Source: a virus | Lineage: Duplodnaviria > Caudoviricetes | Virus record (IMG/VR): IMGVR_UViG_3300032284_000540 | Coordinates: 1-55,448 of that record | Direction: 5' to 3' (one strand) | DNA length: 55,448 nt | Shown here: positions 1 to 55,448 of the stretch, piece after piece | How the letters are laid out: each line of letters starts with the position of its first letter | Position numbering within the stretch: position 1 is the first letter of the stretch | The notes under the pieces: generated by a model | What the model was told of the DNA's origin: nothing | Seen by the model: the letters and a program-made list of their open reading frames with translations, nothing else | Databases searched by the model: none | Position numbers and translations under genes: made by a program

Positions 1-126
1 GGAGCCGTTCGCAGAAGAGTCCGTGGTGACTACGTTAGACGTGATGATGTCTATGATCTGGTTAGTCCTAGTTAACCAGGTACCGAACGACTGGGCGTTA
101 GTTATTTCTGAGAGAGTTATAGACAT
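1..126 (-). CDS. Tail fibre/neck-whisker-like structural protein, N-terminal fragment (runs off window)
   Basis: Manual translation from ATG at 126: MSISLSEITNAQSFGTWLTRTNQIIDIITSNVVTTDSSANGS. The F-x-x-W-x-x-x-TN motif is typical of N-termini of T4-like fibre/fibritin proteins. Confidence 0.6.
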   Translation of the reverse strand, partial: MSITLSEITNAQSFGTWLTRTNQIIDIITSNVVTTDSSANGS

Positions 127-129
127 CTG

Positions 130-354
130 TTACTTTGCTTCTCGTTCTAGTAGTTTCTTTAACAAGTCTTTTATATCTCGTACGTCTTCTTTAAGAGAGT
201 CTACTTCGTCTAACAGGCGTGCTTGTCTAAGAAGCTTATCTCTCTCTATCTTGTATTTATTAAGCTCCGTGTCATTGACGTTTAGTATCGCTTTACTGTC
301 TGCGTGCTTAATAAGATGAGTATGATCTTTCACCTTATAGTACTTCGGCTCCAT
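130..354 (-). CDS. Small coiled-coil hypothetical protein
   Basis: 74 aa, tightly packed in the operon; C-terminal heptads EVDSLKEDVRDIKDLLKKLL. Confidence 0.75.
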   Translation of the reverse strand: MEPKYYKVKDHTHLIKHADSKAILNVNDTELNKYKIERDKLLRQARLLDEVDSLKEDVRDIKDLLKKLLEREAK

Positions 355-355
355 C

Positions 356-2821
356 TTAGACCTGCAAAGCTATAGCTCTGACATCGTTCATGATGGGTAC
401 TATCACCGAGCTATTAGAAGTAGGAACTACTTTTATGGCGAACGTCTGGAAAGTGTCGTACACCACATCAGAGGAATTGACGTAGCGAACTATTCCAGAG
501 TTATTAGCTAGCTTGAACGCTCCCGTAGCAGACTGAAGGGACGGGATCGCTCCTACAGAGACGTTCGAAGAAGTGAACGAGGGAGGAGTGAGAAGCTGAA
601 GGACTGTGGAGTTCGTCGTATGGGTTATTTCACGGACGTTGAACTGAGTAGAATTATTATCCGAGATGTAGATATAAGTGTTATTATTATATAGAGAAGT
701 ATCTTGAACTATAAGAGTATTAGAAGTCGAGTTGGCCCGGGCCCCGTAGTTGTCGACCAGTACCGATACTGGAAGGCCAAACTCTAGTTCTACAGTATTG
801 TTTCTGTTGATGAGAGAAGAGAACTGCGCGGAAGTGGTATCAGACTCTGGCATGTACGACCACGCTTTTTTAGCAAAAGCGTCTGGGTCAGAGTTATTCA
901 AGAACTTGCCGTACACGTTGAAGTTGGAGCCGGGTGCCCTAAAAGCATTCATATAGAGTATCAGGTCTTCGGCGTTCTGGTTGGCTGACAGTATCACGTT
1001 CTTAGAGATGTAACGAGAAGCCGCATAGTACCCGTTGTTGAGAGTCTCGTCGAACCATGTAGCTGCAGTCACGGCCGCGTTTGCTGCGGAGAGAGCTCCG
1101 ACAACGGGAGTAGAGTTGACGTTGAAGTACCCGTTCACTGAGTTTACTCTCAGAGCGGAGCCGTTAGCGAAAGCTATCACTCCGTTAGCCTGTGTGTTTC
1201 CCGATCCCTGAGTCACTACTTCTCCTACTACGAAGCTCAGCTGTGTATTAGAAAGAGAGAGGTAGTATCCAGACAGCTGAGTATTACTAGGAATTATGTT
1301 ATGGGTGAACGTCAGCGAAGTTCCCACAAAGTCGATCCACGGCGCCGTTAGATTATTAGCCGTCGACATCTCTACTTGCAGAAGAAACGAGTTGTTTCCA
1401 GAAAGTTTAGCTAGCTCGTTACTACGAGACATGACGTATCTCGTATTATCCGTAAATTCGTTGGGTATTCCCGGAGAAACGCTCGTAAAAGTAGAGCTCG
1501 CGTTTACGTAAGAGGTCGTGTTGCTTGTTCCTGCGAATGAGAAAGAAATGGCGGTCTGCGCGGGAGCTACGTAGTTAATGTTAGGAGTAAGAGAGTCTAT
1601 CGGCAAGTCGTCGACAGAAACTATCGTAGCGGTCGCGCCCGACTGCATGCCGAATAAGTACTGCCCGGCCAGGTTTGCGAAGTTTACTGAGGCGTTAGCA
1701 GAGCTATGTCCCAGAATCATATGATAGTTTTCACCTGGAAAGTATTGGAACGTGCCGTTCATACATCCAAAGAGGCCGGCGTCTCCAGCCATTCTTCCGA
1801 CTATAGCGCCAGAAGTATTAGTAAAATTAAACGGAGTGGCGACCGAGAGAGTAGTATTGCTGGGAATTCCTACTATCTTTCTAAAGTCTATAACTGACCT
1901 ATCAGAAGAGAGGACGTATATCGTGTTGTTTACAGCATAGTCCGAGATGTTCGAATTAGGTACGGTAAATGTGTTAGCTCCGTTAGTTACTGACACTCCT
2001 TGTAATAACGAGGATATCGTAGCGTTTCCGGTGCTAGAGATAAGATTCGAGTATGATCCCGTGGTATTACTAAAAGTACCGACGACGTTCGTGACGTATA
2101 TAGCGCTAGCGCTTATCGAGTTGACTACGCCAGTGGCCACGTTAGAAGTACCGTTAGTCTGATATACAGTATTTCCTACTCCTATACTACCGACGAACGT
2201 AGGAGATATATTCAGTACTGCATCAGATACGATGCTGTTAGACACATATACTATTTCTTTAGGAGCGAACGTTCCTATCTGATTATTGATCGTAAGAAAT
2301 TCAGCTCTTAATACGTGATAAAAAATATTAGCAGAAGTACTAGTAAACTCGTTTATGTATATGTCGTACTTCATGCTCTCTCCGACGACTGCAGTGAACA
2401 CTAGGTCGTTGGAAGAGATGAAGAGGTTCCCGAGCTGATTAGACACGTAGATAGGAGAGTTGGTCAGAGCGTCAGTTCCTCCGACAGTAGCAGTCCATAC
2501 TTCATAGTCTGAGTTACCTCCGTCTGGAATAAGAACTATGGCGTACTGGACATTAGTTTGAATAAACGGCGGCTGGCTAAAAGCAAAAGACGTGGCTACG
2601 GAAGAGTCTGTAGAAGAAGATACTTGAGACGGAGTCGAGTGTGTCTGGCCGCCAGAGACTATGTTCGACGTAGGAACACCGTTCTCGGTAGTACGAATCT
2701 GCACAGTGATTCCGTATGTAGAAGAGACCGAAGCGAAGTATACGTTTATGCTATTTAAGAACACGCCGTCTATACTCGTGTTCGGTAAAGAGACTAAGAA
2801 AGTTTGTGCTATAGGCTTCAT
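356..2821 (-). CDS. Virion structural protein, C-terminal half of a DUF4815/VrlC-like protein
   Basis: Starts with PIAQTF and ends with FAIKVV...DVRAIALQV, both characteristic of the C-terminal part of VrlC-like proteins; S/T/N-rich. Confidence 0.75.
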   Translation of the reverse strand: MKPIAQTFLVSLPNTSIDGVFLNSINVYFASVSSTYGITVQIRTTENGVPTSNIVSGGQTHSTPSQVSSSTDSSVATSFAFSQPPFIQTNVQYAIVLIPDGGNSDYEVWTATVGGTDALTNSPIYVSNQLGNLFISSNDLVFTAVVGESMKYDIYINEFTSTSANIFYHVLRAEFLTINNQIGTFAPKEIVYVSNSIVSDAVLNISPTFVGSIGVGNTVYQTNGTSNVATGVVNSISASAIYVTNVVGTFSNTTGSYSNLISSTGNATISSLLQGVSVTNGANTFTVPNSNISDYAVNNTIYVLSSDRSVIDFRKIVGIPSNTTLSVATPFNFTNTSGAIVGRMAGDAGLFGCMNGTFQYFPGENYHMILGHSSANASVNFANLAGQYLFGMQSGATATIVSVDDLPIDSLTPNINYVAPAQTAISFSFAGTSNTTSYVNASSTFTSVSPGIPNEFTDNTRYVMSRSNELAKLSGNNSFLLQVEMSTANNLTAPWIDFVGTSLTFTHNIIPSNTQLSGYYLSLSNTQLSFVVGEVVTQGSGNTQANGVIAFANGSALRVNSVNGYFNVNSTPVVGALSAANAAVTAATWFDETLNNGYYAASRYISKNVILSANQNAEDLILYMNAFRAPGSNFNVYGKFLNNSDPDAFAKKAWSYMPESDTTSAQFSSLINRNNTVELEFGLPVSVLVDNYGARANSTSNTLIVQDTSLYNNNTYIYISDNNSTQFNVREITHTTNSTVLQLLTPPSFTSSNVSVGAIPSLQSATGAFKLANNSGIVRYVNSSDVVYDTFQTFAIKVVPTSNSSVIVPIMNDVRAIALQV

Positions 2822-2881
2822 TAAGTTACTATCTCTTCATATGAATGAATATTTATTAAATCGAGCAATGATCAGCCGGAC

Positions 2882-5800
2882 TCAGTGCCCGTCGCCGCCG
2901 CCGCCGGCGCCACCGTTTCCGCCACCGCCGCCACCGGAGCCCCAATCACCGACCACGCCACCGCTCCAACCATAATCGTAAGAAGGCGGGACGTATGGAG
3001 CCGGAGTATATACAACGTTGAGAGGAGGGCCCGCTGTAACAGTGTTCTGTTGAATAGTCTTTGTATTTACTACTTCCGCCAGAGCAACTGTAGCTTTCTG
3101 AGTATTCAGCACTGACTTAGCTAGAGATATAGACAATCCAGAACCGACATAAGTGGCCGAAGCTTGAGTCTGTATAGCGTTAGCTCCTTGTACTAAGCTA
3201 GATACATCTGCTAGCTGAAAAGTAAGGTCTCCGGCCTGAAACGTTTTTCCAGGTATGACGAATATACCGTATACGTTTCCGTTGGCGTCTGAAGAAAGAC
3301 CCGTTCCTAAAGAAGTAGAATTATACGTATAGTTATTGTTGCTACTATCAGTATATACATGATACCCGTTAGAAGTCACGGTCGAGTTATTGTTGACGCT
3401 CACGCTTCCCGTGTATAGAGTAAGCTGTACGCAGCTATTACTTACTGGAGTACTATTGAAGTAAGAGTATAACTTCGTAGAAGGCTTCATACCCGAAGCG
3501 CTAAAAAATACCGATCTAGAAACTATGTAGGGAAGGATAGACACGTTCTGAACGAACGTTCCTAAGTTTAGTTGTGTATTAGAAGTAGTGACAGAAAGCT
3601 GAGTTCCGGTCTGAGTCTGATTCAGCGTAGTGGTAGTGTTTATCTGTGAACCGTATACCGTAGTACTAGATCCGTCTGGATTGTAAGAAGTAGTAGGAGC
3701 AGTCGCGGTCTGAGTACTTACCGAGTTCGAGCTAGTCGTGACCCAGTTGCCCCACGTCGTTCCCCATCCTTGAGTTGCAGATAGATTGACAAAGTTAGAA
3801 GCCAGGTCTAAGTTGTTCACTACATCGGGCGCCACTTTGGTGTCAGGAGAAGTATCTCCCGAAGGAGAAAGAGACATGGTACCGACCCAGTCGAAGACGT
3901 TACCCTCTACGCAGTTGCGATACTTCGAAGCGTACGGCTGCGACTGAAACAGAGTAGCAGTATACGGAAGAGAGACTACTGAACCTGAAGAAGAATATTC
4001 GTCGCTGATAGAATCTACGTAGGGCCCGAGCATATGCTGCTCGAAGTACGGCCGAGCTTGATGAGCGTTTACGTCTATAGCCATTAAGAAAGTAGGATCG
4101 AGTGTGTTAGTGATGTTGAAACCGGCAAAGGGATCTACCAGTATGCCGTTCTGGAATCGATTCTGACCGGTCACGCTAGACACTATGTTAGTAGAAGCAG
4201 TGGCCTGCTCCAGCTGCGAGAGAGAAGTGTAGTACTCTAGGCTAGAGATCCTGTCGTCCAGAGACTTGATGTTAGCCATCGTGTATCTCTGGTTCTGACT
4301 CAGAGAAGTCGTCACAGAGTAGTCGTATCTCTTATAAGAAGCTGCGTCTGACGGAGCAAGAGTGGGATACGGCGGCACGTAGGCCGAACCGAGAGTCATC
4401 GTCCTCGGCGGTTCTGGAGGAGCAGCCGGCGTGATAGACGGGATTCCCTCGGTCACGATCATCTGACCAGAAGTCGTAAGAGACACGCGATCTATCCTAG
4501 GAAGATAGTGCGCCAGGTCTGTCACAAAGTTATAATTGGGGCTCGGCGAATGAGCTCCAGAAGAAAGGACAGAGAAAGTCAGCGCGGCCGAAGGATTGAC
4601 GTTCACGCTGTTAGCAGCGAAGCTGTTGTTAGCGGCGGCCGTGTTGGCGGCGAACGGCCTGAAGTCTGCCGAGTCTCTTAAGTCGAAAGTCGTACCCTTC
4701 GTTGGTGAAGTGAATACCGGTATCTGAGCCGTAGTGATAGCAGCAGCGTTAGAAGTATTGATGTCGTCTATCGGATAAGAGTTAGCAGTAAAGAACCCGA
4801 CTCCCTGCGTCTGATTATAAGTGAAATGATCGATAGACACGAGAAGCAGAGTGGTATTAGCAAGAGCGGTGTTAGAACTTATGTATCCAAGACCGTAGTA
4901 CCCGTCTCTCTGACCATTGTCTAGATTGAAAGAAGAGACGGCATCTATTCCAGTATTGACATAACCAGAAGTAGAGTTGCATACCCATACATGATTCAAT
5001 TTGAACACGTCTGGAACGCCTAAGCACCACGGTCCTGATACGCCGCCGACGTTATTAGACAAGTTAATTCTAACCAGAGTGCCGCGATTAATTACTTTAC
5101 TGATAGGAACCGTGGCAGATCTATCTACGTCATAGTAAGTCGAGACATTGAAAGCTCCATTGGTCGTGGTTCCTAAGTTGAGAGTAGCCGTAGTCCCTGA
5201 TATCGAGATAGAACGATTCGGTCTATTGACGAACGGGATAGGAAGTCCGGCCGGCCAAAACTCTTGATGAACCATAGTAGAAGTATTAGAGGCGAACGGA
5301 GCGTCTACGTAGAGAGAAGTGTCAGATACTATAGATACTATCTGTCTGTAAGCGCTGGTAGTAGTATTGCTGACGTATATGACGTCTCCTGCAGAATACT
5401 TCGAAGTAAACGTAGTTCCTGATCCGACTATCTGGCTGGATCCGTTAGCCGCCGCCGAGCTAGAGATAGTCACGGTACCGGTGTTGTTCGAGCTATAAGC
5501 GTTGATCGTCGGTATCACTTCGAAAGAACCTGCTTGTGAGTAAGACAGCGTTCCAGAATAGATGAAGTTCTCCGTGCCGGTTCCTACCGGCGCCGGTATG
5601 GTTATCGTGGTATTTCCGGTCGAAGAGAAAGTAGTATTAGATCTGTTCCTGTAGATATAAGAAGTATTATTGAAGCCGTTAGCTACTATAGCTTTCTGAC
5701 CAAAGGGATATATGTTCGTGTTATTGATGATCTCTTGTATTTGAGCTATGTTGGTGTTAGTACTATAGTTATACGTGAGGACTACGTCTGCTACAGCTCC

Positions 5801-7237
5801 GACTGTACCTCCACCGTTATTAAGAACTATGCTCTTAGTCTGACTAAAGCTGTAACCGGCAGACATCTGGATGTCGAAAAGATACATGAGATAAGTGGCG
5901 TCGAATCCCGGAGTTCCAGAATTTAGTTCTATACCGCGAACGTATGCCGTTCCTATCTTGCTACTAGAAGAGTAAGATGTAGCAAGATAAGTCGTGTTCG
6001 ATACAGCCATCCTAGCGTCGTTATGTAACTCTACTTGAGCCAGGTTCTGATTATTGAAGTCGCCGACGAGCTGATAGACGATCACGTAGTAACCGAAGTT
6101 TAACGAAGTCTGATGCTGTAAGAAAGATTCAGTATCGGTTCCTTTACGAAGATTGACGGAACTATTATTCAAGAAGTCTACGCGATAGCCTTTTACATAT
6201 CCTAGGCCCGGAGAAGATATAAGATTTAGTGTATTAGCTACGAGAGGATCCGACGGTACTTTAGATTTGACAGAGAGTATAAACGGGTTTACTACGAAGT
6301 CGCCGTTAGTCTCATAGACCGTCTGCGCCAGCTGCTTTCCTATAGACGAGAGCTGAGGATCGTTCTTAATCGTGACTGGCTTTCCGGCCGAGAAGTCACA
6401 TACCGAAAAGAAGTCAGAGGTATTCGAAGTATTCGAAGTAGCTCTTACTACGAGGTTGGGAGTAAGGACTAGACGATCAGCTCCCGGAGAGGAGTAGTTA
6501 GGAGCTCCGGCGGCGTTGTCGAGAAGAGCGGTATTAGACAGCGCAGTATCGACGCTCTCTATTACGCCGAAACCGACAGACAGCCCGTCGGGAACATTAG
6601 AGTAAGGAGTCACCACGGCAGTCTGAGTCGGGAATCGTATGAAGTATCCCTTCTTGAATATGGTGCCTTCTGTCACCGTCATGGCGTAAGCAGAGCCCGT
6701 CACGTTTCCGATGGAGACGTTCCCGGTGTTAGAAGCCACAGCCACGTTTCCGACGGCGACGTTTGCAGTAGAAGCTATGACGAGAGTATCTGCCGGATCG
6801 AACGTGCTCTGTTGAGCGCTATTGGAGTACGTGCCAGAGTTTAGATACTTGATATATAGAGTGTTTAGAGCCGGAGCTTGAGATAATAGACCCTGCGTAG
6901 CGTTTATGATCGTAGCCTGTAGACCGTTCTTATTGTATACGACTCTTCCTACGAAGTCAGATATAGTAAAAGCAGCGCCGTTGGAGTAGTTGTCGTTTAT
7001 CTTTACGAAAGTATAGTTGTTATCGAAAGTGAAAGAACAACCGTCGATTACCGACCCTTCTTGAAATACGTTTCTACCAAACTTTGTTATCTGATCCTGA
7101 AGAATGCTCTGTAGAGAATTTAGCTCTCTTACCTGTACCGGAAGGCTAGGTTTGAATAATACAGCATACTGATTAGAGTCTGGATTGAAATCATCAAAGT
7201 ACGGGTTAAGAGAGAGATCTGTTTGAAGCTCTGACAT
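2882..7237 (-). CDS. DUF4815/VrlC-like large baseplate/virion protein, N-terminal half
   Basis: N-terminal LNPYFDDF...VLFKP...VQVRELNSLQSILQDQI, PGADRL, RISSLEYYTSLS and RFQNGILVDPF motifs; lies next to gp8. Confidence 0.85.
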   Translation of the reverse strand: MSELQTDLSLNPYFDDFNPDSNQYAVLFKPSLPVQVRELNSLQSILQDQITKFGRNVFQEGSVIDGCSFTFDNNYTFVKINDNYSNGAAFTISDFVGRVVYNKNGLQATIINATQGLLSQAPALNTLYIKYLNSGTYSNSAQQSTFDPADTLVIASTANVAVGNVAVASNTGNVSIGNVTGSAYAMTVTEGTIFKKGYFIRFPTQTAVVTPYSNVPDGLSVGFGVIESVDTALSNTALLDNAAGAPNYSSPGADRLVLTPNLVVRATSNTSNTSDFFSVCDFSAGKPVTIKNDPQLSSIGKQLAQTVYETNGDFVVNPFILSVKSKVPSDPLVANTLNLISSPGLGYVKGYRVDFLNNSSVNLRKGTDTESFLQHQTSLNFGYYVIVYQLVGDFNNQNLAQVELHNDARMAVSNTTYLATSYSSSSKIGTAYVRGIELNSGTPGFDATYLMYLFDIQMSAGYSFSQTKSIVLNNGGGTVGAVADVVLTYNYSTNTNIAQIQEIINNTNIYPFGQKAIVANGFNNTSYIYRNRSNTTFSSTGNTTITIPAPVGTGTENFIYSGTLSYSQAGSFEVIPTINAYSSNNTGTVTISSSAAANGSSQIVGSGTTFTSKYSAGDVIYVSNTTTSAYRQIVSIVSDTSLYVDAPFASNTSTMVHQEFWPAGLPIPFVNRPNRSISISGTTATLNLGTTTNGAFNVSTYYDVDRSATVPISKVINRGTLVRINLSNNVGGVSGPWCLGVPDVFKLNHVWVCNSTSGYVNTGIDAVSSFNLDNGQRDGYYGLGYISSNTALANTTLLLVSIDHFTYNQTQGVGFFTANSYPIDDINTSNAAAITTAQIPVFTSPTKGTTFDLRDSADFRPFAANTAAANNSFAANSVNVNPSAALTFSVLSSGAHSPSPNYNFVTDLAHYLPRIDRVSLTTSGQMIVTEGIPSITPAAPPEPPRTMTLGSAYVPPYPTLAPSDAASYKRYDYSVTTSLSQNQRYTMANIKSLDDRISSLEYYTSLSQLEQATASTNIVSSVTGQNRFQNGILVDPFAGFNITNTLDPTFLMAIDVNAHQARPYFEQHMLGPYVDSISDEYSSSGSVVSLPYTATLFQSQPYASKYRNCVEGNVFDWVGTMSLSPSGDTSPDTKVAPDVVNNLDLASNFVNLSATQGWGTTWGNWVTTSSNSVSTQTATAPTTSYNPDGSSTTVYGSQINTTTTLNQTQTGTQLSVTTSNTQLNLGTFVQNVSILPYIVSRSVFFSASGMKPSTKLYSYFNSTPVSNSCVQLTLYTGSVSVNNNSTVTSNGYHVYTDSSNNNYTYNSTSLGTGLSSDANGNVYGIFVIPGKTFQAGDLTFQLADVSSLVQGANAIQTQASATYVGSGLSISLAKSVLNTQKATVALAEVVNTKTIQQNTVTAGPPLNVVYTPAPYVPPSYDYGWSGGVVGDWGSGGGGGGNGGAGGGGDGH

Positions 7238-7245
7238 TAAATCCT

Positions 7246-10200
7246 CTAGAACTGAATTACTATATTTATTTTCTCGGACGAAGTATTCGACCTAGTGAAA
7301 GGCGTTAAATTTTCCAAGTATAATACCTTTCCGCTGTTTCTAGTCAAGTCTGGATACGTTATAGACTTTGCCAGAGAAGGAACACCGGTCGCTGCAGAAC
7401 TCGCTCCTGTCACGGCATTGTTTCCTACTTGAAAAGTACCTACTACGTCCGACAGCACCAGAGAAGTATATACTCCGGCCAGCGCTCCGCCTATATTTAG
7501 GTTGTTCGTTACAGTGTCTCCGATAATAAAGACTCCGTTGGCCGCCGTACATCTAACGTAGCTATTGTTCGCCACGTAAGTCACAATGGCAGTAGCTCCT
7601 GTGTTTGCGTCAGTAAGAGTCTGACCAGCAAATATCGTACCGTTAGAAGAAGTGAAAGCCAAGTCTATGTCGGTGTTAGTACTGACTACCGTGCCGTACG
7701 CGTTAGTAACCGCCTGAGTCACCGTTTCGTACAGAGAAAATGCTCTGTTGTTAGAAGTCAAAGTGATCCTACCAGTCTGTACGAAACTGTGCACGAAGTT
7801 GGCCGAAGAATCCACGGTGTCGTTCGCCGTATATATCGATACTACTGAAGCAGAAGCGTTGGTAGCAGGATCATAGACTATATCACCGGTGTTTATATGG
7901 CCGGTAACGTTAGAGACTTGTATAGTAGTGTTAGTAACTGCCTGTGTGATGGTACCAGTCGACAGAGTATTTTTATCCTTTAGTGTCTCTACGTCTGAGT
8001 ATACAGAAAAGTATACTATGTTCGACGTAGTAACGTTGGCCGTTGTGTTAGAAGTTAGGCCGACTATCTTATTATTGTTAGTGTTAGAGAACTGGTGAAG
8101 AGTAGCCTGCACACCGGTAAGCTGCAAGAAGCTGCTGTTGGCATAGAGCACGGTACCGGCAGCGTTAGTAGAGGGCTGAAACACCGTCTCTCCTACCGCG
8201 AAAGAGTTAGACTGAGTGTTAGACACTGCGACATCAAGCGTAGTAAAAGAGCTCAAGTTCAAGTATACTTGCTGGAACTCTGGAGACTCTAGTATTCCTA
8301 TACGTCTGTAGCTCCCGTACAACGGGTAACGATAGCTCTCCGAGTACCCGTTGCCGAACGTCATCGATACACCGACGTACTTGGCTCCCAGCTCGGAGTA
8401 CACGTTCGCGCCGTGCCCTAGAGCCGGGCTTATAGCGGCGCTTAACGCAGCTCCGGACCCGTAAGAGTTATTAGAAGATATAGAAATGTTGGCGTATGTA
8501 TAGTTTTGGCCGTTGTTTATCAGGACAATGTCTGATATCTGTCTAGACAGATTGTTTCCGCTAGTATCGACATACGCGTATGCTACGGCTCCGTTACCGT
8601 CTCCAGAGATGGTGACTTTTGGTGATATCACGTACTCTGTCAGCTCGTTAGGAGTTATTGCGTAAGAGACTACGGTAGCAGACGATACTGGAACAGTGCA
8701 TGCTGTCGGGTATATACTTATATTTTCTCCGACTAAGAAGTCGCCGCCGGGTGATGTTACTGTTATGTTAGGATATGAGTTCACTGATACTATATAAGCT
8801 CTAGCGTTAGAAGAAGCTCCGAGCATGTAGAGGTTCGCCGTCAGCGTTCCAGAGACGTTAGAGAGTATCAACACACTAGAGTTAGAGAATGACACTACTC
8901 CGTTCGCGGCCTGATTCACGTTGTTGACGTCTACTTGAGTAACCAGCTCTCCAGGAATGAAGTTAACACCCGCCGGTGTCGTGTTAGATATATTCAAGCT
9001 CTGACCAGTAAGGTTCGTATATACTACCTGACCAGACAGGTCTATGGAAGTGAGCGAAGACGGTTCGGCTGCGTACGGTATAGAGTAGTACACGTTGGCT
9101 ACTAGCGTATTAGAGAACGGAGTAGCGGGATTAACCGTAATAGAAGTCGTGTTAGAAGCCGTGATTCTTCTTATATTGAACTGATTCAGCCCGCCAGAGT
9201 TTCCTACTTGAACGTAAGTACCCACTGCAAACACACTAGTGTTGATAGTCGTGTTACCTACCACGGACACCACGGTGTTACCAGATACGACGCTTACTGT
9301 CCCGGTTCCTGCTAAGCCGCCGTGTGAAGTATCGTAGATCGGATAAGAATATAAGTTAGACCACTGAGAAGCAGCCGTGTTAGGCTGCAATAAGATACCA
9401 GAAGAATTGGACTGAGATACTACACCGTTGTATCCGGACACGGACTGGTACACCGTGTCTCCTATGTTGAAGTACCCCGTTGGATAGACATAAGACAAGC
9501 TTACTAAGTTCTGAGTTACGACGTCTCCTACTATGACATTGGAGCTAGTCACGTTTGCGAGACCTAAGTTGACGTAACTAATAAAAGGAGGATTAACTAG
9601 TATCTGCTTGGAAGTACCGGAGTAGTTAACGACGTTGCTGATCTGGCCAGCTCCTCCGCCGGCTTTCAAGTAGATAGAAGATCCCGTGTAGTAGTTGTCT
9701 TGCGGCGAAGAAGTAGACGGGAGCTGAACTACGTAGTTGTTCACTACTGCCGCTAAGAATCCTTCTTCGTACACCTCGTATCCCTGCCCCGGGTTAGTGA
9801 GAGCCAGATAGTCTATCGTGCCGGGTACGGCGTTGCTCTGCACGTTCGCGTTTATAGTGACCGGGACGTAAGTGTTAGAAGTGAAAGTACTATTCGCAAT
9901 GGAGCTTATCGTGTACATGTACTTCCAGATATATCCGTCGACCGTAATAAAGTTTCCGGACGGAGTATTAAGAGCAGGTTTTACTATTGAGTTGGCGCCG
10001 TTATTATTGTATATACACTTATAAACTTCTCCGGCATCAGTGACTACAAAGAACTTCTCGTTGATCAAGTTTCCGTCGTACTGTGAGTACTGCGCATAAG
10101 TCGTATTGTTAGTCCACTGATAGTTGGGTATCATATAAGAGATGTTGTTACTGAATATCAGCTTACCGTAGCTAAGGTCTTGATACAGAGACAGCTCGGT

Positions 10201-10383
10201 CTGTTCTACGGAGTTGTTCGCTGCTGGCACGTCTCCTGCGCTGTCGTCTACTTGACCGTTGGAGTTCAGCCACGGAGTCGGCTTTCCGACGAAGAGGTAG
10301 TAAGACTTGCTTGTGTCTTCTACATTCGATATGAAATTGCTTATGGTGTCTATTATCTGGTTTACTGTGACTGTCGCCATCAT
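7246..10383 (-). CDS. gp8: Baseplate wedge protein gp8 (expanded)
   Basis: YLFVGKPTPW, VYKCIYNN, DGYIWKYMY, GHG..ELGA and C-terminal SGKVLYLEN...R...SEKINIVIQF motifs; synteny. Confidence 0.9.
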   Translation of the reverse strand: MMATVTVNQIIDTISNFISNVEDTSKSYYLFVGKPTPWLNSNGQVDDSAGDVPAANNSVEQTELSLYQDLSYGKLIFSNNISYMIPNYQWTNNTTYAQYSQYDGNLINEKFFVVTDAGEVYKCIYNNNGANSIVKPALNTPSGNFITVDGYIWKYMYTISSIANSTFTSNTYVPVTINANVQSNAVPGTIDYLALTNPGQGYEVYEEGFLAAVVNNYVVQLPSTSSPQDNYYTGSSIYLKAGGGAGQISNVVNYSGTSKQILVNPPFISYVNLGLANVTSSNVIVGDVVTQNLVSLSYVYPTGYFNIGDTVYQSVSGYNGVVSQSNSSGILLQPNTAASQWSNLYSYPIYDTSHGGLAGTGTVSVVSGNTVVSVVGNTTINTSVFAVGTYVQVGNSGGLNQFNIRRITASNTTSITVNPATPFSNTLVANVYYSIPYAAEPSSLTSIDLSGQVVYTNLTGQSLNISNTTPAGVNFIPGELVTQVDVNNVNQAANGVVSFSNSSVLILSNVSGTLTANLYMLGASSNARAYIVSVNSYPNITVTSPGGDFLVGENISIYPTACTVPVSSATVVSYAITPNELTEYVISPKVTISGDGNGAVAYAYVDTSGNNLSRQISDIVLINNGQNYTYANISISSNNSYGSGAALSAAISPALGHGANVYSELGAKYVGVSMTFGNGYSESYRYPLYGSYRRIGILESPEFQQVYLNLSSFTTLDVAVSNTQSNSFAVGETVFQPSTNAAGTVLYANSSFLQLTGVQATLHQFSNTNNNKIVGLTSNTTANVTTSNIVYFSVYSDVETLKDKNTLSTGTITQAVTNTTIQVSNVTGHINTGDIVYDPATNASASVVSIYTANDTVDSSANFVHSFVQTGRITLTSNNRAFSLYETVTQAVTNAYGTVVSTNTDIDLAFTSSNGTIFAGQTLTDANTGATAIVTYVANNSYVRCTAANGVFIIGDTVTNNLNIGGALAGVYTSLVLSDVVGTFQVGNNAVTGASSAATGVPSLAKSITYPDLTRNSGKVLYLENLTPFTRSNTSSEKINIVIQF

Positions 10384-10408
10384 TCAACTCTGTGTGATTT
10401 CGATATAT

Positions 10409-12538
10409 TTATGGTGTTATCTGTGTGAATACGAGAGAGCTAGGTGATGGCTCTTCCGTGGCTACTATACTATTCACCACATAGCTTCCGAATAGCGCTA
10501 TGCCAGAAGGATGAACAATGTCTCTCACGAAAGTCTCATAAGTCGAAAGCATCCTTGACGCCATGATGTCGTACGAGTACGCCTGATAGTACTTGCTATC
10601 TTGTAAGTGTTGAGTATCAGATAAGAACCCGCTCCTGTTCGCGAAAGATCCGACGCCGATTCCCTGAGAAGCTACAACGGTAGTACCGGATACCGAGCTC
10701 TGGCTCAACGAGTTAGAAGATATTAAGTTAATGTTCTGATCGGGATAATACCCGAATCCAGAGTCGTATATCGCTACGGACGTGACGACGCCTTTTTGAT
10801 TTCCAGCCGTCGCCTTCACATCTGCGTCGTATCCCCAGTATCCACCCGAACCGTCTGGAATCCTTAAGTCATATATCGCCGGTTCTAAGATGGTCACCGT
10901 CGGGTTCGACGAGTAACCCGTTCCAGGATTTATAGCCGTCAAATAAGTTATAGTTCCAACAGTAATATCGTACGTGGTCAATACTTGACCCATCGAAGAG
11001 TCTAAGTTATGAATGTTTGGTATCAATACTGACGGAAAGGCCCAATTAGTGTCTCTAACTACAGAAGATACGGTAGCGTTAGCGGTCGTGTTCGAATCGA
11101 CTACGCTAGATCCCGGAAAGAAGTAGTTACCGGTGAGGTTATTTGCCACTATGACCGTGGAGTTAGTAGAGATGATAGTAGCCGTAGTCGTTGTATTTTG
11201 TACGGCAAACTTTGTGTTGACGGTGATCTGAGACTGTGTAGTATTACTTATGAGCGTCACTCCCGGAGCTATGTTAGCATAAGTGGCGCCGGTGTTGAGC
11301 CTGGCTACTACGAGAGAACCGTCTGATATAGCCACTGTCAAGTTTGCTATACCGAGAGCCGAGTTTGTAAGAGACTCGCCTACTGCTAGGTTGTTAGCTA
11401 CTTTTAAAGTGACGTCTAACGGAAGAACGTTCGCCGAAGAAATTATGGTATCGCCTGCATTAAACGTACCATGTGTTGTGTTAGGTGTTAGTACTAAGTT
11501 GTATCCGGCAGAAGACACGTCCAACTGTGTATTATAGTAATCGTTTATTATGTCAGAGTTTATATGAAAAATCTGCTTGTTAGTTAAACCGCCTATCTTA
11601 AAAGTGGCGCCGGTTCCTGCTCCGCCAGACACGGTGGGTATAGTGTTGATAGAAAACCCGAACCCCCCGGAGACCAAGTCGAAAGATACTTCACCGTTCT
11701 GATCTTTAGTAGAAGTTACTCTAGCTACTCCTCCTAGACCAGTACCTCCCTGAACATTGAGCAAGTCTCCTTTTTCGAATCCGAACCCGCCGTTAGTCAC
11801 CCCTATAGCAGTTAGAGATCCTATAATATAGGGGGCGTTGTTACTATTGATAGCCAAGCTATAGGCGTTCTGAGAAGTTGGAGGAAGATTCTCGTATTGA
11901 TACTGTGTGATAGTATCGCCGTTAGCATCTACATATAAGCCGTCGCATAGTAATAAGTTGCCGTAGTTGAAGCTTCCTACTAAGTCGCTAAGTACGAGTA
12001 TGTTTATTAGCTGGTTGTTCACAGACTTGGTGTAGAAGTTATCGAGAGTCGCGGACCCGGAACCCGAGCTGTCGTATATCCTCATTCCTATTATACTAGA
12101 AAGATACTGGTTGTCTGTAACTTCTACGTACTTGGGTACGACGTATCGATTATCAGAAAGTTTGAAGACGTCGTTTCCAGGAACGTATATCTGAACGTCT
12201 TCGTTGAAGAGGATCCTGAACAGTAGCTCGTAAGATCTAGGAGAACCCTTAGACCTATAAAGATCTAGCACGTGCTTGACCAGAGTAGCTTGATCTACTT
12301 CAGTACCCTGGGGCAAAGAAAGAAGAAATTTATTCTTGAAGTAAGTTAGAAAGTTGCTGTCAGTACTGTCTACGTCGAAGTAGTCGTACATTTTTCGAGA
12401 ATGATACAACGGGTTAGCCGTAGACTCCATCCACTCGAAGTACGCTTTGACAAAGGCTATGAAGTTCGGTCCTTCAGCTTTATAGAACTCTGGGAACTGA
12501 GACTGAATGAACGGAGATATAAGTTTTTCTACGTTCAT
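10409..12538 (-). CDS. gp7: Baseplate wedge initiator gp7-like
   Basis: QFPEF...FVKAYFEWME, LYRSKGS..SYELLFRILF, LQDSKYYQAYSY and VHPSG motifs; lies between gp6 and gp8. Confidence 0.85.
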   Translation of the reverse strand: MNVEKLISPFIQSQFPEFYKAEGPNFIAFVKAYFEWMESTANPLYHSRKMYDYFDVDSTDSNFLTYFKNKFLLSLPQGTEVDQATLVKHVLDLYRSKGSPRSYELLFRILFNEDVQIYVPGNDVFKLSDNRYVVPKYVEVTDNQYLSSIIGMRIYDSSGSGSATLDNFYTKSVNNQLINILVLSDLVGSFNYGNLLLCDGLYVDANGDTITQYQYENLPPTSQNAYSLAINSNNAPYIIGSLTAIGVTNGGFGFEKGDLLNVQGGTGLGGVARVTSTKDQNGEVSFDLVSGGFGFSINTIPTVSGGAGTGATFKIGGLTNKQIFHINSDIINDYYNTQLDVSSAGYNLVLTPNTTHGTFNAGDTIISSANVLPLDVTLKVANNLAVGESLTNSALGIANLTVAISDGSLVVARLNTGATYANIAPGVTLISNTTQSQITVNTKFAVQNTTTTATIISTNSTVIVANNLTGNYFFPGSSVVDSNTTANATVSSVVRDTNWAFPSVLIPNIHNLDSSMGQVLTTYDITVGTITYLTAINPGTGYSSNPTVTILEPAIYDLRIPDGSGGYWGYDADVKATAGNQKGVVTSVAIYDSGFGYYPDQNINLISSNSLSQSSVSGTTVVASQGIGVGSFANRSGFLSDTQHLQDSKYYQAYSYDIMASRMLSTYETFVRDIVHPSGIALFGSYVVNSIVATEEPSPSSLVFTQITP

Positions 12539-12539
12539 A

Positions 12540-14330
12540 CTATCCGCTTACTATGTTTACTACTAAGCCAGAAGCGATGTCTATCTCTATGACTTGATTA
12601 TTCACGCTGTATAAGTCTTGATTCTGAGGAAGAGCGAACAGCTTGAGTATACTGTTGTTAAGAGCAGCGTATATGTTAGAAGATATGCTCACCGCTCCGG
12701 TAGTATAATTTATCGTGCCGGCGGGTGAGTAGCTAACTACATTAGAGACAGGATTCTGAAGCACTTTATAAAGAGTACCGTTCGTATTGGTCACACCAGG
12801 CACATAGTCTGTATACACGTAGTTGGTTCCGTTGGATACGAACTGATTGGTCAGCAGTGTGCCTGGTGTGATGGCAAAATTAAAGTTTGCAGTAAGTGTG
12901 GATGAGACGTTCAGAGGAGGATTAAGTATCTTATAGACGAAAGCTTTCGTCTCATTACTTATGATGCTAGAGTCAGTCAAGTTTATAGCAGTCATAAGAT
13001 TAGATAGTCTAAAGTCTTTACCGAACTGCTGTAGATACTGTGTGTTATAGTTGGTTATACTCTGCTTCACCGCGGTAGTTATCTCAGCTGGTGTCAAGCT
13101 AGTCTGAGTAAAATCTACGTGTACGTTCGAAGATAGAGTCACATAAGTGTAGTCAGGATCTATAAGAACAGCAGTTATTCCTAGATTCATACGCTGAGAT
13201 AAAAAAGTAGCTACGTCTTGTTTTCTAGAAGTAGACAATGGAGTCCCAGAATACGTCGTTGTAGAGATGAATACTTTTCCATACTCTACTGCGCCGGTAG
13301 AAGTTTCTCCACCGAACACGCCGACACTCTCGATATCAGGAAAGTTTTCCAATATAAGATCTTGATAGTCTGCAGTCGTAACAGCTCTCTCTTGAGTCTG
13401 GAAATGTCTGGGCGCGTTGTATCTAATAGACTCTATCCCTTCTGCGTTAGCTCCTCCAGAAGTAAGAGTGTTTGTGACTACAGTGAGTCCAGAGAGTATA
13501 GCAGTGCCGTTAAGAGATCCCAGATCTGTTTCTATTGTTAGAGTATCCACGGAGTTTGCATCAGACCCCGAGCAAGTACGATACTGTACCGTTATCACTG
13601 AGCCGTTCAACGGAGTTCTTCCGAAGACATTGTCTCCAAATACTAGCTGATAAGTTCCTCCGGTAGAAGCCTGAAGGAAGTATACGTTAGAAGACGGTCC
13701 TAGGCCGTATAAGCTAGAAGCAAACTGAAAGTCGGTGATGTTAGCTCCGCTGTTCTCCACGACTACTACTGTGAGACTAGAAGTGTCTATAGTATTGCTG
13801 GAAAGTTGGAACTGCTGTGTCTGATTCGTGTAGTCTATCACGAAAGATTCTTGAAGATAAGTTCCCTCGTATACCGGCAAGTTGTTGGCTACGAAAGTAT
13901 TGTTTCCAGAATTAAGAGTTATTGAAGAAGAAGTTATGAACGTGTAGTTGCCTATATTGTTTTTTCCACCGAATGGAGTACCGGACGGTATAGTAAAAGA
14001 TACCGCGTTAGAAGTCGGGATCTTCACGTTTATGGTAGTCGTAGAAGAAGTATAAGATCTAGGCAAGTAGTTCAGCATCTTGGCGTGTGATACTACCGAG
14101 TCTCTGATCTGAGCGCTATCTAAGAACATCTCCGAAGCTACCATGTTCAAGTAGAACGCGTTCAGATACGTGTTGTACGTAAGAACGTCTAAAAGCACGC
14201 TCATATTAGAGCCAGCAAAATTATAGTCTTTTAACTGACTCTGATTCGCCAGATAAGAAGTCAGGCTGTTCTTGAGAGTATCGAAGTCTAGCGAGGCTAG
14301 GTTTACAGAATTATTCGTAAATGCAGCCAT
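12540..14330 (-). CDS. gp6: Baseplate wedge protein gp6
   Basis: LDFDTLK..L..YL..Q..KDYNFAGSNMSVLLDVL.YNTY; FGD; RAVTTADY. Confidence 0.95.
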   Translation of the reverse strand: MAAFTNNSVNLASLDFDTLKNSLTSYLANQSQLKDYNFAGSNMSVLLDVLTYNTYLNAFYLNMVASEMFLDSAQIRDSVVSHAKMLNYLPRSYTSSTTTINVKIPTSNAVSFTIPSGTPFGGKNNIGNYTFITSSSITLNSGNNTFVANNLPVYEGTYLQESFVIDYTNQTQQFQLSSNTIDTSSLTVVVVENSGANITDFQFASSLYGLGPSSNVYFLQASTGGTYQLVFGDNVFGRTPLNGSVITVQYRTCSGSDANSVDTLTIETDLGSLNGTAILSGLTVVTNTLTSGGANAEGIESIRYNAPRHFQTQERAVTTADYQDLILENFPDIESVGVFGGETSTGAVEYGKVFISTTTYSGTPLSTSRKQDVATFLSQRMNLGITAVLIDPDYTYVTLSSNVHVDFTQTSLTPAEITTAVKQSITNYNTQYLQQFGKDFRLSNLMTAINLTDSSIISNETKAFVYKILNPPLNVSSTLTANFNFAITPGTLLTNQFVSNGTNYVYTDYVPGVTNTNGTLYKVLQNPVSNVVSYSPAGTINYTTGAVSISSNIYAALNNSILKLFALPQNQDLYSVNNQVIEIDIASGLVVNIVSG

Positions 14331-14334
14331 TCTA

Positions 14335-14754
14335 TTATCTTACTCTCTGCAGGATGAGGTCTAGAGATATCGGGTTAGGATTATTTATCATGCTAAAATA
14401 GATGTTTACAGTATAAGAATTTTGATCTTCGGACGGTATGACGTTGACGGACTGAAGTGCAACTCTAGGCTCGTTGAACTTCACTGTCTGCTCTATAGCC
14501 GTCTTTATGCTAGACGCTGCGAACGGGCCGAACGGCTCGAACAATGAGCGATATACTATGCTGCCCTTGTTCGGCTGAAAAAGGCTTTCTCCGAGATTCG
14601 TCAAGACCAGCGCTCGAATCGATTGCTTCACGCTGTCTTCGTTAGTAACCAGTCCTACGTCGTTAGACAAGGGGCTCTTATCGAGATTCACGAGAAAATC
14701 GCTGAAGTATTCTTGTGACTTATTTGATACGGTATAGAAATCTGCTCTTGCCAT
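14335..14754 (-). CDS. gp25: Baseplate wedge protein gp25
   Basis: VKQSIRALVLTNLGE..FQP..GS...LFEP and EPRV motifs; 139 aa. Confidence 0.95.
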   Translation of the reverse strand: MARADFYTVSNKSQEYFSDFLVNLDKSPLSNDVGLVTNEDSVKQSIRALVLTNLGESLFQPNKGSIVYRSLFEPFGPFAASSIKTAIEQTVKFNEPRVALQSVNVIPSEDQNSYTVNIYFSMINNPNPISLDLILQRVR

Positions 14755-14769
14755 CTTAGATGCTATTTA

Positions 14770-15762
14770 TTATGGAGTAGACGGAACATGTGGCGGGTTC
14801 GGAGAAGAAGAAGTACTCGGCACGCCATTTGTGTAAGTTTTAATGCTATAGGAACCGGAGATGTACTTATACACGTATCCGGCACCATACGTATCCCAGG
14901 CGTTAATCGACTTAGCATACGTCTGTACGACATTTCCAGACATTCTCAACTCTCCGCCGGCAGGAGGATTGGCGCCAGTAGGATCTTGTTTGTCGGAACC
15001 GGATGCTCTAATTGCGACATATGTGTTACCTGAAATTGCAGCAGAGCCTTTTAGTCCATATATTCCGGCCTGGCCCTCTCCAGAAAACATTTTAGCGTCG
15101 CCTTTAGCATTAACGTAATAATTGCCTGTATCTGATAATACAGATACATCTCCTCCTTCTGATCTAACAAGAACGTCTTTAGCTGCTGCGAGTCTAACAT
15201 CAGATGCTAGTGCTCCTATTACTACGTCTCCAACATTAGCACTTATTATAGTACCATTCAATGATTGAAAAGTAGCTTTATTTTGGGCAAAAAAGTTCAT
15301 GTCATGATTTACCATAAGATTATAATTCTTGCCTACTGTCAGATTATAGTTTCCGCCTACCACGTGATTGACGTCTCCCTTGACCTCGAGATGAGCGTCT
15401 CCTCCTACGACTATGCGCGCTGCGCCGCCGATCTTGATGTCGCCGTTCTTCTCGATAGTTATTGTGGTGCTCTGCTTTACGGTCTTGCTCTCGTTCGCGC
15501 TGACTACCTCTACCTTACGACCATCTTCTGAGACTTCAGTATATGATCCGGACTTGTGAGCGATCCTGACTCTTTCGTTTCCCGGTGTGTCGTCAAGATG
15601 TATCTCGTGGCCCGCGCGCGTAACCTGTGAGTAGTTGTACGGGTATTGAGACGCGTATGTGGTGCCGGGAGTACGCGTATTAGCAGAAGACGGAGTCGAT
15701 AGAGTCTTAGTCTTACCCGTAAAGAGACCAGTTATAGTATCAAATATAGGAACATTTACCAT
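14770..15762 (-). CDS. gp5 C-terminal part (beta-helix spike)
   Basis: YPYN...GHEIHLDDTPGNERVRIAHKSGSYTE followed by VxGD/VxGN repeats. Confidence 0.85.
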   Translation of the reverse strand: MVNVPIFDTITGLFTGKTKTLSTPSSANTRTPGTTYASQYPYNYSQVTRAGHEIHLDDTPGNERVRIAHKSGSYTEVSEDGRKVEVVSANESKTVKQSTTITIEKNGDIKIGGAARIVVGGDAHLEVKGDVNHVVGGNYNLTVGKNYNLMVNHDMNFFAQNKATFQSLNGTIISANVGDVVIGALASDVRLAAAKDVLVRSEGGDVSVLSDTGNYYVNAKGDAKMFSGEGQAGIYGLKGSAAISGNTYVAIRASGSDKQDPTGANPPAGGELRMSGNVVQTYAKSINAWDTYGAGYVYKYISGSYSIKTYTNGVPSTSSSPNPPHVPSTP

Positions 15763-15764
15763 TA

Positions 15765-17489
15765 TTACTTTCCTCTCCTAGCAGCTCTGGCAGCTACCTG
15801 ATCGGCAATTGCATTTCTAGAATCTAAGGCAGCGAGCTGCTGAGTCTCTTCTTGAGCACCGATCTGCTTCATGATATTTTCGTTTTCTGCATTAGGGTCG
15901 TTCTCAGGAGGAGGCGGTATACCCAGAGCTTCACTCTCTGTGACGAGCGGAGGAGCTTCTGGAGCGGCAAGTTGAGCGTTAACCGCTTCCTGCTGCATGG
16001 ATACTTCGTTTTGATTTAGAGCAGCGTTAAGCTGGTCTTGCGACGCCGATCCTACTTGTGGAGTCGGAAGAGACGGAGGCGATGGAGCCGGTGTAGTCGC
16101 GGCTTCAGAGTCCGTAGTAGTAGATGGTACAGGAAGAGGAGGAGACTTTTGCTGAGAAGCTAGAGTACCAGCGCTTAACTTTAGCGAAGAAAGCATAGTC
16201 GAAAGAATTGTTTGAATTATATTTGGTGCCTGTATTAGACCTCCAAAATCGGAAATCAGCGAGTTAATATTGGATACTGAAGAAATTACACTCGTGAGAG
16301 AAGATAGACCCGGAACTATAGAAGGTCCTAGAGCGACTAGCTGATCGAGACTCTTTATACTAGAACCAAATAGAGCATTTATTCCGCCGAGCTGTATAGA
16401 ATTCATAAGAGAATTTAAACTACCACCGAGCCCTCCTCCACTCAATAGTCCGGCACCTAAAGATGAGATCGCAGAAGTCGCTGCTACGTCGCTGAGGAGC
16501 GACTGTGTTAGACCTATTCCACCCGGAACCGCCGCCATCGCATCGATGCCGCCAAGAGAACCAAAACCCGTCATAGAATTAATTGATGATAGCTGAGATA
16601 CCAGAGCCTGAGAAGAAGCGAAGTGGGGGCTATCTTGAGGAAAGCTCAGCACGGCCGGATTGAACGCGGGAGCTGACAGTGTGGCTAGTGGATTAGGTCC
16701 TCCGGCTGCGAAAGTTGACGTTATACTGTTTAGCGCGCCGTTCGTCGCAGTGAGAGCGCTCGGTGATAGAGATGCTGGATTTATTGCGTTAATCGCCGAA
16801 AGCACGCTGCCTATGCCGAACTGACTCATAGCAGTCGAGAGTACTCTAGTTATGCTCGACGTACCTATATCTGCTAAACCGGACACAGAGCTAAATGCAT
16901 CTATAGCTTGAATTTTACTGATTCCCGTAAGCGCTCCAGACAGAGCGCCCGACATGTTCGACGGATCGAGAGTTAGCAAAGTAGAAGTAAGGTTTGAAGG
17001 TATAGAAGAAAGAACACCGACGCCAGCCGACAGAGATGCAAACTTTAGACCAGCGGCCGCCAAAGCAGTTAAATTCTTTCCTCCAAGAGCAGAGTTTAGA
17101 TCTTGACCACGAGCGGCTCTGGCCATGTCGTTGTTCGTTGGATTTAAGACGTAAGAACCGTCCACGACTTGCCCCGGCACTGTACTGCCGGCAGATTGAA
17201 GAGATCCTTCTATGTACAAGATCGTCTTATCGTCGTCTGCGAACCTTCCTACGAGCACTGTTCCAGGGACAACTCCTACTGGAGAACTGCCCACGCCCGC
17301 CAGAGAAGCTCCGTGTGTTATAGGTATGATAGGAGCAGCCCACGGTAGATCAGCGTCCGGAATACGAGCTACGTCGTCATGAAGACCGAACACGCGAACT
17401 TGTACACGGCCCTGCTGCTTAGGATCATTTACATTGACGACTTTACCGTACCATCTGTTCTCGCCGGATCCGAGCGCTCTGTCAGTCAT
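15765..17489 (-). CDS. gp5: gp5 N-terminal OB-fold baseplate hub protein with long low-complexity extension
   Basis: GKVVNVNDPKQQGRVQVRVFGLH...LPWA gp5 OB-fold motif. Confidence 0.85.
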   Translation of the reverse strand: MTDRALGSGENRWYGKVVNVNDPKQQGRVQVRVFGLHDDVARIPDADLPWAAPIIPITHGASLAGVGSSPVGVVPGTVLVGRFADDDKTILYIEGSLQSAGSTVPGQVVDGSYVLNPTNNDMARAARGQDLNSALGGKNLTALAAAGLKFASLSAGVGVLSSIPSNLTSTLLTLDPSNMSGALSGALTGISKIQAIDAFSSVSGLADIGTSSITRVLSTAMSQFGIGSVLSAINAINPASLSPSALTATNGALNSITSTFAAGGPNPLATLSAPAFNPAVLSFPQDSPHFASSQALVSQLSSINSMTGFGSLGGIDAMAAVPGGIGLTQSLLSDVAATSAISSLGAGLLSGGGLGGSLNSLMNSIQLGGINALFGSSIKSLDQLVALGPSIVPGLSSLTSVISSVSNINSLISDFGGLIQAPNIIQTILSTMLSSLKLSAGTLASQQKSPPLPVPSTTTDSEAATTPAPSPPSLPTPQVGSASQDQLNAALNQNEVSMQQEAVNAQLAAPEAPPLVTESEALGIPPPPENDPNAENENIMKQIGAQEETQQLAALDSRNAIADQVAARAARRGK

Positions 17490-18712
17490 TTAGTAGGATT
17501 ACCCTTCAAGCATTCTAACACGCATGAGTATCTAGGTCTCTCTCCCTCGGGTGTTATCATGTGTCGCAGAGAAGCTATGACCATGTTACCTCCTACGTCT
17601 CTGTCTCCGGTCTGGCTGCCGGTAGTCGACGTCTGACTAGGAATGGCCGCGTAGATCAATCCGCCAGCATAGAGCTTAGGATCACCGAACACCCTGAGCT
17701 TTATGAGGTTCTGCATGAGCTCGCCGGAATACGACAGCTGGTTCGGTGTAGTCTCTGGAATGTTGGTTATAGGATTCCTGTTGTCGTACGGCAATACAGA
17801 AGATCTTCCCGGATACTTACCGAACTTGTTATTGAAGCTATTATTGTTCCAGGTTCCTTTTCCGCCAGACGTGTCCGAAGCTCCGGGCTTACTGGCCGTA
17901 TTCTGCTTATACTCGTTCGTCTCGAAGTTAAACGTAGAAGTCCTAGAACTTATAGTACCACGGCTGATACGATCTACGGCGTTAAACACGTGAGGCAGCT
18001 CGTACGCGAATATATTTGTGTCGGTCAGTTTTGTCATGTCTGCGCCGACCGTGTTATCTACTACGAAGTTCTTAAGAGGAGATCCTTTGAACATGCTCTC
18101 GATCGTAACGAAGTTGAACCCGTTCTGATTCTCGAAGAAGACGTAGCTCGAAGACTGATTAGTGCTAGACGCCGCTCTGCGACGTATACGATCTATGAAC
18201 TCCCAGCACTTCTCGTTCTGCGCCAGCAAGTTTTGCGGGCCCTTGGTGGGTTCCAAGTTTATCTTCTTCGTGGTGTTCAAGTAGCTGGTCAGCACGTCTT
18301 TTACTATGTCGGATATGAGCTTCTGCTGGTAGCTCTTCTGTATGTATCCCTGGACGCTGACGCCTCCAGAGGCATAGAATGTTTCTTGCGAAGTGCATAT
18401 CAGCTTTATGGTCTTAGACTTGTAACTTATACCCGGCTCTGCGTCTTCTGGCTTATTCACTAGCATGTTGTAAGTGACTCGCTGACCGCCCGGAACAGAA
18501 AAAGAGATAACGAACGGCTCTCCTCCAGAAAGATTCAGGTTGCCGAAAAGAGCGTCGTCACTGTCTCTAACGTTTATTTCTGCTACGACACACGGCATGA
18601 ATATGCTCTCGTATATCGAAGCCGATATGAAACCAGATGTTATAGCTTTACCGGATATAGACATGCTGTTTATTACAAAGTCGCCGGGTTGATACGAATT
18701 GCTTAGAGCCAT
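17486..18712 (-). CDS. Baseplate hub protein (gp27-like)
   Basis: IYESIF.P, YVFFENQNGFNFVTIESM, VFGDP.L.AG and LRH motifs; lies between gp53 and gp5. Confidence 0.7.
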   Translation of the reverse strand: MALSNSYQPGDFVINSMSISGKAITSGFISASIYESIFMPCVVAEINVRDSDDALFGNLNLSGGEPFVISFSVPGGQRVTYNMLVNKPEDAEPGISYKSKTIKLICTSQETFYASGGVSVQGYIQKSYQQKLISDIVKDVLTSYLNTTKKINLEPTKGPQNLLAQNEKCWEFIDRIRRRAASSTNQSSSYVFFENQNGFNFVTIESMFKGSPLKNFVVDNTVGADMTKLTDTNIFAYELPHVFNAVDRISRGTISSRTSTFNFETNEYKQNTASKPGASDTSGGKGTWNNNSFNNKFGKYPGRSSVLPYDNRNPITNIPETTPNQLSYSGELMQNLIKLRVFGDPKLYAGGLIYAAIPSQTSTTGSQTGDRDVGGNMVIASLRHMITPEGERPRYSCVLECLKGNPTK

Positions 18713-18715
18713 GAC

Positions 18716-19669
18716 TTACTTACCGGTAAGAAGATTGGCCAGCTGGTCTGATACGACTTGTGTAAAAGAAGGATCTAACATTCTTATCGTCTTATTGATG
18801 GTATTCTTCTCGACTTCATAGTCGTATACAGTGACTGGCTCCCAGTATATAGTCTCTGCAAGAGATATGTTATTCGCCAGAGACGTTATCGTAGAAGATA
18901 CAGAACAGTTAGACCCGCTCTGCGTGCCGTATATGAAGCTGCCAGACGTCGGCGTATAACCGCCTGGATATTCTCTCACGTAGCCGCTAGTGCTCTGTAT
19001 AGTCACGGAAGAAGAGTTAGAGACTACTACTTGACCCTGGCCGGCCGAGAGATAGTGTGTGCCAGAGTTAGCATATGCCAAATTTACTCGGACGATCTCG
19101 TTCTCAGTAAACGCGCTGTTTCCAGTCGTCACATCATATCTTATGATTCTATTAGTAACTAGCCTATCGTCTATTCTTTTTCTTGCGTATGTGATAGGGA
19201 CGTTATTGACTATCTGATCTTGTACGAAGTACTTCTTGGCAGTGTCTATAAAGATTTTTCCATTGACATCTACTCTAGATATATCTGGTAAGCTGTTGTA
19301 TTGCGAAGCAGTGATGGGAGCGGTGTCGTTATACCAGTTATTCCTATAGAAAGCTACTTGCTGCTGTATGAGTTCTATAGACCCGTACTTCTGAGTAAGG
19401 TACTGAAAGAAAGTGTCGGCGTCCATATACCAGTCGTAGTACGGATCGGTAATACCGTTAGAAAGATAGACGAGCCAGCTGAGATACTCGTCGTTGTACT
19501 GAACGTCTGATATCTGGTCGGGCCTCTCGTTGTTCTGTAAGTCGTACGGATAGAACACGTATGGATTCTTCAGCACGTTATCGCGAATACTGGTCCGTTC
19601 AGTGATGTTTACGACTACTTGACCGTTATACGATATGAGAGGGAACTTATCGAAATATTTTTCTGACAT
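18716..19669 (-). CDS. gp53: Baseplate wedge protein gp53
   Basis: YFDKFP.I.Y, ERPDQIS..Y...WLVYLSNGI.DPYYDW and YE...N...IR motifs. Confidence 0.9.
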   Translation of the reverse strand: MSEKYFDKFPLISYNGQVVVNITERTSIRDNVLKNPYVFYPYDLQNNERPDQISDVQYNDEYLSWLVYLSNGITDPYYDWYMDADTFFQYLTQKYGSIELIQQQVAFYRNNWYNDTAPITASQYNSLPDISRVDVNGKIFIDTAKKYFVQDQIVNNVPITYARKRIDDRLVTNRIIRYDVTTGNSAFTENEIVRVNLAYANSGTHYLSAGQGQVVVSNSSSVTIQSTSGYVREYPGGYTPTSGSFIYGTQSGSNCSVSSTITSLANNISLAETIYWEPVTVYDYEVEKNTINKTIRMLDPSFTQVVSDQLANLLTGK

Positions 19670-19671
19670 GT

Positions 19672-20688
19672 TTAAGATCTTGGGCCAGTGTATGCTATAG
19701 AAGATTGATTGATGTCGTTCTTAGACCAGTACTCAATTTCTAGAAGATTCATGGACATCTCTACTTCTGTGGGAACGTTAGACTGACCCTTGAAGAACGA
19801 CGGACCAGAGGGAGCGTAGTTCGAAGAAAAACTCTTTATGACGCACGGCTTAAACTTAAAGAGATAGTCGGATTCTGGCATGAAACTAAGCTGAACTATA
19901 TCCGGATAGTTCAACAGTGTACCGACATTAAATCCACTCTTAGGAAAATCTGGTAGAAGATGATACTTAAACATAGTCAGTATAGCCTGTATTATATTGG
20001 ACTCTTCTGGTGTATTGGCTATGAGTCTCCAGTTAAACTGATACTCTTTAAAGTTCGGTTGCTTGAACATCACGGTCAGGAACGGATTTACTGCTAGTCC
20101 CAACGGTTGTATAGCTTGATTCAAAGTAAGACCGTCTATGCCTAATGCAGTTGCACCCTGTTGAATTTGTTTTTCGGCTGTATTTATTGCTGCACCAACT
20201 GCTATACCTCCTGATGCTCCACCCAGACCACCGAGAGCCCAACTTACAGTATCTCCTATACTGGATTGTGACGAGCTTCCTTGAGTAAGAGAAGCTCCGT
20301 TTCCGTTTTGCATATTCTCGATAGCCGCGCCTACTACGGGGTTTTCAGAAGTTTCTTCCCAAGACTGAGTAAACGTTTCTAGAAGAGACTTCGGAACAGG
20401 AAGCTTTATTGTTCCTTGGGGCTTCATGAACGGCTGATTAAACATAGATCTTCTGGTATACTGATAGAAATCAAAAGACATAGCTATACCGTATTGATCT
20501 AGATCAGATGGAAACGTAAGATTAGATCCTAAAAGATTATTCTTAAATGGACGACTATTAATTACAGCGCTAGCAACAAAAGGAGCAGCTATTAAAGCTC
20601 CTGCTGCAACTCGCACTGCGCCGATTCCTAAATCTACCAGTTTTTCTGCAATTGCAGCTCGGGGATCAAAAGGTGTTGGTCCTGCCAT
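19672..20688 (-). CDS. gp48: Baseplate tail-tube cap gp48
   Basis: IKLPVP, NPFLTVMFKQPNFKEYQFNW.L....EES, CVIKS...NYAP and P.EVEMSMNLLE motifs. Confidence 0.85.
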   Translation of the reverse strand: MAGPTPFDPRAAIAEKLVDLGIGAVRVAAGALIAAPFVASAVINSRPFKNNLLGSNLTFPSDLDQYGIAMSFDFYQYTRRSMFNQPFMKPQGTIKLPVPKSLLETFTQSWEETSENPVVGAAIENMQNGNGASLTQGSSSQSSIGDTVSWALGGLGGASGGIAVGAAINTAEKQIQQGATALGIDGLTLNQAIQPLGLAVNPFLTVMFKQPNFKEYQFNWRLIANTPEESNIIQAILTMFKYHLLPDFPKSGFNVGTLLNYPDIVQLSFMPESDYLFKFKPCVIKSFSSNYAPSGPSFFKGQSNVPTEVEMSMNLLEIEYWSKNDINQSSIAYTGPRS

Positions 20689-20723
20689 TTGTTCTTTCTT
20701 CTTTATACGAGAGAATCTTTACT

Positions 20724-20742
20724 TATTTATAGCTCATAAATA
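20724..20742. promoter_or_regulatory. Divergent pair of T4-type late promoters
   Basis: TATAAATA on minus (20724-20731) toward gp48 and CATAAATA on plus (20735-20742) toward gp4. Confidence 0.8.
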
Positions 20743-20747
20743 GAACC

Positions 20748-21188
20748 ATGTCATACAAAGGATTCTTTAAGCCCAGACACCCCGAGAAGTATAAGGGCAA
20801 TCCCATGCAGATCGTGTACAGGTCTCTGTGGGAATGCAAGTTTATGTCTTATCTAGACCAGCATCCGGACGTCATACTGTGGCAGTCCGAAGAGCTGGCG
20901 ATACCCTATAGATCACCAGTAGATGGAAAAATTCATCGATACTTTCCAGACTTCGTAGTAAAGAAGAGAGATAAGAACGGGACAGTAGCTACGATCATGG
21001 TAGAGATAAAGCCGGCTAAGCAGACTTCTCCTCCAAAGCATCCGGGAAAATTGACGCGCAGGTATATACAAGAAGTATACGAGTGGGGTAAGAACGAAGC
21101 CAAGTGGAAAGCTGCACAAGAGTTCTGTGCGGATCGTAAGTGGCAGTTCAAAATAATGACTGAAAAAGAGTTAGGTATCAAGTGGTAG
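20748..21188 (+). CDS. gp4: Head completion nuclease gp4 (TnsA-like)
   Basis: KYKGNP..IVYRSLWE, HRYFPDF, EIKP and N.AKWKAA motifs. Confidence 0.95.
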   Translation: MSYKGFFKPRHPEKYKGNPMQIVYRSLWECKFMSYLDQHPDVILWQSEELAIPYRSPVDGKIHRYFPDFVVKKRDKNGTVATIMVEIKPAKQTSPPKHPGKLTRRYIQEVYEWGKNEAKWKAAQEFCADRKWQFKIMTEKELGIKW

Positions 21189-21784
21189 CCTATATCTTTC
21201 AGACTTTGGCAGAAAAAGCTGCTAAGAACGAAGTACAAGCTTCAGGAGCCAAGAGCTGGTATCGCGCAGAATCCGCAAAGATAAAGCAGATCAATGAAAA
21301 TAAGCTTATAAACGACCCGAAGAACATCCGGACTAGGCTAGTGGTTCAAAATATAGGTCAGATGTTCATGTTTTTTTATGATCCCAAACTAAAACAGACG
21401 CTGCCGTACTACGATAGGTTTCCTCTCGTGTTTCCGGTAAAGCTGTATGGCGACGGGTTCTTAGGAATAAACTTGCACTATCTTCCTCAAAGACTCAGAG
21501 CAAATCTCATGGATGCTCTATATACTACTATAAATAATAAGAATAATGATCAGACGACGAGGCTAAGACTGACATATCAGATACTAGAATCATCTTCAAG
21601 GATGAGATATTTTAAGCCGTGTCTGAAGAGATACTTGAATATTCATGTACTCAAGAAATTTTTATACATAGATCCAGATAACTGGGATAAAGCATTAATG
21701 CTACCGACAGAAAGATTCGTCAAGAAGAGCAAGACTTACGTACAGAACGAAAGCGCCAGGACAATAAGAGAAAATGCCGTTTAA
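21182..21784 (+). CDS. gp2: DNA end protector protein gp2
   Basis: YDPKLKQTLPYYDRFPLV...FLGINLHYLP and PCLKRYL motifs. Confidence 0.95.
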   Translation: MVAYIFQTLAEKAAKNEVQASGAKSWYRAESAKIKQINENKLINDPKNIRTRLVVQNIGQMFMFFYDPKLKQTLPYYDRFPLVFPVKLYGDGFLGINLHYLPQRLRANLMDALYTTINNKNNDQTTRLRLTYQILESSSRMRYFKPCLKRYLNIHVLKKFLYIDPDNWDKALMLPTERFVKKSKTYVQNESARTIRENAV

Positions 21785-22457
21785 CATCAGCGAATACAAG
21801 CAGCATATCGGACAATTCGGAGCTCTTCCTACTAACAAGTTCTTCGTCAATATACCCATGCCTAGAGTCATGAGCAATGCGCAGATGCTCGTTAATAACA
21901 CCAGGATACCGCTGCCTACTCTAGGCAAGCTAATAGAATTTAGGGCTGAGTCAGTAAGAGCCCCCGGTGTAGCTATAGGATTGACACAGAACAACAGGTA
22001 CGGTATAGGCCCTATACAGAAGTATCCTAACAACGCCAACTTCACAGATACTTCTATAACTTTTCTTGCTGACACACAGAACATAGTCTGGTCTTTCTTC
22101 TACACGTGGCTAAATAATGTTTTCTCGTTCGAAGAGAAGACACCAAGAAACTACGGATCTGCTAGCAGCGGAAACTACTCTACTTACAGATCTAACTATA
22201 GAATGGACTACTCGGTTCCTATATTCATCTACATATACGACCAGACAGGAAACACATATACTACAGTCCAGCTCGCCGACGCGTTTCCTGTGAATATGAA
22301 CGACATAGACCTGTCTTGGGCAGAGACCAACCAGCTAATGAGAATAACTGTAACGTTTGCTTTCCGTGACTGGCAGATCATGAATACTACTCAGCAAGAT
22401 GCTTCGAGTCAAGCGGGAGTACCATATAGATTAGGCATTCCTTCGCATTCCGGCTAA
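21774..22457 (+). CDS. Tail tube initiator (gp54/gp19-like)
   Basis: Tube-fold C-terminus DAFPVNMNDIDLSW...ITVTFAFRDW; lies between gp2 and gp26. Confidence 0.75.
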   Translation: MPFNISEYKQHIGQFGALPTNKFFVNIPMPRVMSNAQMLVNNTRIPLPTLGKLIEFRAESVRAPGVAIGLTQNNRYGIGPIQKYPNNANFTDTSITFLADTQNIVWSFFYTWLNNVFSFEEKTPRNYGSASSGNYSTYRSNYRMDYSVPIFIYIYDQTGNTYTTVQLADAFPVNMNDIDLSWAETNQLMRITVTFAFRDWQIMNTTQQDASSQAGVPYRLGIPSHSG

Positions 22458-22490
22458 GAATCATTAAACAAAACTAATTGAGGTTTCGCT

Positions 22491-23201
22491 ATGACACTAC
22501 CTAAGATACAACACCCTACGTTTCGCCTAGAAGTTCCTTCTACTAAGAAGACTCTTTCTTTTAGACCCTTCTTAGTCAAAGAAGAGAAGATCCTTCTCAT
22601 GGCAAAAGCCAGTCAGGATCCGACCGACATCTTAACAGCTATCAAGCAGATCGTAAACAACTGCTGCATGGTAGATAACATCGACGTGAATAAGTTCACG
22701 ATATTCGACCTAGAGTACTTGTTCCTTAAGATCAGAGCTAACTCTGTCAGTAACATAGTAGAACTAAGCTTCCGAGATAACGAAGACGATAAGAGCTATG
22801 ACTTTAAAGTCGACTTGAATCAAGTCAAGATGAAGTATCCAGATGATATCGATAACAAGATAGCCATCGATGACAAGACCGGGATCATCATGAAATACCC
22901 GTCGGCCGAGATGTACGACGATAAGAACTTTCTTCAGTTAAAGGAAGACGCGCTATTCGAGCTTATCGTCAGGTGTATAGACAAGATCTATCAGGGCGAC
23001 AAGCTATTCGATCCTAAGACGCATAGCAAGGAAGAACTAGAGGCGTTCTTGGACAGCGTAGATACTAAGACTTTCGAGAAGATTCAAAACTTCCTCAATA
23101 ATGTTCCTAACATGGAGTACGTTATCTCATATAAGAACTCTATGGGAAACGACAGGAGAATCGAGCTTAAGTCTCTAACTGATTTTTTTACGTTGCGCTG
23201 A
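22491..23201 (+). CDS. gp26: Baseplate hub assembly protein gp26
   Basis: LPKI..P...FRPFLVKEEKILLMA and FDLEYLFLKIRA.SV motifs; ends L.DFF. Confidence 0.95.
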   Translation: MTLPKIQHPTFRLEVPSTKKTLSFRPFLVKEEKILLMAKASQDPTDILTAIKQIVNNCCMVDNIDVNKFTIFDLEYLFLKIRANSVSNIVELSFRDNEDDKSYDFKVDLNQVKMKYPDDIDNKIAIDDKTGIIMKYPSAEMYDDKNFLQLKEDALFELIVRCIDKIYQGDKLFDPKTHSKEELEAFLDSVDTKTFEKIQNFLNNVPNMEYVISYKNSMGNDRRIELKSLTDFFTLR

Positions 23202-23371
23202 GTCATAACACGCTAGAGAACTTTTATAAAGTTACTTTCGCGCTAGCTCAGCACCATAAATACTCGTTAAGTGACTTAGATAATCTTATGCCGTTCGAGC
23301 TTGACATATATGTCGATATGCTTCAGAAGTTTAATATAGAACAAGAAAAACGTAACAGAAGTACGGGTTAA
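23183..23371 (+). CDS. gp51: gp51-like baseplate hub assembly catalyst; no proper start codon, probably reached by -1 frameshift from gp26
   Basis: Manual translation: FFYVALSHNTLENFYKVTFALAQHHKYSLSDLDNLMPFELDIYVDMLQKFNIEQEKRNRSTG*. Contains the gp51 FAL.QHHKYSL...MP.E.DIY motif; its stop overlaps the next ATG (TAATG). Confidence 0.85.
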   Translation, partial: FFYVALSHNTLENFYKVTFALAQHHKYSLSDLDNLMPFELDIYVDMLQKFNIEQEKRNRSTG

Positions 23372-25947
23372 TGGCCGAACCAGTTCCAGAAGTCAAAGAC
23401 GTAAAACAAGATATTAAAAAGCCCGAAGATGGCATGAAAGCCATGGCTCGCGAAGCTGGCAATGGAACTACCGGCGGCGTGTCCAAGACTATGGACACAA
23501 TTATGAAGGCAGTAAAGTCTAACTCGACATCCCCGCGTAAGTACGAAGCTAAGACTAAGCCGGCTGGTCTACCAGAAACTGCTGCTCAAGAGATCAAAGA
23601 TACTGGGGCCGAAGTCAGAAGATTGTCCGCTTCTGTCGGGATGATCAACTACAATGTCAATAATATGTTGAACGTGGTTGAAAAGAATACTGGTCTCATG
23701 AACGTTATGATGACTCAGCTCGGCTCCATGGACTATAAGATAGATTCATTAGATAAAAAAATATCAAGTTCTGGAAGTTCTGGAAGTTCTGGAAGTGGAG
23801 GCTTAATAAGTGGCATAGTAGATGGATTAATTTCTGGATTAACTACTGAAGGGTTGCTAGGCACAGCTAGTACAGCGTTAGGAGCTGCTGGTGAATTAGC
23901 TGCTGGTACATTATTACCTATTGCTATGATAGCAGTAGGAGGGTATGGTGCTCATGAACTGTCAGAACAGGCTAAAGAAGAATTTGGCCAAGATTTTAGA
24001 GAAAAGTTACAGCCGATTCATAAAAGAGCGATGAAAGAAGGACTAACAGATATCGCTCCTCAGAACGCTGAACTACAAGAATTATTAGATAGACCGGATA
24101 AAGCACAGTTTGCAAAAGAACTCTTATCAGGAGAAATAGGATCTCCTAAAGATGTACAGAGATATGGAAAAGAAAATTTAGAAAAAATTGCTAGGGGAGA
24201 AGATTTAACTGTTAAACAGATGAGAACAGGCGGGCCCCAAGAATCTGCTGCAGTAACAAAAGCAAGAACTGAGATAGATGCGGCGCGAGTCAGGCCTCCA
24301 AAACCGACATCAGACGCTAGTAAAATAACTGGTGGCGGCGTAGGAGGAGCTGTAGGAGGAACGGATGACGACGTCTCTGGTATTAAACCATCTAAGAACG
24401 TAGACGGAAACACGAAACAAAAATTTGATACTATAGCAAAACAGGCTGCGGGTTTCGGCGATTCTATGGGAGGAATTATAACAGCGGCTCAATGGGCTCT
24501 AGAATCTGGATGGGGTAATAGTACTATAGCCAACACGTTAAATAACGAATTTGGTCAGACTGCTACTGCTTCTGAACCGGGAAAAACTTTTCCTGGAAAC
24601 TCTCTTAAATTCAAAGCTTATCAGACTAGAGAAGACGGTCGTAAAGAACACGTACAGCATTGGGCTTCAAAATATGCGAACGCTAAGACTCCGGCTGAAG
24701 CTATACAGATGCTTATAAAAGCTGGTTATAATTCAGAACCTGGCTATCTAAAAAATCTAAGTTCTGTTATTGCTAGTATGGGAATAGATGTCAATTCTCC
24801 GGTAGAAAAAGGAGCTTCTCAAGCAGGAACTGCGGCGGCGACTCCTACAGCCGGCCCAGACACTGCTACTCCGGAAACAACACCGTTAAAAGCTCCTCCA
24901 GCTCCCATGGGAGCTACGTCTGGAGCTATTCCTATACCAGCTGCAGCTGCAGCAACTCAAGCAGCGGCCGGTCCGGCTACTACTGCTCCGGATCCCGGTA
25001 CGTACGGTGTATCATCGCCTCCGGCCGGAGTAGCAAATCAGGCTGCTCTTAGTTCTCTTCCTAACGTGAAGATAGCTTCTGGAGTAAACGTAGATAAGCT
25101 AGACCCAGAATTTGCTAATAAGCTAGCAGCTGCTATACAAGAGTACGGACAACCAGTCGCTATAAACTCAGGATTTAGAGACGATAAGTATCAAGCAGAA
25201 TTGTGGGTAAGAAGTCATATACTAAGAGATCCTACAGTCATAGGAGCTGCTCCGCCGAAACAAGCTCAGAAAGTTACGATAAACGGCCGTACGTATGACG
25301 TGCCCGGCGGAGGCGGTGGTTCACTGCACAGTCAAGGAAAGGCCATCGATCTAAGTCCAGCACAAGCTCAAGACATGTCTAGGAAGGGAATCTTAAGAAA
25401 ACACGGTTTAGCTGCTCCGTTTAGCTGGGATCCTGTACATGTTCAGCTGGCCGGCGCTGGTGGAGGAGGCGACGCAGGAGCTCAACCGACAGGAGCGCCT
25501 GCTGCAGGAAGTATGAATATCTCCGGAGCCGGTGGAGTAGCGCCGGGAACTAGCTCGATATCGAACTTAGCCGCTAGTCCCAGAGGCTTCATGGGAGCTC
25601 CCGGGAGCCCCGCCATGATGGCTCAGGGCCCGTTGGGTATGGGTCTACCCAATCCTATAGGAGGTCTCAGGAGTCAGCTGGGAGCCGGTCCGTTAGGGCC
25701 GTTGATGAGCATGGTAGGATCCATGGGTAACATCGGCAATCTCATAGGTGGGCTAACGAGAGCCATCGGCGGTTCTGCTCAACAGAACAGAGGATACAGA
25801 GACGCGCCGAACCCGAACTTCGTTCCAGACAACTACTCGAGAAATCAAGTACCTACTGCAATGCCTAGCAGCAACCTTCTCAGAGAGCTGTTCGATCTTA
25901 ACGTCGGAGCTGGAATGAACCCTGCCGGATACGCGTTCGGTAGATAA
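23371..25947 (+). CDS. Tape-measure/hub (gp29-position) protein with glucosaminidase-like and M15 peptidase-like domains
   Basis: AAQWALESGWG...NNEFG...GY...PGY (GH73-like) and INSGFR...SLHSQGKAIDL...DPVHVQ (M15 Zn-peptidase-like); follows gp26/gp51. Confidence 0.75.
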   Translation: MAEPVPEVKDVKQDIKKPEDGMKAMAREAGNGTTGGVSKTMDTIMKAVKSNSTSPRKYEAKTKPAGLPETAAQEIKDTGAEVRRLSASVGMINYNVNNMLNVVEKNTGLMNVMMTQLGSMDYKIDSLDKKISSSGSSGSSGSGGLISGIVDGLISGLTTEGLLGTASTALGAAGELAAGTLLPIAMIAVGGYGAHELSEQAKEEFGQDFREKLQPIHKRAMKEGLTDIAPQNAELQELLDRPDKAQFAKELLSGEIGSPKDVQRYGKENLEKIARGEDLTVKQMRTGGPQESAAVTKARTEIDAARVRPPKPTSDASKITGGGVGGAVGGTDDDVSGIKPSKNVDGNTKQKFDTIAKQAAGFGDSMGGIITAAQWALESGWGNSTIANTLNNEFGQTATASEPGKTFPGNSLKFKAYQTREDGRKEHVQHWASKYANAKTPAEAIQMLIKAGYNSEPGYLKNLSSVIASMGIDVNSPVEKGASQAGTAAATPTAGPDTATPETTPLKAPPAPMGATSGAIPIPAAAAATQAAAGPATTAPDPGTYGVSSPPAGVANQAALSSLPNVKIASGVNVDKLDPEFANKLAAAIQEYGQPVAINSGFRDDKYQAELWVRSHILRDPTVIGAAPPKQAQKVTINGRTYDVPGGGGGSLHSQGKAIDLSPAQAQDMSRKGILRKHGLAAPFSWDPVHVQLAGAGGGGDAGAQPTGAPAAGSMNISGAGGVAPGTSSISNLAASPRGFMGAPGSPAMMAQGPLGMGLPNPIGGLRSQLGAGPLGPLMSMVGSMGNIGNLIGGLTRAIGGSAQQNRGYRDAPNPNFVPDNYSRNQVPTAMPSSNLLRELFDLNVGAGMNPAGYAFGR

Positions 25948-25976
25948 AAAAAAGGGAAGCCGAAGCTTCCCCTTTT
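25946..25976. terminator. Bidirectional intrinsic terminator with UUCG tetraloop
   Basis: GGGAAGC-CGAA-GCTTCCC stem (reads TTCG on minus) flanked by A8 and T4, between convergent genes. Confidence 0.9.
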
Positions 25977-25982
25977 AATTGC

Positions 25983-26864
25983 TTAGTCTCCAGCAAGTTT
26001 CTTAAAGAATTCCAATCCCTCGTCGTCTGAACTATCGAGAGACTCTGCAGCGGGCGCCGGCTTTTCTTTAAACTTAGGAGCCGGCCGAGAGTCCATCTCA
26101 GCAGCCGTTCGAGCCAGATCTTCTGCAGCGGGTGCAAGCACCCGCTGCAGCTTCTCCTTTAGCTCTTCATAAGTCTTGAAGTTCTCGGAAGAGAGGAACG
26201 GCTGAAGAGCATGCTCCTGCTTATAGATCTGTTCCATCTTCGAGTCTTCCTTGAAGAGCGGACCAGAAGTCATGAAAGCAGACTTGTCGTAGTTTCTATA
26301 ACCCTCTACGTTACGAATCTTCAGAGCCATGTTAGCTCCAGTCCAGAAGTCGAACGGATTCATAGGCTTCTCGTCAGGGAACTCGGGGTTCATCACTTCG
26401 TTGAGCTTATCGAAGATCTTCTTGCCGTACTTGAAGAGGAATACCTTACCCTCGTTCTCCGGCTTACCCTGATCAGTAACGACGTAGATGTTCGAGATGA
26501 AATGAAGGCGGCGCTTCTGCTTACGAGCTACGTCCTTATCGGACTCTACTCCAGAATTCCATAGAGACGAGTTGAGCTCCGAGACGGGATCTTTCTTACT
26601 GAGAGTAGTAAGTGAGTTCTCGATGTACCAAGAACCGCTCGGTCCCTGAAAGCCATGATCGAAGATGCGAACGAACGGAACGTCCTCGCCGTTCGGGGCT
26701 GGAAGAAACCGAATGACTGCGTAGCCGTTGCCAGCCTTGTCGACCGACGGTACCCAGAACCGTTCGTCGTTCTTTCGTTCCTGCTTTGTGTTGAGTTTGT
26801 TGAGCTCTTCAGTGAGCTTGCCGAGTGAAGACTCGGAATTACGCTTTAGTGTCTTGAAGTCCAT
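25983..26864 (-). CDS. gp32: Single-stranded DNA-binding protein gp32
   Basis: DERFW...DKAGNGYAVIRFLP, WYIENSLTT, FKYGKKIFDK and NYDKS motifs; acidic tail. Confidence 0.97.
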   Translation of the reverse strand: MDFKTLKRNSESSLGKLTEELNKLNTKQERKNDERFWVPSVDKAGNGYAVIRFLPAPNGEDVPFVRIFDHGFQGPSGSWYIENSLTTLSKKDPVSELNSSLWNSGVESDKDVARKQKRRLHFISNIYVVTDQGKPENEGKVFLFKYGKKIFDKLNEVMNPEFPDEKPMNPFDFWTGANMALKIRNVEGYRNYDKSAFMTSGPLFKEDSKMEQIYKQEHALQPFLSSENFKTYEELKEKLQRVLAPAAEDLARTAAEMDSRPAPKFKEKPAPAAESLDSSDDEGLEFFKKLAGD

Positions 26865-26865
26865 T

Positions 26866-26928
26866 GTATTCTCCGTATTGTTTGTATTAACAGTATTAGT
26901 GCAGGGACTCCCCGCGATATTATTTATG
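26866..26928 (-). promoter_or_regulatory. gp32 leader: late promoter, small hairpin and four AATAC repeats (putative translational operator)
   Basis: CATAAATA (26921-26928), hairpin GCGGGG-AGT-CCCTGC (26901-26915), then AATAC at exact 9-nt spacing. Confidence 0.6.
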
Positions 26929-27508
26929 CTCCCTTCCTGAATGTTTCGACTACTATTTTACTATATTTCTGATTATCTAGTTTTAAGAACGGAATATATT
27001 TCATTATCTTCTTTGATACGTGTTCCCACACCGGATCGTAGGACATACTCTTATCCCAATACTGCTTACAGCCAGACACTGTAACTAGTATAGCTAGAGT
27101 CTCTATACAGATCTCTTTACTTAAAAAGAGTCTTAACAGGTTAGGATGAGAGTTCTCTTTTATTAAGAGGTTATTGTCAAATGCCGGATCAAGTTTCTTT
27201 AGATCCTGCTTAAACACATAAGAAAGAGACTGTTTCTTCTTCATCCATTCTTGATATCGATTCTGCGCCGGCTCAGAATAAGCTAGTTCTTTTATCCAGG
27301 CTTTTTCGTTATCTATGAAGTTGGCTACAAGAAAACCGATAGGATCTTCTTTCTTAGAAAGTTTGGCAAAGAAGATCTTGTCTGGTCTAGCTTCGAAGCT
27401 GTCCCTAGAAGCCCTGATCTTGCCGTTATACTTAAAATAGTCGTAGCTCTCTGACGTGAAGTGCTTCTTCAGCGCCAAGTATAAGACGTAACACTCGTAG
27501 GGCGTCAT
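26924..27508 (-). CDS. gp59: Helicase loader gp59
   Basis: Y..YLALKKHFT...YDYFKYNGK and I..ETL.IL motifs. Confidence 0.93.
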   Translation of the reverse strand: MTPYECYVLYLALKKHFTSESYDYFKYNGKIRASRDSFEARPDKIFFAKLSKKEDPIGFLVANFIDNEKAWIKELAYSEPAQNRYQEWMKKKQSLSYVFKQDLKKLDPAFDNNLLIKENSHPNLLRLFLSKEICIETLAILVTVSGCKQYWDKSMSYDPVWEHVSKKIMKYIPFLKLDNQKYSKIVVETFRKGA

Positions 27509-27762
27509 ATTCTTTTATTAATCATGTTAATAAAGAAGCTTTTGATCTCTTGCTCGAAAAGTGCAGGTGCAAGAGTAATCTTACTAAGATATAGATTATA
27601 GACAGCCGTATTAAGCGCTTGGTATGAATATTCACTCTCTTCGATGTCGTCTAGATTATTTTCCAGACTATAGAGTTCGTCTTTCAGATAAGCTTTATCT
27701 CGTTCTAGCTCTTCGATGTATTCGACCAGCTCGTCGTAAGTCATGTCTAAACGTTTCATCAC
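27505..27762 (-). CDS. Hypothetical acidic coiled-coil protein
   Basis: Start/stop overlaps with both neighbours. Confidence 0.7.
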   Translation of the reverse strand: MMKRLDMTYDELVEYIEELERDKAYLKDELYSLENNLDDIEESEYSYQALNTAVYNLYLSKITLAPALFEQEIKSFFINMINKRI

Positions 27763-28223
27763 ACCCTTCCTTCTTCGATCATATGATTAATCATCCTAAT
27801 ATATAAGCCCAGTTCTCTTCCGTTAGCTTCTATCTCCCACGGATGATCCCAATAGTCTATCTTATCAAAGTTGTATTTCTTATTTTTCCATTTTACTATA
27901 TGTTTGTCTTTGAAGCTCATACGAACATATTCTCTACTTGCATATTGCTTAATATGAACTAGCTCATGAGCTATGGTCGATAAACATGGTCTAAAACCAA
28001 GCTTATTGTTTATCAACATCTTATAGCTATATTTGTATTCTATAGGATCGTAGTAGGGGCAATCACCCATCAGATCTGCAGGAAGATCTATGAACTCTAT
28101 GAGAATTTTAAGCTTCTTTCTAAGAGCTTTCTTGAATATCTTCTCCGAGTAATAGACTACGGCTTCTTCAACCAGCTTCTTCTTGAGCTTCCTTGGCGGC
28201 TTGCCTTTTACCGTCAACTTCAT
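27759..28223 (-). CDS. Putative zinc metallopeptidase (HExxH)
   Basis: HELVHIKQY...HPWEIEA; TATAAATA late promoter at 28250-28257. Confidence 0.75.
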   Translation of the reverse strand: MKLTVKGKPPRKLKKKLVEEAVVYYSEKIFKKALRKKLKILIEFIDLPADLMGDCPYYDPIEYKYSYKMLINNKLGFRPCLSTIAHELVHIKQYASREYVRMSFKDKHIVKWKNKKYNFDKIDYWDHPWEIEANGRELGLYIRMINHMIEEGRV

Positions 28224-28260
28224 ACTGGTCTCCGAGAGTTAGTCGGAGATATTTATACCC

Positions 28261-28485
28261 TTATACTGGAAGCCTGGCTCCCTTCTTACGGAGATAGTTT
28301 ATGCTCTCTGCTTCAGCCTTAATCTTAGACTTGAGAGTCTTGTTTCCTTTAATGATATGCGCTACGAGTTCTACTTCTATGGAACGAGCCTCGCACCAGT
28401 ACACGACCGCTTCCATCATCGATATATCGAGTGTTTTTCGTATCTCTTCTACGTCGAGAAGAAACTTGTTCTTGTTTATGTTCAT
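28261..28485 (-). CDS. gp33: Late transcription coactivator gp33
   Basis: EAVVYWCE...IEVE......LKSKIKAEAE.INYL...ARLPV. Confidence 0.88.
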   Translation of the reverse strand: MNINKNKFLLDVEEIRKTLDISMMEAVVYWCEARSIEVELVAHIIKGNKTLKSKIKAEAESINYLRKKGARLPV

Positions 28486-28500
28486 TGCTATTAACCTTTC

Positions 28501-28609
28501 AATCGGTTGGAACGATTATGATGCTCGCCTGCCATTGCGTCGGCCACGAATAGAAATCGGAAAAATATTCGTGTCCATCGTCCTCGTTACGTCCGATTAA
28601 CACCAACCG
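28501..28609. ncRNA. Candidate structured RNA element (multi-helix with pseudoknot), family not recognised
   Basis: Four nested inverted repeats plus a 7-bp loop-to-flank complementarity; see findings. Confidence 0.5.
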
Positions 28610-29108
28610 CCATATTATTTATTTCAACTACTTCATCAAACCCCTCGTCGAGGGCCGGTACTTCAAGATTGGCACGCATCTCATCCAATACCGACTGCGG
28701 AATACACTTGCCCGGGCGTGAGGCAAGGCGCCGCTTCCACTCAGTGTCATCAGGAACAGGAAAAAAGATCGCAATTTTTTTATACGTCTTAGGAAGCTGA
28801 GCCATCTTACGCGCGCGGCTCTTACGAGTTAGGTTGGTCTGATCTAGAACGATGTCAGAACGATTCTTAATGGCATTAGACATCTTCTGGTTTACGATCT
28901 TTTGGGCTTGATCAATGAAGAGTTTAAAGCCTTGATCATACGCAATTCCTTGAGAGGCGCACATCTTCTCGATCTCGGCATCAGTAGAGAGCGGAACACA
29001 GTCGACGAACGGAACATCTTGATAGTCGTTAGTCAACCATGTCGACTTACCGGTACCGGGAAGACCGACCAGCATTAAAAAAATTGGTATGTTATTACTC
29101 AGTTGCAT
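28587..29108 (-). CDS. P-loop kinase (AAA_33 / polynucleotide kinase-like)
   Basis: Walker A GLPGTGKST and DQTNL..KSR. Start moved to ATG 29108, which has GGAGA upstream. Confidence 0.85.
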   Translation of the reverse strand: MQLSNNIPIFLMLVGLPGTGKSTWLTNDYQDVPFVDCVPLSTDAEIEKMCASQGIAYDQGFKLFIDQAQKIVNQKMSNAIKNRSDIVLDQTNLTRKSRARKMAQLPKTYKKIAIFFPVPDDTEWKRRLASRPGKCIPQSVLDEMRANLEVPALDEGFDEVVEINNMAVGVNRT

Positions 29109-29214
29109 ATGCTTCTCTCCAACGATCGACGATATAGAAGTTCGGATTATCACGAACGATCTCTCGAACTTCATCGAGAGTAACATTCCTAGGGAACTCA
29201 TAGTGTATAGTCAT
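29095..29214 (-). pseudogene. 39-aa ORF, possibly a truncated RNA ligase (Rnl1-like) N-terminus
   Basis: MTIHYEFPRNVTLDEVREIVRDNPNFYIVDRWREAYATE*, directly after an early promoter and overlapping the kinase start. Confidence 0.4.
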
Positions 29215-29220
29215 GAGTAT

Positions 29221-29250
29221 ATAATACCACTCTCTAGCGTGAATGTAAAC
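29221..29250 (-). promoter_or_regulatory. Early (sigma70-type) promoter
   Basis: GTTTACA-N17-TATTAT. Confidence 0.8.
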
Positions 29251-29292
29251 AAATATTTTATGGCTCTTACGAGCTTTATAAAGTCAGTAGAC

Positions 29293-29505
29293 TTAACTGT
29301 ATCTCTGACCGTTTCTCCAAACTTCTACCCATTCTTTTCCGCACGTGATACATTTCTTAGGATAGCTGGTAGAGTTCATATCAGGATTCAAGTTGTTCCC
29401 GTGCTTGTCGTACACGGGAGGATAGTACATACAAGTAGTAGTACCGTAACCGTTGTCAATGATTCGGCAGTCTTCTGCCGAGCAGTCTTTTGCTGGTTCG
29501 AACAT
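29293..29505 (-). CDS. Small Cys-rich (Zn-ribbon-like) hypothetical protein
   Basis: C-x4-C ... C-x2-C, 70 aa. Confidence 0.7.
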   Translation of the reverse strand: MFEPAKDCSAEDCRIIDNGYGTTTCMYYPPVYDKHGNNLNPDMNSTSYPKKCITCGKEWVEVWRNGQRYS

Positions 29506-29517
29506 ATAATTTGCCTC

Positions 29518-30660
29518 TTACTTTATTACTCTTAAGAGTATCGTGTCTGTACTGATACGCCCATTCAAGCGGCCGGGCTTAGTCTTAAGATCATCCATCA
29601 GCTTTTTCAGTGAAGCTTTCGAACCCTCTAGTACTCTCTTAAGCGTCTCTTCTGGTTTACGAAGCTTCTTAGTCGAAGAAGTCGACGCGTTATACCCAGT
29701 AATATTAACTGTCTTGATACCGAGCCCGCCAAGGTCTTGCGCCCTGTATACAGTCAACGACTTGTACTTGGTATTGAAAGTCCACAGCTCTGAAGCAGAC
29801 ATGATCTCTTGAGGATTGATGGATACCAGCTTATACTCTTGATCGTTCTTCTTAAACTTGAATCTCTTAAGAAGCTTCTCGATCGAGACAGTTTTAGGCT
29901 TACGATCGATCTTCCTAACTTTCTTGGCGTTAGATCCGTAGCGTTCCGCTTCCTCGATTAGACGAAGAAAGAACTCTAGCATTTCTTTTATTTGTGATCG
30001 ATCGAAGTTCTTGTAAGCTTCTTTCAGATCATGATCCGGCTCGGTTAAGACTTCATCGAGCTCGATGACCATCTTACTGTAATAAGAAACTATATACGGA
30101 GCGTAAGTCGCCGGAATCTCGTTCTTCTGTAGGTACTCATACACAGAGAAAGTATTGCCCTGATCTATAAGCAGTTCGATGCCGCCGATGATGTCACGCG
30201 CGCGTTCTCTAATATTAGCTTGAACATCCACGTGTTGCCTGGGTGGCTTCTTGACTTCTTCTTTAATCTTTTCTACAACCCTGCCCATCGCCACGTTAAG
30301 ACGATCGATCATGAACTCTTTAGTACGACTTGGTACTTTTCCACCGCGGTGCATGATACGACAGATCCAGCCCGCAGTAGTCGGGAACGAAGTATCAGAC
30401 ACTCGAGACACGGCGTCGGCGAACTTCTTCTGTCCGATAGAATTCAAGTAGTCTACGGCGTATTCTCTAGCGTCTGCGGCTGTATGCATATAAGCGTACC
30501 AGTTATACATCTTACCTAGCTGAGAGTCTGTAAGCTCTTCTAGAGGAGGTACTGGCTCAGCTCCAAGATACTTAGAGTTGATGATATACTCTTCGGTACG
30601 TGTCGTACGAGGCTTCTTGTTACGCTTGAACTTTCTGTCAATCGTGTGTCTCTTACTCAT
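29518..30660 (-). CDS. Conserved hypothetical early protein of T4-like phages
   Basis: 380 aa with its own early promoter; C-terminal LWTFNTKY...KKLRKPEE.L...NGRI..DTILLRV. Confidence 0.8.
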   Translation of the reverse strand: MSKRHTIDRKFKRNKKPRTTRTEEYIINSKYLGAEPVPPLEELTDSQLGKMYNWYAYMHTAADAREYAVDYLNSIGQKKFADAVSRVSDTSFPTTAGWICRIMHRGGKVPSRTKEFMIDRLNVAMGRVVEKIKEEVKKPPRQHVDVQANIRERARDIIGGIELLIDQGNTFSVYEYLQKNEIPATYAPYIVSYYSKMVIELDEVLTEPDHDLKEAYKNFDRSQIKEMLEFFLRLIEEAERYGSNAKKVRKIDRKPKTVSIEKLLKRFKFKKNDQEYKLVSINPQEIMSASELWTFNTKYKSLTVYRAQDLGGLGIKTVNITGYNASTSSTKKLRKPEETLKRVLEGSKASLKKLMDDLKTKPGRLNGRISTDTILLRVIK

Positions 30661-30683
30661 TCCATATCTCCACAGTATAACTG

Positions 30684-30713
30684 ATTATACCATAAACATG
30701 ATAGGATGTATAC
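30684..30713 (-). promoter_or_regulatory. Early promoter
   Basis: GTATACA-N17-TATAAT. Confidence 0.8.
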
Positions 30714-30716
30714 TAA

Positions 30717-31262
30717 TTAGTAGTTGATAGTATTAAAGAAGAACGTCTGGAACAACCTTCCAGACTTAAGATCTTCTCCGAAGTAGTCTAGACTTGCATG
30801 AAACAAGTCGCCCCTATAGACTATGAGACGATTGTACTTGTTTCCTACACGATCGAACAGGTCCCATTTAGTATAGTCGTATCCTTCATGATCAGTAGTA
30901 ATCTTATGATGTTCTCCAGTAGCACGATGCCTAAACAGCCCGGTCCCGCCGGTGTGAGGAGCGTCAGGAGTCAAGTAACATACTCCGGCCCACATGTTAT
31001 TAGGATCACTATGAATCCAAGTTCTATCAGAAGCAGTGGTTACTTGAAAAGATCCGTTATACTCTAGCTTCTGATCGACGATCCTGTTCACGTATCTAGG
31101 CATTACTCGTTCTATGGCGAGTCGCATGTCATCGTTGAAGTACGACTTCGTCCTCGCACCCGGAAAGTTGCCCTTCACGTCGAAAGACTGAGACAGCGCG
31201 AAGTTCCTAACTTCATCCGGGTTCGTATAGAAATCATCTACGATGACGAGCGAGACGTTCAT
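30717..31262 (-). CDS. 2OG-Fe(II) oxygenase superfamily protein (DUF6445-like)
   Basis: IVDDFY.NPD.VR, H-x-D (WIHSD), GGT, NRL..Y...FH and RLFQTFFF; start set at ATG 31262. Confidence 0.8.
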   Translation of the reverse strand: MNVSLVIVDDFYTNPDEVRNFALSQSFDVKGNFPGARTKSYFNDDMRLAIERVMPRYVNRIVDQKLEYNGSFQVTTASDRTWIHSDPNNMWAGVCYLTPDAPHTGGTGLFRHRATGEHHKITTDHEGYDYTKWDLFDRVGNKYNRLIVYRGDLFHASLDYFGEDLKSGRLFQTFFFNTINY

Positions 31263-31274
31263 GTATGTCCTTGA

Positions 31275-31305
31275 AAAGAGAAGAGGGTGGTCATTGACCA
31301 CCCTC
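31275..31305 (-). terminator. Intrinsic terminator downstream of the DUF932 gene
   Basis: Perfect 10-bp stem GAGGGTGGTC/GACCACCCTC followed on minus by TTCTCTTTT. Confidence 0.7.
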
Positions 31306-31350
31306 GATTAGAGAAACGATATGGAAAATAAAAAAGTATCGTCTCTCAGA

Positions 31351-32310
31351 TTATGCTGCGTTGGCCATCTCGACTGCAGTCTCGAGAGCCTTAGTCTTCA
31401 GGTTACGATTATACCCGTACCAGGCCGAAGCCAGCCGGGTGTCGGCCGATCGGCCGAGCTTATGATCGGTGACGTAAGTCACTGCGTTGAAGAGCTGCCA
31501 GAAAGTACCACGAGCGTACTCCGCTCCCGGCTGAACTTCTACCTGACCGAGAGCCATGTTGGCGTTACGCGACAGAGTGTCGGCAGTCTTATCGTTAGAC
31601 GACGTACGAGGGAACACCTTGTTGAAGTACTGGATCATTGCATCGGCAGAGTACTTCTTCGAACCAAGAAACTTAGCCATGTCCTTGTAAGTGTTAAGCT
31701 TCGTCTTAGCGACGCCGAGCATAACCTTGACGTTTTCGGGATCGAACTTAGTACGATGACTGATCTTGACCATGCGCTCTACGCTCGAGCTCAGCGAGAG
31801 CGTGAGGGTGTTGTTACAAATCACACGAATCGGCGTGAAACGAACGTCGGTAGCGAAGCCGAACCTGTGAAAGTTCGAGAACAGCAAGTAAGAATCGATC
31901 TTGTCACCCTTGAAGAGCTCGAAAGACTCCTTGACCTTGGCGAGTCCCCACACGATCTGACCGTCACGAAGCGATCCGGCCGTGTTCATCTCCATGTCGC
32001 CTTCCATGACAAACTCGTTAAAGAACTCGAAAGCTTCCTGATTCTGAACCGGATTCCAGTCGTTCGTCACTACGTCTAGGATCTTATCGTCTTCGTCACG
32101 AACCAGCGCAGACTCGCCGATGCTGACTCGCTTACCGTTAAGCTCTACGTAAGCGGGAACCTTACGAACCTGCCAGTCTAGACTGGCAGCCTTAAGCATC
32201 TGCGCGGGCGTCAAGTCTGCCGGAACTTCCTTACCCAAGCCGTGCCAGGGCGTCTGACCGGCATATGCCATAGAAGCCTCGCCGTTCTTCATCTCAATCA
32301 TATGTGCCAT
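31351..32310 (-). CDS. DUF932 family phage/plasmid-like protein (TIGR03299-like)
   Basis: PWHGLG, VQNQEAFEFF, TAGSL.DG, TPIRVICNNTL and GTFWQLFNAVT...DH motifs. Confidence 0.9.
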   Translation of the reverse strand: MAHMIEMKNGEASMAYAGQTPWHGLGKEVPADLTPAQMLKAASLDWQVRKVPAYVELNGKRVSIGESALVRDEDDKILDVVTNDWNPVQNQEAFEFFNEFVMEGDMEMNTAGSLRDGQIVWGLAKVKESFELFKGDKIDSYLLFSNFHRFGFATDVRFTPIRVICNNTLTLSLSSSVERMVKISHRTKFDPENVKVMLGVAKTKLNTYKDMAKFLGSKKYSADAMIQYFNKVFPRTSSNDKTADTLSRNANMALGQVEVQPGAEYARGTFWQLFNAVTYVTDHKLGRSADTRLASAWYGYNRNLKTKALETAVEMANAA

Positions 32311-32361
32311 AATTAACTCTCTTTTGCTTGTTAAACGGTTTATTCACCGTTCGATAAGATC

Positions 32362-32391
32362 ATTATATCTCTTATCATAAGCAATGTACAC
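32362..32391 (-). promoter_or_regulatory. Early promoter
   Basis: GTGTACA-N17-TATAAT. Confidence 0.8.
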
Positions 32392-32407
32392 TAGAAAATG
32401 TGAAATA

Positions 32408-33070
32408 TTATTTCTTTTTTTGGGCATCCATGAATAACTTTATTACTCTGTCTCTATAAGTATCTGTCTTCTCTATGAAGACTTGAGGAGTATCATTCTC
32501 TTCACAGGCTATTATAATAGCTATCTGAGGAATTTTGAGTCCTGTCCTCTCTTCTGTCATGAGAGCATAACACGCAGATTGAAGAAAATAATTCAAGATA
32601 AAAGACTTCTTCTTTAGACGTGTAGATGTCTTGAAGTCTACTACAGAATCTATCCCGACAAAACTGGTTAAGAAGTCTGAACGACCCGCAGTCTTGAGTG
32701 TGTCGGAGTATAGAGGAAATTCGATGCCATAGACGTCTCCGACACACGTATCAAGGATCTTCTTGATATTCTTAAACATCGATATAGTAGTAGGCATCGC
32801 ATCTTTCGCATAGTCTTCTTCATTAAGAAGATACTTCTCGCATATCTTATGAACAGCGGTACCTCTGCTAGCGGCGAGGCCAGCTATCTTACTCGCTTCT
32901 TTCTCTCCTACTCTCTTTCTCCATGCATGAAGACCCGACTTGTCAGAAGCTTCTCCTATGATGGTAGTGACTGAGCGATACTTGTTTCCTTCTGGAGTCA
33001 AGTACACTCTACCCTCTTCCGTGCTAGTCGCGACTAGCTCTACTTTAGGTAAGAAGTTATGCTTAAACAC
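32408..33070 (-). CDS. PD-(D/E)xK (Cas4-like) exonuclease
   Basis: Y.SVTTI, RGT.VH..CE.YL, AGRSD, DFKTS and YFLQ..CYA motifs. Confidence 0.88.
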   Translation of the reverse strand: MFKHNFLPKVELVATSTEEGRVYLTPEGNKYRSVTTIIGEASDKSGLHAWRKRVGEKEASKIAGLAASRGTAVHKICEKYLLNEEDYAKDAMPTTISMFKNIKKILDTCVGDVYGIEFPLYSDTLKTAGRSDFLTSFVGIDSVVDFKTSTRLKKKSFILNYFLQSACYALMTEERTGLKIPQIAIIIACEENDTPQVFIEKTDTYRDRVIKLFMDAQKKK

Positions 33071-33806
33071 TTATTCCCAGTCTATCTTTAGTTATGATAT
33101 ACTCTTTGACTAGCTTACTTCGTACGATGTCTTCTTGTATGAAGTCTATGAACTCGAAAGATTTCATCTCTTTTATTATCTTCATGAACTGTTTCACGCC
33201 AGACTTCTCGTTCTCTCTACGAAAGTCAGTCTGCCTAAAATCGCCACATATCAGTACTTTACAGTTCTTGCCTATCCTAGTTATGACAGAATCTAGCTCT
33301 CCTAGATCCATGTTCTGACACTCGTCTACTATGATTATGCAGTCGTTAAAAGTAACTCCTCTCACGAACGAAGTAGATACGAACTCTAAGTAGTTCTTGC
33401 TCTTTAATACTTCGTAAGCGTCTCCACGACCGAAGAGCTCGCTACACATAGAAATATACGGAGCTTCGTATACTCTAGTCTTTTCTTTGTTGTTTCCCGG
33501 TAAGAAACCCATGTCTCTAGTAGGAACAACAGACCTGACTATCATCACTTTCTTATAGTTAGTACTCTTAGAGAGCACTTCTCTTAGAGACGAGTAGAGC
33601 GAAAGGAAGCTCTTACCGGTTCCGGCTACGCCATGAAGCATGACATTTTTTCCGGCCGTATAGTGATTAAAGAACAACTTCTGATTATCGGTCAGAGCTT
33701 CTATGTTTTTTATGACGAACTGTTGCTTAAAGAAATCTTGTATATCATCTTCACTAGCGCCGCCCTGTCTTAGTTTTCTTTTCTGCTTGCGCGTGAGTCT
33801 TTCCAT
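33063..33806 (-). CDS. phoH: PhoH-like ATPase
   Basis: GVAGTGKS, GFLPG, RG.TF, DECQN, GD..QTD and DIVRS motifs. Confidence 0.95.
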   Translation of the reverse strand: MERLTRKQKRKLRQGGASEDDIQDFFKQQFVIKNIEALTDNQKLFFNHYTAGKNVMLHGVAGTGKSFLSLYSSLREVLSKSTNYKKVMIVRSVVPTRDMGFLPGNNKEKTRVYEAPYISMCSELFGRGDAYEVLKSKNYLEFVSTSFVRGVTFNDCIIIVDECQNMDLGELDSVITRIGKNCKVLICGDFRQTDFRRENEKSGVKQFMKIIKEMKSFEFIDFIQEDIVRSKLVKEYIITKDRLGISV

Positions 33807-33830
33807 TTTACTCTTTTTGTTGTGTGAAAG

Positions 33831-34082
33831 TTACCATGTATTTACAGTAGATCTAGTAGCTCCTTGAGAATGTTTCTTCTTAATTTCTTTCAATCGATCT
33901 CGAAAAGCAGCATCGGGTTTCTTAAGACCCAGTCTAATAGGATCACCCAGCGCAGGCGCCTGCGTTATCGTCTGCTCTATATGTCGATTATTTTTTAAGA
34001 ACTTATCCAAAGCATCCATAGTCATGAAGTCTTCGAACTCTTCGCCAGTCTTTTTATTCTTAAAAGAATAAGTCGGCATCAT
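33831..34082 (-). CDS. FmdB-like small regulatory protein
   Basis: MPTYSF.N..TGE.FE; common neighbour of phoH in T4-like phages. Confidence 0.65.
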   Translation of the reverse strand: MMPTYSFKNKKTGEEFEDFMTMDALDKFLKNNRHIEQTITQAPALGDPIRLGLKKPDAAFRDRLKEIKKKHSQGATRSTVNTW

Positions 34083-34261
34083 TCATTCCTATCATACGGG
34101 TCATAGTCGTCGTTGTTCTTCAAGAGACTATCCACGTCTCGTGTCTTAAGAGCTCGAGCTATTCTTTTGTTCTTCTTCTTGTTTAGATAGTCTGACTTAG
34201 GACCATAATAATCATGGTCTTCATAGTCGTCGTAGTAGTTCTTGTTTTTACTTTTGCTCAT
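34079..34261 (-). CDS. Small hypothetical protein
   Basis: 60 aa, overlaps both neighbours. Confidence 0.65.
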   Translation of the reverse strand: MSKSKNKNYYDDYEDHDYYGPKSDYLNKKKNKRIARALKTRDVDSLLKNNDDYDPYDRNE

Positions 34262-34673
34262 CGGGTAACAAACCTGGAAATGCCTCTCTTACGATAGATG
34301 GTGTGATGCCTTTAAACGGAAGCTTCTTGTCTTTAATAGAACAAAGGAGCTCGGCGTCCGCGGGCGCTAGGTTCTCAAGCATCTCTATAAAAAGAGCTTC
34401 GCGCCTGAGGGGCTGTAAGCTGTCGTTCCCTCCCTTTACGAAGAGATACAGCTTACGCGCTTCTGCATAGAAGACACTCTCCAAGTCGGTGAGATCGTTC
34501 TTCTTGTATGGAGGTACTCCCTTAGGAAGTAACCATTCGACACGAGGATCGAAAGCTCCCTGAAGGACTGTCTTGATAGTAGTGTTTTCGTTCTTACGAA
34601 GCTCTTCTACTCTTGTCTTCTTAGAAGAGATCTTTGAGATCTCGCCTAGAATCTCTGCTACACCCTTTTTCAT
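34248..34673 (-). CDS. Conserved T4-like hypothetical protein
   Basis: LP.G.PPY, EARKLYLF..GG...RRE.LFI.MLE.L...DAELL...KDK; lies next to rnh. Confidence 0.8.
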   Translation of the reverse strand: MKKGVAEILGEISKISSKKTRVEELRKNENTTIKTVLQGAFDPRVEWLLPKGVPPYKKNDLTDLESVFYAEARKLYLFVKGGNDSLQPLRREALFIEMLENLAPADAELLCSIKDKKLPFKGITPSIVREAFPGLLPDEQK

Positions 34674-34676
34674 TTA

Positions 34677-35522
34677 TCAAAAGTCTCCGATATGTTCTAA
34701 AAGATTCTTAAGTCTGTTGTCGATGAAGTAACTCATGAGCTTGGAACGGTTCTTATCGGACTGCTCTTCATAAGAAGATATAATCTTGTTCTGTAGCTCG
34801 ATCGGCGTATAAGACAGATCGATGAGCTGCCTATTACGAAGATAGTTTCTGCATGCTTCATGCTCCGTCTCGTGATCGAAGTCTATCGACATAAGATAGT
34901 CGACTCTGTTCTGTGTCATCGTCTTCTGGCGTTCTCCTAGAACGAAGCAGTTGTCGTTGCTGAGAACATTAGGCACGCCGTCTCCCTTATCTCCGCGTAG
35001 AATATGTTCTTTAAGGAATCGCTTAGGATCGATGGCAGAGATCTTCTTCTTTCGAGTAGGATCGTATTGCTCTACGTTCTGATACTTATGTAGCTGAATA
35101 AAGTCTTTATCACCAGACAAGATCATGATATGCTGAGGGCTAAACTCAGAAACGAGAGTGGCGATGACGTCGTCGGCCTCACACCCCTCAATATGAATTA
35201 CCCTATAAGGAAAAACGTTCTTTAGCTCTTCCCTTAGCTTATTCATGCACTCGAATATACCGGTCCAGTCTAGTTCAGACTTGGCAATGTTCTTCTTACG
35301 ATTGGCTTTATAGTAAGGAAATACCTGCTTGCGCCAGCAATTGGGGGCGTCTGCAGCGACGATCAGCTCTCCGTACTGGTCTCTAAACTTAGAGTTTAAG
35401 CTACGAATGGTGTTAAGCACCATGTGTCGTACCATGTTTTCTTCTAGCTTAGTATTAGTATGATTTCCGATCTGCATCATGAGATTGGAGATCATGACTT
35501 GATTCAAGTCTAAGATAAGCAT
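34677..35522 (-). CDS. rnh: RNase H / 5'-3' exonuclease (T4 Rnh)
   Basis: WRK..FPYYKANRK, EADDVI, SGDKDFIQL and GDKGDGVPN motifs. Confidence 0.95.
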   Translation of the reverse strand: MLILDLNQVMISNLMMQIGNHTNTKLEENMVRHMVLNTIRSLNSKFRDQYGELIVAADAPNCWRKQVFPYYKANRKKNIAKSELDWTGIFECMNKLREELKNVFPYRVIHIEGCEADDVIATLVSEFSPQHIMILSGDKDFIQLHKYQNVEQYDPTRKKKISAIDPKRFLKEHILRGDKGDGVPNVLSNDNCFVLGERQKTMTQNRVDYLMSIDFDHETEHEACRNYLRNRQLIDLSYTPIELQNKIISSYEEQSDKNRSKLMSYFIDNRLKNLLEHIGDF

Positions 35523-35544
35523 GATAAAATTCGATTCTTTATGT

Positions 35545-35931
35545 TTAAGCTGTAGTTTCAGAAGTATTTTCTATGAACTTAAGATGTAACTCGTCTACTA
35601 GAGTTAATTCATCATTCTCATCTTTAACGAAGATATTTTCAGAAATAGTCTGGAACGGATGATATAACTCGTAGTATTTACATAGTAAAGCATGAATAGA
35701 TTCTACTATAAAAGCTCCGTACTGGATTTCTTTTTCGTCTGAGAACTCCGAGAAATCAAAACCGGCCGCGTGTAATCTTTCGAACAACATAGGAGAGATC
35801 GCCAGTAGCGTCTCCTGTATATGTGCGTGTTTCATAGTATCCACAGTAGCTGCTACTTGCTCTTCATCCCCGGGAGGAGAGTTAATTTTCTTTATACTCT
35901 TGATCGGAAACTTAATGACTTCGGCGGTCAT
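35545..35931 (-). CDS. Hypothetical protein
   Basis: 128 aa, VIKFP N-terminus, directly after an early promoter. Confidence 0.75.
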   Translation of the reverse strand: MTAEVIKFPIKSIKKINSPPGDEEQVAATVDTMKHAHIQETLLAISPMLFERLHAAGFDFSEFSDEKEIQYGAFIVESIHALLCKYYELYHPFQTISENIFVKDENDELTLVDELHLKFIENTSETTA

Positions 35932-35960
35932 TTACTGCTTTCTAAAATGTCCATAAGACC

Positions 35961-35990
35961 ATTATATTTATAATCTGAACTAATGTACAC
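35961..35990 (-). promoter_or_regulatory. Early promoter
   Basis: GTGTACA-N17-TATAAT. Confidence 0.8.
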
Positions 35991-35992
35991 TG

Positions 35993-36970
35993 TTATTTTG
36001 GCCTATAGACAAACTTTCTTTCTTCTTTAAGAATCTCAGTAGGCAGGTTACGAATCGATTCGAGTAGATGCTTCCATTGCACGAGTCTATTATTCCAAGA
36101 ATAGAATATATCTGCATAAGACTTCTGCGGAGTTACTCGATTAACGTATGATCCATCGATCACAGACTTGATAGCGTTCTCAAGCATGAAATAAAAGATA
36201 TTAGCATGCTGAGTCTTATCTTCGTGCCAGTTATACATGTCTGTCCAATTAGAAGCAGTCTCTGGCAAAGCGCCATAGTTAGGATGTACACAGACTAAGC
36301 CGGCAGACATCGCTTCTATCAGTGCTATACAAGACGTCTCTAGCCATATAGAAGGATACGCAAAGATGTGCGCTTGCTGCAGAGCTGAACGAATCTGCTC
36401 GTTAGGTACCGAACCATGATAGTTTATCTTAGGATGATTCTTGCAACGATCGAATAGCGCCTGATACGGCGCGTCTCTTTCAGACCATCCATAGATCTTA
36501 AATGAAGAAAATACGTCTAGCTCTATATTATCATACTTCTCACATAGCTTGTCAAATACAGGAACGAGAAGCTCCAGCCCCCGGTGGGGTGTCGAAGTAT
36601 AAACCATCCTGATAACATCTTTAGGTTTTTCATGCACTGGAATAGGATCTATGGTGTTGTGCAATACTAATCCGTGTGAGAACGGAATGTCATACATCGT
36701 TTGATAACGCGTCATCTGCCAGTGTGAGTTGTATACGATCTTATGAAACTTTTTCCAGCCTCCGTTAGCTAGGTGCTTGGATTCGGGGTCTTCTGGAAGA
36801 TCCTGAAGCCAGAGTACACGTCTCTTAGTCTCGTCTAGCTCTCTTACTCTAGACATGATTATTTGAAACGGTTCTATATACTCTTCACCGAGTCGATCTC
36901 GAAGACCCCATTTCATGATCTCGGATCCACCCATAGCATTAAGTGATAGTTCGTCAGTCGCGATAGGCAT
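35993..36970 (-). CDS. GT-B glycosyltransferase (GT4-like)
   Basis: GGSE, YTSTPHRGL and YPSIWLETSCIALIEAMSAG (E-x7-E motif). Confidence 0.88.
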   Translation of the reverse strand: MPIATDELSLNAMGGSEIMKWGLRDRLGEEYIEPFQIIMSRVRELDETKRRVLWLQDLPEDPESKHLANGGWKKFHKIVYNSHWQMTRYQTMYDIPFSHGLVLHNTIDPIPVHEKPKDVIRMVYTSTPHRGLELLVPVFDKLCEKYDNIELDVFSSFKIYGWSERDAPYQALFDRCKNHPKINYHGSVPNEQIRSALQQAHIFAYPSIWLETSCIALIEAMSAGLVCVHPNYGALPETASNWTDMYNWHEDKTQHANIFYFMLENAIKSVIDGSYVNRVTPQKSYADIFYSWNNRLVQWKHLLESIRNLPTEILKEERKFVYRPK

Positions 36971-36981
36971 GATATATTTTC

Positions 36982-38250
36982 CTAAGCTGTTATAAGAGTA
37001 TCTACTAGCAAAGATTCGTAGTCTAAGTCTATAAGATGATCATGATTGTGTATCATGACGTCATAGTTTGCTTCTATCAGATCTTCTAGAATGTCGTATC
37101 TTCCTTGATATTTAGCCACGTTCTGAACTATTATTTCATGACGATCTATAAAATTTAACTTATCGTCGTAAGACTCGTCGAAAAGAAAGTCGTAAGTCTT
37201 GAACCCAATCTCTTTAAGATATCTAAGATTACCGGGGCCGCCGTTCATCATGAATGGCCTATAGTAGTACAAGCTCTTAAAAGTCTTTTCCGTGATCACA
37301 GAAAAGTCAACCGGATCGATCAGCTCGTATTGCGTACCGGTCTCATTGATCAAGTCGTAATATGACTTTACGAGATACTCGGTAGGCAACGGAATGTCGT
37401 TCATCCTGTTCTTGTCGTCTGTTCCTAAGTCGTCTATATGAATTACTTCGATGTTGGACTCGATCATGTCTTCTCTTACCGTAAAAGCATAAGTCGTGTT
37501 AGACTTTATAGTAGAAGGATCGTACTTCGAAAGCTTTCTATTACTAATGTATCCTTCCCGCATGAAACCTTTAGATCTTAGACCGTGCAAGAGAGCTACG
37601 CGATGAAGTCTAGGACCTCTTGTAAGGCAAGTGAACTGTTTTTCTTTCTTGGTATTCTTCTTATAAGCCTCGAACATTCCTCGTGGATCTACCGTGTCGT
37701 GCAAGTCTGTTATATCTAACAAATACTTGAACATTAACGGAGACCTAAGCAACTTCATGCTGCCATAGAAATACTCGTTCATGAAAGTTTTCTGTGAATC
37801 TATAAGATCGCCTGCTGTAAGAAATACAAACTTTAGATCGTTAAAAGAATAACACGCTCTCATATGAAAGAGCCATTCAAAGTTTTTTACTAAGCGCTCG
37901 AACTCAAAATTAGGAAGCATTTCTAGATCATGAGCGAATAGTATGGGTATATTATTCTCTGCAAAAAACTTCAGCTTAGACCGGTCTATTATAGGAAGAA
38001 ACTTCTGAAAGTCAAAGTTCCAATGATCTATAGGAATAAAGTAAAAGTATTTTTTAGAAGGATCTAGACCAGTCAGTTCATGAAACGGCTGGAACGCTAT
38101 CTTCTTTTTAACTACGTTATAATAAGTATTAGTAATCTCTTGATAATAATGATCGATCCAGTTATTACATATACTCTTCAACCTGTCTGCTACGGTAAAC
38201 GGCCGGCCGTCTACTGACATGCCGTCTACCAACAAAATTACTTCACTCAT
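36982..38250 (-). CDS. Hypothetical protein, possibly a GT10-like glycosyltransferase
   Basis: R.HR...L and LINET...ITEKTFK....RPF...G...L..LK..GFKT...FDESYD motifs. Confidence 0.55.
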   Translation of the reverse strand: MSEVILLVDGMSVDGRPFTVADRLKSICNNWIDHYYQEITNTYYNVVKKKIAFQPFHELTGLDPSKKYFYFIPIDHWNFDFQKFLPIIDRSKLKFFAENNIPILFAHDLEMLPNFEFERLVKNFEWLFHMRACYSFNDLKFVFLTAGDLIDSQKTFMNEYFYGSMKLLRSPLMFKYLLDITDLHDTVDPRGMFEAYKKNTKKEKQFTCLTRGPRLHRVALLHGLRSKGFMREGYISNRKLSKYDPSTIKSNTTYAFTVREDMIESNIEVIHIDDLGTDDKNRMNDIPLPTEYLVKSYYDLINETGTQYELIDPVDFSVITEKTFKSLYYYRPFMMNGGPGNLRYLKEIGFKTYDFLFDESYDDKLNFIDRHEIIVQNVAKYQGRYDILEDLIEANYDVMIHNHDHLIDLDYESLLVDTLITA

Positions 38251-38262
38251 AGATAGATTTTT

Positions 38263-38622
38263 TTAAGCCCGTCTGTGTAAAAACGTATCTTTGACAGTAT
38301 CTGGCTTAAAGCATTCTCTTACTAGTTCGATCACGATCTTGGTATCAAATGGTTTGCATGAAAATACGTCAAGGTACATCTCGTTCAACTCGTTGACGAA
38401 GTGCGCACAGATGTTACTAGTCTCGATAAGCTGAACTAGAGTAAATCCAGCTTTATCTCCGCTTCCGAAGTCTACTATCTGAGGTTCGCCGTAAGCTACC
38501 ATGTCGATATCTTTTACTAGTCGTTTAGTAAAATCGTGGACAGTCTGATGATTACGAATGGCCGCCGGATCACATCCAGCACAGTCTAAGATGAGGTGAT
38601 AACCCCAGTAGGCAGTTTTCAT
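38263..38622 (-). CDS. speD: Pyruvoyl-dependent S-adenosylmethionine decarboxylase family protein
   Basis: G.HLILDC.GC, LIETSNI..HF and YLDVFSCK.F motifs. Confidence 0.85.
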   Translation of the reverse strand: MKTAYWGYHLILDCAGCDPAAIRNHQTVHDFTKRLVKDIDMVAYGEPQIVDFGSGDKAGFTLVQLIETSNICAHFVNELNEMYLDVFSCKPFDTKIVIELVRECFKPDTVKDTFLHRRA

Positions 38623-38635
38623 GTCTTTTCCTTAA

Positions 38636-38917
38636 TTAAGCGTTGTCTAGAATCTGAGCGTATCTTACGGAGTCTATACGAAAAGACCTCCAGCCGCCCT
38701 TCTGAATATCCCACACCGCGATAGTATCTTGATTCTTAGCATGAAAATCACGCTCTTCTTTTTCCTCGTTGACGTACTGTGGAGGTAGTTTTCCGGGAAG
38801 AAGAGTGCATCGCATGACACGATCCTCGCCATTCGCTTTAGTAAAATGAATCTCTACTACGTTCTGTCTAAGGTCGTTGAGAAGAGCATCTCTTTGATAC
38901 ATATCACCGTTCATCAT
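38636..38917 (-). CDS. WYL_2/SH3-like beta-barrel protein (DUF2693-like)
   Basis: FTK.NGE.RVMRCTL...VWD....WRSFR. Confidence 0.85.
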   Translation of the reverse strand: MMNGDMYQRDALLNDLRQNVVEIHFTKANGEDRVMRCTLLPGKLPPQYVNEEKEERDFHAKNQDTIAVWDIQKGGWRSFRIDSVRYAQILDNA

Positions 38918-39195
38918 AGTTTCACCTGTTCCTGTTCCATAAGTAATTGTTTATTAGATGTAGCAGCTTCTTCTTTTAATAGTATAGTCTGCAGCTCGTT
39001 ATACCCGCCGATGTAGAACCCGTCTATCACTACCACTGGATAAGTCTTAACGGAAGGGTATCTTTCTAGCAGTATCTCTCTGGTGAAGTCTACGTTTAGC
39101 TTCTGTTCAGAGAACTTCATATTCCTGTTAGCCAGTAGCTCTTTAGCTCTGGTGCAGTACGTGCAGTCAGTCTTAGTGTATATTTCTACGTGCAT
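38914..39195 (-). CDS. Glutaredoxin
   Basis: CTYC active site, TYP and IGGY motifs. Confidence 0.92.
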   Translation of the reverse strand: MHVEIYTKTDCTYCTRAKELLANRNMKFSEQKLNVDFTREILLERYPSVKTYPVVVIDGFYIGGYNELQTILLKEEAATSNKQLLMEQEQVKL

Positions 39196-39679
39196 CTCTA
39201 AGCCTCTTCAGTTCGGTCGTGTCATGCTCGTCTTTATACGGTTCTAAGTCAAGGTCCGGAGGAACGACTTTTATTTTCTCTGAACCTACTCTCTTCATCT
39301 GAGGATCTAAGAGCTTCGTGTACTGTCTCCAGTCTATACCAGACTTGCTCGCTGCTTCGTGTTCTAGGTAAGTGGCTATATGATGAGCCTGCTGATAGTC
39401 TAGATCGAATATATCTAGCAGAGCTTTCTCTACTACTTCGTGTGTAACTATAAGAGGAGTAACGTCTTTTCCATTCTTCATCTTTAGTTTCATGTGACGA
39501 TCTATGTATATCGTCTTGCCGTCTTCGGAGTATCCAGCCACGTACGGAACGTCATACTTAGTAATAGGCTTAATGGTACGAATAGCGGCGACGCGCTTAA
39601 GAAAGCGTCTGTCGTTCACCATCGTCTTTACCTTTTTAGAATGTACTTTGAAGAGCTGTGTATGTCTCAATCTAGGCAT
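39173..39679 (-). CDS. Hypothetical protein with HExxE metal-binding motif
   Basis: AGYS.DG.TIYID...HEVVE...Y..AH..A...E. Confidence 0.65.
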   Translation of the reverse strand: MPRLRHTQLFKVHSKKVKTMVNDRRFLKRVAAIRTIKPITKYDVPYVAGYSEDGKTIYIDRHMKLKMKNGKDVTPLIVTHEVVEKALLDIFDLDYQQAHHIATYLEHEAASKSGIDWRQYTKLLDPQMKRVGSEKIKVVPPDLDLEPYKDEHDTTELKRLRDARRNIH

Positions 39680-39680
39680 A

Positions 39681-40349
39681 TTATTCGTTCAGTATCCTCG
39701 CTAAATCTTCTAATGTATTTATCGTCTCGTCACGATCACACAACCTGACGAATTCATTTTTATCGGTCGACCACTCGTTCCCTGTCCACCACTCGAACCC
39801 GTCGTACTTGCTCTTATATATGGCGCTCGGCCCGTATCCGGCGCCGATGTATAGATGATCTAAACTCTTCGACCTAGCATGATCGATCTCGTAATGCAAA
39901 AGCTTGGCTCCAATAGACAGCTTAGGCTTATGATAGTTCCATGCCGAAAAAGTCGACTCTATTCCACCGTCATAGTTAGTCATCTTAGTAAAAGCTACGG
40001 GTGTGCCGGTGTCTTCTACTACGATCCATTCTGCCCTATTCAAGTCTACTTTAAAGTCATAGTGCTTGCTGAACTTCTTTATACTCATATACTGCTCGAA
40101 TATGACGTCTAGCTTCTTGTCGTACTCGCCCAACGAAAAAGTAACTCCCGGTATCTTAGGTAGTTTCTTACTAGCTAAGCTCAGGTCTATACGCGTGGAA
40201 CGTGAATGATACCATTTTCCGTCGTGTATAAGCCAACCCGCTTCTAAAGCTTTCTTTTCGTCTAGGTTTTTTGTATCCAACTTCAGCTTAACTATCTCTA
40301 AGTCATACTTTTCATGTGAACCGTAGATCGTTAGGATGTCTTTCTTCAT
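39681..40349 (-). CDS. Aminoacyl-tRNA:protein transferase-like GNAT (ATE/Bpt C-terminal domain-like)
   Basis: L.AGW, STRIDL and LSIG....EI..AR...L.HLYIG.GY.....YK motifs; TATAAATA at 40386-40393. Confidence 0.6.
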   Translation of the reverse strand: MKKDILTIYGSHEKYDLEIVKLKLDTKNLDEKKALEAGWLIHDGKWYHSRSTRIDLSLASKKLPKIPGVTFSLGEYDKKLDVIFEQYMSIKKFSKHYDFKVDLNRAEWIVVEDTGTPVAFTKMTNYDGGIESTFSAWNYHKPKLSIGAKLLHYEIDHARSKSLDHLYIGAGYGPSAIYKSKYDGFEWWTGNEWSTDKNEFVRLCDRDETINTLEDLARILNE

Positions 40350-40384
40350 CTACTCTTTCTGAAATTAGAACCGCTGTGATTGGT

Positions 40385-40867
40385 TTATTTATACTTATAG
40401 TAGAGAAGACTCTTGTACCTATCGGCAGCATAAGTGGCAGCGAAAGCATTAGGTTTGACCATAGGAACGACGTTACACGTGGCTTTGATGTATCCGATGG
40501 CCTGTTGCATGACACAGAAAGATCCTTGTTTTTCGTCAGAATTAATATCGAGATGTATCTCGAAGTGTCTATCTCCTATAGCTTCGGCTAGCTGGAGATA
40601 CAGGCCAGAGATCTTATAGACTTCGTTCATTAGTCTGAATCTGGGTTTATCTTTTTGCTGATCGAAGTCTTTTTCGGTGCTAATGTCGCCGAAAAGCTTA
40701 GCGCCCTTACACCCATCATAGTGGACGACGACGGCTAGTGTATAATCTGCATACCATACTTCATTTTTTACATATCTCTCTGAATCAGACCCGAGATATA
40801 TCTTGGTACTACTAGAAGTATTAGATATGAAATGGCTGACTTCGTCGATGTTTATATTTCTTTGCAT
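40385..40867 (-). CDS. RNase H-like YkuK (DUF458) family protein
   Basis: IYLGSDS, RLMNEV, EIHLDIN and KP.AFAATYAAD motifs. Confidence 0.85.
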   Translation of the reverse strand: MQRNINIDEVSHFISNTSSSTKIYLGSDSERYVKNEVWYADYTLAVVVHYDGCKGAKLFGDISTEKDFDQQKDKPRFRLMNEVYKISGLYLQLAEAIGDRHFEIHLDINSDEKQGSFCVMQQAIGYIKATCNVVPMVKPNAFAATYAADRYKSLLYYKYK

Positions 40868-40881
40868 GATTTATATTAGAG

Positions 40882-40956
40882 TGGAGCGGAGAGAGGGAAT
40901 CGAACCCTCGACCAACAGTTTGGAAAACTGTGACTCTACCACTGAGTTACCCCCGC
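40882..40956 (-). tRNA. tRNA-Gly (anticodon TCC)
   Basis: Cloverleaf GCGGGGG TA ACTC AGTGGTA GAGT C ACAGT TTTCCAA ACTGT TGGTC GAGGG TTCGATT CCCTC TCTCCGC T CCA. U73 discriminator, encoded CCA, and CATAAATA upstream (40983-40990). Confidence 0.95.
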
Positions 40957-40987
40957 AGACTTTGTTTATTCGGAATAAATAATATTT

Positions 40988-41488
40988 ATGGATATGACTA
41001 GTGCTATAAGATGGTTGGCAATGCAGCGAGGCTGCATGTGTGAGATGTGTGGTCGTGGCGAATGGCTTAAGATCGTGACGTCTACTGGCAAGATACCAGA
41101 TTATTTAATATTATACCACAAAGACGGAGACGTTGTAAACAATAATTTGGACAACGTATCATTAAGATGCGACACGTGTTCTAAACTAAGAGACGCCAAG
41201 AAAGTAGCGTTCTTGACACCGGCAAAAGGAACGAAGAACGCCAATCATGCACACGTAGGAAAGTTATACATACACAAGGGCGCGCAGAACAAGTTTGTGT
41301 TTCCTAGAGACCTGGAAAGATACTTGGCCGAAGGATGGGAGAGAGGTAGGATCACTCATACCAGACCCCCGCCACACACTGGAAAGATCAGAATAACCGA
41401 CGGAGTAAGAAATAGAATATGGGAAAAAGACGTGCCATTACCAGAAGGATGGTGGAGAGGTCAGGTCAAGAAAGATGACTCTTTCTGA
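40988..41488 (+). CDS. Free-standing HNH endonuclease-like protein (possibly degenerate)
   Basis: CEMC...YHKDGDVVNNNLDNV...CDTC plus two EGW..G repeats; on the opposite strand to its neighbours. Confidence 0.75.
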   Translation: MDMTSAIRWLAMQRGCMCEMCGRGEWLKIVTSTGKIPDYLILYHKDGDVVNNNLDNVSLRCDTCSKLRDAKKVAFLTPAKGTKNANHAHVGKLYIHKGAQNKFVFPRDLERYLAEGWERGRITHTRPPPHTGKIRITDGVRNRIWEKDVPLPEGWWRGQVKKDDSF

Positions 41489-41867
41489 TCTTGCAGAATA
41501 TCCAAGAGTTATAGTACTCGTCAGACTCTAACACCCTAAGCTCAAACTGTAACCTAGCTTCGTGATAAGAAGCATCTCCCTTAGTCTTACAGAGAACTAG
41601 TATCTCTCTACTAAAGTTTTCTTTTCCTAGCTTCTCTATGTCTGCTTTAAGCTCTGCGCTAGAGCCGTAGTACTTCTGCCAGTCAGACTCGAGCTTCACA
41701 CGCTTCGCACGCTTCTTTCCCCTGATCTTCTTTTTTCTAGAAGACCAGAACCATTTCTTTCCGATATATTTTCTGTCAGTAAGTTTGTTCGTTATGCGGT
41801 ATACAAAACCGAAATTGTCACCGATCATAGACGAGTCAAAATCTTTAATTCCGTAGGTCCATACCAT
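41466..41867 (-). CDS. GIY-YIG endonuclease (endonuclease II/DenA-like)
   Basis: GFVY.ITN....KYIGKK, W..YYGSS, F.REIL and YYN motifs; follows nrdB; TATAAATA at 41873-41880. Confidence 0.85.
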   Translation of the reverse strand: MVWTYGIKDFDSSMIGDNFGFVYRITNKLTDRKYIGKKWFWSSRKKKIRGKKRAKRVKLESDWQKYYGSSAELKADIEKLGKENFSREILVLCKTKGDASYHEARLQFELRVLESDEYYNSWIFCKIRKSHLS

Positions 41868-41882
41868 AGACCTATTTATATG

Positions 41883-42977
41883 CTAGAGTGACATACCCTT
41901 GAAAGTATCTCTACTGACGTCTTGCTTAACTCCGCCGACGACGTACGAGCTAATTTCTGTTTCCTGCGGCGCCACTTGAACTTCAGAACCGCTGATCCAT
42001 TTAGAAGTCCACGGCAGCGGATTAGATCCTCCCTTATACGGCGTATCTAAGCCGACGGCAGTCATTCTCTTATTAGCGATCCACTCTATGTAGTTTACGA
42101 GTAATTGCTCGTTCAAACCGATCATAGAACCGTCTTGGAATAGATACTTGGCCCAAGACTTCTCCTGCTCGACGGCCGAGATGAACATCTGAATACATTC
42201 TTTCTCAGTCTGTTTTGAAATAATCGAGAAAGCTTTATCTTCTTGCGGCAAAGCTTTTATTAGCTGCTGAGTGCTTGCCAGGTGTAAGTTCTCGTCTCTA
42301 CATATCAGCTTAATAATCTTCGCGTTACCTTCCATCTTCTTGACTTCAGCGAACGCCCAAGAACAAGCAAAAGAGACGTAGAAACGAATGCCCTCTAAGA
42401 TGTTGACAGACATAAGAGCCAACCACAACGACTTCTTATGTTCGTATAACCCACTATCCGGATACTTCTTGTTATGAAAGAAATTATTAAGATCGATAAG
42501 ATTGTCGTAGTATTTGCTAATATCGGCAGCGCAATCTACTATTTCTTTAATATCCAGCATCTCATCAAAGACTTTAGATGGATCCGGATAGACGTTTTGG
42601 ATTAAATATGAGTAAGACTTCGAATGAATAGTCTCAGAGAAAGACCAAGCTGAGAGCCAGAGCTCGAGCTCTGGCAAAGAGCAGACGGGTCCAAAAGCTG
42701 CGACGGGTGCCCGGCCCTGTACAGAGTCTAATAGAATCTGTCTCTTTAGATTAGAAGTAAAGATGTGTTGCTCGTGTTTAGTCAGAGCTTTAAAGTCTTT
42801 AGCGTCTCGACTGACGTCTACTTCTTGCGGTCTCCAGAAAAAGCCGTGCTGACGTTCTGTAAGTTTATCTAGCCAAGAGTATTTGTGGCGATCGTACCTG
42901 GCTATAGATACTGAATCATCAAAGAACGCATGAGACTTCGTCTGATCACGTTTAGAGCTAGAATCGAATACTTTCAT
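41883..42977 (-). CDS. nrdB: Ribonucleotide reductase class Ia beta subunit
   Basis: FFWRPQEV, ETIHSKSY, LEGIRFYVSFAC, DENLH and VAPQETEISSY motifs. Confidence 0.97.
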   Translation of the reverse strand: MKVFDSSSKRDQTKSHAFFDDSVSIARYDRHKYSWLDKLTERQHGFFWRPQEVDVSRDAKDFKALTKHEQHIFTSNLKRQILLDSVQGRAPVAAFGPVCSLPELELWLSAWSFSETIHSKSYSYLIQNVYPDPSKVFDEMLDIKEIVDCAADISKYYDNLIDLNNFFHNKKYPDSGLYEHKKSLWLALMSVNILEGIRFYVSFACSWAFAEVKKMEGNAKIIKLICRDENLHLASTQQLIKALPQEDKAFSIISKQTEKECIQMFISAVEQEKSWAKYLFQDGSMIGLNEQLLVNYIEWIANKRMTAVGLDTPYKGGSNPLPWTSKWISGSEVQVAPQETEISSYVVGGVKQDVSRDTFKGMSL

Positions 42978-42978
42978 A

Positions 42979-45264
42979 TTAAATAGTGCAGCTATCGCAG
43001 GCCGCTTCCTCTATCTCAGATGTTTCAAGCTCTGGCAAAGCTATTTCGCCGGAGCCATCAAGAACGTTCATATAATAAAGTTGTTTTCCGCCGAACTTAT
43101 AGAACATTACTATATGTTTTATTAGCTCCGACATCGGGATCTGCTCTCCCTCGTAGTGTCGAGGGTTGTACGAAGTATTAACAGAGATGCCCTGATCTAT
43201 GAACTTTTGTAGCACAGCGCATATCTTAAGATAACCTTCTGGTGACTTTTGATCCCATAACAAATCATACTTATTTTTAAGAGAACGGACGTTTGGAACT
43301 ACCTGCTTAAGTACTCCGTCTTTAGACTGTTTTACTGAGACCAAAGAACGAGGAGGCTCGATGCCGTTAGTAGAGTTCGATATCTGGGCGGACGTCTCGG
43401 CCGGCATCAATGCCATTAGAGTAGAGTTACGTATACCGTACTTCTTCACTTTCTCACGAAGCTCTTCCCAGTTCATATTATACTTCGATTTTACCAGTTC
43501 GTCTACTTCTTTTTTATAAGTGTCTATGGGAAGCAGTCCGGCCGAGTACTTAGTCTCTACAGACTTCGGGCAAGCGCCCTTCTCTTCGGCTAGATCTACA
43601 GAGGCTTTAATAAGATAGTATGACCAGGCTTCGGCGAATTGATGGAGTCTGGCAAGGCCGGTATCAGAGACTTCTGAGTATTTGAGGTCGTTTCTAGCCA
43701 GCCAGTACGCAAGATTAACGATACCGACGCCGAGAGGACGACGATCCATGGTAGATACCCGAGCGGCTTCGACTGGATAATCCTGATAGTCAAGAAGAGC
43801 ATCGAGAGCCCTAACGACGAGAGTACAAGGACGTTCAAAATCGGATGGCTCACGTATCTTTCCCCAATTGATCGCAGCTAGAGTGCATAAGCTAATCTCT
43901 CCGTCTTTGTCTAGGATGTTATTTATTGGCTTGGTAGGCAGATCTATTTCACAACAAAGATTACTCTGTCTGATAGGAGCTTTTTCTTTTATGAAAGCGC
44001 CATGATCGTTAGCATGATCTACGTTCATCAAGTAGATACGACCTGTATCTTTGCGTTCTTGAAGGAACGTAGAGAACAGCTCTAGAGCAGGAACCGTCTT
44101 CTTACGAAGCTTAGTGCTTCTCTCAGCTTTCTCGTACATCTCTCTGAACTTATCTACGTCGACGAAGAAAGCCTCGTACATCTCCGGAACGTCGTGCGGC
44201 GAGAACAGCGTGATGTCACCTACAGAAAGTAGACGCTCGTACATTACCTTGTTGAACTGCACGCAGTAGTCCATGTGTCGAAGACGGTTGGACTCAGTAC
44301 CCTTGTTGTTCTTGAGTACTAGTAGATCTTCTACTTCGAGATGCCAGAGAGGATAGTATAGAGTCGCCGCGCCGTTTCTAACGCTTCCCTGCGAGCACGA
44401 GCGTATCGCTGACTCAAATAGTCTATAGAAGGGAACGACGCCCGTATGAGAAGTGTCGCCGTTCCTAACAGGAGAATTAATAGCACGAATACGACCAGCG
44501 CCGATTCCAATGCCAGCTTTTTGAGAAACGTACTTAGTGATAGCAGAAGAGGTAGCCGTGATCGAGTCCAGCGAGTCGTCTGTCTCGATAAGGACACAAG
44601 AGCTAAACTGCTTCTGCGGAGTTCGTAACCCAGCCATGATAGGCGTAGGAAGAGACACTTGAAAAGTAGAGACTGCGTCATAGAATTCTTTAACCCATTT
44701 TATTCTAGTATCACGAGAGTACTCTTTGAAGAGAATCATAGAGATGAGCATATAAGCCATCTGAGGAGTCTCGAAGATCTTACCGGTCACCCGGTTCTTC
44801 ACCAAGTATTTACCGCGAAACTGTTCCATACCGGCATAAGTTATATCAAAATCACGGTCATGATATAAGTACTTACCGAGCTCTCCTATCTCGAGCTCGC
44901 TGTAAGACTCTAGTATCTCTGAGTCGTAGTATCCAGCACCTATCACGTTCTTAATATGTTCGAGAAAGTTGCCCGGTTCATGACTGCCGTAGACGTCTTT
45001 TCTAAGATGATAGTTGATAAGACGACCGGCTACGTACTGATAGCCCGGATTTTCTTCAGAAATAAGATCGGCCGCCGCTTTGATCAGAGTCTCTTGTATG
45101 TCGGAAGTCTTTATACCGTTATAGAACTGTATGTGTGACTTGATCTGTATCTCGCTAGGAGACACCGTCTTCAAACCCTCGCACGCCCATGCCGTGACTC
45201 TATGGAACTTATCTAAGTTTAACGGCTCTTTGCTACCGTCACGCTTCGTTACCATAAGAGTCAT
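42979..45264 (-). CDS. nrdA: Ribonucleotide reductase class Ia alpha subunit
   Basis: ATP cone VTKRDG, QFSSC, SNLCCEI, MPAETS and C-terminal CDSC. Confidence 0.97.
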   Translation of the reverse strand: MTLMVTKRDGSKEPLNLDKFHRVTAWACEGLKTVSPSEIQIKSHIQFYNGIKTSDIQETLIKAAADLISEENPGYQYVAGRLINYHLRKDVYGSHEPGNFLEHIKNVIGAGYYDSEILESYSELEIGELGKYLYHDRDFDITYAGMEQFRGKYLVKNRVTGKIFETPQMAYMLISMILFKEYSRDTRIKWVKEFYDAVSTFQVSLPTPIMAGLRTPQKQFSSCVLIETDDSLDSITATSSAITKYVSQKAGIGIGAGRIRAINSPVRNGDTSHTGVVPFYRLFESAIRSCSQGSVRNGAATLYYPLWHLEVEDLLVLKNNKGTESNRLRHMDYCVQFNKVMYERLLSVGDITLFSPHDVPEMYEAFFVDVDKFREMYEKAERSTKLRKKTVPALELFSTFLQERKDTGRIYLMNVDHANDHGAFIKEKAPIRQSNLCCEIDLPTKPINNILDKDGEISLCTLAAINWGKIREPSDFERPCTLVVRALDALLDYQDYPVEAARVSTMDRRPLGVGIVNLAYWLARNDLKYSEVSDTGLARLHQFAEAWSYYLIKASVDLAEEKGACPKSVETKYSAGLLPIDTYKKEVDELVKSKYNMNWEELREKVKKYGIRNSTLMALMPAETSAQISNSTNGIEPPRSLVSVKQSKDGVLKQVVPNVRSLKNKYDLLWDQKSPEGYLKICAVLQKFIDQGISVNTSYNPRHYEGEQIPMSELIKHIVMFYKFGGKQLYYMNVLDGSGEIALPELETSEIEEAACDSCTI

Positions 45265-45267
45265 GCG

Positions 45268-45510
45268 CTACGCTCCAATACTTTGGATTAAAAATAATGT
45301 ATGAGTTAGTATATATGCTGACCAAGCGAAGAAGTTCAAGATCATTAAGATGGTCGCGATCATCTTGAATAGTACTATAACTGGCATAAGAAACATGAAA
45401 GCCATAGCCGCTACAAGACAGTAGAGTACAATCCTACCGAATATATCAAATACAGAAACGCGTCGTGAGTCTTCTTTATTCTTCATCTTAGTCGCTACTG
45501 CTTTAGTCAT
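45268..45510 (-). CDS. Small membrane protein
   Basis: Two hydrophobic segments; CATAAATA at 45546-45553. Confidence 0.65.
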   Translation of the reverse strand: MTKAVATKMKNKEDSRRVSVFDIFGRIVLYCLVAAMAFMFLMPVIVLFKMIATILMILNFFAWSAYILTHTLFLIQSIGA

Positions 45511-45557
45511 TGAGACGCGTCATGATATTGGTCTAGTCATTCCGTTATTTATGTGTG

Positions 45558-46226
45558 CTAATCATGTAAGCTATCTTTTAGAGACGGAAACATGTTAGTA
45601 AGTTCATACCATACCGAAGTCGCGACTTCACGATGCTCTTTCTGAGTGCCGTTAGACGTACGCAACTGGCAATAATGGATCCACGATCGAACAGATCCGG
45701 CCATATACATACGAGATACTGTTAACCCTTCTGGCAATATGGCTCTGGCTTGCTCTTTAGCTATGCCGTGTTCTATAGCCCATCTATAATCGATAAGCGT
45801 CTGTTCGATTAGTTTAGCTTGAATTACTTTCCACGTTCCCTGCAACGTCTTGTCGTCGGTCTCTATGGAGTTCTGGCGGTTCTTATTATCCTGTAGGCGC
45901 GCTTCTCGTTCAATGAAACCAAGATCTTTGGTCGGATCGGCGTATCGCTGGCTGAACTCTTGAAAAGAGAACGAACGATGGCGTAAGATTTGACGCGCGA
46001 TATCTCTGGTCGTCGTGATCTCCATCACGACGTGAACCATCTCGAACGGAGACCAGTGATTATTCTTGCGTAAGTACTTGACCAACTTAGGCGCAGTCTC
46101 GACGTTATTCTGATTCGAAGGACTGGAGACTCTAGCTACGTAAGCTATCATGTCATCGGGAGAAGCTACTCCCTCTATAGTCGGCTTGGTCGCTGCTACT
46201 AGCTTTGCGTGATGCATTTCTAACAT
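45558..46226 (-). CDS. thyX: FAD-dependent thymidylate synthase
   Basis: HWSPFE, RQILRHRSFSFQEFSQRY, EQARAILP and QKEHR motifs. Confidence 0.96.
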   Translation of the reverse strand: MLEMHHAKLVAATKPTIEGVASPDDMIAYVARVSSPSNQNNVETAPKLVKYLRKNNHWSPFEMVHVVMEITTTRDIARQILRHRSFSFQEFSQRYADPTKDLGFIEREARLQDNKNRQNSIETDDKTLQGTWKVIQAKLIEQTLIDYRWAIEHGIAKEQARAILPEGLTVSRMYMAGSVRSWIHYCQLRTSNGTQKEHREVATSVWYELTNMFPSLKDSLHD

Positions 46227-46428
46227 ACCTCTTTATGATATCGTTGTAGTTCGTTTCAAAAACAGATAATACTCTAGGCATAGAAGAGTAAGCGTCAGTC
46301 ACTAAAGCTTTCGCGAAAGGAAACGTCACGCCCTGCGACAGTGCATACAAGTCTTCTTCAGCAGCATGCTTGGCTTCTAAGCGCGCGTAAAAAAGTTCTT
46401 GATCTTTAAGTCTGACACGCGCTTCCAT
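46153..46428 (-). CDS. Possible hypothetical protein bridging primase and thyX
   Basis: 91-aa ORF filling a 150-nt gap but overlapping both neighbours. Confidence 0.35.
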   Translation of the reverse strand: MEARVRLKDQELFYARLEAKHAAEEDLYALSQGVTFPFAKALVTDAYSSMPRVLSVFETNYNDIIKRYVRNASRKASSSDQADYRGSSFSR

Positions 46429-47426
46429 CTACTAAACTCCACCGTAGCTCTTAACCCGCTGAACGTATACTCTTCTATCATGTTCTCTACCGACTGCGGC
46501 TTAAGCCCAGACAGCACCATGTCGTTGACGTCTTTCTGCTCTAGACCGTCTGGCCAGATACATATAGAGTAGCCGGCGTCTATAGCTTTCTTCATCTTCT
46601 TTACGGTATGTACAGACCTGGGTTCGTTGTCATACACTATGACTAGGTTTTTCTTATCTAGGCCTCTAGATAGAGACACTAGGTCTCCGCCGGCGGTAGC
46701 TACTGAGTTAGTCACAAACATCGAGTCTATTGGTCCCTCGAAGACATACACACGTTGCTTAAAGTCTACGGTATCTAACCCGTAGACTTTTGGAATAGAT
46801 TCGTCGACGACTATAGTTACGTACTTTGTCTTCGAAGCAGGATCTAGCGACCTACCCTGAAACGCGTGTACCTTATCTTTATATAAGAAAGGAATCACCA
46901 GCCTTGGTTCGTCTCTTTTTAAGACCGCGTCATCGAATTTGCCTGGCAACACTGCATTGACGAACTCGAAGAATCGTTCACTCTTAAATAGTTTGTAATG
47001 ATACTTGGCTGGTATTCGACGTGATACTACGTACTTCTTTATCGGGTCTTCTACGTGTAGAGAAGATACTTTTTGAAGTCTGCTCAACGGGTCAGTCTTC
47101 TGAAATACCGGTGTCGAGATCGATCTATGAGCAACCATCGATGCTTTATTCTGAGGAGCTCCCAACTTCTCGATCTTAAACTCAGTGTATAAGTTTGGAT
47201 CTAAGAACTTAATAAAATTTGGTAGCGTCATCGACGCGTTACAGTTGTGACAGAAGAACAAAGACTTTCCTTGCTTCTCGTATATCCAACCACGCGCTTT
47301 GGTCTTACTTTTTTGAGAGTCACCACATATCGGACATCTGAAATTAAAAGTATTACCAGATTTTCGTTTGAATCCTGTGAGACGATTCGAGACTAGTCCT
47401 AGATACTTCTGTTCAAGCCAATCCAT
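46377..47426 (-). CDS. gp61: DNA primase gp61
   Basis: RCPICGDS...CHNC zinc finger, FQGRSL, EGPIDSMF, YDNEPR and KDVNDM motifs. Confidence 0.96.
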   Translation of the reverse strand: MDWLEQKYLGLVSNRLTGFKRKSGNTFNFRCPICGDSQKSKTKARGWIYEKQGKSLFFCHNCNASMTLPNFIKFLDPNLYTEFKIEKLGAPQNKASMVAHRSISTPVFQKTDPLSRLQKVSSLHVEDPIKKYVVSRRIPAKYHYKLFKSERFFEFVNAVLPGKFDDAVLKRDEPRLVIPFLYKDKVHAFQGRSLDPASKTKYVTIVVDESIPKVYGLDTVDFKQRVYVFEGPIDSMFVTNSVATAGGDLVSLSRGLDKKNLVIVYDNEPRSVHTVKKMKKAIDAGYSICIWPDGLEQKDVNDMVLSGLKPQSVENMIEEYTFSGLRATVEFSRWKRVSDLKIKNFFTRA

Positions 47427-47457
47427 TACTATCCATTAGTATAAAACCGATATACGG

Positions 47458-47487
47458 ATTATACCATCGGTAAGAATGGTTGTATAC
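47458..47487 (-). promoter_or_regulatory. Early promoter upstream of primase
   Basis: GTATACA-N17-TATAAT. Confidence 0.8.
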
Positions 47488-47489
47488 TA

Positions 47490-47885
47490 TTATTTTACCA
47501 TGGTATGATAGTTAGATATGAAAGAGAACAACCAGCTCACTGCTATTGAAGCTCCTATGGCCATCCATATATACTTTTCGAAAGAGATCATTCTTTCTTT
47601 GAGCTTATCGTGTTGTTTCTTCGATTCGTCTGATAGATCTTTTATTTCTTTGAAAATGTTTTCTGTATTTTTTTCTATAGCGCCATATAGATCATTAGTA
47701 ACTACAGATATCTCAGACCTTCTTTTTTCTATGGAATCTTCTAAGTTGTCCTGTTTCTTTTCATGAATATTCAAGCGTTCTTCATGAACTGCCAGCATCT
47801 TATTGATATCACTAGAAATTTCTGTAAGACGATCTATAGCATGCTTAATACTATTATTGGCGTATGTTATTTTATTGCGATCCAT
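47490..47885 (-). CDS. Coiled-coil protein with C-terminal TM helix (XhlA/holin-like)
   Basis: LAVHEERL coiled coil, then EKYIWMAIGASIAVSWLF. Confidence 0.65.
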   Translation of the reverse strand: MDRNKITYANNSIKHAIDRLTEISSDINKMLAVHEERLNIHEKKQDNLEDSIEKRRSEISVVTNDLYGAIEKNTENIFKEIKDLSDESKKQHDKLKERMISFEKYIWMAIGASIAVSWLFSFISNYHTMVK

Positions 47886-48159
47886 CTGGAATCTTTCTCT
47901 TGAACATCGAAGAAAACTTCTTTAGTCTCTTCTTTGACAAGTCTAAGAGAGGATCGTACGTTTGAACGGGGCCAGAAGTAGAAGAAGAAGCTCCCATAGC
48001 ATTGATAGGAACCGCAGATTCCGTCTCGTTAACTACTTTCTTATCACGGTTCCTATCATATACTTTCTTATTCTTTACTACGCGCTTAGCAAAGCGTGCA
48101 TCTTTGAATAGCTCTATAGCTCTTCGTGCAGTCCTGTCTTTCTTCTTCTTGGCCATCAT
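47872..48159 (-). CDS. Small basic protein with ArfA-like N-terminal segment
   Basis: AIELFKDARFAKRVVKNKKVYDR resembles ArfA [27 protein letters not shown]. Confidence 0.55.
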   Translation of the reverse strand: MMAKKKKDRTARRAIELFKDARFAKRVVKNKKVYDRNRDKKVVNETESAVPINAMGASSSTSGPVQTYDPLLDLSKKRLKKFSSMFKRKIPDGSQ

Positions 48160-48545
48160 ATCTTCCTTAGTTGCTTTATTATATAGCCGTCTATAGGGAT
48201 CAATGCCATATCGATAATTTTCTCGTCTCGAATATTATACATCTTATCCGGCATGATATTTATCATAATCATAAACGGGATGATATAGCTAAAATAGTCT
48301 TTCATCTTCAAGTATAGTATCCTGCAGAGATGTGGTGGTTTGAATACGTTATTCAATACTATAAGATGATTTAGTATAAGCCTTTCTTTAAGCTCTTTGT
48401 TCTCTATATATCTAGTCAATAACTTCTTGATATACTTTAGTCTCTTAAGATCTTCTAAGAACTCGTCAGTAGAATGACACTGTGGATTATCATAGTGTCT
48501 AGCGGCGTATATCAAAAAATTATCATCATTCAAAGGTTCGAACAT
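48156..48545 (-). CDS. Conserved T4-like hypothetical protein
   Basis: LN.DNF..YA..HYDNPQC...EF.EDLKR.KYIK.L...LKERLILNH.IVL.NVF. Confidence 0.85.
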   Translation of the reverse strand: MFEPLNDDNFLIYAARHYDNPQCHSTDEFLEDLKRLKYIKKLLTRYIENKELKERLILNHLIVLNNVFKPPHLCRILYLKMKDYFSYIIPFMIMINIMPDKMYNIRDEKIIDMALIPIDGYIIKQLRKI

Positions 48546-48549
48546 ACTG

Positions 48550-49233
48550 TTATGATAATCTTATCTTTACGTTTCCATTGGTGTCGTAGTATAGACTCTT
48601 TACTGCTACTCCACCGGCAGCTGCTGTAGTAGAATTAGCATATGGGCCTACAATATTATAGGCTGTTTTTTGTGTTGTTCCATCAGGCCACAATAGACCG
48701 AAATTATTATCTTCTGAAAAGAATTCCCAACCAAGAGTTTTACCTGGAAAAAGAGTTGTGTTACTATTTGGTAATTGCACAATAAATGAAATATTATTAT
48801 AGTTATTCGAAGAACTATTCGAATAACCGGCAAGATATGCATATCCTGTTGTATTTGAATTTGAGGCATTACCATCAAGGCTGTATGTGAGACTTACATA
48901 TGATGTGATGTCTGTATTAGGAGCATATGTAGTATTTGCATTCACATAACCGTATAAGTCTATACCAGATGAAGGATTATTTTCAATATAATTGCCGATT
49001 AAGCCACCGCCGGGCAATTCTACATTTCCATTTGCATCAACTGTTAGCGATTTATTATTGCTATTCTTGATACTAGAACTAGAAATGGATATCGCGTTAA
49101 CAAAGTTGTTAACGGTTATGGTGCGCGTTGACGGAGCTGATGTATTTGCTTGATAGAGCACCACTAGACGATCGGTAGCTACCACGGTATTAGTCTGTGG
49201 TAGCCCCGAAGTCGTGGTTACATTATTGGCCAT
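48550..49233 (-). CDS. Putative virion structural/fibre-like protein
   Basis: N/S/T-rich; WPDGTTQKTA and AAAGGVAV..LYY...G.VKIR motifs. Confidence 0.65.
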   Translation of the reverse strand: MANNVTTTSGLPQTNTVVATDRLVVLYQANTSAPSTRTITVNNFVNAISISSSSIKNSNNKSLTVDANGNVELPGGGLIGNYIENNPSSGIDLYGYVNANTTYAPNTDITSYVSLTYSLDGNASNSNTTGYAYLAGYSNSSSNNYNNISFIVQLPNSNTTLFPGKTLGWEFFSEDNNFGLLWPDGTTQKTAYNIVGPYANSTTAAAGGVAVKSLYYDTNGNVKIRLS

Positions 49234-49252
49234 AACAAACTATCCTTGGCTA

Positions 49253-50248
49253 TTAAGTGCCAGGATAGAACGTGTTATCCGATGTAGCGTCTACCACTGT
49301 AGTCGTCAAGCCCGCAACACCCGTAGACGAGGTAGTATTCGCACCGAGAGATCCGTACGCCACTAGTGTTTCGGTCTGTACTCTACCAGATCTTCCTCCG
49401 AGAGTGACTGTAATAGTGCCACCGGTAGAGTTGGCTAGAGTACCCGAGAAAATGGCGCCGCTTCCTGCGGATGCAGCTCCGTTAGCTGCCAGTGCTGTAA
49501 ACAAGATGCTGCCGTTTATGGCGGCGTTCGTGAACAAGCCGGCATTGGTGATAGTCACGTTAGCCGTGACGAAACCACCCGTCGAGTTGGTAGAGATCGA
49601 AGCTGCGCCGTTCGAGATGCCTACGGTGCTGTTCGACAGCACGATGACGTCTGTGTTATTATATCCGGTAGGCGAGCCAGACACTGTGATAGAAGCTACG
49701 TGCTTCTCTCTGTCGAAAGACGAAGTGATGCTAGTGCTGTTAACGAAACCGCTACCTGCATTATTGACCGTGGCTGTAGATAAGCCACCAGTGGTGTTAG
49801 TAGTAATGAAAGCTGTCGCGTTGACTTCACCACCAGAGACCGTGATAGTCTCATTGTTCTGGAATCCAGAACCGCCAGAGACTGCGATAGATACGACCGG
49901 ACCGGTTCCGGCTTTGCGGAACACCCATCCAGCATGCGCCGGCCGCTCTTTAGAGTTGTTAGCAATATTATTGCTCATCTCAGTAACAGATACACCGAAC
50001 ACACCCGTAGCCAGGTTGGTAATAAACGCACCCGGAGTAGAGTTATTGAAGAGGTTGGAGTCTACGTTTGCTCTGGAACCAGGTGAAGTATTTCCGAAGT
50101 GCGCGTTGGCGGCCATCGAAACAAAATTGTCTCCGTTACCGCTACCCTTTACTAGGGCGTATACTCCCATCGGAGCGCCCGTCGACGTCTCGATCGTCGT
50201 GGTGCTATTGGCTGTTACGGCCTGATCGTTTCTACCCCATTGCGCCAT
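49253..50248 (-). CDS. Virion structural protein (MAQWG...HAGWV...RVQTETLVA family)
   Basis: Characteristic terminal motifs; late promoter elements at about 50279-50292. Confidence 0.75.
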   Translation of the reverse strand: MAQWGRNDQAVTANSTTTIETSTGAPMGVYALVKGSGNGDNFVSMAANAHFGNTSPGSRANVDSNLFNNSTPGAFITNLATGVFGVSVTEMSNNIANNSKERPAHAGWVFRKAGTGPVVSIAVSGGSGFQNNETITVSGGEVNATAFITTNTTGGLSTATVNNAGSGFVNSTSITSSFDREKHVASITVSGSPTGYNNTDVIVLSNSTVGISNGAASISTNSTGGFVTANVTITNAGLFTNAAINGSILFTALAANGAASAGSGAIFSGTLANSTGGTITVTLGGRSGRVQTETLVAYGSLGANTTSSTGVAGLTTTVVDATSDNTFYPGT

Positions 50249-50297
50249 CTTTTATCTCCTGAAAGAAATTCTTTGTGTTATTTATATTTATGATGAC

Positions 50298-50465
50298 TCA
50301 ATCGGATATAGAGTAGTCGGCTGTGTCATGGGTGACTCCTACGCCAGACTGGTCCTGATTGGCACCCTTTAAAGGGGAAGAGACCGACGTCGGAGGCGAC
50401 GGCTCGGTCTTTCCCTTCTTCTTGTTCTTTTTAGCTTCGAGGATTATCCTAGACAGTCTTCTCAT
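50298..50465 (-). CDS. 55-aa hypothetical protein (below ORF-track cutoff)
   Basis: MRRLSRIILEAKKNKKKGKTEPSPPTSVSSPLKGANQDQSGVGVTHDTADYSISD*; its ATG overlaps the upstream TAA. Confidence 0.55.
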   Translation of the reverse strand: MRRLSRIILEAKKNKKKGKTEPSPPTSVSSPLKGANQDQSGVGVTHDTADYSISD

Positions 50466-51688
50466 TAGGTTCCAGTAGCTGCCTTGAACGAGGCGTGTGA
50501 ATGAGCTAGCTGCTTGGCGTACTCTTCTTTGTCAGAAGCTTTCTTCATGTTGTTATGCATCTGCAGGGCATGGGCAGCATGCTTAGGCTCGATATGATGC
50601 TTCTCGCCGTTGTTGAACTCTACGGGCTTGGCGCCACGAAGAGAGACGGTCTTGCGTAGCTGCATAACGATATGCTCCGGGCTCTTGTCAGTAGAGGGGT
50701 CATACTCTTCCGGATCTTTATCGTCATCGTGAGCTTCATTCATCTTAGCCACGATACGGGCAGTCTCCTCGTCGGAGAGAGCTACCTCTTCTTTATGAAG
50801 TTTCTTCGACGCCATCTCGATACCCTTGTCTCTAGACGACTTTACCTTCTCAGGCGGCAACGCAGCCACTTTCTTTACGTATGAGGTTAGTGTAGACTTG
50901 CTTACCTCGTCGACCTGATCGACTTCTTCCGTAGCTTTTACTCTCGGCTCAGATGTGCCATAATTTTTGTCACCCCACTTCTTTTTAAGAGCTAATGCTC
51001 TACCAGCCTTACGTGAGCTTGAGTCTTTTGTTTTATCTATATAACGCGATGCTAGGCCACGCGAAATCTCGTCAACCTGTTCGACTTCTTCCGTAGCTAG
51101 CTTGTCATCTGTCTTAGGGTTCATGACGACTGGTGTCTTTCCACCCGTGATCTTCTTATCGTCTGTATCTTTGACGTCTTTCTTTTCCATCACTGACTGT
51201 GCAGCAGCGATTAGCGACTTTGGTAGACCGAAATTCTTTTCTGAGTTCATGACTTCTTCCTCGTCTATTATTTTTGTTTTGATTTCTGCTTGTTTCGACA
51301 ACTTTGACTTAGAACTGAACGGAGTAGGAGCCGTAGTTGGACGACCGACGTTCTCTATCTTACGGCGCTCGATCGTGCCAGAAGCTTCTTTGGCTTCGAT
51401 GACATCTTCTTCTTCTTTGATAGGAGAGTCGGCTTTTCTCTTCTCTTCGTCTTTCTTTCGCTGTTCGATCTCGGTTTCTTTCTTCTTCTGAGAATCTTCG
51501 GCCTGCTTAGCGGCGGCAAGTTCTTGGCTAGTGTTCCTAGCTGCTCCTACTTTTAGAGCGTGAGAAGAGCTACCCTTGTTATACGTAGAACGAAACTTTG
51601 AATCCGTTCCTACGCTCTTAGCCTGTGCAGTAGAAGTGGCTTCTAACAAATCACGGATGGCGTGTTCTAGGCTTCGAGTATCAGACAT
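50465..51688 (-). CDS. Internal head protein-like modular protein
   Basis: Highly charged; repeated (I/L/V)-x-E sites and EEVEQVDE/EEVDQVDE linkers. Confidence 0.65.
   Translation of the reverse strand: MSDTRSLEHAIRDLLEATSTAQAKSVGTDSKFRSTYNKGSSSHALKVGAARNTSQELAAAKQAEDSQKKKETEIEQRKKDEEKRKADSPIKEEEDVIEAKEASGTIERRKIENVGRPTTAPTPFSSKSKLSKQAEIKTKIIDEEEVMNSEKNFGLPKSLIAAAQSVMEKKDVKDTDDKKITGGKTPVVMNPKTDDKLATEEVEQVDEISRGLASRYIDKTKDSSSRKAGRALALKKKWGDKNYGTSEPRVKATEEVDQVDEVSKSTLTSYVKKVAALPPEKVKSSRDKGIEMASKKLHKEEVALSDEETARIVAKMNEAHDDDKDPEEYDPSTDKSPEHIVMQLRKTVSLRGAKPVEFNNGEKHHIEPKHAAHALQMHNNMKKASDKEEYAKQLAHSHASFKAATGT
50906..51098 (+). repeat. 31-nt direct repeat pair (29/31 identical)
   Basis: Copies at 50906-50936 and 51068-51098, 162 nt apart, encoding ATEEV(E/D)QVDE. 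Confidence 0.85.
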
Positions 51689-51690
51689 CT

Positions 51691-52128
51691 TTAGACCTTT
51701 ACTATAGACCGGAGCATCCAGTCATGTTTGAAATGTACGTCTATTCTCTCTTCTATAAAGTTCACTATGCCGTGAGCTTTTTCAGCTACTCCTAGCTCGT
51801 GCGCTTTCTCTAACGAAGAGATTACTTTCTTGTTATCTTCTAGAAGCTTTTTGATCATCGACATGGCTTCCGGAACGTTAAGTTCATCTTCTATGCTAGA
51901 GAGCTCTTTGAAACGTGTAAATGAACCCGGCACGTATGCATTCAATGTCCTGATATGTTCTGCTACAGAGTCTACGGCTTCGAATAGTTCATCATATAAG
52001 TCATTGAGAAACTTATGATACTGAGGAAAGTTGGGGCCCTCGATGTTCCAATGAAAGTTGTGTGCCTTAAGATATAGAGCAAACGTATCTGCCAATACCA
52101 CTTTCATCTGTCCTATCAATTTTTCCAT
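51691..52128 (-). CDS. dps: Dps / ferritin-like DNA-protection protein
   Basis: HNFHWNIEG..F..YH...Y.E....D.VAE.IR and H..WML motifs. Confidence 0.93.
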   Translation of the reverse strand: MEKLIGQMKVVLADTFALYLKAHNFHWNIEGPNFPQYHKFLNDLYDELFEAVDSVAEHIRTLNAYVPGSFTRFKELSSIEDELNVPEAMSMIKKLLEDNKKVISSLEKAHELGVAEKAHGIVNFIEERIDVHFKHDWMLRSIVKV

Positions 52129-52130
52129 AA

Positions 52131-52421
52131 CTAGCAGCTCCAAGCTCTACGAGACCAGTAGTTGGCGCTGGTCTTCTTCGTAAGATTTCCTTGACCAGAA
52201 GAACGAGCGCAGTATGACTTCTTTCTAGCTGGGATATTTTTCTTGATACTTAAGTGCTTATCACCGAAGTTGACTTTCTTGATGTTTCCAGTATTCGGGT
52301 CTTTCACGAATACCTTAGACTTCTTGACGTCGCCCTTCATCGGCTTGTTAAGAGGCACGTCCCGGCCATGATACTTGGCTTCGAACAGTGTCTTCTTAAT
52401 AGTTTCTAGAGTGGAACTCAT
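52131..52421 (-). CDS. Small basic conserved phage protein
   Basis: EAKYHG..V.LNKP...KVFVK....KKVNFGD...ARKKSYCAR...SANYWS...W. Confidence 0.75.
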   Translation of the reverse strand: MSSTLETIKKTLFEAKYHGRDVPLNKPMKGDVKKSKVFVKDPNTGNIKKVNFGDKHLSIKKNIPARKKSYCARSSGQGNLTKKTSANYWSRRAWSC

Positions 52422-52445
52422 GTATTTCCTAATGTTTACATCTAT

Positions 52446-52847
52446 TTATCGTTGCCCGGGTGTCGACTTTTTATAGATCCTGACCAGTGAATCAGTAGAA
52501 TCGAAGCGAGAATCAGAGTCGTTCGGGTCTTTAGACTGCGGTTCTACAGTCTCTCCGGTCTTAAAATGATCCGAAGTCTCATGAGGCGTCTTTAACCTAG
52601 CGTGCTTGTTTATCTTGGCTATCAGCTTGGCTCTATGCAGGGAGTTGTTTCTGGCTTCGGTATAGACTAGTCTTGACGCTTCTGGCGGCGCAATTTCATC
52701 TTCTTTTATAGACTTAGAATTCTTAAGATCGGCCGCTGTCGGCCTGCCCTTCTCGCCCGGTCTGCGCATGCGCTCGCCGGAACCGTGCTTGATCCTCTCC
52801 TGCTTGGCATGAATGTTATCCCAGAGGCCTCTTTTTTCATCTAGCAT
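52446..52847 (-). CDS. Small basic hypothetical (internal head-like) protein
   Basis: GLWDNIHAKQERIKHGSGERMRRPG.KG.PT and C-terminal YKKSTPGQ motifs. Confidence 0.7.
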   Translation of the reverse strand: MLDEKRGLWDNIHAKQERIKHGSGERMRRPGEKGRPTAADLKNSKSIKEDEIAPPEASRLVYTEARNNSLHRAKLIAKINKHARLKTPHETSDHFKTGETVEPQSKDPNDSDSRFDSTDSLVRIYKKSTPGQR

Positions 52848-52857
52848 CTTCGTTCTC

Positions 52858-54474
52858 TTATAGTGATTCTGTTAAGTTCCATGTACATACTATATTGGCG
52901 GCCGAGCCGCCAGCTACCAGCTGTCTTATACCAAGAGTAAGAGTAAACGGATTCCCGTTTATGTCTGAACCGACGTTAAATTCTCCCGGAAAACTGTTGA
53001 ATGATTGTAGAGCTGCGGCAGAATCTGTTAGACCGGAAAGGAGCACGGATCCTCCCGTCATAGTAGCATTGTTTGCCCAATTCCAGTATTGGCTGGCTCT
53101 TCCTATGTTAGCAGTATTAACTGCTCCGTTGCCGTTATAAGCGTAAGTAGAGTTAACGTTGGCGTTAAGTATTACCTCATACAAGAAAGTACCGGGAGTA
53201 GAATTTTTTCCTTGGTTGTTCGTATCTATGATAGAAATATCACTCGGATTTATGCTCGATCTATTATAGGGAGAACCCGAACGCAGTCCTATAGTCATTA
53301 GCGGAGTGAGGCTTCCGGCTGGAACATACCCGTTTATATTCACGGCAGTCGTGGGAGAAGGATTTACCGTAGATACGGTCTCGGACTGATAAGTAACCCC
53401 CGTCATATTGAAGACTGGAGCGGTCGTCTGAGCAGCAGTGTTTAAGATCTCTCTTCTAAGAGGAAGACTTCCTTCAGTGACGAAAGGAATATTTAGAGTA
53501 CCTGTATAAGACTGAACGTGTGTTATCTGTGGACCGATCGGAGATCCTATACCGAATCTGATTCTTCCGGTACGACCCCCGATAAAGTCGAACCAGAAAG
53601 TATAGTATTCATTTAAGCCGGAAGAGAATATATTCATTCCGGACGGTCCGGTACCGTCTAGCTTATCAGTATTAAAACTATTAGCGTATACTCTATCTTC
53701 TACAATATTCCCGTTAGCCTGTGTCCTTCTTATGACTACTGCTATGGTATTAGCTGTTTGTTCCCAGAACAAACCGGCAGCGGTATCGAATAAGCCAGTT
53801 CTTCTAGTGACTCCCGTCTCAGTGGAGTTAGCAGAAAAATTTACGGAAGAGTATACTACGTGCGAAGTACCCGGAATTATAGAATACTTTTGAGTAGTCT
53901 GTCTATAGACGTAAGAGTTTATCGTGTTACCTGGAGTCATTTGAATCTCTCCAGTATTAGCCATGAAAGACGATCCTGCTCCAGATCCGGAAGAAGCTTC
54001 CGACCATCTTAAAACGGTGTCGTCGTCTACTAAGGGCGTGAACCAGTTCTGAGTCAGTGTGCTAGAAACACGTATCTTCGTCAGAGCGTCTGTCGACCAG
54101 GTAGGAGCAGCTTGCGTATAGACATAGCTAGTAGTATTAGACAGTATCTTTACTGTCTGGTTGGCAAAGGATACGTTCTGAGTTACTGGAAAATTGTTTA
54201 CGGTTAAGTTGGCTGTTATACCAGCCAAGTTTCCAGATATATTCACGGTCTGGTTGGCAAAGGATACGTTCTGAGTTACTGGAAAATTGCTTATTGCTAC
54301 CGTGGTACCGATGTTGACATTACCCGTTATGGTAATAGTATTACTGCCGAGAGTTACAGGAAGAGGATTAGTATTGCTTATAACAGAACCGTTATTAGAA
54401 GCAAGCATCATAGTCTCGAATAGAGTCTTGTTTCCAGCTTGGAAGTTTCCGTTAGCAGAATTAAACGTAGCCAT
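52858..54474 (-). CDS. Putative virion structural protein (beta-sandwich/lectin-like)
   Basis: 538 aa, S/T/N-rich; FNTDKLDGTGPSG and G.IRFG motifs; ends W..E. Confidence 0.7.
   Translation of the reverse strand: MATFNSANGNFQAGNKTLFETMMLASNNGSVISNTNPLPVTLGSNTITITGNVNIGTTVAISNFPVTQNVSFANQTVNISGNLAGITANLTVNNFPVTQNVSFANQTVKILSNTTSYVYTQAAPTWSTDALTKIRVSSTLTQNWFTPLVDDDTVLRWSEASSGSGAGSSFMANTGEIQMTPGNTINSYVYRQTTQKYSIIPGTSHVVYSSVNFSANSTETGVTRRTGLFDTAAGLFWEQTANTIAVVIRRTQANGNIVEDRVYANSFNTDKLDGTGPSGMNIFSSGLNEYYTFWFDFIGGRTGRIRFGIGSPIGPQITHVQSYTGTLNIPFVTEGSLPLRREILNTAAQTTAPVFNMTGVTYQSETVSTVNPSPTTAVNINGYVPAGSLTPLMTIGLRSGSPYNRSSINPSDISIIDTNNQGKNSTPGTFLYEVILNANVNSTYAYNGNGAVNTANIGRASQYWNWANNATMTGGSVLLSGLTDSAAALQSFNSFPGEFNVGSDINGNPFTLTLGIRQLVAGGSAANIVCTWNLTESL
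54155..54289 (+). repeat. Perfect 42-nt direct repeat inside the CDS
   Basis: 54155-54196 is identical to 54248-54289; encodes NFPVTQNVSFANQT twice. Confidence 0.9.
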
Positions 54475-54477
54475 GAC

Positions 54478-55101
54478 CTACTTCTCCATAGAATTTTTTA
54501 CGTCATGGAATAACTCTTTAGCATGTTCATGAGAGACGTGATCAGGAACACCTTTACGAAATTCTTTGAAGTTATTGTTCTTGGCATGCTCGCGCATCTT
54601 CGATGCAGACATGCCCTCTGCTCCTTCTGCATCAGGATCTCTATGACCGGCAGACACCACACTAATCTTCTTGAAACTATAGGGTATCTTTCCTGACTTG
54701 TCTGGCTTCCCGTTATAAGTATGCAGCAGCTTCTCGTACTCTGGGACTCTGTCGGACCCTGCTACCATTATTAGATGATCATGACCAGCTTTGTTTAGAC
54801 GAGCGGCATGATGTAATAGAGTAGGCTCGTTCTTTGTAGCAGCTTTTATATTAGTGTGCGGAAAGAACCTCTTGGCGTGCTTCACTTTAGTCTTGGGATC
54901 TAGCGGGTTCTTCTTCTTGTCCTGCGACCCGGATAGCACGACTTCATGATACGCCCCGTGCTTCTTTGCTAAGTCGTGTACTTTGTTAACTAGAACTTGA
55001 TGTCCTGTAGTAGGAGGATTCATGCGGCCGAAAGCAAACACTACCGGCTTCTTCGGCTTATCTTCTTCCTCTTCTACTATGAAATGTTTAAACTTCTTCA
55101 T
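54478..55101 (-). CDS. HIGH-class nucleotidyltransferase (cytidyltransferase/NMNAT-like)
   Basis: FGRMNPPTTGH, KNPL, VAGSDR and SAG.RDPDAEG..GMSASKMR motifs. Confidence 0.88.
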   Translation of the reverse strand: MKKFKHFIVEEEEDKPKKPVVFAFGRMNPPTTGHQVLVNKVHDLAKKHGAYHEVVLSGSQDKKKNPLDPKTKVKHAKRFFPHTNIKAATKNEPTLLHHAARLNKAGHDHLIMVAGSDRVPEYEKLLHTYNGKPDKSGKIPYSFKKISVVSAGHRDPDAEGAEGMSASKMREHAKNNNFKEFRKGVPDHVSHEHAKELFHDVKNSMEK

Positions 55102-55448
55102 TTCCTTGAGATTCTTTCTTCGCCTGCTGCATCTTACCAGCCAGGAAATTCTGGCGCGAGAACTGCTTCCTATTTACAAATTTTGACATGTCGCCGTTCT
55201 TCGTCACTGCTACTGCACCTTCCGGTCCGGTCTTGGCTCCGCCGATGCTATGTTCGAACTCTTGATTCTTAGCCATGACGTTAGTCAGCACATCTTTCGC
55301 GTCTTGTAGATGTTTATGAAGCTGCAAAGCTTGATCAAAGTCTTTCTTATGATTAGTAACATGCTTTATAGTATCAGACAGCTTCTCTCTCTTCTGCTGC
55401 TTACTCTTTTCTGTCTTAACCTTATCTATCTCTTTCTGACCCTTATTA
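55088..55448 (-). CDS. DUF6267-like protein, C-terminal part (start lies beyond window)
   Basis: Frame is open to the window edge (NKGQKEIDKVKTEKSK...); C-terminal PEG.V......KFVNR..FS..NF; usual partner of the nucleotidyltransferase. Confidence 0.7.
   Translation of the reverse strand, partial: NKGQKEIDKVKTEKSKQQKREKLSDTIKHVTNHKKDFDQALQLHKHLQDAKDVLTNVMAKNQEFEHSIGGAKTGPEGAVAVTKNGDMSKFVNRKQFSRQNFLAGKMQQAKKESQGNEEV

Follow-up and report, generated by a model that had tools for sequence, protein, structure and literature searches.

Which element occupies the gap directly upstream of gp33, the late-transcription coactivator gene, in an uncultured T4-like phage, and does it act on that gene? The window (the whole stretch of DNA analysed here, 55,448 nt) is a 55-kb fragment of this phage from an IMG/VR record with a CheckV completeness of 33, and the gp32 it encodes is about 50% identical to that of cyanophage T4-likes and of Sinorhizobium phage phiN3. 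The first-pass annotation, made from the sequence alone, described an unrecognised pseudoknotted RNA on an unresolved strand that might control the late coactivator; it called for an Rfam search and for tests against shuffled controls and for covariation in homologues, and held that a hit to a known family would remove the novelty. The minus strand encodes, in this order, a 380-aa phrog_11903 protein, a 70-aa ORF, a 204-aa AAA_33 ORF, the RNA and gp33, followed by a 154-aa phrog_10499 protein, an 85-aa ORF, gp59 and gp32. The features flanking the RNA are:

28587..29201, minus strand: AAA_33 P-loop kinase-like ORF, 204 aa as listed (PF13671, 76.2 bits)
28495..28500, minus strand: gp33 Shine-Dalgarno sequence GAAAGG, starting 4 nt past helix P1 of the RNA and lying 9 nt before the ATG
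28261..28485, minus strand: gp33, late-transcription coactivator, 74 aa (PF16805 Trans_coact, 63.1 bits against a cut-off of 25; phrog_254)

The kinase-like ORF, which also matches phrog_6931, phrog_2071 and phrog_505, overlaps the RNA by 26 nt at its 5' side and ends with its stop codon at 28587-28589, so that the gap is smaller than originally described. It is also only mildly GC-richer than its surroundings, with a GC fraction of 0.50 compared to a window mean of 0.443 (sd 0.063), a value that 19% of 108-nt windows reach. No terminator-like site was found between the RNA and gp33 in the window, and the related-locus search returned no relatives of the 380-aa upstream protein.

The phage element almost certainly belongs to the Rfam family RF02496 (Atu_At1, 'Rhizobiales sRNA') and adopts its fold. 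The match at 28505..28612 on the minus strand scored 100 bits against a gathering score of 60 and was full length (model positions 1-108 of 108, not truncated), with an E-value of 2.8e-16 over the whole window and of 4.6e-18 locally, and model R1, built here, scored the phage RNA at 107.2 bits. Both conserved loop motifs, GUGUYAAYCRGAC and UUUUUCYGRUUUC, whose cores are complementary, were found in the phage copy. A scan of the whole window against Rfam gave two matches above threshold, one tRNA and RF02496. Between 28100 and 29000 there was no other Rfam match up to E = 10, including known ribozyme classes, and at the RNA site cmscan gave RF02496 alone, with no match to a tRNA or Y RNA model. 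The view that the element has no known family was therefore wrong, and by the first-pass annotation's own criterion the novelty of the motif is gone. The orientation of the match also settles the strand, which is minus and hence the same as that of gp33. The RNA motif is real and functional, but its family was already known and it is no dedicated gp33 regulator; new here is the phage-borne copy.

The architecture consists of a terminal helix P1, followed by two three-way junctions and a loop-loop pseudoknot, within about 108 nt. All five pairings noticed earlier, including the pseudoknot, are present where they had been placed, while hairpin P2 had been missed. The Rfam consensus structure has P1, a long interrupted stem and two apical hairpins, plus P2; the pseudoknot is a reading of the present analysis beside these consensus helices. 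Listed from the 5' end of the RNA, with double changes counted over the 130-sequence alignment described below, the elements are:

28603..28609, minus strand: 5' strand of P1, CGGUUGG, pairing with 28504-28510; double changes in 6 of 7 P1 pairs (n = 130)
28590..28602, minus strand: P2 hairpin of 4 bp, with a 5-nt loop AAUCG (28594-28598) that takes part in the pseudoknot; from the Rfam consensus structure
28576..28588, minus strand: 5' strands of P3a and P3b with an internal loop, pairing with 28511-28523; double changes in 10 of 10 pairs
28545..28573, minus strand: P4 hairpin of 7-8 bp (28545-28552 with 28566-28573) and conserved U-rich loop UUUUUCCGAUUUC; double changes in 7 of 7 pairs
28555..28561, minus strand: pseudoknot partner UCCGAUU within the 15-nt P4 loop; core of 5 bp with 28594-28598
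28531..28544, minus strand: P5 hairpin of 3 bp (GCC 28531-28533 with GGC 28542-28544) and an 8-nt loop; double changes in 3 of 3 pairs
28524..28530, minus strand: conserved joining strand AGGCGAG, after P5
28511..28523, minus strand: 3' strands of P3a and P3b; from Rfam consensus and covariation
28504..28510, minus strand: 3' strand of P1, CCAACCG, closing the whole element

All but one of the 36 pairs (35) are standard in the phage copy of this window, its P1 has a length of exactly 7 bp without extension into the flanks, and the stop codon of the upstream kinase ORF falls within the 5' strands of P3a/P3b. The pseudoknot, which joins the P2 loop to the 15-nt P4 loop, can be extended to 7 bp (with 28592-28598) at the cost of two P2 pairs.

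In order to collect homologues, we searched with a degenerate pattern built on the two conserved loops, in which complementary positions were free to mismatch. This matched 14 viral stretches and at least 120 stretches in species-representative genomes, and all 13 new viral sources carried a full-length RF02496 match of 78-99 bits. Including four plasmid loci and this window there were 139 instances, which after removal of five exact duplicates and four that ran off the locus end left 130 distinct sequences. Standard pairs were present in 94.0% of pair cells of these 130 sequences (among the matches listed) versus 79.0% in shuffles, none of 500 reaching the observed value, and versus 34-45% in a slid-partner control. 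Double changes were seen in 28 of 36 pairs, the covariation score was 0.491 compared to 0.201 in the control, and the RNAalifold consensus independently gave the same helices, with double changes in 26 of its 31 predicted pairs. The two variable pairs of the pseudoknot were free of mismatches in all 130 sequences, one being CG in 90, UA in 37 and UG in 3, the other GC in 119, AU in 9 and GU in 2. P2 was 98.8% paired, but its variation is confined to one side (n = 130). The loop motifs are invariant in the collected set by construction, and their conservation therefore rests on the Rfam consensus. The comparative evidence for the predicted fold is decisive.

Folding energies gave a different picture. 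The minus strand folded with z = -0.59, 57 of 200 shuffles folding at least as well, and the plus strand with z = -1.22; the nested conserved fold has -24.9 kcal/mol versus -31.1 kcal/mol for the minimum free energy (MFE) structure, which is a different, pseudoknot-blind fold. Thus, of the two tests originally proposed, folding came out no better than shuffled controls, whereas covariation in homologues lay well above its controls. One natural variant, 28547 C>T (G66A in the RNA), turns the P4 pair C42-G66 into C-A. It occurs in a population represented by contigs of four DNA runs from one study with 99%+ identity to the window, where one change in the 108 nt of the RNA compares to six in 593 nt of flanks, and hence there is no excess constraint on the RNA at that scale.

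Candidate promoters in the phage were recognised at the motif level:

29221..29249, minus strand: sigma-70-like TTTACA-17-TATTAT with TG, ahead of the kinase ORF (10 of 12 matches)
28616..28623, minus strand: AATAAATA, resembling a T4 late promoter (NATAAATA) and ending 6 nt before P1
28250..28257, minus strand: exact TATAAATA, right after the gp33 stop codon and ahead of the 154-aa gene

The motif next to the RNA is one departure from TATAAATA, and a transcript from it would start about 6 nt past AATAAATA, at ~28610, 1 nt before P1. The window has 22 occurrences of NATAAATA on its minus (gene) strand and 4 on its plus strand. An ORF starts no more than 80 nt after 18 of the 22 minus-strand occurrences, and among the other four one precedes a tRNA and one the RNA. 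After gp33, TATAAATA is likewise present in L006. The sigma-70-like site, one of three found where 2.0 were expected and thus weak, might feed early read-through transcription into the RNA and gp33. Contig L009, the nearest phage relative, carries TTTACA-17-TATAAT without a mismatch, ending 7 nt ahead of the RNA.

The RNA is not confined to this phage, and 12 distinct viral copies were found in varied gene contexts:

This window and L009, both T4-like: between the phrog_11903 gene and gp33
L010 and L021: right after tRNA-Met, P1 lying two bases from the encoded CCA, and before the large terminase gene
L015: among tRNAs, with a weak tRNA-Sec-like element 15 nt downstream
L011: between SSB and a Cas4-type exonuclease
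L020: between MazG and the clamp
L008: ahead of a helicase
L017: ahead of DNA polymerase
L012: ahead of a 93-aa ORF

In three viral contexts the RNA abuts tRNA or tRNA-like genes. Standard pairs number 33-36 of 36 in 11 of the 12 viral copies and 29 of 36 in L018. Six double changes separate the RNAs of this window and L009, whose gp33 and gp59 proteins share 59% and 54% identity, respectively. These pairing counts show that phage lineages maintain the predicted fold. In a FastTree reconstruction of the core, 11 of the 12 viral copies formed one clade with a support of 0.80, to which base composition could contribute. Three viral copies and one bacterial copy were also compared by blastn with cultured-phage records; the matches were to tRNA-Met in the flank only and left the RNA uncovered, blastn being weak on RNAs of 110 nt.

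The proposal that the RNA is dedicated to control of the late coactivator found no support. L009 lacks the kinase gene, and its RNA is separated from gp33 by a 98-aa signal-peptide-like ORF. Among 80 loci around gp59 relatives (42-58% identity), 70 of which include at least 1400 nt upstream, the RNA was present in a single one, which is the L009 contig itself. The 79 T4-like loci without it argue that the RNA is no gp33-specific control device, and elsewhere the family precedes unrelated genes or terminators.

The founding member of the family, At1, is encoded on the At plasmid of Agrobacterium fabrum C58 at 55274-55161 (Wilms et al., 2012, PMC3384568). According to that account, its size is 113 nt from dRNA-seq and 115 nt from Northern blots, dRNA-seq places a primary start at its 5' end, and it is among the four sRNAs most abundant at high optical density, i.e. 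cell density (PMC3384568). The first-pass suggestion of a stable small RNA was therefore right for the family, as the 115-nt Northern band reported there attests. RF02496 scored the At1 locus at 115.3 bits, and in the annotated record ligD lies at 52456-55110 on the strand of At1, which ends 50 nt before the ligD start. The phage copy has the helices, the conserved loops and the length of about 108 nt in common with At1 as described in PMC3384568. It differs in its carrier, a T4-like phage instead of a Rhizobiales replicon, and in being followed by gp33 instead of ligD.

Most bacterial copies share an upstream motif. Among the matches listed, GGAAC was present 36-44 nt before P1 in 84 of the 116 bacterial copies with enough flank, compared to 3 of 116 and 2 of 115 in placement controls and to none of the 12 viral copies. 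When these copies were aligned on GGAAC, 77 of 78 had T at position 24 and 65 of 78 had it at position 23 (again among the matches listed). GGAAC-N16-CGTT is the motif of the Rhizobium etli general-stress sigma factor EcfG1, as given in PMC3892343, and we infer that the bacterial copies are driven by an EcfG-type stress-sigma promoter, GGAAC-N16-(C/G)GTT. In Sinorhizobium meliloti, RpoE2 (EcfG) is described as controlling ku and ligD genes (PMC6379672), which fits an EcfG-type promoter ahead of the RNA-ligD loci. The three promoter types encountered (GGAAC, TTTACA-17-TATAAT and NATAAATA) would thus place the RNA at the extreme 5' end of the transcript. Besides lacking the GGAAC..GTT promoter, the phage copy differs from the bacterial members in being AT-richer and in its P1 of only 7 bp. 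P1 was lengthened by at least 4 bp in 38 of 117 bacterial copies (among the matches listed; control 5%), where it is often 11-17 bp long and GC-rich, and the ligD copies carry a GC-rich hairpin after the RNA.

The genes that follow the RNA in bacteria are diverse. The matches listed provided 110 distinct downstream contexts, and in 27 of them a Shine-Dalgarno (SD)-preceded ORF of 50 codons or more began no further than 60 nt from P1 (median ~26 nt); reading outward from the upstream flank gave 4 of 110 as a control. An intrinsic terminator followed within 90 nt in 13 of the 110 contexts (control 3 of 110), and 70 had neither an SD-preceded ORF nor a terminator by these strict rules. Adjacent ORFs among the matches listed encode LigD (10 loci), Exo_endo_phos, alpha/beta hydrolase, PNPOx-like and GXWXG/DUF4334 proteins as well as a porin, an MFS protein and a MASE1-PAS histidine kinase, and in the Shinella/Ensifer group the gene after the RNA is convergent. 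All-against-all clustering of flanking ORFs revealed no conserved protein neighbour beyond synteny among close relatives.

The genomes checked for copy number (five) carry 1-3 copies each. An over-cut-off match was found in 12 of 41 sampled genomes from the family of one Agrobacterium genome, which indicates an accessory trait. In a class-level sample the single positive genome of 151 was the Agrobacterium centre itself; with 23 candidates scored per genome, this figure is no prevalence estimate. Members beyond Rhizobiales were found in Sphingomonas, Sphingopyxis, Devosia, Labrys and Cereibacter/Rhodobacterales records. A literature search returned no published pseudoknot, stress promoter, ligD link or phage copies for Atu_At1, although supplements may list At1. 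Neither the family name or accession in a relevant context nor a report tying ligD to a structured RNA motif was found, and At1/atu5055 is absent from the main text of an Hfq RIP-seq paper and of a second Agrobacterium ncRNA survey, whose supplements might list it.

How might the RNA act? We posit that it is mainly an autonomous stable RNA acting through a bound partner, and assign this mode of action a probability of roughly 40-45%. The phage RNA would be made as the leading segment of the gp33 transcript, driven by the late-type motif AATAAATA or by polymerase reading through from further upstream, and may behave like At1 of Agrobacterium, a discrete species of 113-115 nt in dense cultures. 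The folded RNA would be autonomous, closed and nuclease-resistant, its conserved core would bind a putative protein or small-ligand partner, and it would have no dedicated role as a regulator of gp33. In bacteria, the general-stress sigma factor would fire this RNA module from EcfG-type promoters, and phages would have placed it under promoters of their own or within tRNA arrays.

An autonomous RNA is preferred over a gp33-specific switch because At1 is discrete at 113-115 nt despite ligD behind it, because the terminator-followed and tRNA-flanked copies have no cis target, and because the lengthened P1 of the bacterial copies suits a locked, stable RNA and not a switching helix. The lack of a common pathway among neighbour genes and the related phages that manage without the RNA (79 of 80 loci) point in the same direction, and the convergent next gene in the Shinella/Ensifer group also counts for autonomy. 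Several observations speak against this preference. With the Shine-Dalgarno sequence 4 nt past P1 and no terminator in between, gp33 could, for physical reasons, hardly escape an effect in cis, and the SD-preceded ORFs in 27 of 110 contexts among the matches listed, this locus being one of the 27, fit a leader equally well. Against a partner-binding RNA stand also the missing conserved neighbouring protein gene, the G66A variant that breaks a P4 pair, a late promoter that depends on a motif one departure from TATAAATA, and the possibility that the viral clade (support 0.80) is an artefact of base composition. A cis effect on translation or stability therefore likely exists, whatever the main role of the RNA.

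A cis-acting leader, either riboswitch-like or protein-binding, in which a ligand or factor sets the translation or stability of the next ORF, is a rather unlikely alternative. Here it would control gp33 and thereby tie late transcription to the state of the host. The aptamer-like architecture with junctions, pseudoknot and many conserved unpaired bases would suit such a role, and so would promoters that always put the RNA at the 5' end, the excess of closely following SD-preceded ORFs over the control (27 versus 4 of 110, among the matches listed), and an SD that begins 3-4 nt past P1 in both this window and L009. However, the one-pathway gene association by which riboswitches can be recognised was found neither in bacteria (among the matches listed) nor in phages, where the downstream genes encode a helicase, a polymerase, a clamp, a Cas4-type exonuclease, a terminase and gp33, so that no shared pathway points to a ligand. 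Thirteen contexts among the matches listed end in a terminator with no gene behind, and a GC-rich bacterial P1 of 11-17 bp would be poor for switching. The alternative pairing of AATCGG with CCGATT near the SD, proposed in the first-pass annotation, does exist in this window and is used by the MFE structure, but this sole alternative is missing from L009, and no general conserved expression platform was found. The accumulation of At1 as a discrete 115-nt RNA and the 79 of 80 related phage loci without the RNA likewise weigh against a leader.

It is improbable that the RNA is a passive 5'-terminal stabiliser against 5'-end-dependent decay, of which the 113-nt species would be a remnant. Such a function would be compatible with an RNA with base-paired ends that lies at the transcript 5' end under three promoter types and is linked to stress or stationary phase in bacteria. 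A plain hairpin would suffice for it, however, whereas invariant loops, a covarying pseudoknot and conserved joining strands imply specific recognition, and the copies followed by a terminator or flanked by tRNAs have no mRNA to protect.

We consider very improbable a self-cleaving ribozyme or processing signal that would separate the kinase message, or a tRNA, from the next gene. The compact pseudoknotted fold, the spacing of 2 nt between the tRNA-Met CCA and P1 in L010 and L021 and the position of the RNA inside a polycistronic stretch here are what one might expect of it. No known ribozyme family matched within 28100-29000 at E up to 10, though, and the Agrobacterium 5' end is a primary start according to the dRNA-seq mapping reported in PMC3384568.

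Even less credence can be given to a leader-peptide attenuator in which translation of the 20-codon ORF MDTNIFPISIRGRRNGRRAS controls gp33. The ORF exists as first described, with a GAGG nearby, and 121 of 130 copies have an in-frame ATG, GTG or TTG on the upstream side of the U-rich loop, a common occurrence given the AUG within the conserved GAUGG. Neither its start position nor its length is conserved: a start codon at this position was present in 45 of 130 copies, lengths ranged from 12 to more than 200 codons, and L009 has GAG in place of the start codon. Moreover, the GAGG lies 3 nt from the ATG within helices P3a/P3b, and the peptide similarity follows nucleotide conservation, with stem codons varying as base pairing predicts. 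The leader peptide was rejected and the ORF is treated as a by-product. A chance cluster of inverted repeats in a spacer, although compatible with the MFE z-scores of -0.59 and -1.22, is negligible in view of a full-length Rfam match with E of about 1e-16 to 1e-18 and of covariation across 130 homologues.

A further reading, which we consider doubtful, makes Atu_At1 an orphan aptamer or RNP core within the general stress response of Alphaproteobacteria, captured once by phages, in line with the clade of 11 of the 12 viral copies, and shared among them to read or subvert host stress. If true, Atu_At1 would bind a stress-linked metabolite or a host protein, and the phage would couple gp33 synthesis to host stress or titrate a host stress factor. 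Rfam lists the family only as 'Rhizobiales sRNA'. To this our analysis adds a covarying pseudoknot, a stress-sigma promoter motif shared by roughly three in four bacterial copies (among the matches listed), a position directly ahead of ligD and other stress-type genes, a range wider than Rhizobiales, and at least 12 distinct viral copies that keep the predicted fold under phage promoters or beside tRNAs. The locus appears to be a case of phages carrying a host stress-response RNA, and what makes it interesting is the family, an orphan structured RNA that is well defined and has a tractable host, Agrobacterium fabrum C58.

Three kinds of known RNA invite comparison. GsrN of Caulobacter (Tien et al., 2018, PMC5869019) and Atu_At1 are both alphaproteobacterial RNAs of about 100 nt driven by stress sigma factors, the promoter of the latter being predicted. 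As described in that paper, GsrN depends on EcfG/SigT, acts through an exposed C-rich 5' loop with Hfq, and adjoins the ecfG-nepR-phyR locus together with its proposed homologues (PMC5869019). Atu_At1, unlike GsrN, has a pseudoknotted, closed fold without a C-rich loop and is found at scattered accessory loci. An identity with GsrN was considered and rejected, since Atu_At1 has neither the location by phyR nor the C-rich loop described in PMC5869019. With riboswitch aptamers, Atu_At1 shares a closing P1, conserved unpaired bases, multi-way junctions and a tertiary loop-loop contact, as well as a frequent position directly before an SD and start codon. It differs from them in the lack of a coherent gene set, in the absence of any conserved expression platform among the copies compared, and in the many copies that precede terminators.

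Phage tRNA clusters also contain stable RNAs, such as T4 species 1/2 ('RNA C/D'), and the large GOLLD and ROOL RNAs lie beside phage tRNAs. For the phage RNA we also considered a possible analogy to the put-like cis-antitermination of HK022. Like T4 species 1/2 and GOLLD/ROOL, the viral Atu_At1 copies are phage-encoded structured RNAs, and those of L010, L021 and L015 abut tRNA genes; unlike them, the element matches RF02496 alone in Rfam, with no sequence or model match to those RNAs, and its family has bacterial members on chromosomes and plasmids with putative stress promoters.

The octamer NATAAATA is strongly biased in its orientation in the window, with 22 sites on the minus strand versus 4 on the plus strand. 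At 18 of the 22 minus-strand sites an ORF starts no more than 80 nt downstream, and gp32 and several very long ORFs are among those served. These sites look like the T4-type late promoter set of the phage, examples being as follows:

28250-28257, minus strand, NATAAATA
26921-26928, minus strand, NATAAATA
7263-7270, minus strand, NATAAATA
2850-2857, minus strand, NATAAATA

The window also encodes a tRNA, which is preceded by a motif of this kind:

40885-40956, minus strand, tRNA gene (65.5 bits)
40983-40990, minus strand, CATAAATA, 27 nt upstream of the tRNA gene

The tRNA and the Atu_At1 RNA, the window's two non-coding RNA genes, thus each have a late-promoter-like motif in front of them.

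Three other viral contigs carry their Atu_At1 copy beside a tRNA or tRNA-like gene:

L010:4119-4194, minus strand, phage tRNA-Met with encoded CCA, abutting the Atu_At1 RNA
L021:430-504, plus strand, phage tRNA-Met with encoded CCA, abutting the Atu_At1 RNA
L015:7154-7236, minus strand, tRNA-like element, 15 nt after the Atu_At1 RNA

In L010 and L021 only 2 nt separate the tRNA-Met from P1, the terminal helix, and the large terminase gene follows; here the 5' end of the Atu_At1 RNA must be made by processing. The L015 element has an acceptor stem of 8 bp and a weak match to tRNA-Sec (25.4 bits versus a cut-off of 47), and ARAGORN did not call it.

Within the window, the 3' end of an AAA_33 kinase-like ORF falls inside the Atu_At1 RNA. 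The overlap is at 28587-28612, where P1, P2 and the first part of P3a also supply the final 8 codons and stop of the ORF. The related T4-like phage L009 lacks the kinase gene. A near-identical phage population, sampled in four aquatic metagenome runs from a single study, has a C>T change at 28547 (G66A in the RNA). The change disrupts one base pair of P4, and the population showed nothing that compensates for it.

The bacterial copies have neighbours of their own:

L003:2704-2845, minus strand, sRNA ar35 (RF02346; 133.7 bits), Rhizobium gallicum replicon
L003:3135-3344, plus strand, small conserved ORF of ~69 aa starting MI[ND]PP...
L142:3612-3665, minus strand, GC-rich hairpin with AUUUGU after it, in the interval from At1 to the start of ligD on Agrobacterium pAt

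The ar35 gene lies ~150 nt upstream of Atu_At1 in this replicon and is transcribed divergently from it. In several Rhizobiaceae the small ORF starts ~24-29 nt downstream of the RNA, with similar ORFs at L115, L079, L121, L123, L127 and L064; our analyses yielded no family name for it. The hairpin and AUUUGU are kept in the other ligD-linked copies, and the hairpin may act as an attenuator or as an SD-masking element.

Follow-up and report, generated by a model that had tools for sequence, protein, structure and literature searches.

The window, i.e., the whole stretch of DNA that was analysed (55,448 nucleotides), belongs to an uncultured T4-like water phage. On its minus strand lies the gene for a protein of 222 amino acids which resembles the aminoacyl-tRNA-protein transferases ATE1 and Bpt, and which carries the two motifs ALEAGWLIHDGKWYHSRSTRIDL and LSIGAKLLHYEIDHARSKSLDHLYIGAGYGPSAIYK that a preliminary description of this DNA had picked out from a protein of that length. 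The gene is preceded by a promoter-like box, by a gene for an RNase H-like protein and by a tRNA gene, and it is followed by the gene for a partner protein, DN168 (Table 1).

Table 1. Features at the transferase locus (positions are those of the window)
Feature	Position	Strand	Basis or remark
DN168 partner gene, 168 aa	39173..39679	-	starts 1 nt after the transferase stop codon
ATE/Bpt-like aminoacyl-tRNA transferase homologue gene (Cys-free N-terminal domain)	39681..40349	-	222 aa ORF
GNAT-type catalytic domain, residues 67-222, and stop codon	39681..40151	-	alignments to KlAte1 and Bpt
N-terminal domain, residues 1-66, ATE_N counterpart without Cys4 site	40152..40349	-	hhalign equivalences, residue frequencies
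RNase H-like protein gene, 160 aa	40385..40867	-	PF04308 RNaseH_like, E 7e-15; phrog_11311
TATAAATA box, T4-type late-promoter-like	40386..40393	-	36 nt upstream of the transferase ATG
tRNA-Gly(UCC) gene, canonical, CCA encoded	40882..40956	-	ARAGORN; Rfam 65.5 bits, full length

The perfect copy of TATAAATA reported upstream of the gene is present, and overlaps the final codons (Y-K-stop) of the upstream ORF. There are seven such boxes in the window compared with 3.05 expected (seven were reached in 2 of 100 shuffles). Six of the seven are on the minus strand, and five of those six sit 26–36 nt upstream of the start of a minus-strand ORF, a placement with P of about 5e-10 by a rough binomial estimate. 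The late promoter proposed earlier is plausible for this phage, and the transferase is probably expressed late. As a trait of the whole family a late promoter was rejected: of the 53 distinct regions upstream of the gene in relatives, 7 have an ATAAATA box, compared with 44 of 1600 random windows.

The tRNA gene is the only one that ARAGORN detects in the window and is separated from the transferase ATG by 533 nt and one ORF, in agreement with the distance of about 530 nt given before. The intervening RNase H-like gene is found in 21 of 80 related loci, typically with tRNA genes on its flanks, and probably lies outside the transferase module. Among 56 distinct loci, the nearest upstream tRNA is for Met (10), Arg (4), Gly (3), Thr (3), Ser (2), Leu (2) or Ala (1), and in 30 there is no tRNA within the surveyed flanks. 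Because the nearest tRNAs in related loci represent seven amino-acid types, the linkage to tRNA-Gly is incidental, as had been suspected. The tRNA was also considered as a dedicated donor, and was rejected in that role: it is canonical, and the isotypes of its counterparts vary.

The fold of the transferase was predicted with high confidence (AF2 model; pLDDT 93.1, pTM 0.88). In Foldseek, the first-ranked match of this model is yeast ATE1 (7tif; E 6.9e-6, 248 columns), with KlAte1 and human ATE1 close behind; in VIA, 199 residues can be aligned to human ATE1 (8tzv; Z 14.2, model residues 1–210) and 213 to KlAte1 (7wfx; Z 12.7, model residues 1–222). Other aminoacyl-tRNA transferases (MprF, Z 13.6; FemX, Z 13.3) and the tRNA-dependent peptide synthase Sbb17 (9wqx, Z 11.8) score in the same range, whereas plain acetyltransferases reach Z 10–12 over about 119–137 residues of the C-terminal lobe only. 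Among the structural matches, those to ATE1 alone cover the N-terminal domain. Thus, the structural comparison that had been proposed earlier returns ATE1, and not an acetyl-CoA GNAT, as the best match.

Sequence profiles lead to the same relatives. The family comprises 192 representatives at 50% identity; profiles and alignments were made from a set of 106 sequences and from a close set of 32. Since the close-family profile, when compared with the PDB, placed ATE1 at the top with an E value of just 0.15, the broader profile was needed, and this finds KlAte1 among ATE1 structures with E 1.3e-8. Alignment of the family to nine bona fide Bpt sequences by hhalign gave a probability of 98.3 and E 1.2e-14 over 178 columns. 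Pfam ATE_C is matched by 24 of the 32 close homologues at E≤0.1 and by 61 of the 106 representatives at E≤0.01 (best 1e-12). The ATE/Bpt resemblance in the preliminary description is therefore borne out by fold and by profile. The window protein alone has no match to Pfam ATE_C at E≤1 (nor does a six-frame translation at E≤0.01), and with the NCBIfam arginyltransferase model it reaches E 1.3e-4 and 21.3 bits, compared with a cut-off of 267; that it reaches none of the curated family cut-offs (Pfam ATE_C, 25 bits; NCBIfam PRK01305, 170–358 bits) counts against the interpretation favoured below. Of the Pfam families of FemABX and aa-PG synthase type, LPG_synthase_C was found in one of the 106 relatives, and FemAB is not among the matches listed.

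Taken by itself, the window protein has Acetyltransf_6 (E 0.016) as its sole Pfam match, its fold matches include VipF and further acetyl-CoA GNATs, and its tRNA-binding helix is degraded, all of which would suit a GNAT acyltransferase that depends on acyl-CoA or on another non-tRNA donor and resembles the tRNA enzymes by fold only. In acetyl-CoA GNATs, the motif [QR]xxGx[GA] after strand β4 binds the pyrophosphate of CoA. At the equivalent place this motif is found in 1 of 105 family members (the window protein reads KLSIGAK), the Lys/Tyr pair typical of aminoacyl-tRNA transferases is near-invariant, and the acetyl-CoA GNATs align with lower Z and to one lobe, rendering such an activity very unlikely. 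The protein is a true but remodelled homologue of ATE1 and Bpt rather than an ordinary acetyl-CoA GNAT, and its predicted identity as an aminoacyl-tRNA transferase is likely.

The residues on which catalysis depends in KlAte1 are those that the family has kept best. The catalytic domain contains S132, W137, E154, Y167, Y178, K179 and a GFEWWTG..W motif (minus-strand codons 39888–39890 for E154, 39816–39818 for Y178 and 39813–39815 for K179). K179, which corresponds to K304 of KlAte1 and K305 of FemX, is present in 103 of 106 family members; Y178 (KlAte1 Y303) in 88, with Trp in 12 more; E154 (KlAte1 E277) in 85, and in all 32 close homologues; Y87 (KlAte1 Y173) in 80; and W137 (KlAte1 W260) in 64. 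According to PMC9351520, the KlAte1 mutants K304A and Y303F are inactive, and E277K is also inactive whereas E277D equals the wild type. The Glu of ATE1 at the E277 position binds arginine. An acidic residue in the donor pocket of the phage protein is suggestive of arginine as the donor; Glu at this position alone does not fix the donor, because three of nine bacterial Bpt-like sequences share it.

Such conservation bears on whether the protein might have lost catalysis and serve instead, for instance, to bind charged tRNA or a component of an N-degron system, or to act as a decoy for either. The metal site, the Arg-Arg dyad, the basic helix and the equivalent of KlAte1 H178 have been lost, as they could be in a protein of that kind, but the residues catalytic in KlAte1 (K179, Y178, E154) are the best conserved in the family, which is unexpected for a binder, so that this explanation has the lowest probability of those considered.

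The N-terminal domain, in contrast to its counterpart in Bpt, has no Cys4 metal site (CX2C...CC or C...CX2CX2C). The only Cys of the window protein is C204; residues 1–203 have none, and since there is therefore no Cys in the N-terminal domain, the earlier remark that the Cys/His cluster is not evident was correct. In the alignment, Bpt C61, C64 and C67 fall opposite W46, S49 and a gap, in a region of low confidence, with C17 outside the aligned region. Among the phage-family members, 43 of 106 have no Cys within the first 75 residues, whereas all nine Bpt sequences have at least four in the first 110. None of 43 N-terminal pieces of family proteins matches Pfam ATE_N at E≤10, and PDB matches of such pieces are at chance level; nevertheless, the fold of the region aligns to ATE1 (VIA).

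Where GFRRSG is expected, the window protein has G38-W39-L40. R80 of KlAte1, the first Arg of GFRRSG (numbering checked), recognises the acidic N-terminal residue of the substrate and is essential, R80E being inactive; it aligns, with moderate confidence, to Leu40. The commonest states of position 40 in the 106-sequence alignment are Leu (60), Ile (12), Ala (7), gap (6), Cys (4) and Tyr (4), and positions 40–42 lack any conserved basic residue. Y87 of KlAte1 aligns to a gap. The domain does have two near-invariant residues, R50 and R53; the second of these is aligned, at high confidence, with an Arg that is invariant in the “...VRI/TIR” motif of Bpt and ATE1.

The basic helix that contacts the tRNA acceptor stem (α3 of KlAte1, “RSQRR” in Bpt) is shortened in the window clade; longer relatives retain motifs of the type “SENRR..KK” there. 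In KlAte1, a mutant with five Glu substitutions in this helix is inactive. Three observations here count against the favoured interpretation: segment 54–77 is a 24-residue coil in the AF2 model with three Lys/Arg and three Asp/Glu; H178 of KlAte1, which contacts C75/A76 of the tRNA, is K92 in the window protein and Gly or Asn in most relatives; and the zinc site, which in yeast ATE1 aids tRNA binding (PMC10115844), is absent.

These losses tell against the proposal of the preliminary description that the enzyme acts like Bpt on proteins of the host or the phage, tagging their Asp/Glu N-termini with a destabilising residue for degradation by ClpS/ClpAP. The homology to Bpt and ATE1 is real, R53 has its invariant equivalent there, R50 and R53 might line a new basic pocket, and one source automatically annotates a homologue as arginyl-tRNA--protein-N-Asp/Glu arginylyltransferase. 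With the metal site, the Arg recogniser and the basic helix missing or degraded, however, a model of acidic N-degrons of the Bpt type is unsupported, and there is no ClpS, Aat or Clp gene in the window, a record which covers about 33% of the genome. This pathway is thus unlikely. The accompanying suggestion that cleavage after Glu would supply acidic N-termini does not follow either, because the cut made by the prohead protease of T4 exposes the residue following the Glu.

The neighbourhood of the gene provides a further line of evidence. The survey of related loci, which had also been proposed earlier and in which the tRNA isotype proved variable, found DN168 directly downstream of the transferase in 63 of the 78 loci with room for it, with varied flanking genes; reciprocally, the transferase accompanies DN168 in 66 of 73 partner loci, although both counts are inflated by shared ancestry and T4-type synteny. 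The transferase occurs without DN168 in 15 of the 78 loci, which counts against the favoured interpretation, and DN168 without the transferase in 7 of the 73, including near relatives of this phage (L100, L102 and L103).

DN168 has no Pfam or PHROG family. It is basic (pI 9.6), with 13 Lys/Arg in its first 45 residues, and contains the motif H80-E81-x-x-E84-K85 ... Y95 ... H99 ... E106, the invariant residues of which are found in 121 of 121 sequences; this is HExxE(K), compared with HExxH in zincins. Its best fold matches are weak: selecase has a Foldseek E value of 0.15 and a VIA Z of 4.9, and globin-like helical proteins have similar Z. The named look-alikes in the ESM Atlas are IrrE/M78 (0.80) and SprT (0.78), and the DN168 profile matched nothing in the PDB. 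DN168 is possibly a zincin-like metal hydrolase. That it might instead supply the tRNA helix lost from the transferase is only an idea.

Other genes nearby might point to a different acceptor. The same chemistry could be directed to a small molecule or another non-protein amine, in the manner of FemX, MprF or the tRNA-dependent peptide synthases that make natural products. Candidates would be polyamines or amines of the agmatine type, precursors of the cell wall, lipids and modified amino acids. MprF, FemX and Sbb17 score near ATE1 in fold, and the residues with which ATE1 and Bpt recognise protein ends are lost. A pyruvoyl SpeD-type decarboxylase is encoded three genes downstream of the transferase (38263–38622), and many loci share the arrangement transferase-partner-Grx-WYL2-SpeD, but in most loci SpeD is not within 4 kb, e.g., in those of the type NrdB-transferase-partner-SegE. 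In distant relatives, other genes lie directly downstream: in L065 and L068 one for a γ-glutamyl cyclotransferase, and in L074 one for a DUF1415-like protein; the ORF of L068 is unrelated to DN168 (hhalign probability 0.4), being this GGACT enzyme. Against a small-molecule acceptor, the N-terminal domain is covered by ATE1 matches only, the nearest relatives in sequence (Bpt and ATE1) are protein modifiers, and no biosynthetic cluster is evident near the gene. Such an acceptor is a possible explanation, albeit a doubtful one.

The transferase family is restricted almost entirely to viruses. There are 326 viral loci in IMG/VR. Among 50,697 GenBank phage records, tblastn found no match to the window protein, to P0121, to P0019 or to the partner, and Megablast found none to the 10 kb around the transferase gene. 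The family has no PHROG, no cultured representative and no curated family assignment. A scan of cellular genomes yielded two full-length relatives and one partial relative, all on short MAG contigs. It also gave six rows of weak partial matches from Amycolatopsis, of which the one inspected (L084) proved to be an unrelated ORF in which FGFEWWTG occurs by chance. No fused or longer forms of the transferase were found, which is weak evidence.

Considered together, the protein may best be explained as a compact and active enzyme from a branch of the ATE1/Bpt aminoacyl-tRNA transferases that is confined to viruses; it would modify an amine of a peptide or protein outside the classical acidic N-terminus and would act with DN168; the probability of this combination is put at about 0.4. 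If it works as KlAte1 and FemX do, a charged tRNA of the host or the phage would insert its 3′ end into the GNAT cleft. There K179 would stabilise the tetrahedral intermediate, Y178 would position the tRNA end, and E154 would hold the donor amino acid by a basic side chain; this donor, in all likelihood arginine, would then be attached to a primary amine on the acceptor. The acceptor site appears to have been rebuilt (no Cys4, Leu or Ile in place of the Arg-Arg dyad, and the near-invariant, family-specific R50 and R53), and for this reason the acceptor is taken to be an amino group on a peptide or protein, but not the classical acidic N-terminus. The transferase probably acts together with its co-conserved HExxEK...H...E partner.

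One elaboration of this compact-transferase reading would have the partner, as a metalloprotease, cleave a specific host or phage protein, and the transferase place Arg from Arg-tRNA on the non-acidic N-terminus so exposed. Bacteria treat N-terminal Arg as a secondary destabilising residue, so the tagged fragment would pass via Aat, the host enzyme that acts downstream of such an Arg under bacterial N-degron rules, to ClpS/ClpAP. A module of this kind, which would cut and tag its substrate, is decidedly unlikely.

The enzymes ATE1, Bpt and Aat are known from cells, where they set the half-lives of proteins, and no published phage-encoded aminoacyl-tRNA-protein transferase was found in the literature searched. 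If the donor is arginine, the phage protein would be an arginyltransferase of a bacterial virus. The metal cluster of ATE1 is thought to stabilise or regulate the enzyme. The phage family keeps the catalytic core without this cluster, and thereby offers a minimal scaffold for tRNA-dependent peptide bond formation, a natural test of the role of the Cys cluster, and possibly a new phage route by which charged tRNA is diverted into the modification of proteins or metabolites.

Of the known systems, ATE1 (yeast structures 7TIF and 8E3S, KlAte1 7WFX, human 8TZV) is the best and the only full-length structural match, and the equivalents of its K304, Y303, E277, W260 and Y173 are conserved. ATE1 has about 500 amino acids, with a variable C-terminal domain and long insertions, whereas the phage protein has 222; the latter lacks both the CX2C...CC zinc/Fe-S site of ATE1 and its R80 pocket for acidic ends, and H178 is replaced. 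Bpt, an Asp/Glu leucyl-tRNA-protein transferase composed of ATE_N and ATE_C, is closer in size (about 240 amino acids) and has the same two-lobe layout, although the phage family is almost only viral. Corresponding residues (phage and Bpt, respectively) are R53 and R71, Y87 and Y113, Y167 and Y203, G169 and G205, Y178-K179 and Y216-K217, E186 and E224, and W193 and W231, and the G-aromatic pair (G38-W39) is common to both. In contrast, Bpt has Cys4, GFRRSG where the phage family has GWL(I/P), and the full basic “RSQRR” helix. The donor pocket of the phage protein reads S/L/E/L, compared with A/A/Q/L in Bpt of V. vulnificus, in which Gln189 is at the position of KlAte1 E277 and phage E154 (PMC9351520). 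FemX and MprF share the GNAT-type fold (Z 13.3–13.6) and the same catalytic Lys logic (K305 in FemX), but their matches span 147–172 residues and leave about the first 30 uncovered, and membership of their families is not evident for the phage protein among the sequence matches listed. Aat shares the general class of reaction, and is not among the fold or sequence matches listed. GNAT-type aminoacyl-tRNA ligases are also encoded in the argolaphos cluster (PMC8976061).

The 222-aa protein (hereafter, the transferase) is by itself nearly invisible to curated libraries; its kinship is clear, as far as sequence comparison goes, from the family that surrounds it. Alone, it matches only Acetyltransf_6 in Pfam (E 0.016), has no match in PHROGs, and matches the NCBIfam 'arginyltransferase' model at E 1.3e-4 with 21 bits, short of the cut-off of 267. 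Of its 32 close homologues, six have a precomputed ATE_C match, one carries an automatic arginyltransferase name, and 24 match ATE_C at E ≤ 0.1. Among 1.84 billion proteins there are 192 representatives (50% identity) at E ≤ 1e-3. In the family, i.e., an alignment of 106 representatives, 61 match ATE_C at E ≤ 0.01 (best 1e-12), and the profile built from it finds the arginyltransferases KlAte1 (E 1.3e-8) and yeast ATE1 (ScATE1; E 1.7e-8). For Bpt, the bacterial Asp/Glu leucyl-tRNA-protein transferase, the comparison set comprised nine bona fide genes (ATE_C is present in 12 of 26 sampled genomes); hhalign aligns the phage family with these at probability 98.3 (E 1.2e-14, 178 columns), residues 28–196 of the window protein corresponding to Bpt 38–236.

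The AlphaFold model of the transferase has a pLDDT of 93.1 and a pTM of 0.88. In Foldseek, yeast ATE1 ranks first (E 6.9e-6, 248 columns), followed by KlAte1, human ATE1, aa-PG synthases, VipF and FemX; the independent VIA search puts human ATE1 at the top (Z 14.2, 199 aligned, model 1–210) and also finds MprF (Z 13.6), FemX (Z 13.3) and KlAte1 (Z 12.7, 213 residues over model 1–222). Ordinary acetyl-CoA GNATs reach Z 10–12 over only about 119–137 residues, in the C-terminal lobe. The comparison with ATE_C, Bpt and FemX that the preliminary description proposed therefore came out in favour of ATE1, and an acetyl-CoA GNAT, which it had named as the contrary outcome, is not the best match. That the enzyme uses an acyl donor other than a charged tRNA is very unlikely, given this ranking and the presence of the CoA P-loop motif in only 1 of 105 family members.

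The residues on which catalysis and donor binding depend in KlAte1 have counterparts in the window protein (see the table). The numbering of KlAte1 was checked in two ways: the 7wfx chain is native +4, and GFRRSG is at 77–82 in ScATE1, with KlAte1 being ScATE1 +1. According to PMC9351520, K304 is the analogue of FemX K305, K304A and Y303F are inactive, the Arg side chain is bound by E277 (E277D behaves as wild type, E277A has very low activity and E277K is inactive), W260 is involved in tRNA binding (W260A raises the Km 18-fold), and Y173F raises the Km about 6-fold. In addition, hhalign pairs four residues that are invariant in Bpt, Y203, G205, E224 and W231, with Y167, G169, E186 and W193. 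A non-catalytic derivative is highly improbable. The donor pocket is S132/L150/E154/L166 in the window protein, S/S/E/Y in Ate1 and A/A/Q/L in Vibrio vulnificus Bpt (same source). The conserved Glu (E154) suggests that the donor is basic, arginine being the simplest choice, a reading that is weakened because three of the nine bacterial Bpt-like sequences also have Glu there. The most likely reading is that the transferase is active (a probability of roughly 0.4 for the whole reading): an ATE1-like catalytic core would transfer an amino acid, probably Arg, from charged tRNA, the acceptor site would have been rebuilt and have lost its recognition of Asp/Glu N-termini, and the enzyme would act together with the co-conserved product of the gene directly downstream (the partner, DN168, 168 aa, with an HExxEK...H...E motif).

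The family is almost wholly viral, with 326 confirmed loci in IMG/VR. Three queries found no match in 50,697 GenBank phage records, and the family has no PHROG. Among 185,579 prokaryote species, each represented by one genome, there are only two full-length copies and a single partial one, every one of them on a short MAG contig; a further six rows, from Amycolatopsis, match weakly and in part, and the one inspected (L084) was rejected as a relative, its motif being due to chance. Phage-encoded ATE/Bpt enzymes were not found in the literature searched.

The record itself (55,448 bases) is an IMG/VR fragment, about 33% complete by CheckV, of a T4-like myovirus, encoding baseplate wedge and hub proteins, a gp32-type SSB, helicase loader, NrdAB, thymidylate synthase, PhoH, SpeD and primase. 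Its gp6-like baseplate protein shares only about 35% identity with those of the closest cultured relatives (Stenotrophomonas DLP_6, Sinorhizobium phiM12/phiN3, Caulobacter Cr30 and Pelagibacter HTVC008M). Aquatic metagenome runs from at least two studies contain near-identical DNA. An 858-aa protein with glucosaminidase and VanY/M15 peptidase domains is probably a virion-associated cell-wall hydrolase.

Features of the window and residues of the transferase
Feature	Position	Strand	Remarks
Transferase gene	39681..40349	-	222-aa ORF
TATAAATA box	40386-40393	-	36 nt before transferase ATG
RNase H-like gene	40385-40867	-	PF04308, E 7e-15; phrog_11311
tRNA-Gly(UCC)	40882-40956	-	sole tRNA in window
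Partner gene	39173-39679	-	starts 1 nt after transferase stop
Glutaredoxin, WYL_2, SpeD block	38263-39195	-	after partner gene
HNH-like gene or SegE-type gene	40988-41488	+	homing-endonuclease-like pair
HNH-like gene or SegE-type gene	41466-41867	-	homing-endonuclease-like pair
Glucosaminidase/VanY protein	23371-25947	+	858 aa
KlAte1 K304	K179		kept in 103/106
KlAte1 Y303	Y178		88/106, plus 12 W
KlAte1 E277	E154		85/106; close homologues 32/32
KlAte1 W260	W137		64/106
KlAte1 Y173	Y87		80/106

The reading frame and the motifs quoted in the preliminary description are present. The box upstream of it, TATAAATA, which is the T4 late-promoter consensus, overlaps the end of the preceding ORF at its Tyr-Lys-stop codons. 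It occurs seven times in the window (3.05 expected; seven was reached by 2 of 100 shuffles), six times on the minus strand, and five of those six lie 26–36 nt upstream of a minus-strand ORF start (P about 5e-10, a rough binomial), one such ORF being a baseplate/tail-tube cap gene. Late expression, as had been proposed, is thus plausible in the window's phage. As a family-wide feature, the late-type box was rejected: ATAAATA lies within 80 nt upstream in only 7 of 53 distinct regions of relatives, compared with 44 of 1600 random windows, and most relatives sit directly after another ORF.

The tRNA-Gly is canonical (Rfam 65.5 bits, full length, CCA end encoded) and lies 533 nt upstream of the transferase with the RNase H-like ORF in between, in agreement with the distance first noted. 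Among 56 distinct loci, a tRNA is found within the fetched flanks in 26 and within 2 kb upstream in 17; Met is the commonest nearest upstream tRNA (10), followed by Arg (4), Gly (3), Thr (3), Ser (2), Leu (2) and Ala (1). The gene thus tends toward the phage tRNA region, yet is linked to no isotype, and the early caution that the linkage may be incidental was right. The RNase H-like gene is repeatedly embedded among phage tRNA genes (the window, L001, L016–L020, L028, L050 and other loci), for example between tRNA-Leu and tRNA-Met or beside tRNA-Gly, which suggests a role tied to tRNA or RNA processing. Between nrdB and the tRNA are two convergent homing-endonuclease-like genes, one HNH-like (weak, E 0.0014) and one SegE-type GIY-YIG (E 4.5e-41), whose 3′ ends overlap by 23 nt; a TATAAATA box lies only 5 nt before the ATG of the latter. 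One related contig, L070, has an ARAGORN tRNA with anticodon CUA (labelled Pyl) on the minus strand, about 1960 nt downstream of the transferase start, besides an array of at least nine tRNAs; it is possibly an amber suppressor. At L048:1381–3717, just upstream of the transferase, is a SNF2/DEAD-type helicase gene with an intein (Intein_splicing and Hint_2 matches).

The strongest signal in the neighbourhood is the partner. In 63 of 80 related loci, or 63 of the 78 with any room, the next gene downstream of the transferase is a homologue of it, a count inflated by shared ancestry; reciprocally, of 73 partner loci whose upstream sequence is 700 nt or longer, 66 have the transferase just before the partner, a count likewise inflated and with many contigs common to both sets. 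The outer flanks of the pair vary (RNase H-like...Grx; NrdB...SegE; tRNA-Ser...; tRNA-Ala...tRNA-Leu). The link is not obligate: 15 transferase loci have other downstream genes and seven partner loci have no transferase. The partners closest to that of the window (62–63% identical; L100, L102, L103) are without an adjacent transferase. In L102 (2014–2995; partner 63% identical), the order is that of the window (NrdB, SegE, HNH, RNase H-like, partner, Grx, WYL2, SpeD) with the transferase missing; therefore, the site is polymorphic for presence or absence of the transferase. An additional cupin gene (876–1310) is found in L102. The block of glutaredoxin, WYL_2 Sm-like protein and 119-aa SpeD-type pyruvoyl decarboxylase recurs in roughly two dozen of the 80 loci. 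Directly downstream of distant transferase relatives are GGACT (gamma-glutamyl cyclotransferase), a DUF1415/DUF6875-like protein (adjoining in L074–L077) or a B12-binding radical-SAM enzyme, and a T4 Rnl1-type RNA ligase is nearby (L065:3384–3848, L068:4682–5152, L071; L074:4913–5482; L073:4629–6611; L069:5035–6294).

The partner's family is unannotated, and none of the 120 homologues listed has a Pfam match. Across all 121 sequences, ten residues never vary (P45, Y50, D60, H80, E81, E84, Y95, H99, E106, Y120), and the protein is basic (pI 9.6; 13 K/R in the first 45 residues). Its model (pLDDT 83.8) has no convincing structural match in Foldseek or VIA; the best weak ones are the minigluzincin selecase (Foldseek E 0.15; VIA Z 4.9, 92 aligned), IrrE/PprI and Wss1, and the named look-alikes in the ESM Atlas are IrrE/M78 (0.80), SprT (0.78) and WLM (TM 0.42). 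A zincin-like metal hydrolase with HExxE replacing HExxH is a lead, not a finding. The boldest reading, a protease and arginyltransferase forming a 'cut-and-tag' module whose products would enter the Aat/ClpS pathway of the host, is quite unlikely. In 20 of 80 loci (L005–L008, L010–L014, L016–L021, L033, L049, L053, L066; e.g. L020:4295–5542), the partner carries a fused viral nucleotidyltransferase domain of Pol-beta type, about 240 aa long (phrog_36119; weak NTP_transf_2 matches), which also occurs as stand-alone phage proteins and was not found in the window.

The known enzymes differ from the phage family in their acceptor and tRNA-binding parts. KlAte1 R80E is inactive (PMC9351520); R80, the first R of GFRRSG, aligns at moderate confidence with L40, in a column that is mostly L (60 of 106 rows; then I 12, A 7, gap 6, C 4, Y 4), the 106-sequence alignment has no conserved basic residue at 41–42, and the position of Y87 is a gap. 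Thus, of the ATE/Bpt-like type first proposed, the homology and fold stand and the Bpt-type Asp/Glu acceptor is not supported; the classical acidic N-degron model is unlikely, and the same aminoacyl-tRNA chemistry with a small molecule as acceptor is a possible alternative to the rebuilt protein-directed site favoured here. PMC9351520 also reports that a penta-Glu mutant of the alpha3 helix, which meets the tRNA stem, is inactive and that H178 contacts the tRNA 3′ end. In the window model, the helix is replaced by a 24-residue coil with three K/R and three D/E, and longer relatives (about 260 aa) retain 'SENRR..KK'-type motifs; H178 corresponds to K92 (G/N in most relatives), preceded by K91, which is basic in 88 of 106. 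None of 43 N-terminal pieces of 72 residues matches ATE_N at E ≤ 10; the equivalence of this region to ATE_N is suggested by hhalign and the full-length structural alignment. In yeast ATE1, the metal site (C20, C23, C94, C95) keeps the substrate cleft stable and assists the binding of tRNA (PMC10115844). All nine Bpt sequences have at least four Cys in their first 110 residues, whereas 43 of 106 phage members have none in the first 75 and the window protein has none before C204, as the first impression of a missing Cys/His cluster implied; the clustered C61, C64 and C67 of Bpt fall opposite W46, S49 and a gap, where the hhalign alignment has low confidence, and C17 is outside the aligned region. 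Two arginines are near-invariant in the phage family (R50, 97/106; R53, 99/106), and R53 aligns at high confidence with the Arg that is invariant in the 'VRI' motif of Bpt and the 'TIR' motif of ATE1.

Follow-up and report, generated by a model that had tools for sequence, protein, structure and literature searches.

P0001, a small protein encoded near the primase gene of a T4-type phage, carries the capsid N-fist and cut site as a free-standing copy

The stretch of viral DNA that we analysed in its full length of 55,448 bases (the window) encodes a protein of 95 aa, P0001, that carries a copy of the region around the maturation cut site of a T4-type major capsid protein (MCP). Together with its relatives, P0001 belongs to a widespread family of T4-type phage proteins which, by sequence comparison, consist of a free-standing cut site and N-fist with a K/R-rich tail, and which are encoded at a conserved gene position. 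New here are the conserved 45-residue polybasic leader that the lineage of P0001 adds to this design, and a related fusion to a head protease.

We assigned the window to a T4-type myovirus, since it harbors genes for a gp61-type primase, thymidylate synthase, NrdA/NrdB and, farther upstream of P0001, a phrog_1645 virion structural protein. The gene order is DUF7207 - P0001 - DUF7201 - primase, and beyond the primase lie thymidylate synthase and NrdA/NrdB. P0001 starts with an ATG that overlaps the stop codon of the upstream DUF7207 gene, and it shares its last 14 nt with the DUF7201 gene. The estimated completeness of the 55-kb record is 33%, and the MCP gene of this phage is absent from it. 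A DNA-level search of the phage collection returned short primase matches alone (10 records); therefore, no close cultured relative is known. The features of the region are as follows:

47872..48159 including the stop codon, minus strand: P0001, ORF of 95 aa, with homologues and with low pN relative to pS
48025..48159, minus strand: N-half of P0001, residues 1-45, conserved polybasic leader
48046-48126, minus strand: residues 12-38, the "ArfA-like" stretch
48025..48033, minus strand: V43-N44-E45, [LIV]-x-E motif with invariant E45, aligned with the gp21 cut site of T4-type MCPs
47944..48024, minus strand: residues 46-72, N-fist copy, from hhalign and BLASTP against MCPs
47875..47943, minus strand: residues 73-95, basic tail with 8 K+R and 2 D+E; K81, S83 and R88 invariant
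48156..48545, minus strand: DUF7207 / phrog_407, 129 aa, upstream neighbour and conserved partner in the gene slot
47490..47885, minus strand: DUF7201 / phrog_451 N-part, 131 aa, downstream neighbour
46377..47426, minus strand: gp61-type DNA primase
47458-47486, minus strand: sigma-70-like site in the 63-nt gap before the primase gene
50279..50286, minus strand: TATAAATA, 31 nt upstream of a 331-aa ORF

All sequence segments named in the initial annotation were found in the 95-aa ORF, namely AIELFKDARFAKRVVKNKKVYDR at residues 14-36, VVNE at 42-45 and P.NAMG...YDPLL at 51-72. Pfam describes the neighbouring DUF7201 protein as a coiled-coil region; a C-terminal hydrophobic stretch in the same protein is our own reading.

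Among 5.8 billion proteins searched, there were 18 candidates, 16 of which reached E≤0.01: P0001 and 15 homologues of 59-97 aa with 65-80% identity. In the alignment of these 16 members (A1), residues E45, P51, N53, G56, S58, Y68, D69, P70, L72, K81, S83 and R88 were invariant. Residues 11-38 were largely near-invariant, and conservation spans both halves of the protein. When the window was compared with three relatives, synonymous sites were saturated (pS 0.65-0.90), and pN remained low (N-half, 0.08-0.19; C-half, 0.11-0.25). We concluded that P0001 is a real gene with purifying selection acting on both halves. Pfam also returned Circo_capsid (E 0.07) and Pantoate_transf (E 0.08) for P0001; both scored far under the cut-offs and were dismissed.

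The C-half resembled a head protein, as the initial annotation had proposed, and this proposal was strongly confirmed. Comparison of A1 with 19 related T4-type MCPs by hhalign resulted in a probability of 97.4% (E 1.2e-11) and placed residues 40-74 of P0001 on MCP residues 52-88. BLASTP of P0001 against the MCP of the related record G001 gave 17/32 identities (E 9e-8). We also searched a profile of 20 short family members (A2) against five large related virus records. A second match was present in all five, inside an open frame of 459-483 aa that sits 1.5-2 kb from a Peptidase_S77 gene. Record G005 has the order protease, 347-aa acidic ORF, 467-aa module-bearing protein, and this 467-aa protein matched the solved T4 gp23 with an E-value of 2.6e-81. 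HMMER paired ...LFE/AAPTNSMG... of the 467-aa protein with ...LTE/AEIGG... of T4, E on E.

According to an excerpt of PMC9546572, gp21 removes 65 N-terminal residues from T4 gp23. The mature chain 5vf3_A has 456 residues, which equals 521 minus 65. Based on the gp23 alignment, the 65-residue cleavage and the length of the mature chain, residues 43-72 of P0001 are the equivalent of the cut site together with the ~27 residues at the start of the mature MCP. These alignments show that residues 43-72 are homologous to the N-fist of the capsid protein and its cut site. VVNE, noted earlier as a possible prohead-protease site, aligns with the maturation cut site of the MCP, and since it does so, it is reasonable to expect that cleavage would release a basic peptide of ~45 aa, as had also been suggested.

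Excerpts of PMC9546572 and PMC9958956 describe residues 66-105 of gp23 as disordered and located inside the unexpanded head, where they probably touch the scaffold core, and as shifting to the outer surface on expansion. For the expanded head, these excerpts describe an N-arm and a 25-residue N-fist; the latter touches four subunits and contributes to the Soc site. The N-fist of mature T4 gp23* (~residues 66-91) and residues 43-72 of P0001 have the conserved positions P, N, M, G, SSS, G, D and DP in common, but the copy in P0001 is free-standing and is followed by a basic tail instead of the HK97-fold body.

The N-half contains 18 K+R and 6 D+E in 45 residues. AlphaFold2, applied to A1 (mean pLDDT 63), predicted helices at residues 11-19 and 21-46 and a C-half without regular structure. 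The N-half is restricted to the close family; other relatives lack an extension at this place or have one of unrelated sequence. The N-half did not resemble the capsid propeptide: the hhalign alignment ends at residue 40. Comparison of the leader with the 186 other ORF N-termini in the window revealed no likeness either: the top score, 37, fell on an ORF that is likely spurious. The comparison gave no support for a targeting leader shared within the window, which counts against a role of P0001 in the head.

The initial annotation had taken this N-half for an ArfA-like peptide. ArfA binds non-stop ribosomes and recruits RF2, and the leader would, by analogy, occupy the empty mRNA channel when ribosomes stall and would rescue or jam them. 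We compared P0001 with the E. coli K-12 ArfA reference sequence taken from NC_000913.3. The proposed alignment from AIE to Y.R was reproducible, although its significance did not exceed chance level. BLASTP gave 19/55 identities with 9 gap positions (E 0.21 in this single comparison). The hhalign alignment of the P0001 family with ArfA covered 27 columns with 52% identity, and the columns common to P0001 and ArfA over this stretch are AIE, L, D, F, RV, KNKK, Y and R. The Smith-Waterman score of 43 was reached by only 2-13 of 5000 composition-preserving shuffles and, for one pre-chosen pair, is therefore above Lys/Arg bias. The strong conservation of the N-half (pN 0.08-0.19) and its polybasic character also favored an ArfA-like function. 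However, the partner had been picked post hoc from all known proteins, and the score is thus at chance level. Unrelated 72-aa chunks of phage ORFs likewise reached a score of 43 in 2 of 2,945 cases, with a maximum of 48, and the highest score among the 186 other ORF N-termini in the window was 37.

The HMM comparison with the ArfA family, proposed earlier as a check, was negative. PF03889 did not match any of the 16 members of the P0001 family at E≤10, nor the six-frame translation of the window, while the E. coli ArfA control scored above the cut-off. The P0001-family profile retrieved no PDB chain at E≤10. The hhalign probability was 15.1% for the single ArfA sequence and 15.8% when 18 aligned ArfA sequences were used; these 18 were among the matches listed (120 of 726) and are all ≥80% identical to E. 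coli ArfA. Similarity beyond Lys/Arg bias was seen for the single pre-chosen pair, but all tests of membership in the ArfA family failed. Within the aligned stretch, P0001 shares 8 of the 20 columns that are invariant in 18/18 ArfA sequences. The invariant A18 and G35-K36-G37 of ArfA fall on gaps in the P0001 family, and S38 stands opposite V33; the ArfA-invariant KGKGS is not present, in agreement with the earlier remark that P0001 lacks GKGS. A look-up of residues 1-45 in the ESM Atlas resulted in no ArfA cluster and in generic helices as structure matches, with feature scores (0.81-0.83) at noise level. The NCBIfam scan misses even E. coli ArfA and so carries no information on this point.

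The distribution of the N-half also argues against rescue or jamming of ribosomes. The whole N-half is missing in the close relative L008 and is replaced by unrelated extensions in other relatives, whereas the capsid-derived module was found in all 35 proteins fetched from a search of 1.84 billion representatives. ArfA (PF03889) and P0001 are alike in being short and basic and in the local match over 27 columns, but the segment in P0001 is fused upstream of a capsid-derived module and fails the family profile. We rejected an ArfA identity for the N-half, consider action on stalled ribosomes scarcely credible, and regard the likeness of the leader to ArfA as coincidental. If true, the idea would have meant a phage-encoded mimic of ribosome rescue; the evidence removes this.

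We compared the design of P0001 with that of 50 relatives, 15 from the search of 5.8 billion proteins and 35 fetched from the HMMER scan of 1.84 billion representatives, which had yielded 36 proteins at E≤0.001. The matches of the HMMER scan cover only residues ~40-90 of P0001. Some of these proteins are stand-alone (41-70 aa), and others carry the match at the C-terminal end of varied proteins of 100-406 aa. The module was present in 50/50 relatives, with N-terminal extensions from none to ~360 residues. The motif [LIVMFA]xE was found ≤10 residues upstream of the module in 48 of the 50 (exceptions P0035 and P0049), and K+R exceeded D+E in the tail of 49. The exception to the latter, P0047, is a fusion to a Peptidase_S77 (T4 gp21-type) head protease (E 5.7e-17), with the module near the C-terminus at residues 226-247 of 287. 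This fusion fits a portable prohead tag.

A scan of viral contigs gave at least 599 pattern matches, 116 of which were confirmed, and 80 loci were kept. Among the matches listed, a small non-capsid gene was present at 25 of these loci and such neighbours were missing at 55. Where the pattern caught the module in the 55 loci, it lies at residues 54-66 of a gp23-like ORF that is 448-480 aa long or truncated by the contig. The non-capsid copy was located directly after DUF7207 and before the primase in 25/25 loci among the matches listed, and DUF7201 was detected between the copy and the primase in 15 of these 25. The 25 loci are not independent cases, since several are near-identical copies from different samples. 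The length of the slot gene varies from 55 to 164 aa. In L008 it encodes 59 aa without the basic N-half, and the neighbours are 57-80% identical to those in the window. The profile missed the slot gene in record G005 (100% complete), where a diverged 50-aa copy is present, and in record G004 the contig end cuts off the slot. None of 20 further records has both the small gene and a capsid gene, and none is >62% complete. The literature that we searched contained no description of free N-fist copies.

In T4, gene 61.1 is positioned directly upstream of the primase gene 61, in the order 61.2 - 61.1 - 61. Its product of 54 aa is annotated as "hypothetical protein" and is a member of phrog_1823; the long forms make up phrog_2086, to whose C-terminal part gp61.1 is also similar. 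No description of its function was found in the literature searched. BLASTP aligned residues 2-38 of gp61.1 with gp23 57-93 (17/37 identities, E 6e-9). Like P0001, gp61.1 has a leader ending in x-x-E (I-K-E in T4), a copy of the N-terminus of the mature MCP and a basic (in T4 Lys-rich) tail, and it is encoded upstream of the primase. The two proteins differ in the leader, which is a 10-residue tag resembling the internal proteins in gp61.1 but a 45-residue polybasic helix in P0001, and the genes differ in that DUF7201 lies between P0001 and the primase, while 61.1 adjoins 61. The first ten residues of gp61.1 share 7/10 identities with the N-termini of IPII and IPIII. A PHROGs scan of P0001 at E≤1 resulted in phrog_3286 only (E 5.1e-4) and in no match to phrog_1823 or phrog_2086, presumably because each protein copies the MCP of its own phage. 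P0001 and gp61.1 are related in design and gene position, with the MCP of each phage as the link.

The IPII/IPIII leader is a capsid-targeting sequence that is cut by gp21, a function reportedly described by Mullaney and Black in 1996. IPII, IPIII and P0001 are all small basic proteins with an x-x-E head-protease site, and IPII and IPIII, as targeted and processed head components, are the likely functional analogy. The N-terminus of P0001 shows no likeness to the 10-residue leader of IPII/IPIII, and any targeting of P0001 would rest on the N-fist copy.

The slot of Synechococcus phage ACG-2014d has the order phrog_407 - phrog_696 - phrog_451 - primase. The phrog_696 protein of 275 aa starts at the cut-site motif, copies the differently spelled capsid N-fist of its own phage and is labelled "major head protein" in RefSeq. 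Homologues of the phrog_696 type were found in 281 cyanophage records. The ACG-2014d protein has the gene slot and a weak match to phrog_3286 in common with P0001 but, unlike P0001, has a C-terminal extension of ~230 aa and no leader. A functionless remnant of a partial capsid-gene duplication could also give rise to such a gene, as the module is clearly capsid-derived. The saturated synonymous sites next to pN values of 0.08-0.25, the conservation of the slot from marine phages to cyanophages and the same design just upstream of the primase in T4 contradict a remnant, and we give this explanation practically no weight.

We also compared the small proteins with the MCPs of different genomes. 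In all five genomes that have both genes, the small protein scored best, or tied for best, against its own MCP (score for own MCP versus best other):

T4: 77 versus 26
Synechococcus phage ACG-2014d: 141 versus 56
G002: 94 versus 80
G001: 84 versus 82
G003: 104 versus 104 (tie)

As these scores show, the own-MCP signal is clear when lineages are compared but faint among the marine phages, and the marginal preference in G001 and the tie in G003 count against a head role. P0001 itself matched best the capsid N-terminus seen in L025 (score 98), and an N-terminus of this type is predicted for the MCP of its phage. Some defence systems sense capsid proteins, and a copy that follows the capsid sequence of its own phage across distant lineages could act as a decoy, titrating a host sensor or protease of capsid-sensing immunity when made in abundance. 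The Pfam and PHROGs scans revealed no defence-related neighbour or family match, and the head interior is indicated instead by the fusion to a head protease and the conservation of the cut site. We therefore consider a decoy highly unlikely.

We analysed the expression context by the occurrence of TATAAATA, which we take to be the T4 late-promoter consensus. The window contains 7 copies (expectation 3.05 ± 1.82), a number attained in 2 of 100 shuffles. Six of the seven are on the minus strand, and five of those six are located 27-37 nt upstream of an ORF start. The 331-aa ORF that follows the copy at 50279..50286 heads a tightly packed run of genes (331 aa -> 227 aa -> DUF7207 -> P0001 -> DUF7201). 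In 12 of 19 related loci, TATAAATA was present on the same strand ≤4 kb upstream of the small gene. Against late expression, T4 has no exact copy of TATAAATA at 16-24 kb. The location of T4 61.1 among replication-type genes (41, 61, dam, 56) also counts against a late head role; these T4 genes are early or middle.

Weighing these data, we consider the chances about even that P0001 is a late, prohead-associated small head protein that is processed by the head protease, as its sequence suggests. The gene would be transcribed late together with its structural-looking neighbours, and the N-fist copy would bring P0001 to the assembling prohead, by the contacts to the scaffold core or adjacent capsid subunits that the MCP N-terminus uses. 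The gp21-type head protease would then cut after E45, as in the MCP. This would result in a 50-residue peptide with an N-terminus like that of the mature MCP and a 45-residue polybasic peptide. We favored a prohead tag over a cytoplasmic role because of the protease fusion P0047 and the near-universal cut site. According to an excerpt of PMC9958956, however, gp21 acts inside the prohead and the mature N-fist is on the outer surface, which counts against the head reading.

Vacant N-fist sockets at the pentons were rejected as a destination, since no gp24-like capsid paralogue was found in any of the five related records. A predicted complex of two G001 MCPs without propeptide and N-fist and the 60-aa free N-fist protein of the same record had a score of 0.01 and a mark of 0.32, and gives evidence neither way.

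The free cut-site and N-fist peptide may instead regulate assembly, by competing with the MCP N-termini for the scaffold core or the protease. Its effect would be on head size or on when maturation occurs, and it would then be degraded or lost. The same data on design and conservation apply here, the C-half is predicted to lack regular structure, and, according to an excerpt of PMC9546572, capsid length is influenced by the contacts that the N-terminal region of gp23 makes with the scaffold core. The presence of the module on a head protease and behind many unrelated N-terminal extensions resembles a tag, not an inhibitor, and we regard such a regulator as unlikely.

Tentatively, and with less confidence than for a processed head protein in this phage, a prohead tag may be extended to T4-type phages in general, comprising T4, cyanophages and the marine/freshwater group. 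These phages may each encode a self-mimic as an overlooked minor head component, which the head protease would trim to the exact N-terminus of mature MCP and which would occupy N-fist sites on the lattice or scaffold, e.g., at the portal vertex, with the basic tail on DNA and the lineage-specific leaders as head cargo. The cargo of the phage studied here would be the 45-residue polybasic helix, possibly ejected with the DNA to act in the host.

Our analysis points to a conserved, unstudied gene slot beside the primase of T4-type phages, whose product reproduces both the protease site and the N-terminal clasp of the capsid protein. The N-fist copy explains the label "major head protein" on the cyanophage slot proteins. 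Since T4 61.1 has the same design, the role of capsid self-mimics, be it in assembly, stability or cargo delivery, is directly testable in T4.

A copy of the N-fist, the first ~27 residues of the mature T4-type major capsid protein (gp23 type), probably accounts for the annotation of one gene in Synechococcus phage ACG-2014d.

3025-3852 of locus L002 (NC_026923.1): phrog_696 protein of 275 aa, RefSeq label 'major head protein'

In NC_026923.1, ~40 kb separate this gene from the real gp23 homologue, and the label probably stems from the N-fist copy at the N-terminus of the phrog_696 protein. Another relative, P0047 (287 aa), is a head protease of the Peptidase_S77 (gp21-type) family, and it carries the cut site and an N-fist copy close to its C-terminus. 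The tail following the module is acidic in P0047, in contrast to the basic tail of the other relatives with an N-fist copy. In the complete (100%) related record G005, a short ORF was found in the slot after DUF7207.

1087-1239 of locus L091 (G005): ORF of 50 aa

In this ORF the cut site is preserved, as are the opening four residues of the N-fist and a basic tail. It was missed by the profile search because its middle part has diverged. Directly 3' of the G005 capsid gene we noted by eye a putative GIY-YIG homing endonuclease ORF (L083, 4230-5000). This is reminiscent of the order in T4, where segD follows gene 23.

The initial annotation had likened a segment of P0001, the 95-aa ORF of the window, to the ribosome-rescue factor ArfA. 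E. coli ArfA itself did not match any NCBIfam model at E≤10, and NCBIfam is therefore unusable as a test of ArfA membership.

The surroundings of P0001 and one more distant ORF comprise the following features.

46377-47885, minus: DUF7201 gene and primase gene, both matching phrog_451
48550-51688, minus: three Ser/Thr/Asn/Gly-rich ORFs of 227, 331 and 407 aa
49272-50225, plus: antisense ORF of 317 aa, overlapping the 331-aa gene
23371-25947, plus (opposite to P0001): ORF of 858 aa, matching phrog_3513

In the PHROGs scan, positions 29-112 of the phrog_451 profile (461 positions) were matched by the DUF7201 protein and positions 132-461 by the primase. Since one profile spans both, the two appear from sequence to be a single fused protein in some phages. 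The 331- and 407-aa ORFs had no PHROG match at E≤1e-5, and the 227-aa ORF had no significant one (only phrog_19189, E 0.16). Comparison of neighbours at related loci showed that relatives keep all three ORFs. The 317-aa antisense ORF is probably a compositional artefact. The central part of the 858-aa ORF is endolysin-like (phrog_3513, E 1.6e-13).

Exact matches to the T4 late-promoter consensus TATAAATA lie predominantly (six of seven in the window) on the coding strand.

20724, 28250, 35965, 40386, 41873 and 50279, all minus: exact TATAAATA matches

ORF starts follow 27-37 nt downstream of five of these six, and the minus-strand sites are likely to represent T4-type late promoters.
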